A stretch of DNA of 43,868 bases, taken from positions 1-43,868 of the IMG/VR virus record IMGVR_UViG_3300032024_000167. One strand, 5' to 3'. The notes beneath the pieces are model-generated. The model worked only from the letters and a program-made list of their open reading frames with translations. It did not search any database and had not been told where the DNA came from. Shown here in pieces: positions 1 to 43,868 of this stretch. Source of the DNA: a virus (lineage: Duplodnaviria; Caudoviricetes). Each line of letters begins with the position of its first letter. Position 1 is the first letter of the stretch. A program made the translations under genes and the position numbers.

Positions 1-55
1 ATGTGTTTCCTGACGTCGGGTAGGTGCCGCCCCGAGAGACTGTCCTGGCCAGTCG
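1..55. repeat. Terminal direct repeat (circular assembly overlap), copy 1
   Basis: 1-55 is identical to 43814-43868; 55 nt is a common assembler k-mer size. Confidence 0.95.
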
Positions 56-187
56 AGCGTTTCGGATGTTTTCGGCGCGAGCCAGCCTGCCTGTCGTCAC
101 GATGCGGTTGACTTCGGTGTCGACCAGGCGGGAGATCGCCTGCAGTTGCCGCTCAGTGAACGGATCGGGGGTCGGCGTACCCGTCAT
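1..187 (-). CDS. 5' part of a 136-aa origin-spanning gene (continues at 43813..43590); short paralog of the tail-fibre N-terminus
   Basis: ATG at 187 overlaps the TGA of the 793-aa gene (ATGA); reads MTGTPTPDPFTERQLQAISRLVDTEVNRIV...RNARLARTVSRGGTYPTSGNT in frame across the junction. Confidence 0.75.
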   Translation of the reverse strand, partial: MTGTPTPDPFTERQLQAISRLVDTEVNRIVTTGRLARAENIRNARLARTVSRGGTYPTSGNT

Positions 188-2565
188 ACCCTGCCTCCTG
201 ATGCGTGTCTTGCACCTGGTGCCAGAACCTTCCGAGGAGGCAGTTTCACCGGAACAAGCTCCACCGCCTCGAGCTCGCCGGCCCAGGTCTTGATTTCCAT
301 AGTCGCCGCCGGCGTGCGGGTGCCGTTCCCGGCAGGGTACCGGAATGTGATTTGGGTCACCGGTGCGTTCACGTCCAGCCTATCCATCCCGTACTCGGCT
401 GCGGCGACGCCACCACCAGCCTTGAGAATCAGCGCGCCCAACGGGATGTCGTTCTGCGACTTGAGCCGGTACGACTGCAGGGTCATTTCAAAGTGCTGCA
501 CCGTGTACCAGGCAGCCGAAACCTTCGCAACATCTTTGAGGTACGGAATCGGGTCTTCCGGCGCGCCGGTTGTTGGAATCCAACCCCCATCGCTCCGAAT
601 TAGGAACCCAACCGTGTCGATCCCGACGACCGTGTTCGGTGCGACGTAGTGCTGATAGTACTGGTCGCCAGCGTAGATGATCTTTTTGCGGATGGTGTCA
701 TTCGCCAACGCTGGATCTGGATGAATTGCCTCGATATGGAATTGGGACTCGATCGACAGCGTGACAACCATCTTTCGCCAATCGACCTGGCCGCACGCCT
801 TGTCCTCACCAGCGATCGGCTGAAACGTCCAGGCCTCAGGCAGAGCGGGTGGTGTGGGAGGTGCACCGTACGCGATTGCGTGCTGTTTCTCGCCGGCGAC
901 CTCCAAGCGAATGGTCATCGTGTTCTGCGGCACGCTCACATGGCACTGGATCTTGGCGTTTTCACCCGGGCTGATAACCTCGCGTTCTGCGTTTGTTCCT
1001 TCGGCCGGCTGGTACTTGTATGGCGCAGTCGTCCATTTCGGACGACGAAAGAATACGAGGGGCCGCATTTCGTGTTCGTTGACCGTTTCAAACGGTACGG
1101 TTCCGGCTGGAATGAACGTTCCGGAATAATCATTCCCTTCTAGGATGGGCATGGTCTGTTCGACGGCCAGGTCAAGGTAATTCTGCTCGCGTTCCTCGCC
1201 GTCGGAACCACAAAACATCGGTTTTTTGACGCCGCCCTCGCCGTCGCCGATCAGAAAATCCCAGCTGCTCGGAATGCGAAACAGCGAAAAGACCTTCGAT
1301 AACTTTGGCGACCGTCGGACCTTGTCGTTGCGTTCTTCCTTTCGCAGGCGAGGTATTCCGGCTGGATGCGGGGTTCCGCCCGCCTCATAGGTTGACTCGT
1401 CAGCGGATTTCCAGCCGGCCTCGAGCGTTCCGTCCTGCGCAGAGAATGTCCCGACACATCGAATCCGCGGCCCGCGAACAACAACCTGATCGTACCTCTG
1501 GAGGTCGCTTGTATTGATGACGGCCTTGGTCAGCGGATCGGAATCGTACTCAATGTTGATTTGGTTCGTGTTTGCCGGAATGGATATCTTTGATCCGACA
1601 ACGATTCCAGAGTTGATTGAATTGCACTTGATCCACAAGGGAGCATTCGGGCTGTTGCTTTCCACATCGATTGATTGATCGACCTCTACCCACCACATCA
1701 GCCCTCGGCGGCGGTCAAGCAGCTGGCTGATGAGTGAATACGTCGACGCGTTCTCACACTTCAGCAACGGGTTGTCCGTGTCACATACGAATGGCTTCGA
1801 CGCGGTATCCAAATACCAGTGCAACTTCGGATCGCCGGCCTGGTCCTGCGGGACGTGGTAGGCGAGCAAGTACTCCACGATCTGACGCGTGGACCATTTC
1901 TTGGCGGTAACGGGGTCCTTACCGAATAGGTATGTCAGCAGAAAGGGGTTCGGTGACCTGTTTCCTTCGACACCTTTCGGGCCCGCACGATTGAAATCGA
2001 GCGATATTCCGACTTCCGTCAGGCCCTCGCACCACGAAGTCAGCACCTGGTGATCGGCCAGGAGTTTCTCAAGGCCGTATGCGACCAACGTGACACGACC
2101 GTACGCCCGCACGATCGTCGAGGTTGTCCCATCGTCATTCAGTTTCTTGACAAGCTCGGTGCCTCCCTGTTCGTCGTGGGCCTGTTCAACGACCCCATAC
2201 CAGTATCTGGCAAACTGGATTGGCTGCGATTCTGAGACGTTCGTGAGGCACTTAATCCTGACAAACCAACCGACCAGGTTGGTTGCTGACCACTTCGTGA
2301 CCTCCTGAAATCCGAGGATCTCGTTTCCGTCTCCATCGAGTTCGCGATACGGAGGCCGGACCGATCCGTAGTCCATCTCGAACGTGGCCACCGGCAGCGT
2401 TGGAGCGACGGACCAGGTCACTTCGACCGGTGCGAGCTTTGGGTATGGCAGCCAGGTATCGCCCCACTTCTGACGAATGAACACCTCCGGCGCGTACTGC
2501 AGGACAACGCCAGAGTTTATCGGCGTGTCTTCTGTGGGATGGGGGAAGTGAATCGTTGTTGCCAT
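184..2565 (-). CDS. Tail hub/baseplate-like structural protein (793 aa)
   Basis: Long ORF between the tape measure/distal tail genes and the fibre gene; function assigned by position only. Confidence 0.6.
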   Translation of the reverse strand: MATTIHFPHPTEDTPINSGVVLQYAPEVFIRQKWGDTWLPYPKLAPVEVTWSVAPTLPVATFEMDYGSVRPPYRELDGDGNEILGFQEVTKWSATNLVGWFVRIKCLTNVSESQPIQFARYWYGVVEQAHDEQGGTELVKKLNDDGTTSTIVRAYGRVTLVAYGLEKLLADHQVLTSWCEGLTEVGISLDFNRAGPKGVEGNRSPNPFLLTYLFGKDPVTAKKWSTRQIVEYLLAYHVPQDQAGDPKLHWYLDTASKPFVCDTDNPLLKCENASTYSLISQLLDRRRGLMWWVEVDQSIDVESNSPNAPLWIKCNSINSGIVVGSKISIPANTNQINIEYDSDPLTKAVINTSDLQRYDQVVVRGPRIRCVGTFSAQDGTLEAGWKSADESTYEAGGTPHPAGIPRLRKEERNDKVRRSPKLSKVFSLFRIPSSWDFLIGDGEGGVKKPMFCGSDGEEREQNYLDLAVEQTMPILEGNDYSGTFIPAGTVPFETVNEHEMRPLVFFRRPKWTTAPYKYQPAEGTNAEREVISPGENAKIQCHVSVPQNTMTIRLEVAGEKQHAIAYGAPPTPPALPEAWTFQPIAGEDKACGQVDWRKMVVTLSIESQFHIEAIHPDPALANDTIRKKIIYAGDQYYQHYVAPNTVVGIDTVGFLIRSDGGWIPTTGAPEDPIPYLKDVAKVSAAWYTVQHFEMTLQSYRLKSQNDIPLGALILKAGGGVAAAEYGMDRLDVNAPVTQITFRYPAGNGTRTPAATMEIKTWAGELEAVELVPVKLPPRKVLAPGARHASGGRV

Positions 2566-2577
2566 GTACCACCAGCG

Positions 2578-3111
2578 TCATTGCGTGCCGAACACGGCCA
2601 AGATCCGCACCACGTCGGCCGCGGTACCCGTCAGGTCGATCGTCTTGTCCGTCGCGCCCACGGCGGGCTCACCTGCAGCGGCCCCCAGCTGGAACAGGTC
2701 GATGGCCATTCCTGGATAGAGCGTCACGCCGTACGCCGCGTTTCCAAAAAGATCGTACCCGTTCGCCGCTCCGGACTTGATGAGCACTCCCGACGCGTTG
2801 TTGGCGGGAAACGCGTAGGCGAGCAGCGCCACGAGCTTCTTTCCAGTCAGATTGACCGTGCCGTTGATGTTCTTTGCCGTCGGAGCAGCCGTCAAGTCCC
2901 ACGTCTTGCTCGTCGTCACGAAGGTGTGGGATAGGTCGACGACGGTATCGGCCTTGGGAGTCGTATTGGCGTCGAGGACCTTGTTCAGTTGGTTGTACGC
3001 GTTGAACCGACGGACGTTCGAAACGCCGTCGACTGGTGACGCGGGAGAATCGGCCGAGTCCGTTGTCTCGGTTACGTCCAGGCTGGCGGTTGCCAGTGCT
3101 CGTACTGACAT
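2578..3111 (-). CDS. Putative minor tail/virion protein (177 aa)
   Basis: SD AAGAAGGA upstream; Thr/Ala/Gly-rich; lies in the tail operon. Confidence 0.6.
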   Translation of the reverse strand: MSVRALATASLDVTETTDSADSPASPVDGVSNVRRFNAYNQLNKVLDANTTPKADTVVDLSHTFVTTSKTWDLTAAPTAKNINGTVNLTGKKLVALLAYAFPANNASGVLIKSGAANGYDLFGNAAYGVTLYPGMAIDLFQLGAAAGEPAVGATDKTIDLTGTAADVVRILAVFGTQ

Positions 3112-3124
3112 GTGATGATCCTTC

Positions 3125-3544
3125 TTAGGTAGGTTCGATGTAGAGCGGAGTCAGGCCCCAGCGGGTCGTCAGCCTGGCCCCGTTTGTGTAGTCGTAGTTC
3201 GGCCCGATCAGCCGCCTCATCGCCTTGCACTTCATGACCTCGACGGAATCCACTTGGTACAGGTGGTTGTAATTGGCGAAATAATCAACTCCGTCGTAAA
3301 CCAGTCTCATTGGCCCAGTGAACGGCAGCGCGTGATAGAGAGGGATGATCGCCATCGCAAACGCGTACGCCAAAAAGTCACCTTCGAGGATGACATCAAA
3401 CGGAAGACCACGTTTTCCGGTGTTCACCTTACCGACCACCGGACAGCCAACTCGCGTGACGGATTCGCCTTGGTACTGAACTAGCCTCGGCGGTGGTGAC
3501 CGCCAGAGCTGAAAGTCGTAAACGTCAATGTAGTGCGTCGCCAT
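3125..3544 (-). CDS. Putative distal tail protein (139 aa)
   Basis: Position just after the tape measure gene; abuts the upstream stop (TAAATG). Confidence 0.5.
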   Translation of the reverse strand: MATHYIDVYDFQLWRSPPPRLVQYQGESVTRVGCPVVGKVNTGKRGLPFDVILEGDFLAYAFAMAIIPLYHALPFTGPMRLVYDGVDYFANYNHLYQVDSVEVMKCKAMRRLIGPNYDYTNGARLTTRWGLTPLYIEPT

Positions 3545-3694
3545 TTACCGGGCCTCCGCTGTCCCGCCAGCTTCATAAGCCGTTTCGTCGGCCGAGGTCC
3601 AGGCAGCCTCAAGCGTGTCGTCCTCGGCCGAGAACGTGCCGACACAACGGATCCGCGGCCCACGGACAACGACCTGGTCGAAGTAATGCGCCAT
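3545..3694 (-). CDS. 49-aa mini-gene copying an internal segment of the 793-aa tail protein
   Basis: MAHYFDQVVVRGPRIRCVGTFSAEDDTLEAAWTSADETAYEAGGTAEAR*; fills the gap exactly with TAAATG junctions on both sides; 34/40 aa identical to the segment encoded at 1372..1491. Confidence 0.8.
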   Translation of the reverse strand: MAHYFDQVVVRGPRIRCVGTFSAEDDTLEAAWTSADETAYEAGGTAEAR

Positions 3695-5350
3695 TTACCT
3701 GGCCTCCACCGCGCCGCCAGCTGCAGCCTGGTTGGCTCGGGCGGCGTTTGTGTGGTTGGTTTGCGAGGCACGCTCAAGATTCGATGCAGCTCGGTCTAAT
3801 GTTTCCCCGACACGATCGATGATCAATCCAAGCTGCTCCGCTTTCTGCTGTGTTTCTGGTGTTGCCGTTGCGGCATTATCGCGAATAAATGTTTCGTTTC
3901 CGAACAGGCGATCAACCACGTTTTGGCCGCGCTGTAGAGTGGCCATGAATTCGCCATTCCGTTGCCGCTGCAGCGTGACAAGATCGTCCGCGACAGCATC
4001 CGCAATATTCTCAATTGTCCCCGCCCTACCTCCTGCCAATTCCGCACGATTGGCTGACTGACGCTTGGCGATTGCACCGATGTTTTCGGGGATTCCTTCG
4101 GCCAATTCCATGCGTTTTCCGAACCAGTCTTCTTTCTCGGCTTGCACGATGTTCTGCATGTTTGCTTGCATGGCAGCTTTGCCTTGCGGCGAAGCAAGCA
4201 TCCCAAATCCCTTGATCGCCTCCTGGCGTCCCCCTAGCATCTCACGGATATCGTTGCCTTCGTTCTCTAGTTGGCTTAGCCTTGCAACCTGTTCGGTTAA
4301 CGTCTTCCCTGGTTTAAGAAACCCGAGCCCGATGCCTTCCTTTTCAATTCCCACAAGCAACTGTTCGACCTGCGTCGCCGCCTCATCCGGGCCGACCACA
4401 GCGCTCGCTGTACTGATAGCCGCCGCGGTCTCCTCGTCGCTGAGACCAAGTCGTCCAGCTTGTTGGCTCACTTTCGCCGTTGCGGTCAAGATTTGATCAG
4501 CTTCGCCAAGGCCTAGTTTTGCTGCACCGAAAGCCTTGGACATCATGCTGTGAAAATCGCCGACTTCCTTCTCCCCGAACCCGGCCTTCATCTTGATACC
4601 CGCTTCAGCCATTGGGATGGCTTGCGCGAGACCGGACGCTTGCATTCTCGAGAAGTCGGCACGCCATTGCCCGATGTTCCCAGACTCAAGGACCTTCTGT
4701 AGCTCCACGGCATCAGGCAGTGTCATCGCACCGCCTTCCGCGAACGTGCTCTTGGCCTCATTGACCAGGCGGTCCATTGCTTGAGGTGTCATTTCTGGCA
4801 ATTGCGCGAGGGACCCGAGACTCGCCGATTCCAGAAACTGCTTGTCCCCGAGCCTGTTCTCCTCTTCCCGCTTGGCAGCAATCGCTTTCGTGACAAGGCC
4901 AATTGCGGCCGCGACGCTCACCATGCCTGCCGCGTAGGAAACGAGATTCCCCAGAGCCGACGAACCGAACGCTCCCTGTTGTGCGACTCCAGCCTTTTGA
5001 AATTCGGACTTAGCCTGCCCAACGGCCCTATTGAAAGTCTCTTGGTCGATCTTCCCGGCCTTTAACGCCCGGTTGAGACGAAGCATTTCGTCGGCGTATT
5101 TTTCCAACGGAGTGCGATTGATATCCTTTGTCGCACGGGCAAATCGATCGAGCTCCTTCGCGGCCGCGGCGTTGGCCTTTTCGGCTTCCTTGGCGGCCTT
5201 CTCTGCTTCCTTACCCGCCTTTTTCGATTCGGTTCCGAGCTTCTTGTACGCTTCTAAGGCCTGCTCTTGCTGCTTGATGAGCTTGGCCTGTTCTTTGATG
5301 ACGTGTGACGCATCACCGTAGAGCTTGATGTCGAGATCGCCCTCACTCAT
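3695..5350 (-). CDS. Tail tape measure protein (551 aa)
   Basis: Ala/Gln/Lys-rich helical protein following the frameshifted chaperone pair. Confidence 0.85.
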   Translation of the reverse strand: MSEGDLDIKLYGDASHVIKEQAKLIKQQEQALEAYKKLGTESKKAGKEAEKAAKEAEKANAAAAKELDRFARATKDINRTPLEKYADEMLRLNRALKAGKIDQETFNRAVGQAKSEFQKAGVAQQGAFGSSALGNLVSYAAGMVSVAAAIGLVTKAIAAKREEENRLGDKQFLESASLGSLAQLPEMTPQAMDRLVNEAKSTFAEGGAMTLPDAVELQKVLESGNIGQWRADFSRMQASGLAQAIPMAEAGIKMKAGFGEKEVGDFHSMMSKAFGAAKLGLGEADQILTATAKVSQQAGRLGLSDEETAAAISTASAVVGPDEAATQVEQLLVGIEKEGIGLGFLKPGKTLTEQVARLSQLENEGNDIREMLGGRQEAIKGFGMLASPQGKAAMQANMQNIVQAEKEDWFGKRMELAEGIPENIGAIAKRQSANRAELAGGRAGTIENIADAVADDLVTLQRQRNGEFMATLQRGQNVVDRLFGNETFIRDNAATATPETQQKAEQLGLIIDRVGETLDRAASNLERASQTNHTNAARANQAAAGGAVEAR

Positions 5351-5522
5351 CGTGACACCTTGATTGGGAATTCGTTGATGACAATCGGGTCAGCAAGATG
5401 GACACCTTGTGAGAATGCCATCACGTCGGAGACTGTTGGTGCGTATCTGCTTCTGCGGCCATTTGATGCACAGCAAGCCCATTGGTAGAACTGCCAGTAT
5501 CTTGGGTGGCCAGTTTTTTTTT
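5347..5522 (-). CDS. C-terminal extension of the tail assembly chaperone (gpGT-like), reached by -1 frameshift
   Basis: A9 run (TAC AAA AAA AAA CTG) at 5514-5522; the -1 frame is open to 5347 and overlaps the tape measure start. Confidence 0.7.
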
Positions 5523-6227
5523 GTAGAGCAGTTCCCATCCGTCTCGGTCAGTGACGATCCAAATTACCTGCTTGTGAACGTCTGTGTCGTAAATTCCAAG
5601 CAAGTCCAGTTCGATCGCCGATACGCGATAATTGCATGTGAACGCTTCGATCGCGACGTTGCTCTCGTACGCGAAGGTGATCCGCATTTCACCTTGTTCA
5701 TTCACCGCCGCGTCGGCGACCATGGTGAAGTAATCTGCGACCAACTGCCACAGCTTGCGATACCGTTTCTTGACTTCGCCACGACACCACTGTCCAAGCC
5801 CGTCAAGTGTTAAGTTTGTTGGGAGCGCGTTCAACGCCACGATGTCGTCGTCGATTTCTTCGAACTGACGTGCCCGCGGGATCTCCCATGTGTTGCCATC
5901 GTCCAGGAGAATATCCTTGCCGGGGATTACATTGGCCCGGGCCAGCGACTGCGGCGTCGGCCGGTCCGCCTTCCACATTCCGACCCAGTAGTCGCCGCTG
6001 ATGGATTTCTTCCACACCTGGTCGTTTTTGTAGTACCCGCAGTGGGTGTCCGACCGTGAGACGATCAGACCGTGTTGGTCGTCGGGCCCGTTTATGACTT
6101 GGCGAGGGGCAAATGAAGCCGCCGGACTGGCGGCCGAGTCCGGCTCGAAGACGTAACCCAACCCGAGTGAGAGCAACTCGGGAAGGGTTACGTTGTCGCG
6201 GTTTGGAAGGTAGTAATTGAAGTGCAT
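5421..6227 (-). CDS. Tail assembly chaperone (gpG-like, 268 aa)
   Basis: Lies between tail tube and tape measure; slippery KKK site near the C-terminus. Confidence 0.7.
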   Translation of the reverse strand: MHFNYYLPNRDNVTLPELLSLGLGYVFEPDSAASPAASFAPRQVINGPDDQHGLIVSRSDTHCGYYKNDQVWKKSISGDYWVGMWKADRPTPQSLARANVIPGKDILLDDGNTWEIPRARQFEEIDDDIVALNALPTNLTLDGLGQWCRGEVKKRYRKLWQLVADYFTMVADAAVNEQGEMRITFAYESNVAIEAFTCNYRVSAIELDLLGIYDTDVHKQVIWIVTDRDGWELLYKKKLATQDTGSSTNGLAVHQMAAEADTHQQSPT

Positions 6228-6239
6228 TGAGTCCTCAGT

Positions 6240-6464
6240 CTATTCGGGCTTGGTCGCTTCCAGGCGGTCCAGGACCTTATCCATCAGTAAGGAAAACGCG
6301 TTTCCGTTCTCGCAGCTCGCAAACGCGTCGACCTCTTCCTCTGAACACCTGGCCAAGAAGTGGTCCGCCTGCTCCCGCGCGTGGCCGGCCATGCATTGAA
6401 GGACAGCGGATGCGGTTCCAGCCTTGGTTGCCAGTGGATCGTCAGGTTTCTGTTTGGTTGCCAT
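6240..6464 (-). CDS. Hypothetical protein (74 aa)
   Basis: Strong SD GGAGG; fits the gap in the operon. Confidence 0.7.
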   Translation of the reverse strand: MATKQKPDDPLATKAGTASAVLQCMAGHAREQADHFLARCSEEEVDAFASCENGNAFSLLMDKVLDRLEATKPE

Positions 6465-6524
6465 TGTTTCCTCCGTGTGATTTGTCTCCGGATCCAGTGA
6501 CGCGTACTTCCGCGCCGCTGCAGA

Positions 6525-7457
6525 CTAGGTAATCGCCGCGGCTGCGTTAACGACGAACGGCAGATTTGTTCCGTCGTAGATGACGGCCATCTTGAGCGAA
6601 CACTCGGTGCCACCCTTCTTGGCGGTCATCATGTCTTCGATCCAGCACAACCCGGCGCCCGTGATCTTGATATGTTCGACGGTGCCGTTTGCCACATACC
6701 CGGACGAAGACTGCAACCGCTTCCGCAAATAGGTGGACGTGTTCGCGTGCATCGCCGCTTTCCCGGTCAACGGAATGTTCGTGGACTTCAGCCACTCGAC
6801 GTTGACGCCTTTGAGCGTCAGAACGCCCATGACATCCTCGATCGACACGAAGGTGTTCCAAATGTCGGAATCCGCACCGTCGGGAACCGCATTGATCCCG
6901 AAATCAAGCTCCCAGGATTTGACGCCGGCAATGGAAATGCTTCCGATCGTGGTTGGACCGAGCGTGAATCGCTCGTCATCGGCCGGTGCCGTCGGAACGG
7001 CCGACGCGTCCGTGATGACGACCGGATCGTTCGTGCCGTCCCACGTTGGATGCACCGCGTAGGAAATCACGGCGTCGCCCTTGTGCTCGCAGGTGATCCG
7101 CTGGGGAACGATCAAGCCCTTCTTAATGTTGTACTTCCGATGGTTGGACCCGCTCGCCCGCGCGCCTCCGTCGACGTGCTTGTAAGCGTAGAGGCTCAAG
7201 CCGTTCGTCAAGGTCGCGATCGACAGGCCGGCCATGGAGATCTGCGTGAGGCACCTGGACACGCAGACGCTCTCGAAATCGGCGTACGGCTTCTGCCCCA
7301 CGATGGCGATGTGACGAGGATATACCTCGCCGCTGGTTGCCTCGGCCCGATGTTCCGTATCCGTGCGGACATTCATGGACTGGACGCCTCCCAGGACAAC
7401 GGGGGAAATGGCGCCAAGCTCAACCCCATACAGGGCATGTTTTTTATCGAGTGACAT
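6525..7457 (-). CDS. Major tail tube protein (310 aa)
   Basis: Position upstream of the chaperone and tape measure genes; beta-rich composition. Confidence 0.65.
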   Translation of the reverse strand: MSLDKKHALYGVELGAISPVVLGGVQSMNVRTDTEHRAEATSGEVYPRHIAIVGQKPYADFESVCVSRCLTQISMAGLSIATLTNGLSLYAYKHVDGGARASGSNHRKYNIKKGLIVPQRITCEHKGDAVISYAVHPTWDGTNDPVVITDASAVPTAPADDERFTLGPTTIGSISIAGVKSWELDFGINAVPDGADSDIWNTFVSIEDVMGVLTLKGVNVEWLKSTNIPLTGKAAMHANTSTYLRKRLQSSSGYVANGTVEHIKITGAGLCWIEDMMTAKKGGTECSLKMAVIYDGTNLPFVVNAAAAIT

Positions 7458-7460
7458 GGT

Positions 7461-7970
7461 TCAACCTCGGATTTGTGTTGTACTGTTGTGGACGTGCAGC
7501 TCTTCGAATTTCTCGAGCAGGACTTCCTTTGCCAGCGCGACGTCCGCCCTGACTTCCCGATCGGAGACCGAGCGAATTTCTTCGTTCATGCGAACGGCTG
7601 ACTTTGGGTTCCGGCGATTCAGGCCTCGAGCATGCTGGACGATCCTTGCCCGGTTGCGGTTCGCGCGAATGTCCATGATCCTGGAGAGCGTCTCTTGTTC
7701 GCCGCTCCAGACCATTGGTCGCTGGTGGCCCTTTTGCTTCTTCTTCCTGCCGGTGTACGACCGCCAGAAGGCTTTGCCGCTCTTTCCTTCGCCTGATCGC
7801 GGCTTGTAGCCGTACTCGCGACCACCGGCCACGGTGAAGTGCTTCGCCATGTACAAGCTGTGATGCGTCGCGGCGACTTTCCCCAATACACCTTCGATGA
7901 TCCGGCCGAGCGCACGGGCGGCAACCTTGGGAGTCGCTCCGCGTTCGATGATGACGATGCGGTCGATCAT
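7461..7970 (-). CDS. Neck/tail completion protein (about 169 aa, basic)
   Basis: Likely start MIDRIVII at 7970 after SD GGAGG; Arg/Lys-rich; position typical of gpZ/neck genes. Confidence 0.55.
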   Translation of the reverse strand: MIDRIVIIERGATPKVAARALGRIIEGVLGKVAATHHSLYMAKHFTVAGGREYGYKPRSGEGKSGKAFWRSYTGRKKKQKGHQRPMVWSGEQETLSRIMDIRANRNRARIVQHARGLNRRNPKSAVRMNEEIRSVSDREVRADVALAKEVLLEKFEELHVHNSTTQIRG

Positions 7971-7971
7971 G

Positions 7972-9183
7972 TCACACGCCTCCCTCGCCGTAGCGGAGTT
8001 CCAACCAGGCGTAAAGGCAGTCGCCCTGCATTGGCTGGTCAACCAGTGCCGAGCGGTGGTAGCCGCGGAACAGCACCTGGTCGGCGGCCAGATAACTGTA
8101 GCCACCGGCCTCGTTGGTCGTGTGGGCCAGGTCCTCGAGGCCGACAAAGGTTGCGGATGACTCGTCGGGCGGTCTCTTGATGATCCGGCCGATCGTCTGC
8201 TTAATGAAATGGTCGACCAGGATAGGGGAGTGTTTCAGGTCTACGGGAGTGCTGATCTCCAACTGGACGCGGAGCACGCCTCGGTCCGCCCAACCGCCCG
8301 GGCCAGTCGCCTGCCGCATGCCGGTCGCACCTTCCATGTCGGCGGTAAAGATCATCGCGTACGGCCGGTATTCCTCCAGCTCGTCCAGCGAATAGCGTTC
8401 GGCACCCTCTGCGGGCGCCGGCAACGACTCGTGCCAAATCCGGGCGAACGCCGACGCATGATCCGTCGCCACAACCAGGTTGCGGAACTCGGTGCAGTCG
8501 GCCAGGGTGAGGGCGAGTAATCGCTGAGGGCCGTACACAATCGAGTCGCCGAGCCCCATCACACCGGGCGTGATTGCCAGCGTGATCGCGATGTAGTCGC
8601 CGGCTGTGGAATCCGTGGCGGACCAGGTCGCTCCACCCGAGACGCCGGCGGTGGCGATGGTCTTCGCTGCGATGGCCCACGACAGCGAGCCGGCTGCACC
8701 GTCGTCCGAGTCCAGCAGCGTCCAGCCGGTGGGTTGCACAATCACACGTGGAGAACCATCGCAGACCAGTAGGCCGACGGCCAGGCAGTTATCAACCGTC
8801 GTCGTGATGCCTGGCTCCGCGACCGGCAGGCCAGAGTTCCCTTTCGCGGTGTCGGTAATGTGGATCGCGTAGAACGGATCGACACCGCGCACGAGGAACA
8901 GGTTGTACAGTGAGTCGTCGGCACCCGCATAAGTGACCGTGTAGCTCGAGGGCTCCGCGTGTGTCGCGAACTTGTACCACGCTCGCACGTGCAGGGCTCC
9001 CTGAACCAGTTCGGCGACAATCGGCAGAAACCCAGCCGGAACAACAATCGCACTTGATTCCGTTGCCACACACAGCACGATCAGGTCGCCCACGCGCAGC
9101 GACGCCGGCCGGGCGATTGCCACCGTCCCCGCGACGGCCTGCCCGCTCGTTCCTGCCACCAGTGTCGGCATCCGATACGTCAC
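7972..9183 (-). CDS. Virion protein: N-terminal beta-rich accessory domain fused to a putative tail-terminator domain (403 aa)
   Basis: Two compositionally distinct halves; position in the neck module. Confidence 0.5.
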   Translation of the reverse strand: MTYRMPTLVAGTSGQAVAGTVAIARPASLRVGDLIVLCVATESSAIVVPAGFLPIVAELVQGALHVRAWYKFATHAEPSSYTVTYAGADDSLYNLFLVRGVDPFYAIHITDTAKGNSGLPVAEPGITTTVDNCLAVGLLVCDGSPRVIVQPTGWTLLDSDDGAAGSLSWAIAAKTIATAGVSGGATWSATDSTAGDYIAITLAITPGVMGLGDSIVYGPQRLLALTLADCTEFRNLVVATDHASAFARIWHESLPAPAEGAERYSLDELEEYRPYAMIFTADMEGATGMRQATGPGGWADRGVLRVQLEISTPVDLKHSPILVDHFIKQTIGRIIKRPPDESSATFVGLEDLAHTTNEAGGYSYLAADQVLFRGYHRSALVDQPMQGDCLYAWLELRYGEGGV

Positions 9184-9578
9184 GGCGTTCTCCTGCGGTA
9201 GTTCTCGCGCGACCTCTCCGCGAAGTCGACTCGCTTCGTGAGCAGTGTCGCCATCCCCGTGCGACTCGTCTCGATCTGCTCAATCTGGTACTTGATTCCG
9301 CCGGCCACAGCGAAACCACGCAGATTCAAAACGTCTGGCCGGCCATCATCGTTCCTGCCGGCCGGCGTGATTGGAATCGTGATCTCCCGGGTAATGACGA
9401 TCTCCGTCCCGTATTCCGTTGGCCGCTGCTCCGTCTTCTCGTCGCCGCAGATCGCCTCAGAAAACGACCACACTCGCCCGTTCGGGTCCTCGACCGTCAC
9501 TCCTTCGCCGAAAGAGCCAAACAGTCTCGCGAACCCTCCGGTTCGCTGGTCGAATCGTGATTGGGATGGTGTGGTCAT
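9180..9578 (-). CDS. Head-tail joining protein (gpFII-like, 132 aa)
   Basis: Size and position; FGEGVTV and YQIEQIE...GMATLL pattern recalls head-closure proteins. Confidence 0.55.
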   Translation of the reverse strand: MTTPSQSRFDQRTGGFARLFGSFGEGVTVEDPNGRVWSFSEAICGDEKTEQRPTEYGTEIVITREITIPITPAGRNDDGRPDVLNLRGFAVAGGIKYQIEQIETSRTGMATLLTKRVDFAERSRENYRRRTP

Positions 9579-9634
9579 GTACTTCCAATCTCCCTCGTCG
9601 TTCAGTAGACGAGAGGCATGTCAATCAGTTTGCA

Positions 9635-9880
9635 TCAGACCTGCTGGAGCAATTCCTGCAGGGCCGCGATGGCGCCGTTGATGCCGTTCACGACATCGGC
9701 TTTCTGTTCACCAGCCGCGGCGGTCTTGTCGGCAACGACCACCTGGGCGGCTGCGACTTGGGTTTGCACTTCCGCCAATGCCACGCGGGCCGCATCTAGT
9801 TCGGCCGACGCAGCAACGTGTTCCTCGACCTCGACCTTTGTTTAAGCGATCGCCGCTTCGACTCTTGAGAAATCCAACAT
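9635..9880 (-). pseudogene. 81-codon coiled-coil gene interrupted by an in-frame TAA
   Basis: SD GAGGTG; MLDFSRVEAAIA*TKVEVEEHVAASAELDAARVALAEVQ...LQELLQQV*; stop at 9842-9844. Confidence 0.75.
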
Positions 9881-9921
9881 TGAAAACACCTCACAGGTTT
9901 GAGTGAAAGGAAAACAGTTGT

Positions 9922-11799
9922 TTACGCTGCGACGTCTCGCAAGTCGATTGTGGCGTTCTCGACTGCCGACACCTCACCTGCGACAGCGATCGCCCCACCG
10001 GTCGGACTGTAGTGCGTCCCGTCGTCACTCGTGTAGGCAGCCAGGAAGGTCGGAATGGCGTTGTTCTCCGTTCCGCGTTCCACCATGTCGAGCCATGGGT
10101 TATAGAACGGCACCCGCCAAGCAATCGCTAGGCCACACAGGGCGCGATTCCACCAACGCACTGCCTTGGCCTCGTACTGGTCGGCGTTGGCCGTACTGGA
10201 GTACGGAGGCAACCCAACGAGCGTGATCCGTTCGCCAGCGTCGAGAATATACTCCGCGATGGAGGAGACTGCTTTGGTCAACGTGGCTACGATCTTGGCA
10301 GCGTCCGCATCGTCTGCCTTCGTGGCCCCCGACACGTCATTGACGCCGATTCCGCTAAACAACCAGTCACAACCAAGTCCGAGTAACTCGCATCCATCGC
10401 CTGCACCGGGTGTCGTGCTGCGAAACAACGTGGCTTCGACACCAGATGATCCAGCGAGCGACTTACCTGCTTGGCCATGTAGAATCCACATTCGCGGCTT
10501 CGTCAGCGACGACGGCAGTCCTCCTAGTCGAGTCGTGTTGGGTGAGCGGAGTGTATCAGCGCCAGAGCCTTGAATCGTTTGGCTGTCTCCGATCATGACC
10601 ATCGGCTTTACGCCCGCGACGATTTTGGCGAGGCTGTTGTAGGTTCCAGTAAGTCGAATAAGTCGCGGCTCGTAAGTGGCCAACGCGTAGGTGTAAAGCG
10701 ACCCACGCGTGCTGGTGAACTTTACTGCGTGAGAATGAAATCCGTCGTCCTGGTAGCGATTCTGCCAGTAGAGATCGTACTGCTTCTGGCCAGCTGTGTA
10801 GTGCCGCCAGCCAAGTGTGAGATCCATCGTGTCGCCCGCCTGCGACTGCCCTCCAAGGGCCGGCAGGTTCACCGTTTTGGCGTTGAACACCATGTCGTTC
10901 TGTAGTGCGACCGCACTGCCACAGTCGAGCTTGAGCGACTCCAGCAGATTCTCAGTGGCCGCGCCATTGAAGTCGCGAATCTCGACCGTCAAGGCTTTCG
11001 TATCCCCGACCGCCACGCCCTCCAGCTTGCACGCGTAGTTGTGCGAATCCGAATTCACCACAAGATACGTCTTGCCAATTGGACTCGACGGAACGATCTC
11101 CTGCTCGATGTAATTCGGAGACGTGTAGGTAATGTGCAGTCTCGGAATCAATCCGCTATTCGCGGTAGAAACGTGACTTGATCCTGTGACCGTGGCCTTG
11201 GTCAACGTCGCATCATTCCACGCCGTCCCCTTCACAACGTAGGCAAAACTGTCCTGTGCATAGGTGCCAGACGCGGCGCGCGAAAGGTAAGGCGTGGTCG
11301 ATACCGAGTTATTTCGCAACGCCCGAAAACCGATGTAGTATTTCTGGCCTGCGACGAGCGTCACCGACAACGGAGTCGCCAGTGTCTTGACCAGGACGAT
11401 ACTGCCAGTGGTTCCCACATCGGCAGCAATTAGTCCAGTCGTGGCTACCAGGGTGTAGACGCTCGCATCGATCCGCCATACGTCGAGAGCCCACGAATAG
11501 ATTCGATTGGACTGGAGGAATGCCCCCGCGAGAACGAAACGCGTAATCACCTTCGCACCGGGCGTCACATCCCAGTGCATCGCCACGCCGTGGTGGGCTC
11601 CGTCAGAATTGACCGGCATCCCGGCAGAGGTTTCCAATGCAAGATAATCGTCACTAGCGGGCGGCACGGTACTCGCCACAGCCGTATCTGCTGACGGTCC
11701 GTAGTTGTAGGTGACGAGTTCGTTCGGGTCATAGGCTGGCGACACCAGGCCACCCTTCACGACCTCTGTCCCGCCGATAAACTGCGGCATTCCGGGCAT
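9922..11799 (-). CDS. Putative head fibre/spike with C-terminal SGNH (GDSL-type) hydrolase domain (625 aa)
   Basis: SGNH blocks IGDSQT, GQAG, GIGVND, DDGTH; follows the spike-base gene. Confidence 0.75.
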   Translation of the reverse strand: MPGMPQFIGGTEVVKGGLVSPAYDPNELVTYNYGPSADTAVASTVPPASDDYLALETSAGMPVNSDGAHHGVAMHWDVTPGAKVITRFVLAGAFLQSNRIYSWALDVWRIDASVYTLVATTGLIAADVGTTGSIVLVKTLATPLSVTLVAGQKYYIGFRALRNNSVSTTPYLSRAASGTYAQDSFAYVVKGTAWNDATLTKATVTGSSHVSTANSGLIPRLHITYTSPNYIEQEIVPSSPIGKTYLVVNSDSHNYACKLEGVAVGDTKALTVEIRDFNGAATENLLESLKLDCGSAVALQNDMVFNAKTVNLPALGGQSQAGDTMDLTLGWRHYTAGQKQYDLYWQNRYQDDGFHSHAVKFTSTRGSLYTYALATYEPRLIRLTGTYNSLAKIVAGVKPMVMIGDSQTIQGSGADTLRSPNTTRLGGLPSSLTKPRMWILHGQAGKSLAGSSGVEATLFRSTTPGAGDGCELLGLGCDWLFSGIGVNDVSGATKADDADAAKIVATLTKAVSSIAEYILDAGERITLVGLPPYSSTANADQYEAKAVRWWNRALCGLAIAWRVPFYNPWLDMVERGTENNAIPTFLAAYTSDDGTHYSPTGGAIAVAGEVSAVENATIDLRDVAA

Positions 11800-11840
11800 G
11801 ATTTACTCCGTTCCTGTCTGGCGTTGCCGACGGTTGTGAC

Positions 11841-12089
11841 CTACCAGCCGACCAGCAAGCCGCTGGCCGTCGTTCCGGTCCGATAGACCTTGGTGATGAA
11901 TGCGCCAACGAGTCCACCGCTCTGAATCGGAATCGATAGTGACGAACCATCGAGCAGGTCAACCTTCACGACGCCGCCGACAGTAGCCATGATCCAGCGG
12001 ACTTCTTTCGTTGGCGTGAAGTCGGTCGCCGAAAGGTCGACGGATTGGCCACCCACGATCGGACCTAGGTGTTGTGTGTACGAACCCAT
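11841..12089 (-). CDS. Head spike base-like protein (resembles RcGTA Rcc01079 family, 82 aa)
   Basis: RWIMATVGGVVKV...KVYRTGTTASGLL pattern recalled from that family. Confidence 0.6.
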   Translation of the reverse strand: MGSYTQHLGPIVGGQSVDLSATDFTPTKEVRWIMATVGGVVKVDLLDGSSLSIPIQSGGLVGAFITKVYRTGTTASGLLVGW

Positions 12090-12108
12090 TTGTTTCTCTC
12101 CGCGATGA

Positions 12109-12477
12109 CTATTGCCTAGCGACGTCGCCCGCTCCGCCCAACTTGGCCTTTATTTGCTCTATGTTGGCGGCCATCTCGTCGTGGTCACGAGCGTTGCTTT
12201 CAAAGAACATTTTTGTTTGTCGCTGCACTTCCACGATCTCCTGTAGCACGGTCGTCGACTGGCGAAGCGTCTCGTCCATTTTCTGCAGGGTTTGCGAAGT
12301 CGACTCGAGCAATCGCAGGTGGCCATCCACGACCGGCGGGATGTACTTCCAGGCAATGACACACATGAAAAACACCAGGGCCGTGCTCACGCCGAATGTC
12401 TGGAGCCACCGAATCCACGTTTCGGCCGATACTCCGAGCCACCTGGCCGCGCCGTTTCCGTTCTCAACTGACGCCAT
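12109..12477 (-). CDS. Holin-like membrane protein (122 aa)
   Basis: One hydrophobic segment (FGVSTALVFFMCVIAW) followed by a coiled coil. Confidence 0.5.
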   Translation of the reverse strand: MASVENGNGAARWLGVSAETWIRWLQTFGVSTALVFFMCVIAWKYIPPVVDGHLRLLESTSQTLQKMDETLRQSTTVLQEIVEVQRQTKMFFESNARDHDEMAANIEQIKAKLGGAGDVARQ

Positions 12478-12596
12478 TTCAAGTCCGTTCTAGCGGTCGT
12501 GCCGCGGGCGGGATCAATCGGAGTGATGGTCCGCTGGCAGTCGCACGTGATCCATCAGCGGCTGCCAGCGGGTGAACGAAGCCGTCCTGGCTTCGA

Positions 12597-12833
12597 CTAT
12601 CGCGATAACGCACGCCGGAAAATCACAAACCGACGCCCGGTTCGTTGGTACGTGGTCCGGGCCCGCTTGACTTCAGCGATCGGGCGCGCGACCAGGACGG
12701 AACGTTCCGTTTTCTTCAAAACCTGCTTGACCGGACGACTCTCCGGAGTGCACACGCCCCCCGGGCACTGGCCATTGACGGTCCCCGCGACCAGCATGAC
12801 GAGCAGTGCGATCAAAAATATCAACCCCTTCAT
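12597..12833 (-). CDS. Small secreted basic protein (78 aa)
   Basis: SD GGAG; signal peptide MKGLIFLIALLVMLVAG followed by QCPGGVC. Confidence 0.7.
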   Translation of the reverse strand: MKGLIFLIALLVMLVAGTVNGQCPGGVCTPESRPVKQVLKKTERSVLVARPIAEVKRARTTYQRTGRRFVIFRRALSR

Positions 12834-12894
12834 GGGTATCTCCCTAATTTGTGTTCGCGTTCCTATGTTATGGCTCAGCAGCTGCGAGGCGTCG

Positions 12895-13311
12895 TCAGAA
12901 CGTCTCGCTACACGCCTCAGCAATGGCAGCGTCGAGTTCTTTGTCGCTCATCGTCTTCGCCTGCGTGAACACCTCGTCCACAACTCGCGAAGCCTGCCGC
13001 CTCCAACGGAAACCAGCACAACCGCCAACAGAATTGCGGATCTTACGATCCGCTTTCACCTTCTGACCACGTGAAGGGTTCTTGATCGATTCACGGATTT
13101 CAACGTTGTTCTGCGGGCAGTTCTCCATGATGCCGCTGATCGCCGCCATGATTGCTTCGATCAACGCTGCCCACCCGATCGCCGAGTAGCCGGCGATAAT
13201 CCGGGGAGGATTCCCGGCGTCGTAATCGTCGATTCCGTCCGACACGTCTTTTTTCTGCGCGCCGATCGCACCAGCCGCGACACTAATCGCAAAGTCCTGC
13301 AAAATCTTCAT
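12895..13311 (-). CDS. Hypothetical protein (138 aa)
   Basis: SD GGAG; one hydrophobic stretch. Confidence 0.65.
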   Translation of the reverse strand: MKILQDFAISVAAGAIGAQKKDVSDGIDDYDAGNPPRIIAGYSAIGWAALIEAIMAAISGIMENCPQNNVEIRESIKNPSRGQKVKADRKIRNSVGGCAGFRWRRQASRVVDEVFTQAKTMSDKELDAAIAEACSETF

Positions 13312-13365
13312 CCGTTGGTCTCCAGCTCAAAATGGGTTCAATTCACGTGCTTCGTAGCACGCATC

Positions 13366-14184
13366 CTATTCGGTCAATTCAGTGTCGATGTACCCGATGG
13401 CTTCATCGGGGACAGCATTCTTTCCGGTCATTTCAATCACGTCTTCTTCGTTGTGCGAATTGCGAATAATCCACACCAAGTTCTGGTACACACCTTCCTC
13501 GAATCGCATCGCCTTAATCGCCATCGCATGGCCAAGGTGAATCCAAGCACCATGTAACGGCCGTCCATAACACAGGATGGACAGGCAGTGCTGCGTCATC
13601 ACATCATCGCCAGCTTTGGGATTCGTGTCCCACGCTGTTTTCATCCGGTGCTTGGCTCGTTCCGTGTCCCACCCCGGCTTGTACTTGCGATAGTCCGTAC
13701 TAAGCGAGTTGGGAATGTACTCGGCTGGCGCAACACCCTTATCGCGTGAGCCCTGCAGGAACTCGTCCAGGAAATAACCTGCGTTCCGCCAGTTGACAAG
13801 CCAGCCCATTGAGACGGGAGCGAGCTGGACGCACGGCTTGCCTTCGGCTGCTTCGACGGTCATCTGGCACGCGGTGCCGCTCCAGGTCCAGCAGTATTTG
13901 AGTCCGTTTTGATACCACCTCGTGCCAGGTGGGCACCAACTGGAATACATGTGGTGAATGGGAAGCGACTTTTCTGCCCAGCAGCGGGCCAGGACTTCCT
14001 TGTAGGAATCTTTCGGAACGAGAATATCAGGGACAGACTCAACGGGGATGATCCCCTTTCCGATTGCGACTGAATCACCGTATCGGAACCGTCTTGGGAT
14101 GACCTGCGGCTCACCGACTCCGATGTGCTCGGTGAGTATCGCAACGTCGGATGGGTTGTCCATGTCGATGCGAAGAACGCTCAT
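13366..14184 (-). CDS. Papain-like (C1-type) cysteine peptidase (272 aa)
   Basis: Q-x4-CW (YQNGLKYCWTWS), GHAM and IRNSH catalytic motifs in the expected order. Confidence 0.75.
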   Translation of the reverse strand: MSVLRIDMDNPSDVAILTEHIGVGEPQVIPRRFRYGDSVAIGKGIIPVESVPDILVPKDSYKEVLARCWAEKSLPIHHMYSSWCPPGTRWYQNGLKYCWTWSGTACQMTVEAAEGKPCVQLAPVSMGWLVNWRNAGYFLDEFLQGSRDKGVAPAEYIPNSLSTDYRKYKPGWDTERAKHRMKTAWDTNPKAGDDVMTQHCLSILCYGRPLHGAWIHLGHAMAIKAMRFEEGVYQNLVWIIRNSHNEEDVIEMTGKNAVPDEAIGYIDTELTE

Positions 14185-14906
14185 TTTAGCACCTCCGTTG
14201 CCAACAACGCATCCAACTCCTTCGCAGTCGCCGGTAGCGGGAAGTCAACGACCTTACCGCCGTCTTTCGATGCGACAGCGACACGCGGCATCGGATCACC
14301 ATCGACGGCGTTGTAGAAAGGTCGGAATTTGCTTTGTGGGCTGGGTGCCGCATTGCCCGCCAGGACACCCAACAGACTGTGACCAGCTGCTTTCAGCTTC
14401 TCGCGGTACGCCATCGAGTTGAGAATTTCCCGTTGGTCCGCTGTCAGATTGTCCAACTGGTCGGGCGAGTAGAACAGGACCACCTGATACGGGCCGCCTG
14501 GTGGCAGAGGCGGCGGGGGAGGGGGGACTGGAGGTGTACCACCCAACACCTTGAACGTCGCTTTCTGCGAAATCTTTCCGTTCCCCAGAAAGTTGTTGAA
14601 CGTGATCGACTTGCCTGTTCCATCAATGAACGTGATAGGCTCTACGTGAATCCATTCGAGCTGGTATTCGATCGTGTATTCACCGGGCGGAGCGCACACA
14701 ACGAGGTGTGTCGCGTCTACCGTATGCACGTTGACCTTCGGAGGGATGACCCACCCTGGTCCATCGACCTTGGCTCCTTGGGGAACCGCCGATTGAACTG
14801 ACACAGGAATCGGCACGTGCTCCCTGTTCTCGGCCGGAACATCGATTTGCGCCAACGCACTGGCAGTCATCGCCAGCCAGGCGAGCAGGAGAATGATCGG
14901 TCTCAT
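14181..14906 (-). CDS. Secreted protein with poly-Pro linker (241 aa)
   Basis: Signal peptide MRPIILLLAWLAMTASALA; PPVPPPPPPLPP linker. Confidence 0.75.
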   Translation of the reverse strand: MRPIILLLAWLAMTASALAQIDVPAENREHVPIPVSVQSAVPQGAKVDGPGWVIPPKVNVHTVDATHLVVCAPPGEYTIEYQLEWIHVEPITFIDGTGKSITFNNFLGNGKISQKATFKVLGGTPPVPPPPPPLPPGGPYQVVLFYSPDQLDNLTADQREILNSMAYREKLKAAGHSLLGVLAGNAAPSPQSKFRPFYNAVDGDPMPRVAVASKDGGKVVDFPLPATAKELDALLATEVLK

Positions 14907-15169
14907 TGCACGGACTCCGTTGGTTTCACCCGTAGCTTGACGGGCAGTGCCTTGCCGGCCACGTCGAGTTCGAACTCAAGGCCATTCTTTTCGACGTGGT
15001 CGATCAGTTCGGCCAGGTCCTTCGCGACATCCCGTAAGGTCTCGACGCCTTCTTTCAGCGTCTTCTGCAACGCCTGGTCCGCGTTGTCGATCGCCTGGTC
15101 GGCCTTGGCGAGCGTCGCGTCCGCGTGGTCCGCAACCGCCATCGCTCGCTGCTTCAGTCTTCGGAACAT
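14903..15169 (-). CDS. Hypothetical helical protein (88 aa)
   Basis: Stop overlaps the start of the downstream gene. Confidence 0.7.
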   Translation of the reverse strand: MFRRLKQRAMAVADHADATLAKADQAIDNADQALQKTLKEGVETLRDVAKDLAELIDHVEKNGLEFELDVAGKALPVKLRVKPTESVQ

Positions 15170-15185
15170 GTTCTTCTCGTGTATT

Positions 15186-15238
15186 CAAAACAGGCGGTTG
15201 GCCGGTTTCGGTGTCGTCGGCCGGCCCCGGCCAACCGC
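15186..15238 (-). terminator. Putative terminator/hairpin after the major capsid gene
   Basis: 12-bp inverted repeat GCGGTTGGCCGG (15194-15205) / CCGGCCAACCGC (15227-15238), followed on minus by CTGTTTT. Confidence 0.5.
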
Positions 15239-15262
15239 TAGGAAGCGAACAGTGCGTAACGA

Positions 15263-16273
15263 CTAGGCCGTGACGCCCGTGATGAGGTGTCCCGCCTCGG
15301 CGTGCAGAATCTTGACGTGCCGCTTGTTGCGCGCCCGGATGATTCCGCCTCGCCGCGATTCCTCGCGGTACTCTTCGATGATCAGTGACGATTCGCCGTC
15401 GTCGTCGCCAGGGATCGACGCGTTGCCTTCGCTTGCGAAGACCGTACGGCCGATATTCGGCACCGGGGACTCCAGGTCGCCGGTCATGCCGTCCTCGTTG
15501 ATGTGGCAAACCATCGCCTTGGTGGCGTCCCAGACACGCGAGAACGAGGCCGCTTGGCCCTGGTCAGTGGTGTTCTTGAATCCACGTCCAACGATGATCT
15601 TGCTGAGCCCGAACAGTTCCTGCAGGCCGGAAATCAGACCCAAGTTCTTCGGGTCATCCTTCCCGCTGTACTTCAACAGGTCCTGCACCTGGGCTGTGCG
15701 TTTGAGCTTCAGCAACGCGTAGTCGCTCAAGACCAACGCATTCGGCGCCATCCCTGAGGAGGTCTTCACCTTCTCGATCGCGTTGTCGATGTCGGTAATC
15801 GGGACGCCAGACGCAGCCGTCGACCAGATCCCCGCGGTAGCCGTCGTCAATGCGGCACCCGTCCACGTCGACGTGTTGAAGACGGCGGTGGCAATGGCGG
15901 CTTCCAAGGCCATCAGCACGCGGTGAATCGCCCGCTGAGTGGCGATCGATTCCGCACGCAGGATGTCTCCGTACCGCTCGATCAGCAGATCGTCGACAAC
16001 CTCCTCGACGCCATGCTCCTTGCAGTCGTACGAGTCCGTCTTCCACTGGAACGTATCCCGGGCGTACGCCGATCGCGGGCCGCGCTCCGTGTCCTCCGTC
16101 TTCCGCAACAACTCCTCGACATCGATCTTGGCGAACGACGCCGCGTCCTTGGCCACTCCGATGGCGGGCAGGACCTGTAGACCGATGTAACCCAATCGAC
16201 TCGCAGCCAGGTTGAACTCGGCGTAGCTCATCGACAGGTCAAACCGTGTGATTGCAACACTCGGACTTGCCAT
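15263..16273 (-). CDS. Major capsid protein (lambda gpE-like, 336 aa)
   Basis: Position after protease and cement genes; PITDIDNAIEKVK...PNALVL pattern. Confidence 0.85.
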   Translation of the reverse strand: MASPSVAITRFDLSMSYAEFNLAASRLGYIGLQVLPAIGVAKDAASFAKIDVEELLRKTEDTERGPRSAYARDTFQWKTDSYDCKEHGVEEVVDDLLIERYGDILRAESIATQRAIHRVLMALEAAIATAVFNTSTWTGAALTTATAGIWSTAASGVPITDIDNAIEKVKTSSGMAPNALVLSDYALLKLKRTAQVQDLLKYSGKDDPKNLGLISGLQELFGLSKIIVGRGFKNTTDQGQAASFSRVWDATKAMVCHINEDGMTGDLESPVPNIGRTVFASEGNASIPGDDDGESSLIIEEYREESRRGGIIRARNKRHVKILHAEAGHLITGVTA

Positions 16274-16360
16274 GTTCTTTTACTCCGTTTGTGTGATTTC
16301 TCTGCCGAGAGGCAGTTGGTTTTCCCTTGCGATCAGCCAGCCGTTTCGCCGGCCGCAGTA

Positions 16361-16735
16361 CTACGCCGGCACAGCTGTGGCCACGTTCGGCAGTACTTCG
16401 ACAATCGAGCCGTCTCCGCTGGCCGCTAGAATCGCTTGGCCGATCTCAACTTCGCCACCACCGGTGACATCGTCGACCTTGCCGCCCGCGGCGCCGTAGA
16501 TCTTGGCGCCGAGAGCAAAAGCACCGGCCGCCACGAACTTACGGGACCCGCAAACGTTGTTCGGAATGACCTGCGCCTTCGTGTCACCGCTCAGTACGGT
16601 GTCAGCCAGCGTGCCAATCCCCTTTTCGGTGGCCGAGCACGCGGCCAATGCCGTTCCGCTCCACTTCACACGCAAGTACTTGGCCAAAGCCGTTCCGTCG
16701 TGCGGAAGCGTCAAAGTTCCTGTTCTGGTTTCCAT
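16361..16735 (-). CDS. Capsid cement/decoration protein (DUF2190-like, 124 aa)
   Basis: Gly/Ala-rich with AAGAFALGAKIY...IGQAILAASGDG; directly upstream of the capsid gene. Confidence 0.75.
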   Translation of the reverse strand: METRTGTLTLPHDGTALAKYLRVKWSGTALAACSATEKGIGTLADTVLSGDTKAQVIPNNVCGSRKFVAAGAFALGAKIYGAAGGKVDDVTGGGEVEIGQAILAASGDGSIVEVLPNVATAVPA

Positions 16736-16819
16736 CTATAACCCCCCAAATCGTGTTTCGTTTGATGTTGAGTACCACTGGCCATCGGCCAGGTGCCGGC
16801 GACGTCGCGCTATTCGGCG

Positions 16820-17326
16820 CTATTTCGCGCTATCGGCCTCCGTGTCGAACTTTTCGTTGATCAGGCGAGTGGCCTTCCGACTTCCGTTGGTGGCCAATAA
16901 GAACGCTCGGTGCAGATCCGGATTCGCCTTCGCCACGAGCATGACCGCCGCCTGTCGAGTCAAGCTCGCGTTCGCCTTCATACGCTCGCGAACTGCCACG
17001 TCCATGTCGCAAATCGGGTCACCGGTGGCGCCGACATAGCCGTCTTCATCCACGGTGGACTGCTTGCCGAGCGGTTCGACACCGGGCTTCTTCGCGGCGG
17101 CCGAGGCCTGCTCGAGCTGCTGCTTGTGCGTGGCCTCGTTGTCGGCCTGCTGCTTCTGCATCTGCTCGAGCCGCTGCTCCAACACGGAAGCCCAGGCGGT
17201 CTGTGCCTGCTGAATCGTCGCGCCCTTCTCGAGCTGCGACACGATGAACGAATCATCCGCCTTCGGCAGCGACTGCTTGATTTCCTGCAGCGTGGCGGCC
17301 GTGATCGGATTCTCCTGAGTCGTCAT
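16820..17326 (-). CDS. Nested scaffold protein (Nu3-like), internal in-frame start
   Basis: Strong SD AAAGGAG before in-frame ATG (MTTQENP), after the protease domain. Confidence 0.7.
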   Translation of the reverse strand: MTTQENPITAATLQEIKQSLPKADDSFIVSQLEKGATIQQAQTAWASVLEQRLEQMQKQQADNEATHKQQLEQASAAAKKPGVEPLGKQSTVDEDGYVGATGDPICDMDVAVRERMKANASLTRQAAVMLVAKANPDLHRAFLLATNGSRKATRLINEKFDTEADSAK

Positions 17327-18313
17327 GCCTACTCCTTTCCGGCGTCTGGCCGGGCTTGAATTGGACAGGTTGCTGATCACCTGGTCGATCGTTTGAATCG
17401 CGTCGACCAGACCATAACCAATCGCCTCAGACGCCGGATGAATCCTGCCGTCGGCGATCTTCTTCACTTCATCAATCGTCAGGCCACGCCCGCGCGCGAC
17501 CCCGTTCAGAAATTCCTCGTTGAGTGCGTTCACGATGCGCTGGACTTCAGCCAACTGGGCCTCGGTAATCTCCGTGCCGGGGACGCCGGCACCCTTGTAT
17601 TCACCAGCTCGCACGACGTGCACCTTGACGCCCAGCTTCTCGGCCACCTTGCTCTGGTCGTAGAGAACCGCGTACGTCCCGATCGAGCCGACCAGGGCGG
17701 TCGCGTTGTTCGCGAAGACTTTGTGCGCCTGGCTGGCGACCCACATGGCCGCCGAGGCGGTCAGGTCCTCGATGTACGCATAGACCGGCTTGTGCTTCGC
17801 GGCCTGGGCCACATCCGCGGCCAGGTCGGCGGTGCCGGCGACGGTTCCCCCCGGAGAATCGATCGCAAGCAGGATCGAACCCACTCCGTCGTCGGCAACC
17901 GCCTGCCGCAGCTGTCGTCTGGCAAACACCGTGCTGGCTCCGTCGCTCATCGACGAAACGTACTTCATCATCGGGCCGCGCAAGGAGATCACAGCCACGC
18001 CATCGCCGGCAACGGTGTACAGCCTCTTCTCGTCAGAGGCAGCCGCTGCGGGCTCGCCGGTCCTATGGGAAACCGACGAGCCCGCCTCCGCCCGGTCCCA
18101 CCGCGGGTCAAGGTGGTGAATCGAACCACGGTGAGATTCCAAGTGCGCGTGCAGGTTGAGGCCTTGAACTCGATCGACTGCTTGACGAAAACGCGATTCC
18201 TCGATCGCCCACAGGCCGAAGAAATCATCAATGACCGCAGCGGGAACGCCATCGAGGTTTCGCAAATTGTGCTGGATGATCGACGACAGGTCGAAGTCAC
18301 TCTTCTTTGCCAT
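16820..18313 (-). CDS. S49 (SppA-like) prohead protease with C-terminal scaffold (lambda gpC-like)
   Basis: IDSPGG, ASAAMWVAS, VGSIG and GEYKGAG motifs; likely start MAKKSDF at 18313. Confidence 0.9.
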   Translation of the reverse strand: MAKKSDFDLSSIIQHNLRNLDGVPAAVIDDFFGLWAIEESRFRQAVDRVQGLNLHAHLESHRGSIHHLDPRWDRAEAGSSVSHRTGEPAAAASDEKRLYTVAGDGVAVISLRGPMMKYVSSMSDGASTVFARRQLRQAVADDGVGSILLAIDSPGGTVAGTADLAADVAQAAKHKPVYAYIEDLTASAAMWVASQAHKVFANNATALVGSIGTYAVLYDQSKVAEKLGVKVHVVRAGEYKGAGVPGTEITEAQLAEVQRIVNALNEEFLNGVARGRGLTIDEVKKIADGRIHPASEAIGYGLVDAIQTIDQVISNLSNSSPARRRKGVGMTTQENPITAATLQEIKQSLPKADDSFIVSQLEKGATIQQAQTAWASVLEQRLEQMQKQQADNEATHKQQLEQASAAAKKPGVEPLGKQSTVDEDGYVGATGDPICDMDVAVRERMKANASLTRQAAVMLVAKANPDLHRAFLLATNGSRKATRLINEKFDTEADSAK

Positions 18314-20024
18314 CGCGTTGCGAATCCTTTCCTGGCTGCGGCTGATTCTTTGGTGGCTCATCCTGTTCGTCAGAGCCATCCAGGGAGCCCGTGAGCGAGA
18401 CTTTCACGGCCGACTCGCCGCCGTAGGCAAGTTCACGCCAGCTCAGCCCGGCGTCCGGATACTGAGTGTTGATCTCGTTGGCTTTCTCGATTGCCTTCAC
18501 GACCAGGATGGCACGGTCTTCAACAATCTCGGTCGTGAGATCGTCGTAGTCGATGCCGCGCTCTTGCGCGCGACGCCGGCCGCTCGTGAGGTTCTTCGTC
18601 AGACGCAGATCGTCGGCGGCCGCGTCCTGCACCGGTTGGATGTACGGCCAGCCGCGAGGAGTCCAGCGGTGCCCGAGAAGGTTGATGCCGCTCCGGATGC
18701 TCGCCCGAGCCATGACCGGATCCATCGCCATCCACTGGCGGACCTTCCACCGGAACACCGGCGAGTGAAACTGCGCGATCATGTCCGTCTGGATCTGCGT
18801 GAAGCGGAGCCTGGCCTGGTCGATGACGCCGCGGTACCCGTTGAAGTTGGTCTTACTGGCGTCCAACATAAAGACCATCTGCGGCAGGTCCAGGTTAATC
18901 GCAATGATCGACAGCAGCATGGCCGAGTGGTCGAAGAACGCTGGCGCCGGGATGTTCGCGGCCCACGGCTTGATTGTCTCGCCATTGACGCCACGAATGA
19001 CCTGTCCCGGAGAACCGCCTTCCTCGAATGCACTCGTACCGTCCGACCTGGTTACCTCCGTGCGAGCCCCGCCTTGCCGGTCCGGAGGTGCAATGTCCGC
19101 ATCCTTAAACTCGCGGATGATAGCTATGAACGACGACCGCTTCGCATTGACCATGGCCGCGAACTGCAGATCATCGTGGTACCTGGTCGGGAACACGATC
19201 GGAGCGAATGCGGACACGCCGCGCCGCTGATTGAACCGCCGCGGATCGTAGACCTGGAAGACCTGACGGTTCCCATCGTCGTCTCGTGCGGGAATTCGCC
19301 GCACTTTGGTGCGCGCCGTAAGGGCCCGCGTGCCGGCCAGGTTGTCGGACGTGAAGTGGAAGGCCTCACGTCGTTCGTTCCGGATCTCCACACCGTGGAT
19401 GATGCCGGTGCCGGCCGTGATCTTGCTGCCTTGACGGTGCGGGTTCCTGCACCGGTGGTTTTCGATCGCCTGCACCTTGCCATCGGTCGTCGGCAGGGAG
19501 AACACATCACCATCGACGATCCGGGTCCGGAGCATGCTCCGCACGAGCTGTTCCCAGTTGCGTTCACCCTCATAGTCGCAGTTCGAGGGCTCGGACGCCC
19601 AGTCGCGCCACCTGGCCATCAGCTCCGCGTCGAGTCCGGAATCCCCGGTCTCAATTTGCAGGCCGAACCCGTCTTGCACGATGTTCGCGACTGCGCGCGT
19701 GACGCCCTGGCCAATGATCATGTTGTCGCGATCGTCGAAGCGGGCCCGCTCGACGATCAGAAAGTACTGCTGCTCGCTCGAGTAGTGATAATCCGCCCCG
19801 GTACCAGACGGATTGACCCCCGGCGGTCGCGGCAAATATCGCGAAGACGATCCGGCGAAATAGCCCGCGTGCACGTCGTGCATCTGTTTGGCGAACGATC
19901 GATCGATGGAGTCGCCAGCGGCCAGAGCAGCAGCAGCGAATGAATCCGCGTAGTAGCGGCCAATCGCCGCGGCGTTCAGCCGCGCGGCCTCGCGTTGATC
20001 GAATCCGTTCGACTGGGCTTTCAT
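18297..20024 (-). CDS. Portal protein, lambda family (575 aa)
   Basis: RAR..DRDN, RGVSAFAP, NFNGYRG and WPYIQPVQD motifs; position. Confidence 0.9.
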   Translation of the reverse strand: MKAQSNGFDQREAARLNAAAIGRYYADSFAAAALAAGDSIDRSFAKQMHDVHAGYFAGSSSRYLPRPPGVNPSGTGADYHYSSEQQYFLIVERARFDDRDNMIIGQGVTRAVANIVQDGFGLQIETGDSGLDAELMARWRDWASEPSNCDYEGERNWEQLVRSMLRTRIVDGDVFSLPTTDGKVQAIENHRCRNPHRQGSKITAGTGIIHGVEIRNERREAFHFTSDNLAGTRALTARTKVRRIPARDDDGNRQVFQVYDPRRFNQRRGVSAFAPIVFPTRYHDDLQFAAMVNAKRSSFIAIIREFKDADIAPPDRQGGARTEVTRSDGTSAFEEGGSPGQVIRGVNGETIKPWAANIPAPAFFDHSAMLLSIIAINLDLPQMVFMLDASKTNFNGYRGVIDQARLRFTQIQTDMIAQFHSPVFRWKVRQWMAMDPVMARASIRSGINLLGHRWTPRGWPYIQPVQDAAADDLRLTKNLTSGRRRAQERGIDYDDLTTEIVEDRAILVVKAIEKANEINTQYPDAGLSWRELAYGGESAVKVSLTGSLDGSDEQDEPPKNQPQPGKDSQRDGKEE

Positions 20025-20326
20025 ACGCGTGAATCAAATTCCGTGAAGTCGACATCGAGCACCGCCGGTGTTGGATCGTCGGTACGATAGGCGGCCACAA
20101 AGGCACGTGCGTCTTTCAGCTCACCACGTAACACCTCCAGGTTGAACTCATGCTCTGCACCGGATGCTCCACCCTTGCGCTCACGCTGTGCGTACCGCAT
20201 CAAGAACCGCACGGCCGTAATGAAGGCACGTGCTTTCGCGACACTGCCGTCCTCTTCGTACGATGCGTTGTCGTCGTACGCAGCGAGTACTTCGGCCAGC
20301 GTGCTTGTGGAGCGGAGGGTTGACAT
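20021..20326 (-). CDS. gpW-like head completion protein (101 aa)
   Basis: Small gene directly upstream of the portal with ATGA overlap; start taken as MSTLRS. Confidence 0.55.
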   Translation of the reverse strand: MSTLRSTSTLAEVLAAYDDNASYEEDGSVAKARAFITAVRFLMRYAQRERKGGASGAEHEFNLEVLRGELKDARAFVAAYRTDDPTPAVLDVDFTEFDSRV

Positions 20327-20366
20327 GCCGAGAGCGGAATGTATCGGATTTTTTCTGTCAAGGCGC

Positions 20367-20404
20367 AAAAATAAAAAAAGGTCCTGCGCGAACAGGACCT
20401 TTTT
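20367..20404 (-). terminator. Intrinsic terminator (potentially bidirectional)
   Basis: AGGTCCTG-N6-CAGGACCT stem with T-tracts on both strands (TTTTTTATTTTT on minus). Confidence 0.75.
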
Positions 20405-20435
20405 ACAGAAACGACGGTGTTCGAAAAACAACTAG

Positions 20436-20936
20436 TTAAGAATCCACGGCGTTTGCCACGTATTCAAGCAATCGGCAAAGCACCTGCTCTTTGTTTTCGA
20501 TCGCCACTTTTTGATTTTCGTCCACGAATCGTTCTTCGGAATCCAAACATTCACCGTGAGCGAGCATTCCGAGCCGAATTCTCGCGAGCGCGAGACCTTG
20601 CGAAACGCTCAAACGACGCTGGCGAAATTCACGCGGCCACCCACGTTTCGAAATTTGGTACCCATCGCCGTCGACCAATTCGCCAATCGGAATTTTGATC
20701 GTCACAAATTTCGGCGCGTCGCTCAAAACTTCGTCGCTTTGTGCCGCGGCCGGAATATTTTCGGGCGAATCTTGTATTTCCTCCGCCTCGTCGTGAATAT
20801 CCTCTTCGGATTCCGGAATATCCGGAAAATCACCTGCGACGGTTGGCGGTGCCTTACGCGGACGACCTCGCCCGCGTTTTTCCTGCGGAATGCCGGGGAC
20901 TGGGACCGGAACGGAATTTTCCATCGAACTTGTCAT
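20436..20936 (-). CDS. Hypothetical protein with AT-hook and acidic tract (166 aa)
   Basis: KRGRGRPRK motif; ATGA overlap with the terminase stop. Confidence 0.7.
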   Translation of the reverse strand: MTSSMENSVPVPVPGIPQEKRGRGRPRKAPPTVAGDFPDIPESEEDIHDEAEEIQDSPENIPAAAQSDEVLSDAPKFVTIKIPIGELVDGDGYQISKRGWPREFRQRRLSVSQGLALARIRLGMLAHGECLDSEERFVDENQKVAIENKEQVLCRLLEYVANAVDS

Positions 20937-22987
20937 TGGTACTGACCTCCCATGTCGTAGAACGGCCGACCGTCCGGTGTCTCCGTCGCATCGGCCTGCA
21001 CGTGATAATCGGCCGCGACAGTCGCAGCCGACGGTTGAAGCGGTAGCAAATCGACGCCGCAAAATCTCGCGGCCGCTGACGCCAAATACGTCGCATCGAA
21101 AAAGTGATTCGCGCGGGAAAGCGTCTTCCAGATTTTCAATTCGCCCTTCTCGGGAAAAAATACTGTCGTCTCTCGCTCGGCGGCCAGGTGCCGGCAGAAC
21201 TGCGAATGGTCCCCGCTCTCGGGCACGAACAGCGTCATGGCGCCGGGCTGCAGCTCGCCGCCTTCGCCCATCACGGGCGTGAGCATCCGCGCGTGAACGA
21301 ACGACTTCCAGGCGTCCGCATTCACGATCGCTAGATCAGTCTGGTATTTTTTCAGCCGCGAAAAATAGAAATCATCGCCCACGTGGACTGTGTTGCGATC
21401 GCGTTTGAATTTCTCGGTGTACGGCCGGCGGTATTGCTTTCCGGCGCCACGACCAACAGCCGCATGGACGCGACGGTACCACTTTTCGGTCTGTTCGCAC
21501 TCGCGAGCAAATTTGAAAATTGTTTTCGTTCGCCAGCCGGCGTCGACCCACCATTGCAGCGGGAAAATCGTTTCCGCTGAGTTTTCCTGGGGAAAACCGC
21601 CGTCAAGAATCTTGTCTCGGATATACCGCAGGGCTGCCAGAATGGCCTTTTCCGGGCCCAGTCGCTTGGAAAAAACCTCCACGACCCCGTAATTGACGAC
21701 CGTCGCGCGAGCATCGTCGCTGCACCACGAAATCGCCACCCAGTGAATTTTCCTGTCGCCGATGTCCGTTGCCACCGTCACGACGTCATGATCGTACGGG
21801 ACGACGTTGCGTTGCGTGTTTCCCATGCGTTTCATGGCGGTGTAGGGGTCGAGAAAGTCGTCCTCTTCGTCGTCCGGCTTCCAGGGAATCGCGTACTGGA
21901 ACTGGTCGAGCGCCTTCTTGGCCGAATCCTGGTCCACATCGCGAGCCTTCGACCACTCAAGCGATCCAAGCATGGCCGATGACCGAAACGTGTTGTCGAC
22001 GGCAGACCACCGGAATCCGAGCGTGCGGGTTTTCGGAAGTTCGCCCAGGATGGTGCCGCTGCGGTCGATCGCCTGGCCGCGGTGAATGATTTTGCTCCGC
22101 GCATTGGCCTGAAATCGCTGCTTGTCAGTCCATTTCACGCCGCATGTAGGGCAACAAAAGCCTGCCATGTCGCCAGCGTCGATCTCGTTGTCGGCCGTCT
22201 GCCAACCGCGGAAGTGCTCGCGATCCGGCGTCACCCAGTGCGTGCAGGCCGGGCATGGCCGGACGATCCGTGATGCCGTTCCGGCCTGGTACCGGACCCA
22301 CGTTTGACCGATCGTCGTCGAGACGGTGCATTCCATCACGACAAAGGCGTCCAGATCGTACGCCAACGTACGGGCCAGCAGCTGCTCGATCGGATTCGAC
22401 TCGTCGCTCGTCTCGGTCGCCTCGCCACCGCCATCGGTCTCGGTGATGATCAGGTTTGGCGCCGTCTCACCGGCGCGGGATTTATCGCCGCCGCCAAAAC
22501 TCATGAACGTCAGGTGCGTGCCGTTCTGAAATTCGATCACCCGCAGCTTTGTGGCACCTTTCGAACCTGGTCCGCGCACCGGAAGAAACTCCGCGTAACG
22601 GCTCTCGCGAATTACCGGCCGGAGATCCTTGATCCACTTCGACGCGGCCATGTCCAAATTCGGCAGGCCAACGATCACGTCCTGCTGCTTCTCGAACAGG
22701 CAGTAGAGCGTCGGAATCACAAAGCAACAAAGCGTTTTTCCACTTTGAGACGGACCGGTCGCCACGTGGATCTGCCAACGCCGCGAATCGACCAGGTCGA
22801 ACCATAAGCCGCTGGCGGGCATCCTGTGACAACGAAACTGCTTGCCACGGTGTGGACCGTTGGGCAGGATAATTTCATCCTCGGCCCAGGCACGCATCGA
22901 GCGCGGCGGTCGCTCAAGCGAATGCTCAAGCAGGTACCGCGCCTCGGATGCCAATCCGAATTCAGCTTGCAATGTTGCTGCGGTCAC
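20933..22987 (-). CDS. Terminase large subunit (lambda GpA family)
   Basis: Walker A GPSQSGKT, IITETD Walker B, CPAC/CPTC, VATDIG nuclease motif, NHFFDA; GTG start inferred. Confidence 0.9.
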   Translation of the reverse strand: MTAATLQAEFGLASEARYLLEHSLERPPRSMRAWAEDEIILPNGPHRGKQFRCHRMPASGLWFDLVDSRRWQIHVATGPSQSGKTLCCFVIPTLYCLFEKQQDVIVGLPNLDMAASKWIKDLRPVIRESRYAEFLPVRGPGSKGATKLRVIEFQNGTHLTFMSFGGGDKSRAGETAPNLIITETDGGGEATETSDESNPIEQLLARTLAYDLDAFVVMECTVSTTIGQTWVRYQAGTASRIVRPCPACTHWVTPDREHFRGWQTADNEIDAGDMAGFCCPTCGVKWTDKQRFQANARSKIIHRGQAIDRSGTILGELPKTRTLGFRWSAVDNTFRSSAMLGSLEWSKARDVDQDSAKKALDQFQYAIPWKPDDEEDDFLDPYTAMKRMGNTQRNVVPYDHDVVTVATDIGDRKIHWVAISWCSDDARATVVNYGVVEVFSKRLGPEKAILAALRYIRDKILDGGFPQENSAETIFPLQWWVDAGWRTKTIFKFARECEQTEKWYRRVHAAVGRGAGKQYRRPYTEKFKRDRNTVHVGDDFYFSRLKKYQTDLAIVNADAWKSFVHARMLTPVMGEGGELQPGAMTLFVPESGDHSQFCRHLAAERETTVFFPEKGELKIWKTLSRANHFFDATYLASAAARFCGVDLLPLQPSAATVAADYHVQADATETPDGRPFYDMGGQYQ

Positions 22988-23627
22988 TCTCTGCCTTTGG
23001 TTTCTGGTTTTCGAATTTCTCGACGATGCGTTTTGCATCTTCCACGGCGGATTCCAAAATCTCGAACGCGCGCGGCCCGAATTCCGTCCGCAACTCGGCC
23101 GAGGCCTTACGGAAGGCATCGGCCACGAACTCGAAAGTCCGTCGAACTTCGTCCAGGTGACGGAGTTGGCCGCGCGCGGTCGCGTTCTCCATTTCGGCTC
23201 GATCCGCCTGCGCGCGGCGTAACCGTTGGATTTCCGCGTCCTTCGGACTCCCCGTTCCACACCTGGCTGACAACGCGTGCGCGTTCTCGGCCAAGAACTC
23301 GTGAAACGCTCGCACGAATGCCGTCAGGTCGATCGTGCGTCCACTGAACGGAAGCCCGTAGCGGTCCGCCTGTTCGTTGATCACCTTCGCCGCGCGGCCC
23401 GACATTTCGCGCCAGTGCTTCTGCGGAATCGATCGGTAGTGCTCCCATCGTCGTCGTTCGTCCTCCGCTCGCTCCCAGCGTCGCAGTGCTTCGCGCTCGT
23501 CGCGCGTCGTTGCTTCGCCGCGTTTTTGTTTTTCCGTCGCCTGCTGAGCCAGCTGGCGATCGATCTCCTGCGAGGCCGAAACCGTCGCATCCTGCTGTGA
23601 TTTGACCGTTGGTTTGGCCTTTGCCAT
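22962..23627 (-). CDS. Terminase small subunit (Nu1-like, 221 aa)
   Basis: HTH-like segment and RLRRAQADRAEMEN...GQL pattern; upstream of the large subunit. Confidence 0.75.
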   Translation of the reverse strand: MAKAKPTVKSQQDATVSASQEIDRQLAQQATEKQKRGEATTRDEREALRRWERAEDERRRWEHYRSIPQKHWREMSGRAAKVINEQADRYGLPFSGRTIDLTAFVRAFHEFLAENAHALSARCGTGSPKDAEIQRLRRAQADRAEMENATARGQLRHLDEVRRTFEFVADAFRKASAELRTEFGPRAFEILESAVEDAKRIVEKFENQKPKAESDRSNIAS

Positions 23628-23629
23628 CC

Positions 23630-23750
23630 TTGCCTAGACCCCCTCCCGTGGGTTGGAACTAACCGAAAATCTCACTTGTGGACGCATCTTTGCGGCTCGA
23701 TCGCCTGGCGGAGCCTCGCGGGCCCCGGGGGGCCTAAAAAGGACCCGCCG
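23630..23750 (-). other. Candidate cos region with cosQ-like GGGTCCT
   Basis: GGGTCCT on minus at 23740-23746 in the intergenic region upstream of the small terminase, as in lambda. Confidence 0.45.
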
Positions 23751-23756
23751 CATGCA

Positions 23757-24038
23757 CTATGTGCCATTTATCCCAATTGCCCCTATGACAGACCCCTTCC
23801 GTCGTTGCCCACTGACCGCACTGTGTGGCTCTGGCGTTGTTGATCGATGCGATGGGCTTCGGCGCGATTGCTCTTCCTGTGGCGACCAGGTGCGTTGGAT
23901 GGCCAAGCACTGTTCGCGAATCTCTTCCTCGGTTGGCTCGTACGCCGTCATGGTAGCAACACAACGCGGACACCGAGTCCAAGTACGTGCGTCCCACGTG
24001 TACTTGCAAACCTCGCACGTCGTCATGATCTCGCACAT
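23757..24038 (-). CDS. Hypothetical Zn-ribbon protein
   Basis: CEVC...CPRC and PTEEEIREQCLAIQRTWS; start uncertain (24038 or 24119). Confidence 0.55.
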   Translation of the reverse strand: MCEIMTTCEVCKYTWDARTWTRCPRCVATMTAYEPTEEEIREQCLAIQRTWSPQEEQSRRSPSHRSTTPEPHSAVSGQRRKGSVIGAIGINGT

Positions 24039-24115
24039 GTCACGCCCCTTGCTTCTCGAACGCGATCCAATCGCCCTCGTCGTCGTGCAGCTCACGCACT
24101 GTCCAGCCTGGCATG

Positions 24116-24475
24116 TCACCCATGTCCACGGATCGGTGGATCCACTGCGCGCTCACCACGTCGCAGGCTGGGCATCCAGGTGAGCGATCCGTCGGGCCTC
24201 TGGACCAACATCCAACGTTCGCCAATCAACGAGCGTGATGGCCATGGCTCGCAAACAGAACACCGCAGCGGTCCACCGTAGCGCAGTCGCCAGAATTCCG
24301 GAGACCAGCACTCCAGGCACGGTATTGGATTCTCTGTTGGAAGTTCACAACTGGTCGCTCGTTGGCTTTTTTGGTCTCGGATAACCGTGTTCTCGACGGA
24401 TGCGAAACAAGAGACCGCCTCCGTCGTTGATGTCGGTGTCGACTGGCGAATTCGATTCCTGGTCAGAACTCCCAT
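24116..24475 (-). CDS. Hypothetical Zn-finger protein
   Basis: CLEC...CSVC; overlaps the upstream ORF, start uncertain. Confidence 0.45.
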   Translation of the reverse strand: MGVLTRNRIRQSTPTSTTEAVSCFASVENTVIRDQKSQRATSCELPTENPIPCLECWSPEFWRLRYGGPLRCSVCEPWPSRSLIGERWMLVQRPDGSLTWMPSLRRGERAVDPPIRGHG

Positions 24476-25076
24476 TGTGCTGCTCCTCAACCGTCTCGGT
24501 GTGTTGGCCTTGCGAAGGGTCGCTATCTGGCAGAATTGGTTCGGTTGGCTCTATCGAATCAATTTCATGCTCGAACAAAACCGTGATGTTTTCGTTTTCA
24601 AATATTCTCTGAAACACATTTACCTCAACACCGTCGCCAACGTACTGATGCACGACCAGGCAGCAAGCCTCAATCGCTTTCATTTGCCTCAGAATGGTGG
24701 GGTAGTCGTCTCCGATGAATGGTTTGCACTCAATGCGAATGCCATGGCCAACCACCACGTCAGCGCCTTTGACTTCGAACCGAGGGGTTCCAAGTTTAGA
24801 TCTGCTGACAGGCCGGCCCGTGAACGCAATTGCGAATTTCCAAAGAAACTCCTCATCGAGAAATCGGGCCTGCAGGCGGTTGTGTTCTGGGCTGTCATCG
24901 CCGGCCGCGAAATTGTTCACGATAAGCGTGTAGAAGGTCATGTAGCGATCACGGAACCACGGCTGTGCTGCGAGCCAGTTGCAGTACTCCGGATCGTTCT
25001 GCAGAACTTCGGCCGGCTGGCCTTTGTACTTTCCAAACGGAATGACCGGAGATTTGTTTTGAAACGAATCTGTCAT
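24345..25076 (-). CDS. Protein with PFGKYKG domain and possible PD-(D/E)xK nuclease-like domain (243 aa)
   Basis: IPFGKYKGQ...DPEYCNWL (DUF3820/ExoX C-terminal-like); ADVVV...IECK. Confidence 0.6.
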   Translation of the reverse strand: MTDSFQNKSPVIPFGKYKGQPAEVLQNDPEYCNWLAAQPWFRDRYMTFYTLIVNNFAAGDDSPEHNRLQARFLDEEFLWKFAIAFTGRPVSRSKLGTPRFEVKGADVVVGHGIRIECKPFIGDDYPTILRQMKAIEACCLVVHQYVGDGVEVNVFQRIFENENITVLFEHEIDSIEPTEPILPDSDPSQGQHTETVEEQHNGSSDQESNSPVDTDINDGGGLLFRIRREHGYPRPKKPTSDQL

Positions 25077-25095
25077 GCTGATTTCCCTTGAAAAC

Positions 25096-25287
25096 CCAAG
25101 TGCACCAAGTGCACCGAATGCACCATGAACCCCTATCCCCCCCTATACACGTGTATTCATGTGTATTACCTATATATCTATCTATTGATTTATTGAAAAC
25201 AAATTAAGTAATGGTGCACATGGTGCACATGGTGAAACTGTTGATGTCAAACGACTTGTGACGCACCATGCTCACCATGTGCACCAT
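25096..25287. other. Putative replication origin: 9-bp-period iterons around an AT-rich core
   Basis: Three clusters of GTGCACCA(T)-like repeats (about 25099-25128 direct, 25211-25234 inverted, 25261-25287 direct) with an AT-rich tract at about 25144-25210, immediately downstream of the primase-helicase gene. Confidence 0.75.
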
Positions 25288-27773
25288 CAGAATTTAGAGT
25301 TTTCACTCAACCCACCGCCTTGGCGATACGACATGCCGAAGTAGGACCACGTCCTGGAACCTCCAGACTGGAATTGCTTCCTCGTTACTACGTCTTTCAA
25401 TGGTGCACTTCTTGTCACCTCTTTGCCAAATCCACGGTTCGAAAGCGGCCTGTATCCGTCCGCTTCACACCACTTTCGATAGTGGTCGTAGAGCAGCGCG
25501 CAGGACACTTTTTCGTCAGCATCAATGACGACGTTTTCGGCCAAAAACTCACGCACCGGATTGCCCTCCAGGCGGTAGTCTTCGACCGCTTTTTCGCACT
25601 TCTCGGAGACCGTGAACGATCCGTTCTCTTTGAGCCGGCGTAGCCCGTCGATCGCCCACATCAAGATTCCAGGCAGCTCGCCGCTCTGTTCCCACCACCA
25701 GGGTTTGTCCATGTTCTGGATTCGCTTACTGGCCGGCACCTGGAGGTTGAGCGGAACGACAATCATGCGTCTCCAAATGCCGTCTGATTTATCCGAGAAC
25801 CGTGGACGATTATTGCACCCGATCATCAGGCGAGCCGTTGGGTAGGCCTCCAGCGGAGCAATTCCCTTTCGATCGAACATCATGCGTTCACCGGCCGTGA
25901 ACGACTTCAAATTGCCTTCCGACTGTTTTTCGATTTCGCCGGCGTCCGGGGCAATGTTCGCCAGTTTTCCAATAGTCTGAGTTTTGGAAAATCGATCACC
26001 GAATATTTCGAGCGGCACGTGGGAGACGTTGTCCGTTCCGAGCATGGCCTCGATTGCCGCGAAGTAGACGGATTTTCCGTTCGCCCCCTCACCTTCGAGA
26101 ACCAAGAATTTTTGCTGGCCGGTATCTGGAAGCAGTAGGTAGCCTGCCCATTCTTGGAGGATCGCGATTCGCTGCTGATCCCCCTCAAGGTTGTATTCAA
26201 GGAAACTCATCCATTTTGGACAGTCAGAATCTGGATCGAATCGGTACGGCAAGCAGACCGTAGAAAACCAGCGTGGTGAATGGTCCATCAGCACACTGTC
26301 CGCGTCGGAGAATAATGCCTCGATATCCAAAAGGCCATTTTCCAGGGCGATCAATTGTCGCGGCTCACGAACTCCGTGCGCGTCGTCAATCCACGTCCCG
26401 AGTTCCAGGTGAGCCGGTGTGATGACCATCGACTTCGTAGCGGCCATGACGTTGCGTGTTAGGGCCTGGGTGACCTTTTTGACTTCTCCAACTCGCTTGG
26501 TGGGATCCTTTTGGTCGTCGATGTTCTGCCGGTCGAATTCTTCCTTAACGGCCAGACAAACTTTCGCCTCGAGCTCCCCGGACGGGATTTTCCGATAGCG
26601 GTTGCGTTTCCATACGTACCACTCGTCTCGCCAATTACGAATTGTGGCGCCGTCGAACCGCATGGCGTACCGCTGCAGGTTCATTTTTGCCAGGCGGTGC
26701 GGATCGTCGATCGATTCGATTGCCGAGGTTATCGACGCTGTTGGTTTCTCGAGCGGCGTGGCCTCGGCCACCAGTTGGTCGAAATCGGCTCGCGTGTGGC
26801 CATCCGAAAAATAGTCTCGCAGGTCGTTTCCGTGGTCCGCCCTGATTTCGTAGGGGAGGCGAACATGTTTGCAGCTGGCAGCATGCTCGGCCGCGAATGG
26901 CGCCCAGCCTGGCCGCTCTTCCACGTAGGTGGCACCGCTTTCCCCGGCTTCGTCCGCATCGTGGACGACAATCACGTCCTTTGCTGAAAAGTAGTCCGCT
27001 AGTCCGGCGACCTTCCGCGGGTCTTCCTTGGCGCCGTGGACGTTGCAGACCACGTCTTCGAAGTCGGCCGGCCCCTGCGAAAGCAAGGCCATGGCGTCTG
27101 ATGGGCCCTCAGTCTTTACGATCGTAGTTCCGCCGGCAAAGTGTCCGATTAGCCCTGGCTGCGTGCCAGGCATTGTTTTGATTTTCACCCAGGTGACGGA
27201 GCCGCTTTCCGAGTACGCCGGTAGCGTTTTTCCATTGAGCGGGAGAATTACCCAACCAATCGGGTCGCCGTCTGGCTTGGCTGGCGATCGTACGGGCAGG
27301 GCAATTACCTGCCACTGGCCGCGATAGGTCGCGATTCGGCCACCGACCAAACGGACAGCATCGGGAGTGATCGGCGGCTTTCTCTCACACCACATGGAGA
27401 CCAGGATTTCATTCCAGTCGCGAAATTCCAGGTGCTCAGCCGGATTCGCGTTTCGGTCCTTCCGCTTCCGGCCGTTTTTGGACGGCTTGATTCCGAGGTA
27501 GTCGGCGACCAGGCCCAGGACGGTCACGAAGTCGCGACCGAGCAACCACTGAACAACGGAAAATCCGTCTCCGTTCTTCGCTGTGAAGCACTGGTTGCAG
27601 ATGGCGCCACCGGATTCATCCGCGAAGAACCGGAATCGGTCCGTGCCGCCGCACTTGGGGCAGGGGTGATGTTTCCCGTCCAGGATGGATAGGTCGACTC
27701 CGGCCAGGCGCGAGACGATCTCGCCCCACCTGGTTGCTGCAGCATCCCGCACGACTTCGATGTCGTATGCCAT
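25287..27773 (-). CDS. P4-family primase-helicase (Zn-binding, Toprim, D5/SF3 helicase)
   Basis: HHPCPKCGGTDRF, TEGPSDA, HDADEAG, GEGANGKS, NNRP; start taken as MAYDIE. Confidence 0.92.
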   Translation of the reverse strand: MAYDIEVVRDAAATRWGEIVSRLAGVDLSILDGKHHPCPKCGGTDRFRFFADESGGAICNQCFTAKNGDGFSVVQWLLGRDFVTVLGLVADYLGIKPSKNGRKRKDRNANPAEHLEFRDWNEILVSMWCERKPPITPDAVRLVGGRIATYRGQWQVIALPVRSPAKPDGDPIGWVILPLNGKTLPAYSESGSVTWVKIKTMPGTQPGLIGHFAGGTTIVKTEGPSDAMALLSQGPADFEDVVCNVHGAKEDPRKVAGLADYFSAKDVIVVHDADEAGESGATYVEERPGWAPFAAEHAASCKHVRLPYEIRADHGNDLRDYFSDGHTRADFDQLVAEATPLEKPTASITSAIESIDDPHRLAKMNLQRYAMRFDGATIRNWRDEWYVWKRNRYRKIPSGELEAKVCLAVKEEFDRQNIDDQKDPTKRVGEVKKVTQALTRNVMAATKSMVITPAHLELGTWIDDAHGVREPRQLIALENGLLDIEALFSDADSVLMDHSPRWFSTVCLPYRFDPDSDCPKWMSFLEYNLEGDQQRIAILQEWAGYLLLPDTGQQKFLVLEGEGANGKSVYFAAIEAMLGTDNVSHVPLEIFGDRFSKTQTIGKLANIAPDAGEIEKQSEGNLKSFTAGERMMFDRKGIAPLEAYPTARLMIGCNNRPRFSDKSDGIWRRMIVVPLNLQVPASKRIQNMDKPWWWEQSGELPGILMWAIDGLRRLKENGSFTVSEKCEKAVEDYRLEGNPVREFLAENVVIDADEKVSCALLYDHYRKWCEADGYRPLSNRGFGKEVTRSAPLKDVVTRKQFQSGGSRTWSYFGMSYRQGGGLSENSKF

Positions 27774-27849
27774 CGCTCCCTCGATCCTTCCGGTCACCTA
27801 ACGGACGATTGCCCTGCTTGTTGCCAGACCAACGCATCACAGCCCAGCG

Positions 27850-28251
27850 TCAACCTTCGAATGTTCCAATAATCTCCAGGATTCGCGTCAATCGCCGAAC
27901 TGGGTTATCGAGCCTGCCTGCCTCGCTCGCGATCTTGGTGAGTATCTTCAATGTCTTCAGGCGATATGAGAAGTCGTCACAAGCTCGAAACGTGGCGAGC
28001 TGCTCGGTTCTTGCGTGCCACTCCCTCGACAGCCAATACACGTCCTTGTCGCGTTCCTTCGCCTCAGTTACCAACGCCCGCGCTTCCGCGAGCTGCGTTT
28101 CCAGTTCCGCAATCCGCGTGTCCTTGATGCTCATAACCCGCATTACACCGTCCAGCGGACTGCCGTCGAATTCTGTTGCCCCTGGTTGCTCCTCCAGCCA
28201 CGCGCGAATATCTCGCACCCACTGCTCGTACACATGACTAGTTAGGTCCAT
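27850..28251 (-). CDS. Hypothetical coiled-coil protein (133 aa)
   Basis: Tightly packed ORF in the early operon. Confidence 0.6.
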   Translation of the reverse strand: MDLTSHVYEQWVRDIRAWLEEQPGATEFDGSPLDGVMRVMSIKDTRIAELETQLAEARALVTEAKERDKDVYWLSREWHARTEQLATFRACDDFSYRLKTLKILTKIASEAGRLDNPVRRLTRILEIIGTFEG

Positions 28252-28510
28252 TGCAATCCCCTCCCGTCTTCGCGGCTTCGATTACCTCTCCAACGTCACC
28301 AGCAATCTTTTTTTGCATGTCGTTCAGATCGCCTCTAATGTCTCTGAGTATTTTCAATAAGGCCTTGTTCGCCGCCCGCGCCTCCGCAAGCTGCTGCTGG
28401 AGTCTCCCGGTCTCACATAATGTGCAAAACGGTTTGAGACCAGTTCCCGCATCTGGGTACGAGATGAATCGTGCGTGATGTTCGCAATTGTGTTCGTAGG
28501 TCACTCCCAA
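28238..28510 (-). CDS. Hypothetical protein (90 aa)
   Basis: CEHH...CTLC plus coiled coil; tight packing. Confidence 0.6.
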   Translation of the reverse strand: MGVTYEHNCEHHARFISYPDAGTGLKPFCTLCETGRLQQQLAEARAANKALLKILRDIRGDLNDMQKKIAGDVGEVIEAAKTGGDCNGPN

Positions 28511-28746
28511 CTCCCCGCCGCTGCGGCTTCAATCGCCGCATCGACATCCGCGTCAATTGAATCTGGGTCGATATCAGGTGCCGAGAACTGCCAACGGTAG
28601 ACGCCTTCCTGATCTTCGCCCACGATATCTGAGTGCATTCGCACATATCGCCACCGCCGAGCATCAACCTCCGCAGCGGCGAGCCGCTTCTCTAACGCGG
28701 TCAGCCGCTTGAACTGAGCCTGGAAAGCGAAATACATGTCATTCAT
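28501..28746 (-). CDS. Hypothetical protein, paralog of 37220..37471
   Basis: Shares DA.RW.YVR...QEGVY.W.F.APDIDPDSIDADVDAAI. Confidence 0.75.
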   Translation of the reverse strand: MNDMYFAFQAQFKRLTALEKRLAAAEVDARRWRYVRMHSDIVGEDQEGVYRWQFSAPDIDPDSIDADVDAAIEAAAAGSWE

Positions 28747-28988
28747 CGCGCCGCTCCCTCTTCATCTGCCTCGTCACGTTGCAGCAGAGCGCACTCCTGG
28801 CACAGATAGTGCCCGTCACCCTGGCAGTCGCTCCAGTCACCTAGCTCGCGGCAGCGTGGAGCGTATATCGGGCACGGGTGGTCCACGTCGCGTACGTGGG
28901 GTATGCCGTGAGGAAGATCGCGGTACGCCGTACGTTGACGTAGCCGACGATACGCGAACCGGCACAGCCACAACCAGAAACGCTGCAT
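28743..28988 (-). CDS. Hypothetical Cys/His-rich protein
   Basis: CPIY...CQGDGHYLCQEC; ATGA overlap with the next gene. Confidence 0.6.
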   Translation of the reverse strand: MQRFWLWLCRFAYRRLRQRTAYRDLPHGIPHVRDVDHPCPIYAPRCRELGDWSDCQGDGHYLCQECALLQRDEADEEGAAR

Positions 28989-29017
28989 CACACACCTTCC
29001 GCCGCGCGTGCGGCTTG

Positions 29018-29263
29018 CTAAAGACCCGTCATGCCTTCTATCGCTTCGCAGAATCTCACTTTCCATTCCTTACGCGGAAACGATCGCGCGTAGAGAAATG
29101 CGATCAACTCATTCACCCCAAACCCACCACGACAATTGCCGGTGACGAGCGCTTCCTGTTTAGTGAATATCTCGCAGTAAACCTCGTAAGCCGCCAGTGT
29201 TACCTCCGAACGAACCCGATATGGTCCGCGTGTACTCGGCCCCTGTACTGGGTGCTGTTCCAT
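29018..29263 (-). CDS. Hypothetical phage protein
   Basis: AYEVY...RGGFG..EL pattern; TGATG junction with the upstream gene. Confidence 0.65.
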   Translation of the reverse strand: MEQHPVQGPSTRGPYRVRSEVTLAAYEVYCEIFTKQEALVTGNCRGGFGVNELIAFLYARSFPRKEWKVRFCEAIEGMTGL

Positions 29264-29547
29264 CACTCCCCACCTCCCTCCTTCGCGGCTTGCCATTCAT
29301 CACACACGTCATCAGGGCCGACAACTCGTCCGCCCCACACTTTGTCGAAATCTTCACCCTCCACACAGCCTAAGTCGCGTCCGTCCAGTTCGATCTCCGA
29401 CCAGTAGTCACGCAAGCAGCTTGGACGTGATAAGTACTTGTCACCGTGGAAGCAGAGCAGGTGATCCTTGTATTCTGGAATGTGCGAGTAGCGACAGTTC
29501 CAGCATCCTCGACTATGGATTTGTTCTCGGTGTGATGGTGGACGCAT
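29263..29547 (-). CDS. Hypothetical Cys-rich protein (94 aa)
   Basis: CWNCRY...C...VCDEW; tight packing. Confidence 0.6.
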   Translation of the reverse strand: MRPPSHREQIHSRGCWNCRYSHIPEYKDHLLCFHGDKYLSRPSCLRDYWSEIELDGRDLGCVEGEDFDKVWGGRVVGPDDVCDEWQAAKEGGGE

Positions 29548-29548
29548 G

Positions 29549-29980
29549 CTAGTCTCGACTCGCCGTCAATTGTCCTGCGATCTCACGCATTGCAAGCTGC
29601 GGTACAGTCCACAGCCCCTGCATTCCTCGGCACCACACGCCGCTTGGTAATCTCCTGACATGCTTCAGCACCCAACACCACGGCCCCTCGGTGTGCACAT
29701 GTTTGAGCACGTCATCGACCGTGATGCCGTCTGCAAGTACCGTGCTTCGGTCCCATCGACGCGGTCCTGCGATGCTGATGCAAGCAACCAGGTCAGCAAC
29801 GGCGACAATCTGGCTCATCGGGTATGCGGCAAGTTGTTGCTTGTCGAGGTACTGGGTTCCTTTTCCGGCGTGGATCGCCAACGGACCGCGATAGTCAGTC
29901 CCCCATGCTCGATTCTCAACCCATTTTTCGCCCGACGCGATCAATGATGCGTAAGGCTGGCTGATCGTCAGTGCTTTCAT
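29549..29980 (-). CDS. ASCH domain protein (143 aa)
   Basis: MKALTISQPYASLIASGEKWVENR.W...YRGPLAIHAGK and GMQGLW signature. Confidence 0.9.
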   Translation of the reverse strand: MKALTISQPYASLIASGEKWVENRAWGTDYRGPLAIHAGKGTQYLDKQQLAAYPMSQIVAVADLVACISIAGPRRWDRSTVLADGITVDDVLKHVHTEGPWCWVLKHVRRLPSGVWCRGMQGLWTVPQLAMREIAGQLTASRD

Positions 29981-29992
29981 GATTGTGTCCTT

Positions 29993-30892
29993 CTACGCAT
30001 CCACTCCGAGTACTCCGCCGCCAATTTTCTCGGCACAGGCCTCAAAAACCGCCTGACGCTCCGCGGGCTTCATTGCGGCCAGTCCCTGTGACCACGTCTT
30101 CATGCGTCGTCGGATCCGTTCCCGCTCTCGGCGGCCGTTGCCGACAAATCGAGTGTCGTGGTACCGGAAAGGCTGTTCGTAGTTCAACCAAAGAAACTCT
30201 GTCACTCGGCGGCCGGCTCGGTTCACGGTCGGGATTCTGACGAGCCGGCATTCACGTAGTGTCTCGTCGTACAGTTCCGACAAATAACCTGAGATCGCGG
30301 CCGGGCACGGCAGCGACAAGAACAGCCAAAGCAAATCGCGGTGATCCGCTTCTGTCAATTCGTGCTGGTAGTACCCGGAGCATCCCAGGTACGGCGGATC
30401 CAGGTAGACGAAATGCCGCGACCACGGAAAGCCGCCAAAAGTTGCGGCGGGACCAGGTGACGCCCCATCACCAGTCGCAGGATCTGGATGCGCCGCCGGC
30501 CGCGTCACAGCATGCCGCGTCACAGCCTGCAGGCGGAAATAGCCTCGTAGCCATTCAATCGCATCGCAGCGAAACATGGTCGCATGGCCGTCGCCGCTCC
30601 GGATCGCGTCGAGGTCCATGTCGATCCCGATCGTGATTGCGGCCGGCCTTTTCAACTTGGCAATCGTTCCGCGGCCCCAGAACGGCTCGATGTAGACGTC
30701 ATGCTCGGGCATTTCGGAAATGATCCGCTGCCAGACACCCGATCCACCTTTTGTTCCAGTCAACCCAGATGTGGTCGGAGCTGCTCGCATCGCAGTACTC
30801 GGCGCCGCTGCAGCGTCGCGGCTGCCGGCGTCGCTCGATCGACTGACACCGGATCCGGATCTTGCGCCCGGGTCGCGTCCGTTCGATATCAT
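29993..30892 (-). CDS. DNA adenine methyltransferase (Dam/D12-like)
   Basis: GTKG, YIEPFWGRG (motif I), FVYLDPPY (motif IV); start taken as MISNG after SD AAGGA. Confidence 0.85.
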   Translation of the reverse strand: MISNGRDPGARSGSGVSRSSDAGSRDAAAAPSTAMRAAPTTSGLTGTKGGSGVWQRIISEMPEHDVYIEPFWGRGTIAKLKRPAAITIGIDMDLDAIRSGDGHATMFRCDAIEWLRGYFRLQAVTRHAVTRPAAHPDPATGDGASPGPAATFGGFPWSRHFVYLDPPYLGCSGYYQHELTEADHRDLLWLFLSLPCPAAISGYLSELYDETLRECRLVRIPTVNRAGRRVTEFLWLNYEQPFRYHDTRFVGNGRRERERIRRRMKTWSQGLAAMKPAERQAVFEACAEKIGGGVLGVDA

Positions 30893-30914
30893 CGGTGCGT
30901 CCTTTCGGTAGTTG

Positions 30915-31712
30915 CTACAGCGTGGCCAGCATTGACTCAGTCGCTTTCGCCTGCTGGGCTCTCTTATTCCAGAATCGTTCGAGGAACCGGAACGTGGCGA
31001 TCTCAGCCATGCGACGACTGCCCGCGAACATCCAGGGCACTCGATAATCCTGCTGGAATGCCAAGATGGACCGGAACAGTTGCTTCTGGATCTGCCTGTG
31101 TTCGCGAGTTCTGCGGTCGTTTTTCTTAGCGAGAACGGCGTCGAGTGATCCTTCGACAACAACCATGGAAGCCTCGATCCGAGCGAGGTTTGCCAGTTCC
31201 TGCTCGAATCGGTCACGGCCGCCACGGAAATCGAGAACTGTTTGCTGGCAATCGTCGATCGATTTCCGCTCGATGTGCACCCGCCCGACGTATCCGTCGA
31301 TCGAATAGTCGCCGAGCTGACACGGATGACGACCGAGCGATCGCCAAAGCGTTCGGACAACCAACGGTGCATTCTTCTGATCCGCATCGGCGCGCAGGCC
31401 AACGAACGAAAACGGCTCCTGTTCATTGGAGTCGACGAGGATCGTAAACGGACAAACGACCGCCTCATCCTCTTCGTCGGTGATTTGTTGGACCATCCGC
31501 ACCGACCGAAGATTCTCCAGCCAGTGATCCGGCGTCAGATCGTTCTTGAGCGTCACCCCATGGCCAGCCAGGTACAAACGGATCAGGTCCAATGTCCGCT
31601 TGCCCACGCCTGGCGTGGCCAATATGTGTTTCGGCTCGGTCTCTGCCCAGTTCTGGAAACTAGAGATTCCGAGGTAGTTCCGCACGGCTTGGATCTTGTG
31701 GTCGAGAACCAT
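30915..31712 (-). CDS. ERCC4/XPF-type nuclease with N-terminal RNAP alpha-CTD-like/HhH domain (265 aa)
   Basis: VDSNEQ, GDYS, IERKSIDD, VVVEG; N-terminal ILATPGVGKRTLDLIRLYLAGHGVTL. Confidence 0.8.
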   Translation of the reverse strand: MVLDHKIQAVRNYLGISSFQNWAETEPKHILATPGVGKRTLDLIRLYLAGHGVTLKNDLTPDHWLENLRSVRMVQQITDEEDEAVVCPFTILVDSNEQEPFSFVGLRADADQKNAPLVVRTLWRSLGRHPCQLGDYSIDGYVGRVHIERKSIDDCQQTVLDFRGGRDRFEQELANLARIEASMVVVEGSLDAVLAKKNDRRTREHRQIQKQLFRSILAFQQDYRVPWMFAGSRRMAEIATFRFLERFWNKRAQQAKATESMLATL

Positions 31713-31714
31713 GG

Positions 31715-31975
31715 CTACAGCTTTGTCGGTGAGAGGATCTCGATTTCGGAAACGGACACGTGCAACTTGTCATCGTCGTCGACCAGATAGAGAAAACCGT
31801 CGTAAAGGACCGGCTTACCGACGCCAATCACGTTCTTGATCTGGCGGCAAATGTCCTTATCAGCGGCTTCCAGGTTGACCATGGCAGCAGCCAACTCGGC
31901 ACGAGCGGTTGACAGTTGCTCGAATCGGTCTCGCTGATTTCGGATTGCCATGATGATCTTGTCTTTGTGATTCAT
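31715..31975 (-). CDS. Hypothetical protein (86 aa)
   Basis: SD GGAGG; coiled coil. Confidence 0.65.
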   Translation of the reverse strand: MNHKDKIIMAIRNQRDRFEQLSTARAELAAAMVNLEAADKDICRQIKNVIGVGKPVLYDGFLYLVDDDDKLHVSVSEIEILSPTKL

Positions 31976-31986
31976 GTTTCCCTCCA

Positions 31987-32694
31987 TCACAGCTCATCGA
32001 GCATGTCGCTCTCGTCGTCCCCATCCTGGTCAGTGTCGTCGCTATCCTCATCGCTCTCATCGTCGAGTTGCTCGTCTTCTTGGTCTTGATCATCGCTGAC
32101 GACTTCACCGAATCGGTCGCGGTTCTCCGACAGCCACTCAAGTACTTGGTCCTCAATCTTGTCGACAGTCGCTTGGCCGAATCCGCGGATGCTTCCCAGG
32201 CCGTCACCGCCGCGCAGATCCTCGAGCTGTCCGATCGTGCGAACACCGGCTTCCTCGAGCCTCTCAAGCTGCTTGGCCGTCAGCGATAAGGCCTCGGCAA
32301 CCGGTGCGTTGCGCCAGGAGTTATCCGGCTGCGGGGCTGGCGGTGACTCCGCTTCGGCCTGGACAGGCTTCTCGCTGCTGGCGAACGGCAGCTTCTGTTG
32401 GAATTCGGGCCCGCGGGCGATCAGGTACGAAAGTCGCTTTCCAAGTTCGTCGACGAATTTCTTCTTCGCCGATGCGTCTGCCTTGGATGACTCGAACTCG
32501 CGCGTCGCCTCGATCAGCTCCCGGTTCAGCTCCCGGATCTCCTCGTAATGCTGCAACTCGATCGCGTGAACGGGACTGTCCTCCGCCGTCGTGGCTTCTG
32601 GCTGGCCGTCCACTGGGGTATCGGTGTCTTCCACTTCTGCCACTTCCGCCGTTTCTACTTCCGCTTCCGTCGCTTCCATTGTTTCCGTCGTCAT
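31987..32694 (-). CDS. Acidic protein with coiled coil and alpha-CTD/HhH-like domain (235 aa)
   Basis: LEEAGVRTIGQL...IRGFGQATVDKIE; very acidic termini. Confidence 0.7.
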   Translation of the reverse strand: MTTETMEATEAEVETAEVAEVEDTDTPVDGQPEATTAEDSPVHAIELQHYEEIRELNRELIEATREFESSKADASAKKKFVDELGKRLSYLIARGPEFQQKLPFASSEKPVQAEAESPPAPQPDNSWRNAPVAEALSLTAKQLERLEEAGVRTIGQLEDLRGGDGLGSIRGFGQATVDKIEDQVLEWLSENRDRFGEVVSDDQDQEDEQLDDESDEDSDDTDQDGDDESDMLDEL

Positions 32695-33863
32695 CGTGCG
32701 TCCTTTCTAAATCTGGGCCAGTAACTTCGCCGCGCGTTCGCGGCCGCATACGTCTTGCCGGTGCCGGGCCCGCCGCCGAATACTCCGATCACGCCCCGCA
32801 AAGCAACTGACAGCTGCTCCGCCTGGTGGGACGTGATGTTTTCGAGCGTCGCGGTATCCGGCCAGAAGGCCGGGTAGTTTTCCGAATCGACCAGGCGGCG
32901 GGCAATGTAGGATTCGTTCGCCGAGCATTTCCGCTCCGCCATCCAGATTGCCTCGCCCTTCTCCTCGATTCGGCCGCTGCGATCGGTCCGCAGGATATCG
33001 ATCATCCCCGACCGTTTGGCGAGACGGAGGGCGTCACCTGGTCGCTGGTTGCTGGCCGAGATCGAGCCGCGAACGGCGTTCACGCCGGTCGCAACCGGGT
33101 ACCAGGTGTGGCCGCTCGTGTCGCTCGCGATCGCATACCACGCGCACAACGCCTGCCGCTTCAGTCGATCGGGCCTGTGACCCAGGTCCAAATACATGGC
33201 GTCGGCGGTCTTGAAGCCGATCCCGCGGAACCGCATCAGGAGATACGGATTGCGGCGGATCATGTCGGTGGCCTGGTTTCCCCACAGAGCCAGAGCTTTC
33301 TTCGCTGTGGCCTTCGGCATGCCGCGGCGATCGAGCAACCCCATCAACTCAATCGAACAGTGCTCGATGTGAGCGCGTTCCCTAAGTCGTTCGGCGACCA
33401 GATGAGCCGACTCGATGCCGAGTCCCGTGATCGCGGCCGCCACGTCGTCCGGTTGCTCACGCACCATACGGACCGCATCACATCCCCACCGCTCCCAGAT
33501 CTTGGCGGCCCGCCCGATCCCGAGCCCATTGCCGCGCCCCGCCTCAGCCAGGTAGGCGACTATCCCCGACCTGGTCGCCGGTTCCGCCTCCACATACGTG
33601 GTGAAATGGAACTGCCGCTCACGGGTTCCGTTTCGCGGGTGGCTGTACATCTTCCATTGACCGAAGAACCGATAGGTTCCGGACTGTCGTAGCGGACGAG
33701 ATTCGTCGTCCGGTCCCTTCACGCCATAAGACATTCCAGGAGACAGATCTTCCGGCAATTCGCCGTCAACGTGTTCGGCGTTCCCGATAACGATGTCCCC
33801 ATCGCCATTGGGAAACCGAAACCGCTCGCCGCAGAACGTCGCCGTGATTTCGATTGCGGGCAT
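32691..33863 (-). CDS. Truncated RecD2/TraA-like helicase (N-terminal domains through Walker A only, 390 aa)
   Basis: GLGIGRAAKIW, IRRNPYLL...GIGFKTAD, SGHTW, GGPGTGKT, then a stop about 20 aa later. Confidence 0.8.
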   Translation of the reverse strand: MPAIEITATFCGERFRFPNGDGDIVIGNAEHVDGELPEDLSPGMSYGVKGPDDESRPLRQSGTYRFFGQWKMYSHPRNGTRERQFHFTTYVEAEPATRSGIVAYLAEAGRGNGLGIGRAAKIWERWGCDAVRMVREQPDDVAAAITGLGIESAHLVAERLRERAHIEHCSIELMGLLDRRGMPKATAKKALALWGNQATDMIRRNPYLLMRFRGIGFKTADAMYLDLGHRPDRLKRQALCAWYAIASDTSGHTWYPVATGVNAVRGSISASNQRPGDALRLAKRSGMIDILRTDRSGRIEEKGEAIWMAERKCSANESYIARRLVDSENYPAFWPDTATLENITSHQAEQLSVALRGVIGVFGGGPGTGKTYAAANARRSYWPRFRKDAR

Positions 33864-33966
33864 GATCGGCTCCGAGGGAAAACTCGCCGGCCGCTGTGCG
33901 ATCATATTCCGCAGAACACAGCAAGCCGGCGAGCCGAAGAAAGGCCACGCGCCTTTCGGAGAGGCG

Positions 33967-34587
33967 TCAGAGATTATCGAGGTCACCATCCGGCAGCTGC
34001 GGTTTGGACTTGCCGTTGCCACCGTTGGCCTTCGGTTCCTCATCTTGGAACGACTTCGGGTCCCGTCGATGTGCCGGCGGAATCAGAGCCAACGACTTCG
34101 GGCAACGCGGGAATGACGCACCGCGTGGATTGTCGATGTGCCAGATATCGGAAAAACTCAGCTCGACGCCCTTCTTGCCGTTGGGTAGTTCTTTTTCCTC
34201 CAGAACGGCGATAACCTGACGGCCTTCTGCGTCCTTCAACTCGATGTCGATTTCGGTCCCGAGCTGGGCCTCTGTCATCAAACCAGTGGCGATGAAGAAG
34301 GCAGCCTGTTTCTGACGATTAAACAGGCCTTCATTCTTCTGGCTGAGCTTCGGACCGAAGAAGATCAGGTCAGCAGTCCTGTCCCGCTCAGTGAAGTTGC
34401 CGTCAGCGTCCTTCACAGTGCCTTCCAACGCTTGGATCGTAACCTTGAAGCCGTCGATCGGCTTCTTGTCCTTCGTTATCGGAGTCTCGTCGGTGCCGGT
34501 CACAATCAAGTGATATGTGCCGGCCTTGTCCATCCAATTCCCACCACCGTGCGCCAGTGAATCTGGCGCTGAATACTTCATTCCCAT
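33967..34587 (-). CDS. Putative ssDNA-binding protein (DUF669-like, 206 aa)
   Basis: AGTYHLIV start motif, acidic tail DGDLDNL, directly downstream of the recombinase. Confidence 0.55.
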   Translation of the reverse strand: MGMKYSAPDSLAHGGGNWMDKAGTYHLIVTGTDETPITKDKKPIDGFKVTIQALEGTVKDADGNFTERDRTADLIFFGPKLSQKNEGLFNRQKQAAFFIATGLMTEAQLGTEIDIELKDAEGRQVIAVLEEKELPNGKKGVELSFSDIWHIDNPRGASFPRCPKSLALIPPAHRRDPKSFQDEEPKANGGNGKSKPQLPDGDLDNL

Positions 34588-34741
34588 TATCCGAGCCTTT
34601 CTTCTAGTGCGTCCTGAATCCTCAGTACATCGGAGACGCCAACGAGCCAGGACGGCGGGTACCCGAGCGTCTCAATTCCTATGTGCCAAACCTGTTCCGC
34701 GCCGAATCGTGCTACCAACTGCTGCAGGTTCGTGACCTTCT

Positions 34742-36001
34742 TCAGGAACTCGAATCGGCCTGGTTCGTCGGATCGAAAGGGACGTCGTCTTTCGACTTCA
34801 GGCTCCGCGCGAAGAACAGTTCCAGGTTCTTCGTTTTCAATGCGGCATGCAGAGCCTCAACGTCCTCGTGGCAGAGATCCGAGAGTTTCGTCTTGCCGGC
34901 CTGCGTCAGATGTGCCTTGACACGTTTGACCAATTCGAAATCATTGGCCATCAGTGCCTTGCAGTCGTCGACCAATGTCTGGCCGACTTCGAAATCATTG
35001 GCCATCAGTGCCTTGCAGTCGTCGACCAATGTCTGGCCGACTGCGCCGGTTTTGTCTGCTGATCGCGTTTCGGCTGGGAGACGACTCTCACCGGCAACGT
35101 TAGTGGCGGCAGCATTGAGCTTTGTCTCAAGTGCCACGATCAGTTCGGCAGCCTGTTCGAACGTCAGCTGCATGACCGACTTGGCGCCACGCTTCGCCAG
35201 TGCCTTTTCACGCTGCTCCGGCGTCACGCCAACCGCTTCGAACAGGTCTCGGAGTCGGCTCCGCTGTTCAGTCGACGAGCCTTTCGGATCGTCAGACGCG
35301 GTCGGCTCAACCGTGCCCGGCTGAGTCTCGGCCGGCTTGTCATCGACCACCTTGAATTCGGCGTCGATCGGTTCGCTGTCGACTTGGTTGGTTGCCTGCT
35401 GTGTTGGCGCCGCCTCGATCTTAGCGGCTGTCGACCGCATCAATGTTTCGACGTCCACCGGCTTGGTCGCTACCGGCTCGTCAGCCAGGTCGCCAATTTC
35501 TTCGGGGGTGTAGACACCAGCTACGACCTCGGGACATATGGTGCGGACGGCCTCGCTGCACACGCGCGCCCAGAGCATTTGACGCCTGGCTCTGGGTGTC
35601 GCCCAGTTTGTCTTGTGGGTCTTCCCGTCCTTCTTGTATACGAATGGTTCCTTCTGAGCCTCTTCCCAGGTGAGCGATTCGATGTGCGTGTTGCCATCGA
35701 ATTCCACTTCAATCGACGCGACATCGGGCGTTCGCGATTTCACCTTGTGTTTTCCACCACGACGACGGAAATCAGCCAGCATCGCGTCGGCCCGCATCGA
35801 CAGCTGACCGTCCATGATGTGGTAGGTCCGTTTGACGGCCAGCGGTGTCTGACGCTCGCACAGGCAGGCCATCGCAAGGACCTGGCCTTGCGATTCGTTC
35901 TCGCAACCGAACAACCGCGACTTTGCCATGGCCGCGCCGAACTCCCTGACGAATGCCATTGGATCCGCGACGTTGCCATAAATGCTTAAATCTGTGCTCA
36001 T
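34742..36001 (-). CDS. RecT/Redbeta-family single-strand annealing protein with long C-terminal extension
   Basis: NW...RQMLWAR..SEAVRTICPEVVAGVYTPEE motif. Confidence 0.75.
   Translation of the reverse strand: MSTDLSIYGNVADPMAFVREFGAAMAKSRLFGCENESQGQVLAMACLCERQTPLAVKRTYHIMDGQLSMRADAMLADFRRRGGKHKVKSRTPDVASIEVEFDGNTHIESLTWEEAQKEPFVYKKDGKTHKTNWATPRARRQMLWARVCSEAVRTICPEVVAGVYTPEEIGDLADEPVATKPVDVETLMRSTAAKIEAAPTQQATNQVDSEPIDAEFKVVDDKPAETQPGTVEPTASDDPKGSSTEQRSRLRDLFEAVGVTPEQREKALAKRGAKSVMQLTFEQAAELIVALETKLNAAATNVAGESRLPAETRSADKTGAVGQTLVDDCKALMANDFEVGQTLVDDCKALMANDFELVKRVKAHLTQAGKTKLSDLCHEDVEALHAALKTKNLELFFARSLKSKDDVPFDPTNQADSSS
34934..35042. repeat. Perfect in-frame 54-bp tandem duplication
   Basis: 34934-34987 equals 34988-35041; encodes VGQTLVDDCKALMANDFE twice. 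Confidence 0.95.
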
Positions 36002-36183
36002 AGTTCCTCCAAAACCTTCTTTGCCTTTCTTCGTTGGTCATCACGCCACTGAGTTGCGGCGTGCATCTCGCAATTCGTCAGCGGTCGTCCCTGCCGCTCA
36101 AAACCGTTGAGTGTCGGGTCAGTCGAAACCTCCTGGCCGAAGTCGAGCTGTTCTGCTTCAGTCATTTCGAAGTACGGCTTCAT
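35998..36183 (-). CDS. Hypothetical protein (61 aa)
   Basis: ATGA overlaps at both ends. Confidence 0.6.
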   Translation of the reverse strand: MKPYFEMTEAEQLDFGQEVSTDPTLNGFERQGRPLTNCEMHAATQWRDDQRRKAKKVLEEL

Positions 36184-36431
36184 GATCCGGTCTCAATCTC
36201 GCTTTCGACCTCAACTGCCGCGTTGTCCATGTAGTCGAGGACGTCTTCCATCGTCTGCTTGGTCGCGGTTCGGATGATCGGGTTTCCCGGCTGGTCCAGC
36301 TCGAGAACGTGCTCGCCCGTGTCTTGGTCGATGTAGTACCGCATGGTCGACTCCGTTCGTTTTGAAAACATGCCGGAGAACAGGCTCCGGCTTTCGGCCT
36401 CAGCGGCAACGCGTTCTGGCTTGATCCTCAA
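36180..36431 (-). CDS. Hypothetical protein
   Basis: Stop overlaps the next start; start uncertain. Confidence 0.5.
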   Translation of the reverse strand: MRIKPERVAAEAESRSLFSGMFSKRTESTMRYYIDQDTGEHVLELDQPGNPIIRTATKQTMEDVLDYMDNAAVEVESEIETGS

Positions 36432-36570
36432 TTTGGTTTCCGTCCTGCCACGGCTTACGTCGGTCGAGGATCGCTCACACCCGACGCGCCAAACCCATCA
36501 GCAATCGCATTGCCTTGCCCGGCCGGAACGAATCACCGACGCCGGACTTCATCACAGGTAGGGTATTCCG

Positions 36571-36780
36571 TTACTGGCGAAGCTCACGCACCAAGACCTG
36601 CTGCGTGGTGTGCAGCAAGAGTTCCTTGCTTTCGCCACTGCCATCTGGTCCGCCTTTCAGTTCCACCTCAGGCATTCCACCGCAGACGACTCCAGCGGAA
36701 TCCGTATGCTGGACCGTCACGCCAATCACCGCAGACTCACGGCTGTCGTCGTTCTTTACCGTCACATGAATCGACATCAC
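36571..36780 (-). CDS. Hypothetical protein (69 aa)
   Basis: SD AAGGAG. Confidence 0.6.
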   Translation of the reverse strand: MMSIHVTVKNDDSRESAVIGVTVQHTDSAGVVCGGMPEVELKGGPDGSGESKELLLHTTQQVLVRELRQ

Positions 36781-36812
36781 TCACTCCTTTTCCATTGAAC
36801 CACCATGAACAG

Positions 36813-36881
36813 TTGCGGGCCGTGGAATCGAACCACGCCTGCCAGGCTTATGAGACCCGGCCGGGTTCCAGCCCGCCCGCA
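36813..36881 (-). tRNA. tRNA-like element, anticodon CAT (Met/Ile2), shortened D-arm, no encoded CCA
   Basis: Acceptor TGCGGGC/GCCCGCA+A; anticodon arm CGGGT-CTCATAA-GCCTG; T-arm CGTGG-TTCGATT-CCACG; only 15 nt between acceptor and anticodon stems. Confidence 0.7.
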
Positions 36882-36887
36882 AGTCAA

Positions 36888-37067
36888 TCATGCTGCATCG
36901 CGTTGCTTTCCGCCGTCGCGATCAACCAACTCGCCTCGTACGATCCGCACTTCGCTGGGGGCCTCGATGCCGATCGACACCACGCTCCCACGTATGCGAT
37001 TAACGACGATCACAATGTCTTTGCCGATCCGAATCCGTTCCTTCGCTTTTCTGCTTAGCACCAACAT
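36888..37067 (-). CDS. csrA: Carbon storage regulator CsrA/RsmA (59 aa)
   Basis: MLVLSRK..ERIRIGKDI...VSIGIEAPSEVRIVRGEL is the canonical CsrA pattern including the R-x-E motif. Confidence 0.93.
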   Translation of the reverse strand: MLVLSRKAKERIRIGKDIVIVVNRIRGSVVSIGIEAPSEVRIVRGELVDRDGGKQRDAA

Positions 37068-37219
37068 GGTTTCCATTCCTTTGTTGCTGGTTGTCCTCGG
37101 TCGCGTCCACATCGTGCGTTCGCGGCCGTCGTCTCCTGTCCATCACTTCCTGTGATGAAGCGTCATGCTTTCCGTTTCCTTGCAGCTCCGTGCTGCTAAG
37201 ACCGCCAAATCTCCTGGCG
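37068..37219 (-). ncRNA. GGA-rich CsrB/RsmZ-like RNA or csrA leader
   Basis: 11 GGA in 152 nt; hairpins CGCCA-GGAGATT-TGGCG, GCAGC-ACGGA-GCTGC and CATCAC-AGGAA-GTGATG. Confidence 0.7.
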
Positions 37220-37471
37220 TTACTCATAGGCAGCAATCGCGGCATCCACGTCCGCGTCAATTGAGTCCGGATCAATGTCAGGTGCTTCGAACTCCCAGGA
37301 GTACACGCCTTCCTGTCTCTCTCCAGCGATTTCCGCGTTATTGCGAACGTACTTCCACCGTGCGGCGTCGGCCTTAATGCGATGCAGTCCGTTACTGCAC
37401 GCAATGACCGTCGCGACCCACCCCACAACGAAGCCGACGTAGAACGCAACGCTGACGTAGAGAAGAGTCAT
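37220..37471 (-). CDS. Hypothetical membrane-anchored protein, paralog of 28501..28746
   Basis: N-terminal hydrophobic helix plus the shared C-terminal domain. Confidence 0.75.
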   Translation of the reverse strand: MTLLYVSVAFYVGFVVGWVATVIACSNGLHRIKADAARWKYVRNNAEIAGERQEGVYSWEFEAPDIDPDSIDADVDAAIAAYE

Positions 37472-38250
37472 CGCCCCACCGCCTTCCGTTGCTTGGCCTC
37501 GATCTGCTGTTGCGTTTCCTCTACCACGCTTTTCCTTGCTCGCACTCGACTGGGTCCAACACGATTTCCGCTGCGTTCAAGGACGAGAGACCAGCACTCT
37601 TTGACAATCGAGTGTGCGTAGGCGACACCTCGATGGATCGACGCGGCAATTTCCAAAATAGATGCCGATGTGTCCTGCTCAGTGAACAGACTCAACACAC
37701 GGGCTTTGTCACTGCCACGGCAGGTTTTGCAATCGCAGGAGTCCAGTTCGCATTGCACGTTGTCACTGACCCCTAGATTGCTCTGGCAGTCACGGCAAAT
37801 GTGCCCGCATGGATAGCCCTCAGTGACGATTCCGCTGCTCGGAATGTCCCTGAGGTATCTCAGATCGCGAGAACGCAAGTCGCCTTCTCCGATCGTTGGG
37901 CAGTAGTAATAGGGCCACTCTATCACGCGGTAGATGCCTGGTTTCACGCACCTAGATTCACCGATCGCACCGACCTCCTCCGTGACAACGAGGCAGTCCT
38001 GGTAGTCGTTTTCCTCGTAATTACCGCAATTGCAGCATGTGAAGCAGAAGTGTTCGCGGTAGCAGTCGTCGCATATGTTCTCGCCACCACTGTCCAATTG
38101 CGGCGATTCAATTTCTTCTTCGCTTAACTGTTTGCCACACCAGCCGCAGGTTGAGGTAGCGGAAGGGGAATACCTGGTGGATCTCGTAGGGGAATCACCT
38201 AGTCCGCTGCCTACGAAGACGCCTTTATGCGTGCGAGAAGTGGAGTCCAT
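37468..38250 (-). CDS. Multi-CxxC zinc-binding hypothetical protein (260 aa)
   Basis: CGWC, CDDC, CCNC, CRDC, CKTC; possible C-terminal HTH; SD AGGAGG. Confidence 0.65.
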   Translation of the reverse strand: MDSTSRTHKGVFVGSGLGDSPTRSTRYSPSATSTCGWCGKQLSEEEIESPQLDSGGENICDDCYREHFCFTCCNCGNYEENDYQDCLVVTEEVGAIGESRCVKPGIYRVIEWPYYYCPTIGEGDLRSRDLRYLRDIPSSGIVTEGYPCGHICRDCQSNLGVSDNVQCELDSCDCKTCRGSDKARVLSLFTEQDTSASILEIAASIHRGVAYAHSIVKECWSLVLERSGNRVGPSRVRARKSVVEETQQQIEAKQRKAVGR

Positions 38251-38364
38251 TCCGGACCCTCCTTGTCATTCCATGTCGAACAGTCGGTGTTCAACTAAGT
38301 CGGTGCGTGCGACTGGGTGACCGAGAGTGGTCAAGAAGTCGCCAGTGGTTGTGTGTCACTGGCG

Positions 38365-38393
38365 AATGTACCGAATACGGTACAGCGTGTCAA
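38365..38393 (-). promoter_or_regulatory. Sigma70-type early promoter with overlapping palindromic operator
   Basis: TTGACA-17 nt-TACATT; operator TGTACCG-N4-CGGTACA at 38367-38384. Confidence 0.8.
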
Positions 38394-38641
38394 CGTCCTG
38401 TTCGGATTTTTTTAGGGTCTTCCAAAAACGAGTCGATTGTGACCCCGAACGCCTCGGCGATCCGTGCAAGCAACGCAACGCCCGGCAAGTTCTTTCCGTT
38501 CAAGATGTTAGATAGCGTCATGGGTGGGTCGCCTGTCTTTCGTGCGACCTCCCGCAAGGACATACCGCTACCGTCCAAATGATTGCGGAAGTTCTCCGCA
38601 ACATTCTCCATTGCTTTCTGATTGCTGATCACTGTTGACAT
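38390..38641 (-). CDS. XRE-family HTH repressor (83 aa)
   Basis: GMSLREVARKTG...TLSNILNGKNLP...LARIAEAFGVTIDSF. Confidence 0.9.
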   Translation of the reverse strand: MSTVISNQKAMENVAENFRNHLDGSGMSLREVARKTGDPPMTLSNILNGKNLPGVALLARIAEAFGVTIDSFLEDPKKIRTGR

Positions 38642-38648
38642 GTCCTAT

Positions 38649-38677
38649 ACTGTAACGGAAACGGTACAGTGAAGCAA
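38649..38677 (-). promoter_or_regulatory. Repressor promoter (probably leaderless) with second operator
   Basis: TTGCTT-17 nt-TACAGT, ATG 7 nt downstream; operator TGTAACG-GAAA-CGGTACA at 38651-38668. Confidence 0.7.
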
Positions 38678-38820
38678 GGCAAAAAGCCGGGTTGACACAC
38701 AACACCACTGGCGTTGCTCCCGGCTGTTTTGCCCTGCATTACCAAAAGCCGCACCATCGGTTTCAAACAGGCCCACGCGGGCCATCCGACAGTGCGGCGT
38801 GTTTTCGAGAAAGGGTTCCT

Positions 38821-39027
38821 ATGTGTTTGCCTGATCCAGATCCGTTGCCCGATGGTTTTCCACGCAAGGCGAAAAACGAAGACAATTGGACTCCTGAGCT
38901 GATCCAGCCCGTTTCAAAGACCTTCCGCAATGGCGACTTCGAGCGCGTCAAGGAAATCGTTTTTCGCAACGGCACAAAACTCACGTTCTTGCGAAGGGTC
39001 GATCGCAATCCCGTGAACCCCAGCTGA
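38821..39027 (+). CDS. Hypothetical protein (68 aa)
   Basis: Shares the 16-nt start context GAAAGGGTTCCTATGT with 39291; overlaps an antisense ORF. Confidence 0.4.
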   Translation: MCLPDPDPLPDGFPRKAKNEDNWTPELIQPVSKTFRNGDFERVKEIVFRNGTKLTFLRRVDRNPVNPS

Positions 39028-39273
39028 CCCTGTCACAATCAGCTCTCGTGTCTGCTCAAGCGAATACGGGGCCGTCGTGAATCCACTTGGATCGGGAGAA
39101 ACGAGTTTGTCCACAAACGACGCGATGCCCCAAGTGGTCGTGAACAGAAACAGGCACTGCAATCCGAACGCGTCAGGACGGCTGAACACTCGGTCGTTGG
39201 CGCAAAACAGCACGTAGAACTGCGAATCACGATTCAGATTAAGAAACGTCATCCCGAGTCGATCAGTCACCAT
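38914..39273 (-). CDS. Hypothetical protein (119 aa)
   Basis: Protein-like composition (LFTT...GIAIDP); 3' end overlaps the plus-strand ORF. Confidence 0.5.
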   Translation of the reverse strand: MVTDRLGMTFLNLNRDSQFYVLFCANDRVFSRPDAFGLQCLFLFTTTWGIASFVDKLVSPDPSGFTTAPYSLEQTRELIVTGSAGVHGIAIDPSQEREFCAVAKNDFLDALEVAIAEGL

Positions 39274-39290
39274 TTTCCGAAAGGGTTCCT

Positions 39291-39524
39291 ATGTCCAAGC
39301 AAGAGTTCCGCGTAACCAAGCAGGAATTTCACGACACCATCAACGCTTACTTCGAGACCGGAAATCTCGACTACCTCAAACTCCTCGCAAAACTCACCGA
39401 GACAGAGCAGTCTTCCCGCGATGCTTCCCGCATGCGTGGCGATGCGACGTTTAACGACGCAGCCAACGCGAAAATAGCGGTGCGCATCGCGGAACATCAG
39501 TCAATGGGCTCGCCGCGAATGTGA
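39291..39524 (+). CDS. Hypothetical protein (77 aa)
   Basis: SD-like GAAAGGG; helical composition. Confidence 0.55.
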   Translation: MSKQEFRVTKQEFHDTINAYFETGNLDYLKLLAKLTETEQSSRDASRMRGDATFNDAANAKIAVRIAEHQSMGSPRM

Positions 39525-39718
39525 TCGGTCAGGAATTCAAGGTCGTTGTCCGACAGTTTTCGCGTCGCGTCCAAAGTCCAGTGGTGTTTGTCCACTAAGT
39601 AGAAAATCACAGCGTCCCGGCCGCGGAGTGTCGCTAGGTTTAATTTCCCTGCGAGAATTCCACCGGCGACGTCCAACCAGTCCTTTTCGGACTCAGTGCC
39701 GTCCTGGCCGTCAACCAT
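39497..39718 (-). CDS. Hypothetical phage protein (73 aa)
   Basis: SD GGGAGG; YLVDKHHW...RKLSDNDL pattern. Confidence 0.6.
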   Translation of the reverse strand: MVDGQDGTESEKDWLDVAGGILAGKLNLATLRGRDAVIFYLVDKHHWTLDATRKLSDNDLEFLTDHIRGEPID

Positions 39719-39750
39719 GTTTGAGCCCTCCCTTAAAACCGTACAAACCA

Positions 39751-39806
39751 GTGCGGGAAACAGGACTTGAACCTGCATGGCCAGTTACGGCCACTAGGCC
39801 CTCAAC
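39751..39806 (-). other. attP core: 3' half of tRNA-Leu(GAG)
   Basis: TT-GAG-GG-CCTAG, long variable arm TGGCC-GTAACT-GGCCA, T-arm GCAGG-TTCAAGT-CCTGT, acceptor TTCCCGC-A; 5' half absent; adjacent to the integrase. Confidence 0.85.
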
Positions 39807-39888
39807 GAGAAATGCCAGCCCGTCCCTAGGATCGGTGGAAAATTTCCGCACGGTAGCGCAGGAGTGAGCTAGTTTTTCCTCATCGTGC

Positions 39889-40719
39889 ATGAGGAGGGCA
39901 GCCAGAATGCTTGCGATCGACGTTCTCAGCCTGTATATCGAGAATCACCCATACGGCCTGGCAGAATCGACACAATCCCAACTCCGGTGGACGTTTAACT
40001 CAATCTTGAAGTGGCATGGCTCATGTGGCCTCGACACGTTTACGTGCGCGGTTGCGAATAGCTGGATTGACCACCTCCGCGAGTCCAAACGCCCGGACAC
40101 GGTCCGCACTCAGAGGACTAACCTGCTGTGCGTTTGGTGGTGGGCATACCGGGAACAATACGTCCAGGAACCGCCGCTGCGACTGCGGAAACTGCGGCCT
40201 ATCAGACACGAGCCAACCGCTTGGCGGATAGACGAGGTGCGGAGCCTGATCCATGCAGCACAGACCGACCCGATCCGACCAGCGTTCTGGGAGTCAATCG
40301 TGCGATCCGGGTACGACACCGGCTTGCGACTCGGTGACCTGCTGATCATGCGAGTTGATCAGGTGTCCAATCTGGTGCATGTACGCCAACACAAAACGGG
40401 CCAGCCTGTGGCCGTCCAGCTACGTCCGGAAACGCTGCGTGCGATCGAGCGGCAGACTGCAGGCCGTGAGCTGACGTCGATTGTGTGGCCGCTCTGGGGG
40501 CGGCGCGAGGCGTTTTACCGTGCGTTCCGCGGGCTGGTTGTTCGGGCTGGTATCCGCCCTGGCACGTTTCGTTGGCTGCGACGTACGGCGGCGACTCAGG
40601 TTGAAAGCGTGGAGGCAGGGAGCGGGACGTCACTGCTCGGACATACGAACCGTTCCACCACGGAGCGATGGTATCTGGACAGGAGCCAGTTGCGTGAGCC
40701 TCCGCTGCCGCCGCTGTGA
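39889..40719 (+). CDS. int: Tyrosine recombinase/integrase (about 270 aa; likely start 39907)
   Basis: TGLRLGDL, KTG, FRWLRRT, LLGH and ERWY catalytic pattern. Confidence 0.9.
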   Translation: MRRAARMLAIDVLSLYIENHPYGLAESTQSQLRWTFNSILKWHGSCGLDTFTCAVANSWIDHLRESKRPDTVRTQRTNLLCVWWWAYREQYVQEPPLRLRKLRPIRHEPTAWRIDEVRSLIHAAQTDPIRPAFWESIVRSGYDTGLRLGDLLIMRVDQVSNLVHVRQHKTGQPVAVQLRPETLRAIERQTAGRELTSIVWPLWGRREAFYRAFRGLVVRAGIRPGTFRWLRRTAATQVESVEAGSGTSLLGHTNRSTTERWYLDRSQLREPPLPPL

Positions 40720-40954
40720 CGGTACCCGTACACAAACAGGCCGATTTTATGCACTTCTCTATACGCGGAAATTCTGCGCGCGGTCAGGCCCAAGGTTAAC
40801 TCGTTTCGGCACTTGGCTTTAGCGATTGCATGCAGGGCTAAAACAGCCTTTCCAGGCCCAATTGATGCGCGCCGATTTTTCGCGCCCGCAGGGTCGATGG
40901 CATCGATGTGGCTGCCGCCGCTGTGATTGCGGCCCCACTCGGCCGGGAGGTACC

Positions 40955-41221
40955 ATGGCGGCGGAGGAACACGCCATGCCAACACCACCGCCGCGAATCG
41001 TTGATGGCATTCCATTTGCTGAAAAACGACGACCTGGGACGCCGGAACGCAGGACGTCTCAACACACCGGAATGGCCTCGATCTGGTTCATACTCGGCAT
41101 TCTGGCAATATTCGGTGCCGCGGCTTCCTTAGTTTCATTGGCCGCTGCTGGGTGTTTTTTCGTACTTGGGTACCTCTCCCTGATCTGCTCAAAGCTCGAT
41201 CACCTTCGCGGTCGTGATTGA
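40955..41221 (+). CDS. Small two-TM membrane protein (moron-like)
   Basis: SD GGGAGG at 40955 and GGAGG at the in-frame ATG 40976; two hydrophobic helices; opposite strand to the tail genes. Confidence 0.65.
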   Translation: MAAEEHAMPTPPPRIVDGIPFAEKRRPGTPERRTSQHTGMASIWFILGILAIFGAAASLVSLAAAGCFFVLGYLSLICSKLDHLRGRD

Positions 41222-41593
41222 CCGCTCGATCGCCATCCGCAGCATCCGCTCCGCCGCCTCCTTGCTGATCGGCTCTTTGTGCCTGGCACTGACTTCTACC
41301 AGCTCCGCGACGATCGCATTGAACTCCTCCGAGCACTTTTCCGGCCCCCACGCGTCGAGCCTGGCGATCGGCAAGCGGCACGTGCATCCAAGGATCTTCC
41401 GCAACTCGGTGCCGACGCCTGCGGACGGAGCCTGCTGAGCTTCGCCAGCCAGATCCTGCCCAGGCCCACGGCCCGCCTCCCAGGCCGCGAAGTAATCTTC
41501 TCGCGTCTGACACAGCTTCCACAAGTGCGGCGACTTCCGCACCTTGTGCCGCTCGCAATACCCAGGCCCGTGGCACTCGCACTTGGTGGTCAT
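41189..41593 (-). CDS. Cys-rich protein downstream of the tail fibre (134 aa)
   Basis: ATGA overlap; CEC...YCERH, GVGTELRKILGCTC...DAWGPEKC. Confidence 0.7.
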   Translation of the reverse strand: MTTKCECHGPGYCERHKVRKSPHLWKLCQTREDYFAAWEAGRGPGQDLAGEAQQAPSAGVGTELRKILGCTCRLPIARLDAWGPEKCSEEFNAIVAELVEVSARHKEPISKEAAERMLRMAIERSITTAKVIEL

Positions 41594-43593
41594 GCTGGGT
41601 CCGTGATGGAGAGGTAGTAGGTGCCTGAGGTAGGACCTTCGGGTGGGTCGGCGTCGTAGCAGGCCCAACAAGTTAAATCGGATTGCCCCAGGTAGAACGG
41701 CCCGAAGTTCAGGCTCAGCGGATTGCACGCACTGCCAGCGTTCGCGCGGAAGACCGCCGTGCATCCACCTGGATTGGACGCACAGCACGTGCCGTTGGTG
41801 ATCGCCATTTTCCAGTTGTACCCTGGGCGGTGCTTATAATAGAGCTTCATCTCGACGTAGTCGATCTCGGCCGTCCGCAATGTACCGGACTTGCCGACGG
41901 CCGCGATAATCACGCCGAACGCAGCCCCTTCGACGATCGCCTTCGTGAGCGCCCGGCTCCACGTGTCGTTGCTGGCCCCGTAGCGGACCGACTCCTCCAT
42001 TCCCCACCCAGGCCACGCATCCGGGTCCTTCTTGTTGTCCCCGATTGGTGATGCGTCCGAATTGAAGAGGTAGACTCCGTAGTCCTCCACATCTCCCGCG
42101 ACGCTGGCCATCCGCTGGATGTTCACCTCGACGCCGACGATCGTCACATCGGCCGGGAGCGAGAATCCGAAGTTGGTGCACTTTAGGAACTGGGTCGGCT
42201 CGCCGGACTTCGTGTCGGCGGTCGTGTAGTTGAAGTCGTCATCGACCTTGGCATTGTTCGGATCATTCCAGGCGTCCACGCCAGGATCGAGCGTGATGCC
42301 ACTGGCGACCGTTCCTGGTGCTTTCCAGGCGGACGAATCGTAGTCCGAGCCATCGCAGATCAGCTTGTACGTGATCGTCGTCGATGGGGTATTAGCGGCG
42401 GAAACAAGATCGCCGGCCCAGTACGACGTTCCCGAGCCGTACTTCCAGTACATAAACCAGTCTTCGCCCCCCAGGCACGCGGCCCGGTCGGTGCCGGCCG
42501 TGACGGTCCCCACCAACGTTTTGCTCGGCACGATTCCGTCGCAGCTGCAACCGCACGTGAGGCACAACCTGGTGGCGCTGATTCGTAGTTCATAGATGAA
42601 GAAATCTTCAAACGTCGCGCCGGCGGCATTGTTGTGACCGATCGCGCAGTACCGGCCAGCAGTGAATACGGCGTTGTCGGCCCACGCCGGCCCGACGTCT
42701 GGATCGGTGGAAATGCCACCTTTGACTCCGGCGAACACCGAACCGCTCGTATAGTCACAGCAGACGTACAAGCCGACCTTGCCGTCGATGGGAGTTGTTT
42801 TCGTTTGCACCGTGGCGCCGCTGCTCGCTCCGGCTGTGATGGCAATGGTCCAGGTCGATGTGCCATCGAACGTAAACGACGCCGACACATTCCCGACGCT
42901 GTCTGTGTCGGGGCAGGACGGGTAGATGAAGAACACGTTGCCGGCCTGCGGATCGCACACGTCGATGGCGATGTACATTTCGCCGGGCGACCGCCGTGGA
43001 ACGGCCTGGGTGCAGAAAATTCTCGCGTTCGCGGTGCCGCCACCGCCCACCTTCTCGTGCAGTTTGTTACTCAGAATCTCCCAGTTGCCGGTGACCTCGT
43101 TCCAGTTCGCCCCGACGTTGGTAGAGTCGGCCCGGTTGAAATTGTCGGACCATTTCCAGCAGGGACCACCTGCTACATGTGCCAGTCGAATCCACCACTC
43201 CCCGTATCCGGCCGGATCGCCTTCTACGCCGCGCTGCCAGAGGGCCACGACGTAGGTTCCCTCTTCTACATATTCGCCGTTGATCTCGCGAGCAATCACA
43301 TCATCGGCGTCGTCGGTGTTGCCCTCAGCCGTGCGATCGCTGCAGGTCATCGTGGACGTGCCTGGCGCTACCGGAGTGAATCCGCAATCGATGAATCGGA
43401 TCGCGAATGTGTTTCCTGACGTCGGGTAGGTGCCGCCCCGAGAGACTGTCCTGGCCAGTCGCAGGTTGCGGATTCGGTCTCCAACCGTCGCCCGAAATGC
43501 CGCCCGCTCAGAAGTGACGCGACGGTCGATGATTCGCCGAATGGCGGCCACTTGCCGCGGCGTAAAGGGCTCGTTGATCTGCGGCAGGCTCAT
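41590..43593 (-). CDS. Cys-rich tail fibre/receptor-binding protein (667 aa)
   Basis: Last large tail gene; beta-rich (WSDNFNRADS...NW); start MSLPQ at 43593 overlaps the upstream TGA. Confidence 0.65.
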   Translation of the reverse strand: MSLPQINEPFTPRQVAAIRRIIDRRVTSERAAFRATVGDRIRNLRLARTVSRGGTYPTSGNTFAIRFIDCGFTPVAPGTSTMTCSDRTAEGNTDDADDVIAREINGEYVEEGTYVVALWQRGVEGDPAGYGEWWIRLAHVAGGPCWKWSDNFNRADSTNVGANWNEVTGNWEILSNKLHEKVGGGGTANARIFCTQAVPRRSPGEMYIAIDVCDPQAGNVFFIYPSCPDTDSVGNVSASFTFDGTSTWTIAITAGASSGATVQTKTTPIDGKVGLYVCCDYTSGSVFAGVKGGISTDPDVGPAWADNAVFTAGRYCAIGHNNAAGATFEDFFIYELRISATRLCLTCGCSCDGIVPSKTLVGTVTAGTDRAACLGGEDWFMYWKYGSGTSYWAGDLVSAANTPSTTITYKLICDGSDYDSSAWKAPGTVASGITLDPGVDAWNDPNNAKVDDDFNYTTADTKSGEPTQFLKCTNFGFSLPADVTIVGVEVNIQRMASVAGDVEDYGVYLFNSDASPIGDNKKDPDAWPGWGMEESVRYGASNDTWSRALTKAIVEGAAFGVIIAAVGKSGTLRTAEIDYVEMKLYYKHRPGYNWKMAITNGTCCASNPGGCTAVFRANAGSACNPLSLNFGPFYLGQSDLTCWACYDADPPEGPTSGTYYLSITDPA
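43189..43461. repeat. 273-bp perfect direct repeat, copy 1
   Basis: Identical by eye to 43596-43868. Confidence 0.92.
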
Positions 43594-43868
43594 ACAATCC
43601 ACCACTCCCCGTATCCGGCCGGATCGCCTTCTACGCCGCGCTGCCAGAGGGCCACGACGTAGGTTCCCTCTTCTACATATTCGCCGTTGATCTCGCGAGC
43701 AATCACATCATCGGCGTCGTCGGTGTTGCCCTCAGCCGTGCGATCGCTGCAGGTCATCGTGGACGTGCCTGGCGCTACCGGAGTGAATCCGCAATCGATG
43801 AATCGGATCGCGAATGTGTTTCCTGACGTCGGGTAGGTGCCGCCCCGAGAGACTGTCCTGGCCAGTCG
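43590..43868 (-). CDS. 3' part of the 136-aa origin-spanning gene
   Basis: Ends ...GYGEWWIV* with TGA at 43590-43592. Confidence 0.75.
   Translation of the reverse strand, partial: RLARTVSRGGTYPTSGNTFAIRFIDCGFTPVAPGTSTMTCSDRTAEGNTDDADDVIAREINGEYVEEGTYVVALWQRGVEGDPAGYGEWWIV
43596..43868. repeat. 273-bp perfect direct repeat, copy 2 (includes the 55-bp terminal overlap)
   Basis: Identical by eye to 43189-43461. Confidence 0.92.

Follow-up and report, generated by a model that had tools for sequence, protein, structure and literature searches.

Immediately upstream of a csrA gene on the minus strand of the viral genome IMGVR_UViG_3300032024_000167, we identified a GGA-rich element whose core is, on comparison with the sequences of relatives, a real, conserved and lineage-restricted non-coding element (Table 1). 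The element has the appearance of an RNA that binds CsrA and is found repeatedly next to csrA genes of phages, and based on our analysis it probably works in the manner of an mRNA-borne sponge. All positions refer to the window, that is, the whole stretch of DNA analysed (43,868 nt).

Genome context and the csrA gene product

The phage is temperate. Its genome was circularly assembled at 43.9 kb with a terminal repeat of 55 nt, and its gene set includes an integrase, an HTH repressor, a RecT-like protein, primase, terminase, portal and major head proteins. The early region is read from the minus strand in the order HTH gene, sigma70-like promoter candidate, two unknown ORFs, the 152-nt gap that holds the GGA array, csrA, tRNA, small ORFs and recombination genes. 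The promoter candidate is weak, as the search for sigma70-like promoters returned one where 1.3 were expected by chance. With the sigma70 consensus as the only promoter model, no promoter or terminator bounding the array was found in this genome.

The csrA product also matches phrog_9500 and RsmE (2jpp, E 1.9e-7), and its clade comprises 14 close proteins (alignment A2). The nearest named homologues belong to Pirellulales and other Planctomycetota, so the host is probably a planctomycete. Arg44 is retained in this protein and invariant in alignments A1 and A2; in the available text of PMC4005645 this residue is an RNA contact of CsrA/RsmA, and the core bases of the RsmE site are described as irreplaceable. 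Residue 43 is a valine, and several homologues in A1 carry a histidine. One planctomycete genome (G001) yielded six CsrA matches; csrA is common in Planctomycetota (PMC13443453, accessible portion). The same portion reports that RNA specificity differs among CsrA homologues and that two of them tolerate a change of GGA to GAA. An altered specificity is thus possible; such tolerance does not cover loss of the first G.

Several features elsewhere in the genome were also recorded. In the RecT-like protein (34742–36001, minus strand), 18 residues close to the C-terminus are repeated exactly in tandem, a duplication that is either real or an assembly artefact. The RecD2-like ORF (32691–34043, minus strand) stops soon after a Walker A-like motif and may be truncated or frameshifted; the syntenic ORF in locus L129 has 798 aa. 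Just before the integrase start, at about 39750–39825 (minus strand), lies a tRNA-like sequence with a long extra arm that ARAGORN did not call; its similarity to a tRNA-like part of L071 is 75% (E 5.8e-4), and it is possibly an attP-linked tRNA remnant. A second conserved non-coding block (36372–36567, minus strand) is better conserved than the surrounding genes, with 11 differences in 196 positions in relative X3, and is covered in X6 and X10 too. In both X3 and X10 one of its small hairpins is closed by a compensatory change (36450/36443), and a terminator-like hairpin (36391–36372) marks the end of the block; its overall fold gives a z of only −0.59. It had no Rfam match, nor any match in the cultured-phage collection (query 36345–36570), and is a candidate new structured RNA.

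Composition and predicted fold of the array

The gap upstream of csrA (37068–37219, minus strand) contains 11 GGA trinucleotides, nine of them in the form ANGGA or CAGGA, which confirms the counts given in the initial annotation; the plus strand contains none. That annotation had put the chance expectation at two to three, which is too low: the minus strand averages 3.46 GGA per 152 nt, and dinucleotide shuffles of the gap give 5.7. The excess still stands, with at least 11 GGA in 6 of 5000 shuffles and at least nine ANGGA/CAGGA in 1 of 5000. Raw counts of 11–12 GGA are reached at two other minus-strand places in the genome. Nine ANGGA/CAGGA per 152 nt is the maximum over both strands of the whole genome, and the next place has six.

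The predicted fold of the gap has an energy of −46.4 kcal/mol (z −3.40), a value equalled by none of 200 shuffles, and the segment 37098–37200 gives a z of −3.14. Three hairpins with GGA in their loops had been proposed from the letters, and all three are predicted; complete unpairing (P = 1.00) is restricted to the GGAs at 37189 and 37150, which lie cleanly in predicted loops, whereas the first G of the GGA at 37214 is mostly paired (P unpaired 0.14). The first G is likewise mostly paired at 37141 and 37108, and at three further GGA sites outside the ribosome-binding site every base is unpaired with a probability above 0.5 in the predicted fold. An Rfam search of the gap returned no family at the gathering score and no Csr/Rsm match up to E 10.

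The ribosome-binding region of csrA itself holds two GGAs. At least two GGA within 25 nt of the start occur in 20 of the 55 predicted genes, and a double GGA at this position therefore carries no evidential weight.

Table 1. Features of the array and its neighbourhood; all lie on the minus strand.
Feature	Position	Strand	Basis or remark
HTH repressor-like gene heading the early region	38390–38641	−	PF01381
sigma70-like promoter candidate of the early operon	38365–38393	−	10/12 match; about 1.15 kb upstream
5' hairpin specific to this genome, GGA partly in the loop	37203–37219	−	Predicted fold
Conserved core, structured GGA-rich RNA	37102–37198	−	Retained in X3, X6 and X10, where the flanks differ
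Hairpin with ACGGA pentaloop, canonical CsrA-type site	37182–37196	−	P(unpaired) 1.00
Two mostly single-stranded sites, AAGGA and ACGGA	37170–37181	−	GGA unchanged among the listed changes in 3/3 relatives
Short hairpin with ATGAC loop (ANGAN class)	37158–37170	−	MFE and centroid structures
Hairpin with loop AGGAA in this genome	37140–37158	−	Covarying stem
Linker ACAGGAGA, CsrB-type CAGGA site	37132–37139	−	Without listed change in 3/3 relatives
Long interrupted hairpin, apical ACGAT readable as a third ANGAN loop	37098–37128	−	MFE
csrA ribosome-binding region with AAGGA and ATGGA	37068–37097	−	Leader similar in L030
csrA, 59 aa	36888–37067	−	PF02599, 67.6 bits against a cutoff of 27, E 9e-19
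Phage-type tRNA-Met(CAU), short D arm, no encoded CCA	36812–36881	−	ARAGORN tRNA-Met(CAT)

Conservation in close relatives

Relatives were DNA contigs of runs X3, X6 and X10, which come from three studies. Five runs were compared in total, and the array was uncovered in the other two: cover in X12 is limited to 36198–36347 and X11 has none at the array, so neither shows absence. The 97-nt core persists in contigs of three of the five runs with its flanks swapped. On the 5' side a different flank begins at 37212 in X3 and X6 and at 37199 in X10; the hairpin at 37203–37219 is therefore not conserved (0/3). On the 46-kb X3 contig the array, csrA and tRNA are contiguous, and the array differs at 15 of 132 positions, as against 51 of 267 for csrA plus tRNA and 24 of 144 for the upstream gene.

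The three parts do not form the fixed cassette that had been proposed. The array is followed by other sequence in X6 and X10, where a hairpin and T-run can be made out by eye from 30-nt loose ends, followed in X6 by a ribosome-binding site (also by eye). The csrA of locus L030 and of another X6 contig lies behind a different gene, with a leader of about 45 nt that lacks the array; in L030 the tRNA still sits 6 nt past the csrA stop. Because the array is kept where csrA is displaced, it is a module of its own and not merely a csrA leader. As a separate observation, positions 1–80 of L030 hold a Gly-Tyr repeat ORF that ends about 45 nt before csrA, and the same flank is present on the X6 contig.

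Within the core, one stem covaries. In X6 the stem at 37140–37158 shows three compensatory pairs (37158/37140, 37156/37142 and 37153/37145; rough chance 0.004) together with one broken pair, and in X3 it shows one wobble change. This covariation rests on one X6 contig of depth 5.2. The X10 contig has a depth of 4.9, and its five listed changes are all shared with X3. Elsewhere, position 37117 changes a G.U to an A-U pair in X3 and X6, and the pair 37121/37105 is broken or shifted in X3, X6 and X10. None of the changes listed for the three relatives affects the stem or the loop of the canonical ACGGA hairpin (37182–37196), though it lies near the end of the X10 piece; being invariant among the listed changes, it provides no covariation. 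The one stem that covaries loses the GGA of its loop in two of the three relatives: the loop is AGGAA in this genome and X10 but ATGAA and ACGAC in X3 and X6, respectively.

As changes near the ends of aligned pieces are unlisted, these comparisons cover 9 of 15 changes in X3, 15 of 18 in X6 and 5 of 6 in X10. Among them, no change touches the GGAs at 37189, 37179, 37173 and 37136; the GGA at 37141 is lost in X6. The two mostly single-stranded sites at 37170–37181 carry one flanking change and a 1-nt deletion (37175) in X6. In the short hairpin at 37158–37170 only the last loop base varies in X6, besides 37158, which is shared with the next stem. In all three C-closed pentaloops the listed loop changes fall only on the N positions of A-N-G-A-N. 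The GGA bases occupy 21 of the 97 core positions and account for 2 of the 18 variable sites, and they are not significantly more conserved than the rest of the core (P = 0.19).

An open frame of 75 codons (37000–37227) crosses the gap, and 6 of the 9 listed X3 changes fall at its third positions. The changed codons are nonetheless mostly non-synonymous (4 of 6 in X3, 2 of 2 in X10), X6 carries a 1-nt deletion, in X3 and X6 its start has given way to a flank that contains in-frame stops (by eye), and no PHROG match was found. The non-synonymous changes and the deletion led us to reject coding. Overall, the cognate multi-site RNA that had been put forward is supported in part: the RNA is conserved in relatives and predicted to be structured, four ANGGA-type sites are free of listed change, and coding is rejected. 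The outermost hairpin is kept in none of the three relatives.

The adjoining tRNA-Met

A tRNA-like element 6 nt after the csrA stop had been noted from the letters and is present. It is called by ARAGORN and has no RF00005 match in Rfam, the best match being tRNA-Sec at 21.4 bits (E 0.22), below the cutoffs. In an alignment of 10 hand-picked sequences its acceptor, anticodon and T stems covary, with 97.1% of cells paired and 28 both-side changes (0/500 shuffles). A pattern built on this tRNA detected 119 viral loci in 38 of 64 IMG/VR parts, mostly ordinary-looking tRNA-Met(CAU). The phage tRNA-Met(CAU) of Arthrobacter phage Talia1610 and of these loci shares its acceptor stem, anticodon loop, T-arm pattern and covarying stems, whereas in the present copy the D arm is short, CCA is not encoded and the score falls below the Rfam tRNA cutoff. 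A subgroup with the same shortened D arm (L165, L202, L221, L230, L232, L238, L247, L255 and L260) has no csrA in the flanks examined.

Only 1 of the 119 loci, 80 of which have long flanks, has csrA nearby, and the tRNA was rejected as a csrA-specific part. ARAGORN found no tRNA near csrA in L006, L276 and L322, the three distant loci described below; an unrelated call lies 1.4 kb away on the L322 contig. In L001 a different, degenerate tRNA-like element (3171–3242) lies closely 3' of another phage csrA.

RNase P cleaves at the 5' end of a tRNA. Such a cut would end the csrA message and leave the array joined to csrA. The suggestion that tRNA processing releases the cassette is accordingly unsupported, since the cut falls downstream of csrA and the tRNA is of a widespread phage type.

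Distant phages

A pattern scan for csrA in 14 of 64 IMG/VR parts gave 119 loci, of which 112 were confirmed as csrA and 108 were distinct with enough upstream DNA. None of the 108 combines at least seven ANGGA/CAGGA with at least three GGA in loops, as this genome does, and their upstream counts resemble those of background windows. The array is thus not a general companion of phage csrA, yet some lineages carry one, L006, L276 and L322 among them. L006, the only locus to stand out among 126 earlier ones, has eight ANGGA/CAGGA in its spacer before csrA, four of them in possible loops (z −4.2). The corresponding spacers of L322 and L276 contain seven (z −4.4) and five (z −1.3), respectively. 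L134, whose RecT-like gene is 32% identical, has the same tRNA type, a spacer with seven GGA (z −3.3) and csrA, and is a weaker case. On one viral contig (G005) two csrA genes (L006/L131 and L137) lie 3.5 kb apart, the first with an ACGGA array.

Both L276 and L322 have a hairpin with an ACGAA loop, then ACAGGA and then a long GGA-bearing hairpin, 71–73 nt before csrA; ACAGGA is likewise the counterpart of the linker 3' of the equivalent hairpin here. In L322 the last long hairpin ends in a T-run, and in L276 a strong terminator precedes the array directly. About 170–290 nt upstream of the L276 csrA we observed by eye a promoter-like sequence, some 110 nt with three ANGGA and a strong hairpin with a T-run; this stretch, directly before the array, may represent a separate short GGA RNA.

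The hairpin-plus-ACAGGA motif, as read from X6, had two matches in 2.78 Mb (L276 and L322), both before csrA, in a search that was not blind. A fresh IMG/VR scan gave 25 matches, 23 of which have no csrA nearby, the other two being the contigs that define the pattern. In genomes, all 30 matches examined lacked a nearby csrA, and the 31 matches found compare with about 19 for a reversed control. A covariance model built on three sequences (R1) recovered nothing beyond its own members in 85 + 80 sources and had no hit in 150 genomes. As the blind pattern scan and the model added no member, homology of the L276/L322 RNA to the array of this phage is plausible and unconfirmed. A four-way MAFFT alignment of the whole leaders was poor. 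AYGAN hairpins precede 5 of 128 viral csrA genes, the comparison figure being 11 of 1309 (P = 0.01, a post hoc choice from 13 patterns).

Exact pattern searches of IMG/VR, for the ACGGA hairpin together with AGGAA and separately for the tRNA arm of this genome, gave no match, in records that possibly hold no very near relatives. Protein-seeded scans returned almost exclusively distant csrA genes, L030 being the single close-clade locus. In the cultured-phage collection the array was unmatched and csrA had one weak match. BLAST of 36360–37225 against 401 genomes of one planctomycete order matched essentially csrA and tRNA only and left the array core uncovered.

Proposed function and alternatives

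Based on these observations, we tentatively favour, as something close to an even call, the explanation that the array is a co-transcribed CsrA-binding buffer and feedback leader. From sequence, conservation, the covariation of one stem and synteny, we infer its transcription, folding in vivo, CsrA binding, titration and feedback as follows. The core would be an early-region non-coding module with the predicted hairpins, likely transcribed within the early message, and CsrA dimers would likely be bound at four to five of its A(N)GGA sites. Every early transcript would then come with a capacity to bind CsrA, placed before the csrA gene; by absorbing the first CsrA made by the phage (and the host), the array would set a threshold before early genes are repressed. 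In this genome the array abuts the csrA ribosome-binding site and may help CsrA to repress its own translation. In relatives with a hairpin and U-run after the array, termination would free a short sponge. The tRNA-Met would be an optional neighbour.

In favour of the CsrA-binding buffer are the genome-top density of ANGGA/CAGGA, a core kept while its flanks were exchanged, one covarying stem, four unchanged GGAs, the lack of support for coding, structured GGA spacers before csrA elsewhere, a CsrA with Arg44 and the X6-derived motif, both 2.78-Mb matches of which precede csrA (not blind). Precedents, as described in the parts of the papers available, include RsmE, which recognises A(N)GGAX in single-stranded stretches as well as in loops, upstream sites that can recruit a dimer to a ribosome-binding site (PMC4005645), and mRNA leaders that can titrate CsrA, namely Salmonella fim and Campylobacter flaA (PMC4894983, PMC13501541). 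Against it stand the non-significant GGA conservation (P = 0.19) and a covarying loop that loses its GGA, core bases being irreplaceable in RsmE sites (PMC4005645, same portion). The 0/108 count, a covariance model without new members, no bounding promoter or terminator, a covariation signal from one contig of depth 5.2 and a GGA recognition by planctomycete-type CsrA that is only presumed also weigh against it.

The main competing explanation, somewhat unlikely in our estimation, holds that the element is a cis-acting antitermination or attenuation signal of the early operon, recognised through its repeated C-ANGAN-G hairpins by some factor that is not CsrA, the GGAs being secondary. The lambda nut and HK022 put sites are models for such a signal. 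The restriction of listed changes in the three C-ANGAN-G loops to N positions fits this explanation, as do the persistence of the element in the early region when csrA is displaced, the hairpin and T-run after it in L322 (and, by eye, in X6 and X10) and the strong terminator just before it in L276. It leaves unexplained, however, the four unchanged ANGGA sites, the perfect ACGGA loop and the position of the L276 and L322 motif within 75 nt of csrA. The AYGAN enrichment before viral csrA is weak, and no N-like protein is among the identified genes.

A more elaborate form of CsrA binding, which we regard as unlikely, is a self-contained Csr circuit in which the A(N)GGA loops would trap host CsrA and the C-ANGAN-G pentaloops would be recognised by a phage CsrA whose specificity has shifted. 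If true, one RNA would disarm host translational control and set the threshold of the phage repressor in the lysis-lysogeny decision.

That the array acts mainly as a free small RNA of the CsrB/RsmZ type, released from the transcript by cutting or by termination so as to sequester host CsrA, seems quite unlikely. Its size of about 100 nt and sharp borders, the terminator-like 3' flanks in L322, X6 and X10, and the several CsrA of planctomycete hosts (six matches in G001) would suit such an RNA; here, however, no terminator follows the array and no promoter directly precedes it, tRNA processing would cut downstream of csrA and not between array and csrA, and Rfam gave no Csr/Rsm match.

An autoregulatory 5' leader of csrA only, with upstream sites recruiting the dimer to the Shine-Dalgarno sequence, is decidedly improbable. 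The array does lie directly upstream of csrA here and in X3, L006, L276 and L322, two GGAs overlap the ribosome-binding site, and recruitment of CsrA by upstream sites is described in the available part of PMC4005645. This explanation fails to account for conservation of the array in X6 and X10 with other sequence on its 3' side, and for same-clade csrA genes (L030 and X6) whose short leader lacks it. Finally, a chance purine-rich spacer or unannotated small ORF is very improbable and largely refuted, for the open frame, its third-position changes and the raw GGA counts reached elsewhere in the genome are outweighed by the non-synonymous changes, the X6 frameshift, the replaced start, the missing PHROG match and the covarying stem.

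Comparison with known systems

Phage csrA is already known: in the available portion of PMC7366521 it is counted in 30 of 2517 phages, and knockdown of the phage CsrA homologue PTXU04_00028 shrinks plaques (PMC11879866, in part). Other mobile elements likewise encode their own CsrA homologue, as with plasmid RsmQ, which binds host RsmY/RsmZ stem-loops (PMC9928087), and LvrC, encoded by Legionella p45 (PMC6597080). None of these is described with an element-encoded cognate RNA in the available parts of the four sources (PMC7366521, PMC11879866, PMC9928087, PMC6597080). The initial annotation knew of no described phage sponge-plus-CsrA cassette, and a literature search confined mostly to open papers, themselves available in part, found neither such a cassette nor a phage-encoded CsrA-sequestering RNA; catalogues of viral structured RNAs may hold the motif. 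Two candidate precedents were set aside on the parts available: the csrA-tldR loci (bioRxiv 2025.07.22.666180) are chromosomal and not phage-borne, and the phiKZ ncRNAs (PMC8545117) have no CsrA link.

The array resembles the CsrB/CsrC and RsmX/RsmY/RsmZ sponges, as portrayed in the accessible text of PMC7366521 and PMC4005645, in its length (about 100–150 nt), non-coding nature and A(N)GGA motifs in C-G-closed hairpin loops and linkers. In contrast to these, it is phage-borne, adjoins csrA, has ANGAN loops interspersed and only two clean GGA loops, one of them not conserved. Membership of the CsrB/RsmZ family fails on two tests, as the array has no Rfam match and no stand-alone promoter and terminator in this genome. 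The leaders of Salmonella fimAICDHF and Campylobacter flaA (PMC4894983, PMC13501541, in the parts available) are also multi-site GGA regions of an mRNA, each a possible titrator as well as a CsrA target; here the message would also encode CsrA, the region is viral and lies between operon genes, and titration is our own proposal.

How phage csrA genes are controlled is an open question in the available text of PMC7366521 and PMC11879866, and the sponge RNAs covered in the available review text are gammaproteobacterial. A phage CsrA-binding RNA beside csrA would be the antagonist that has been missing, and it would widen Csr sponging to include viruses and also Planctomycetota. The loops AGGAA, ATGAA and ACGAC, natural variants on one stem, would lend themselves to testing the specificity of CsrA, with a protein of 59 aa and an RNA of 100 nt.
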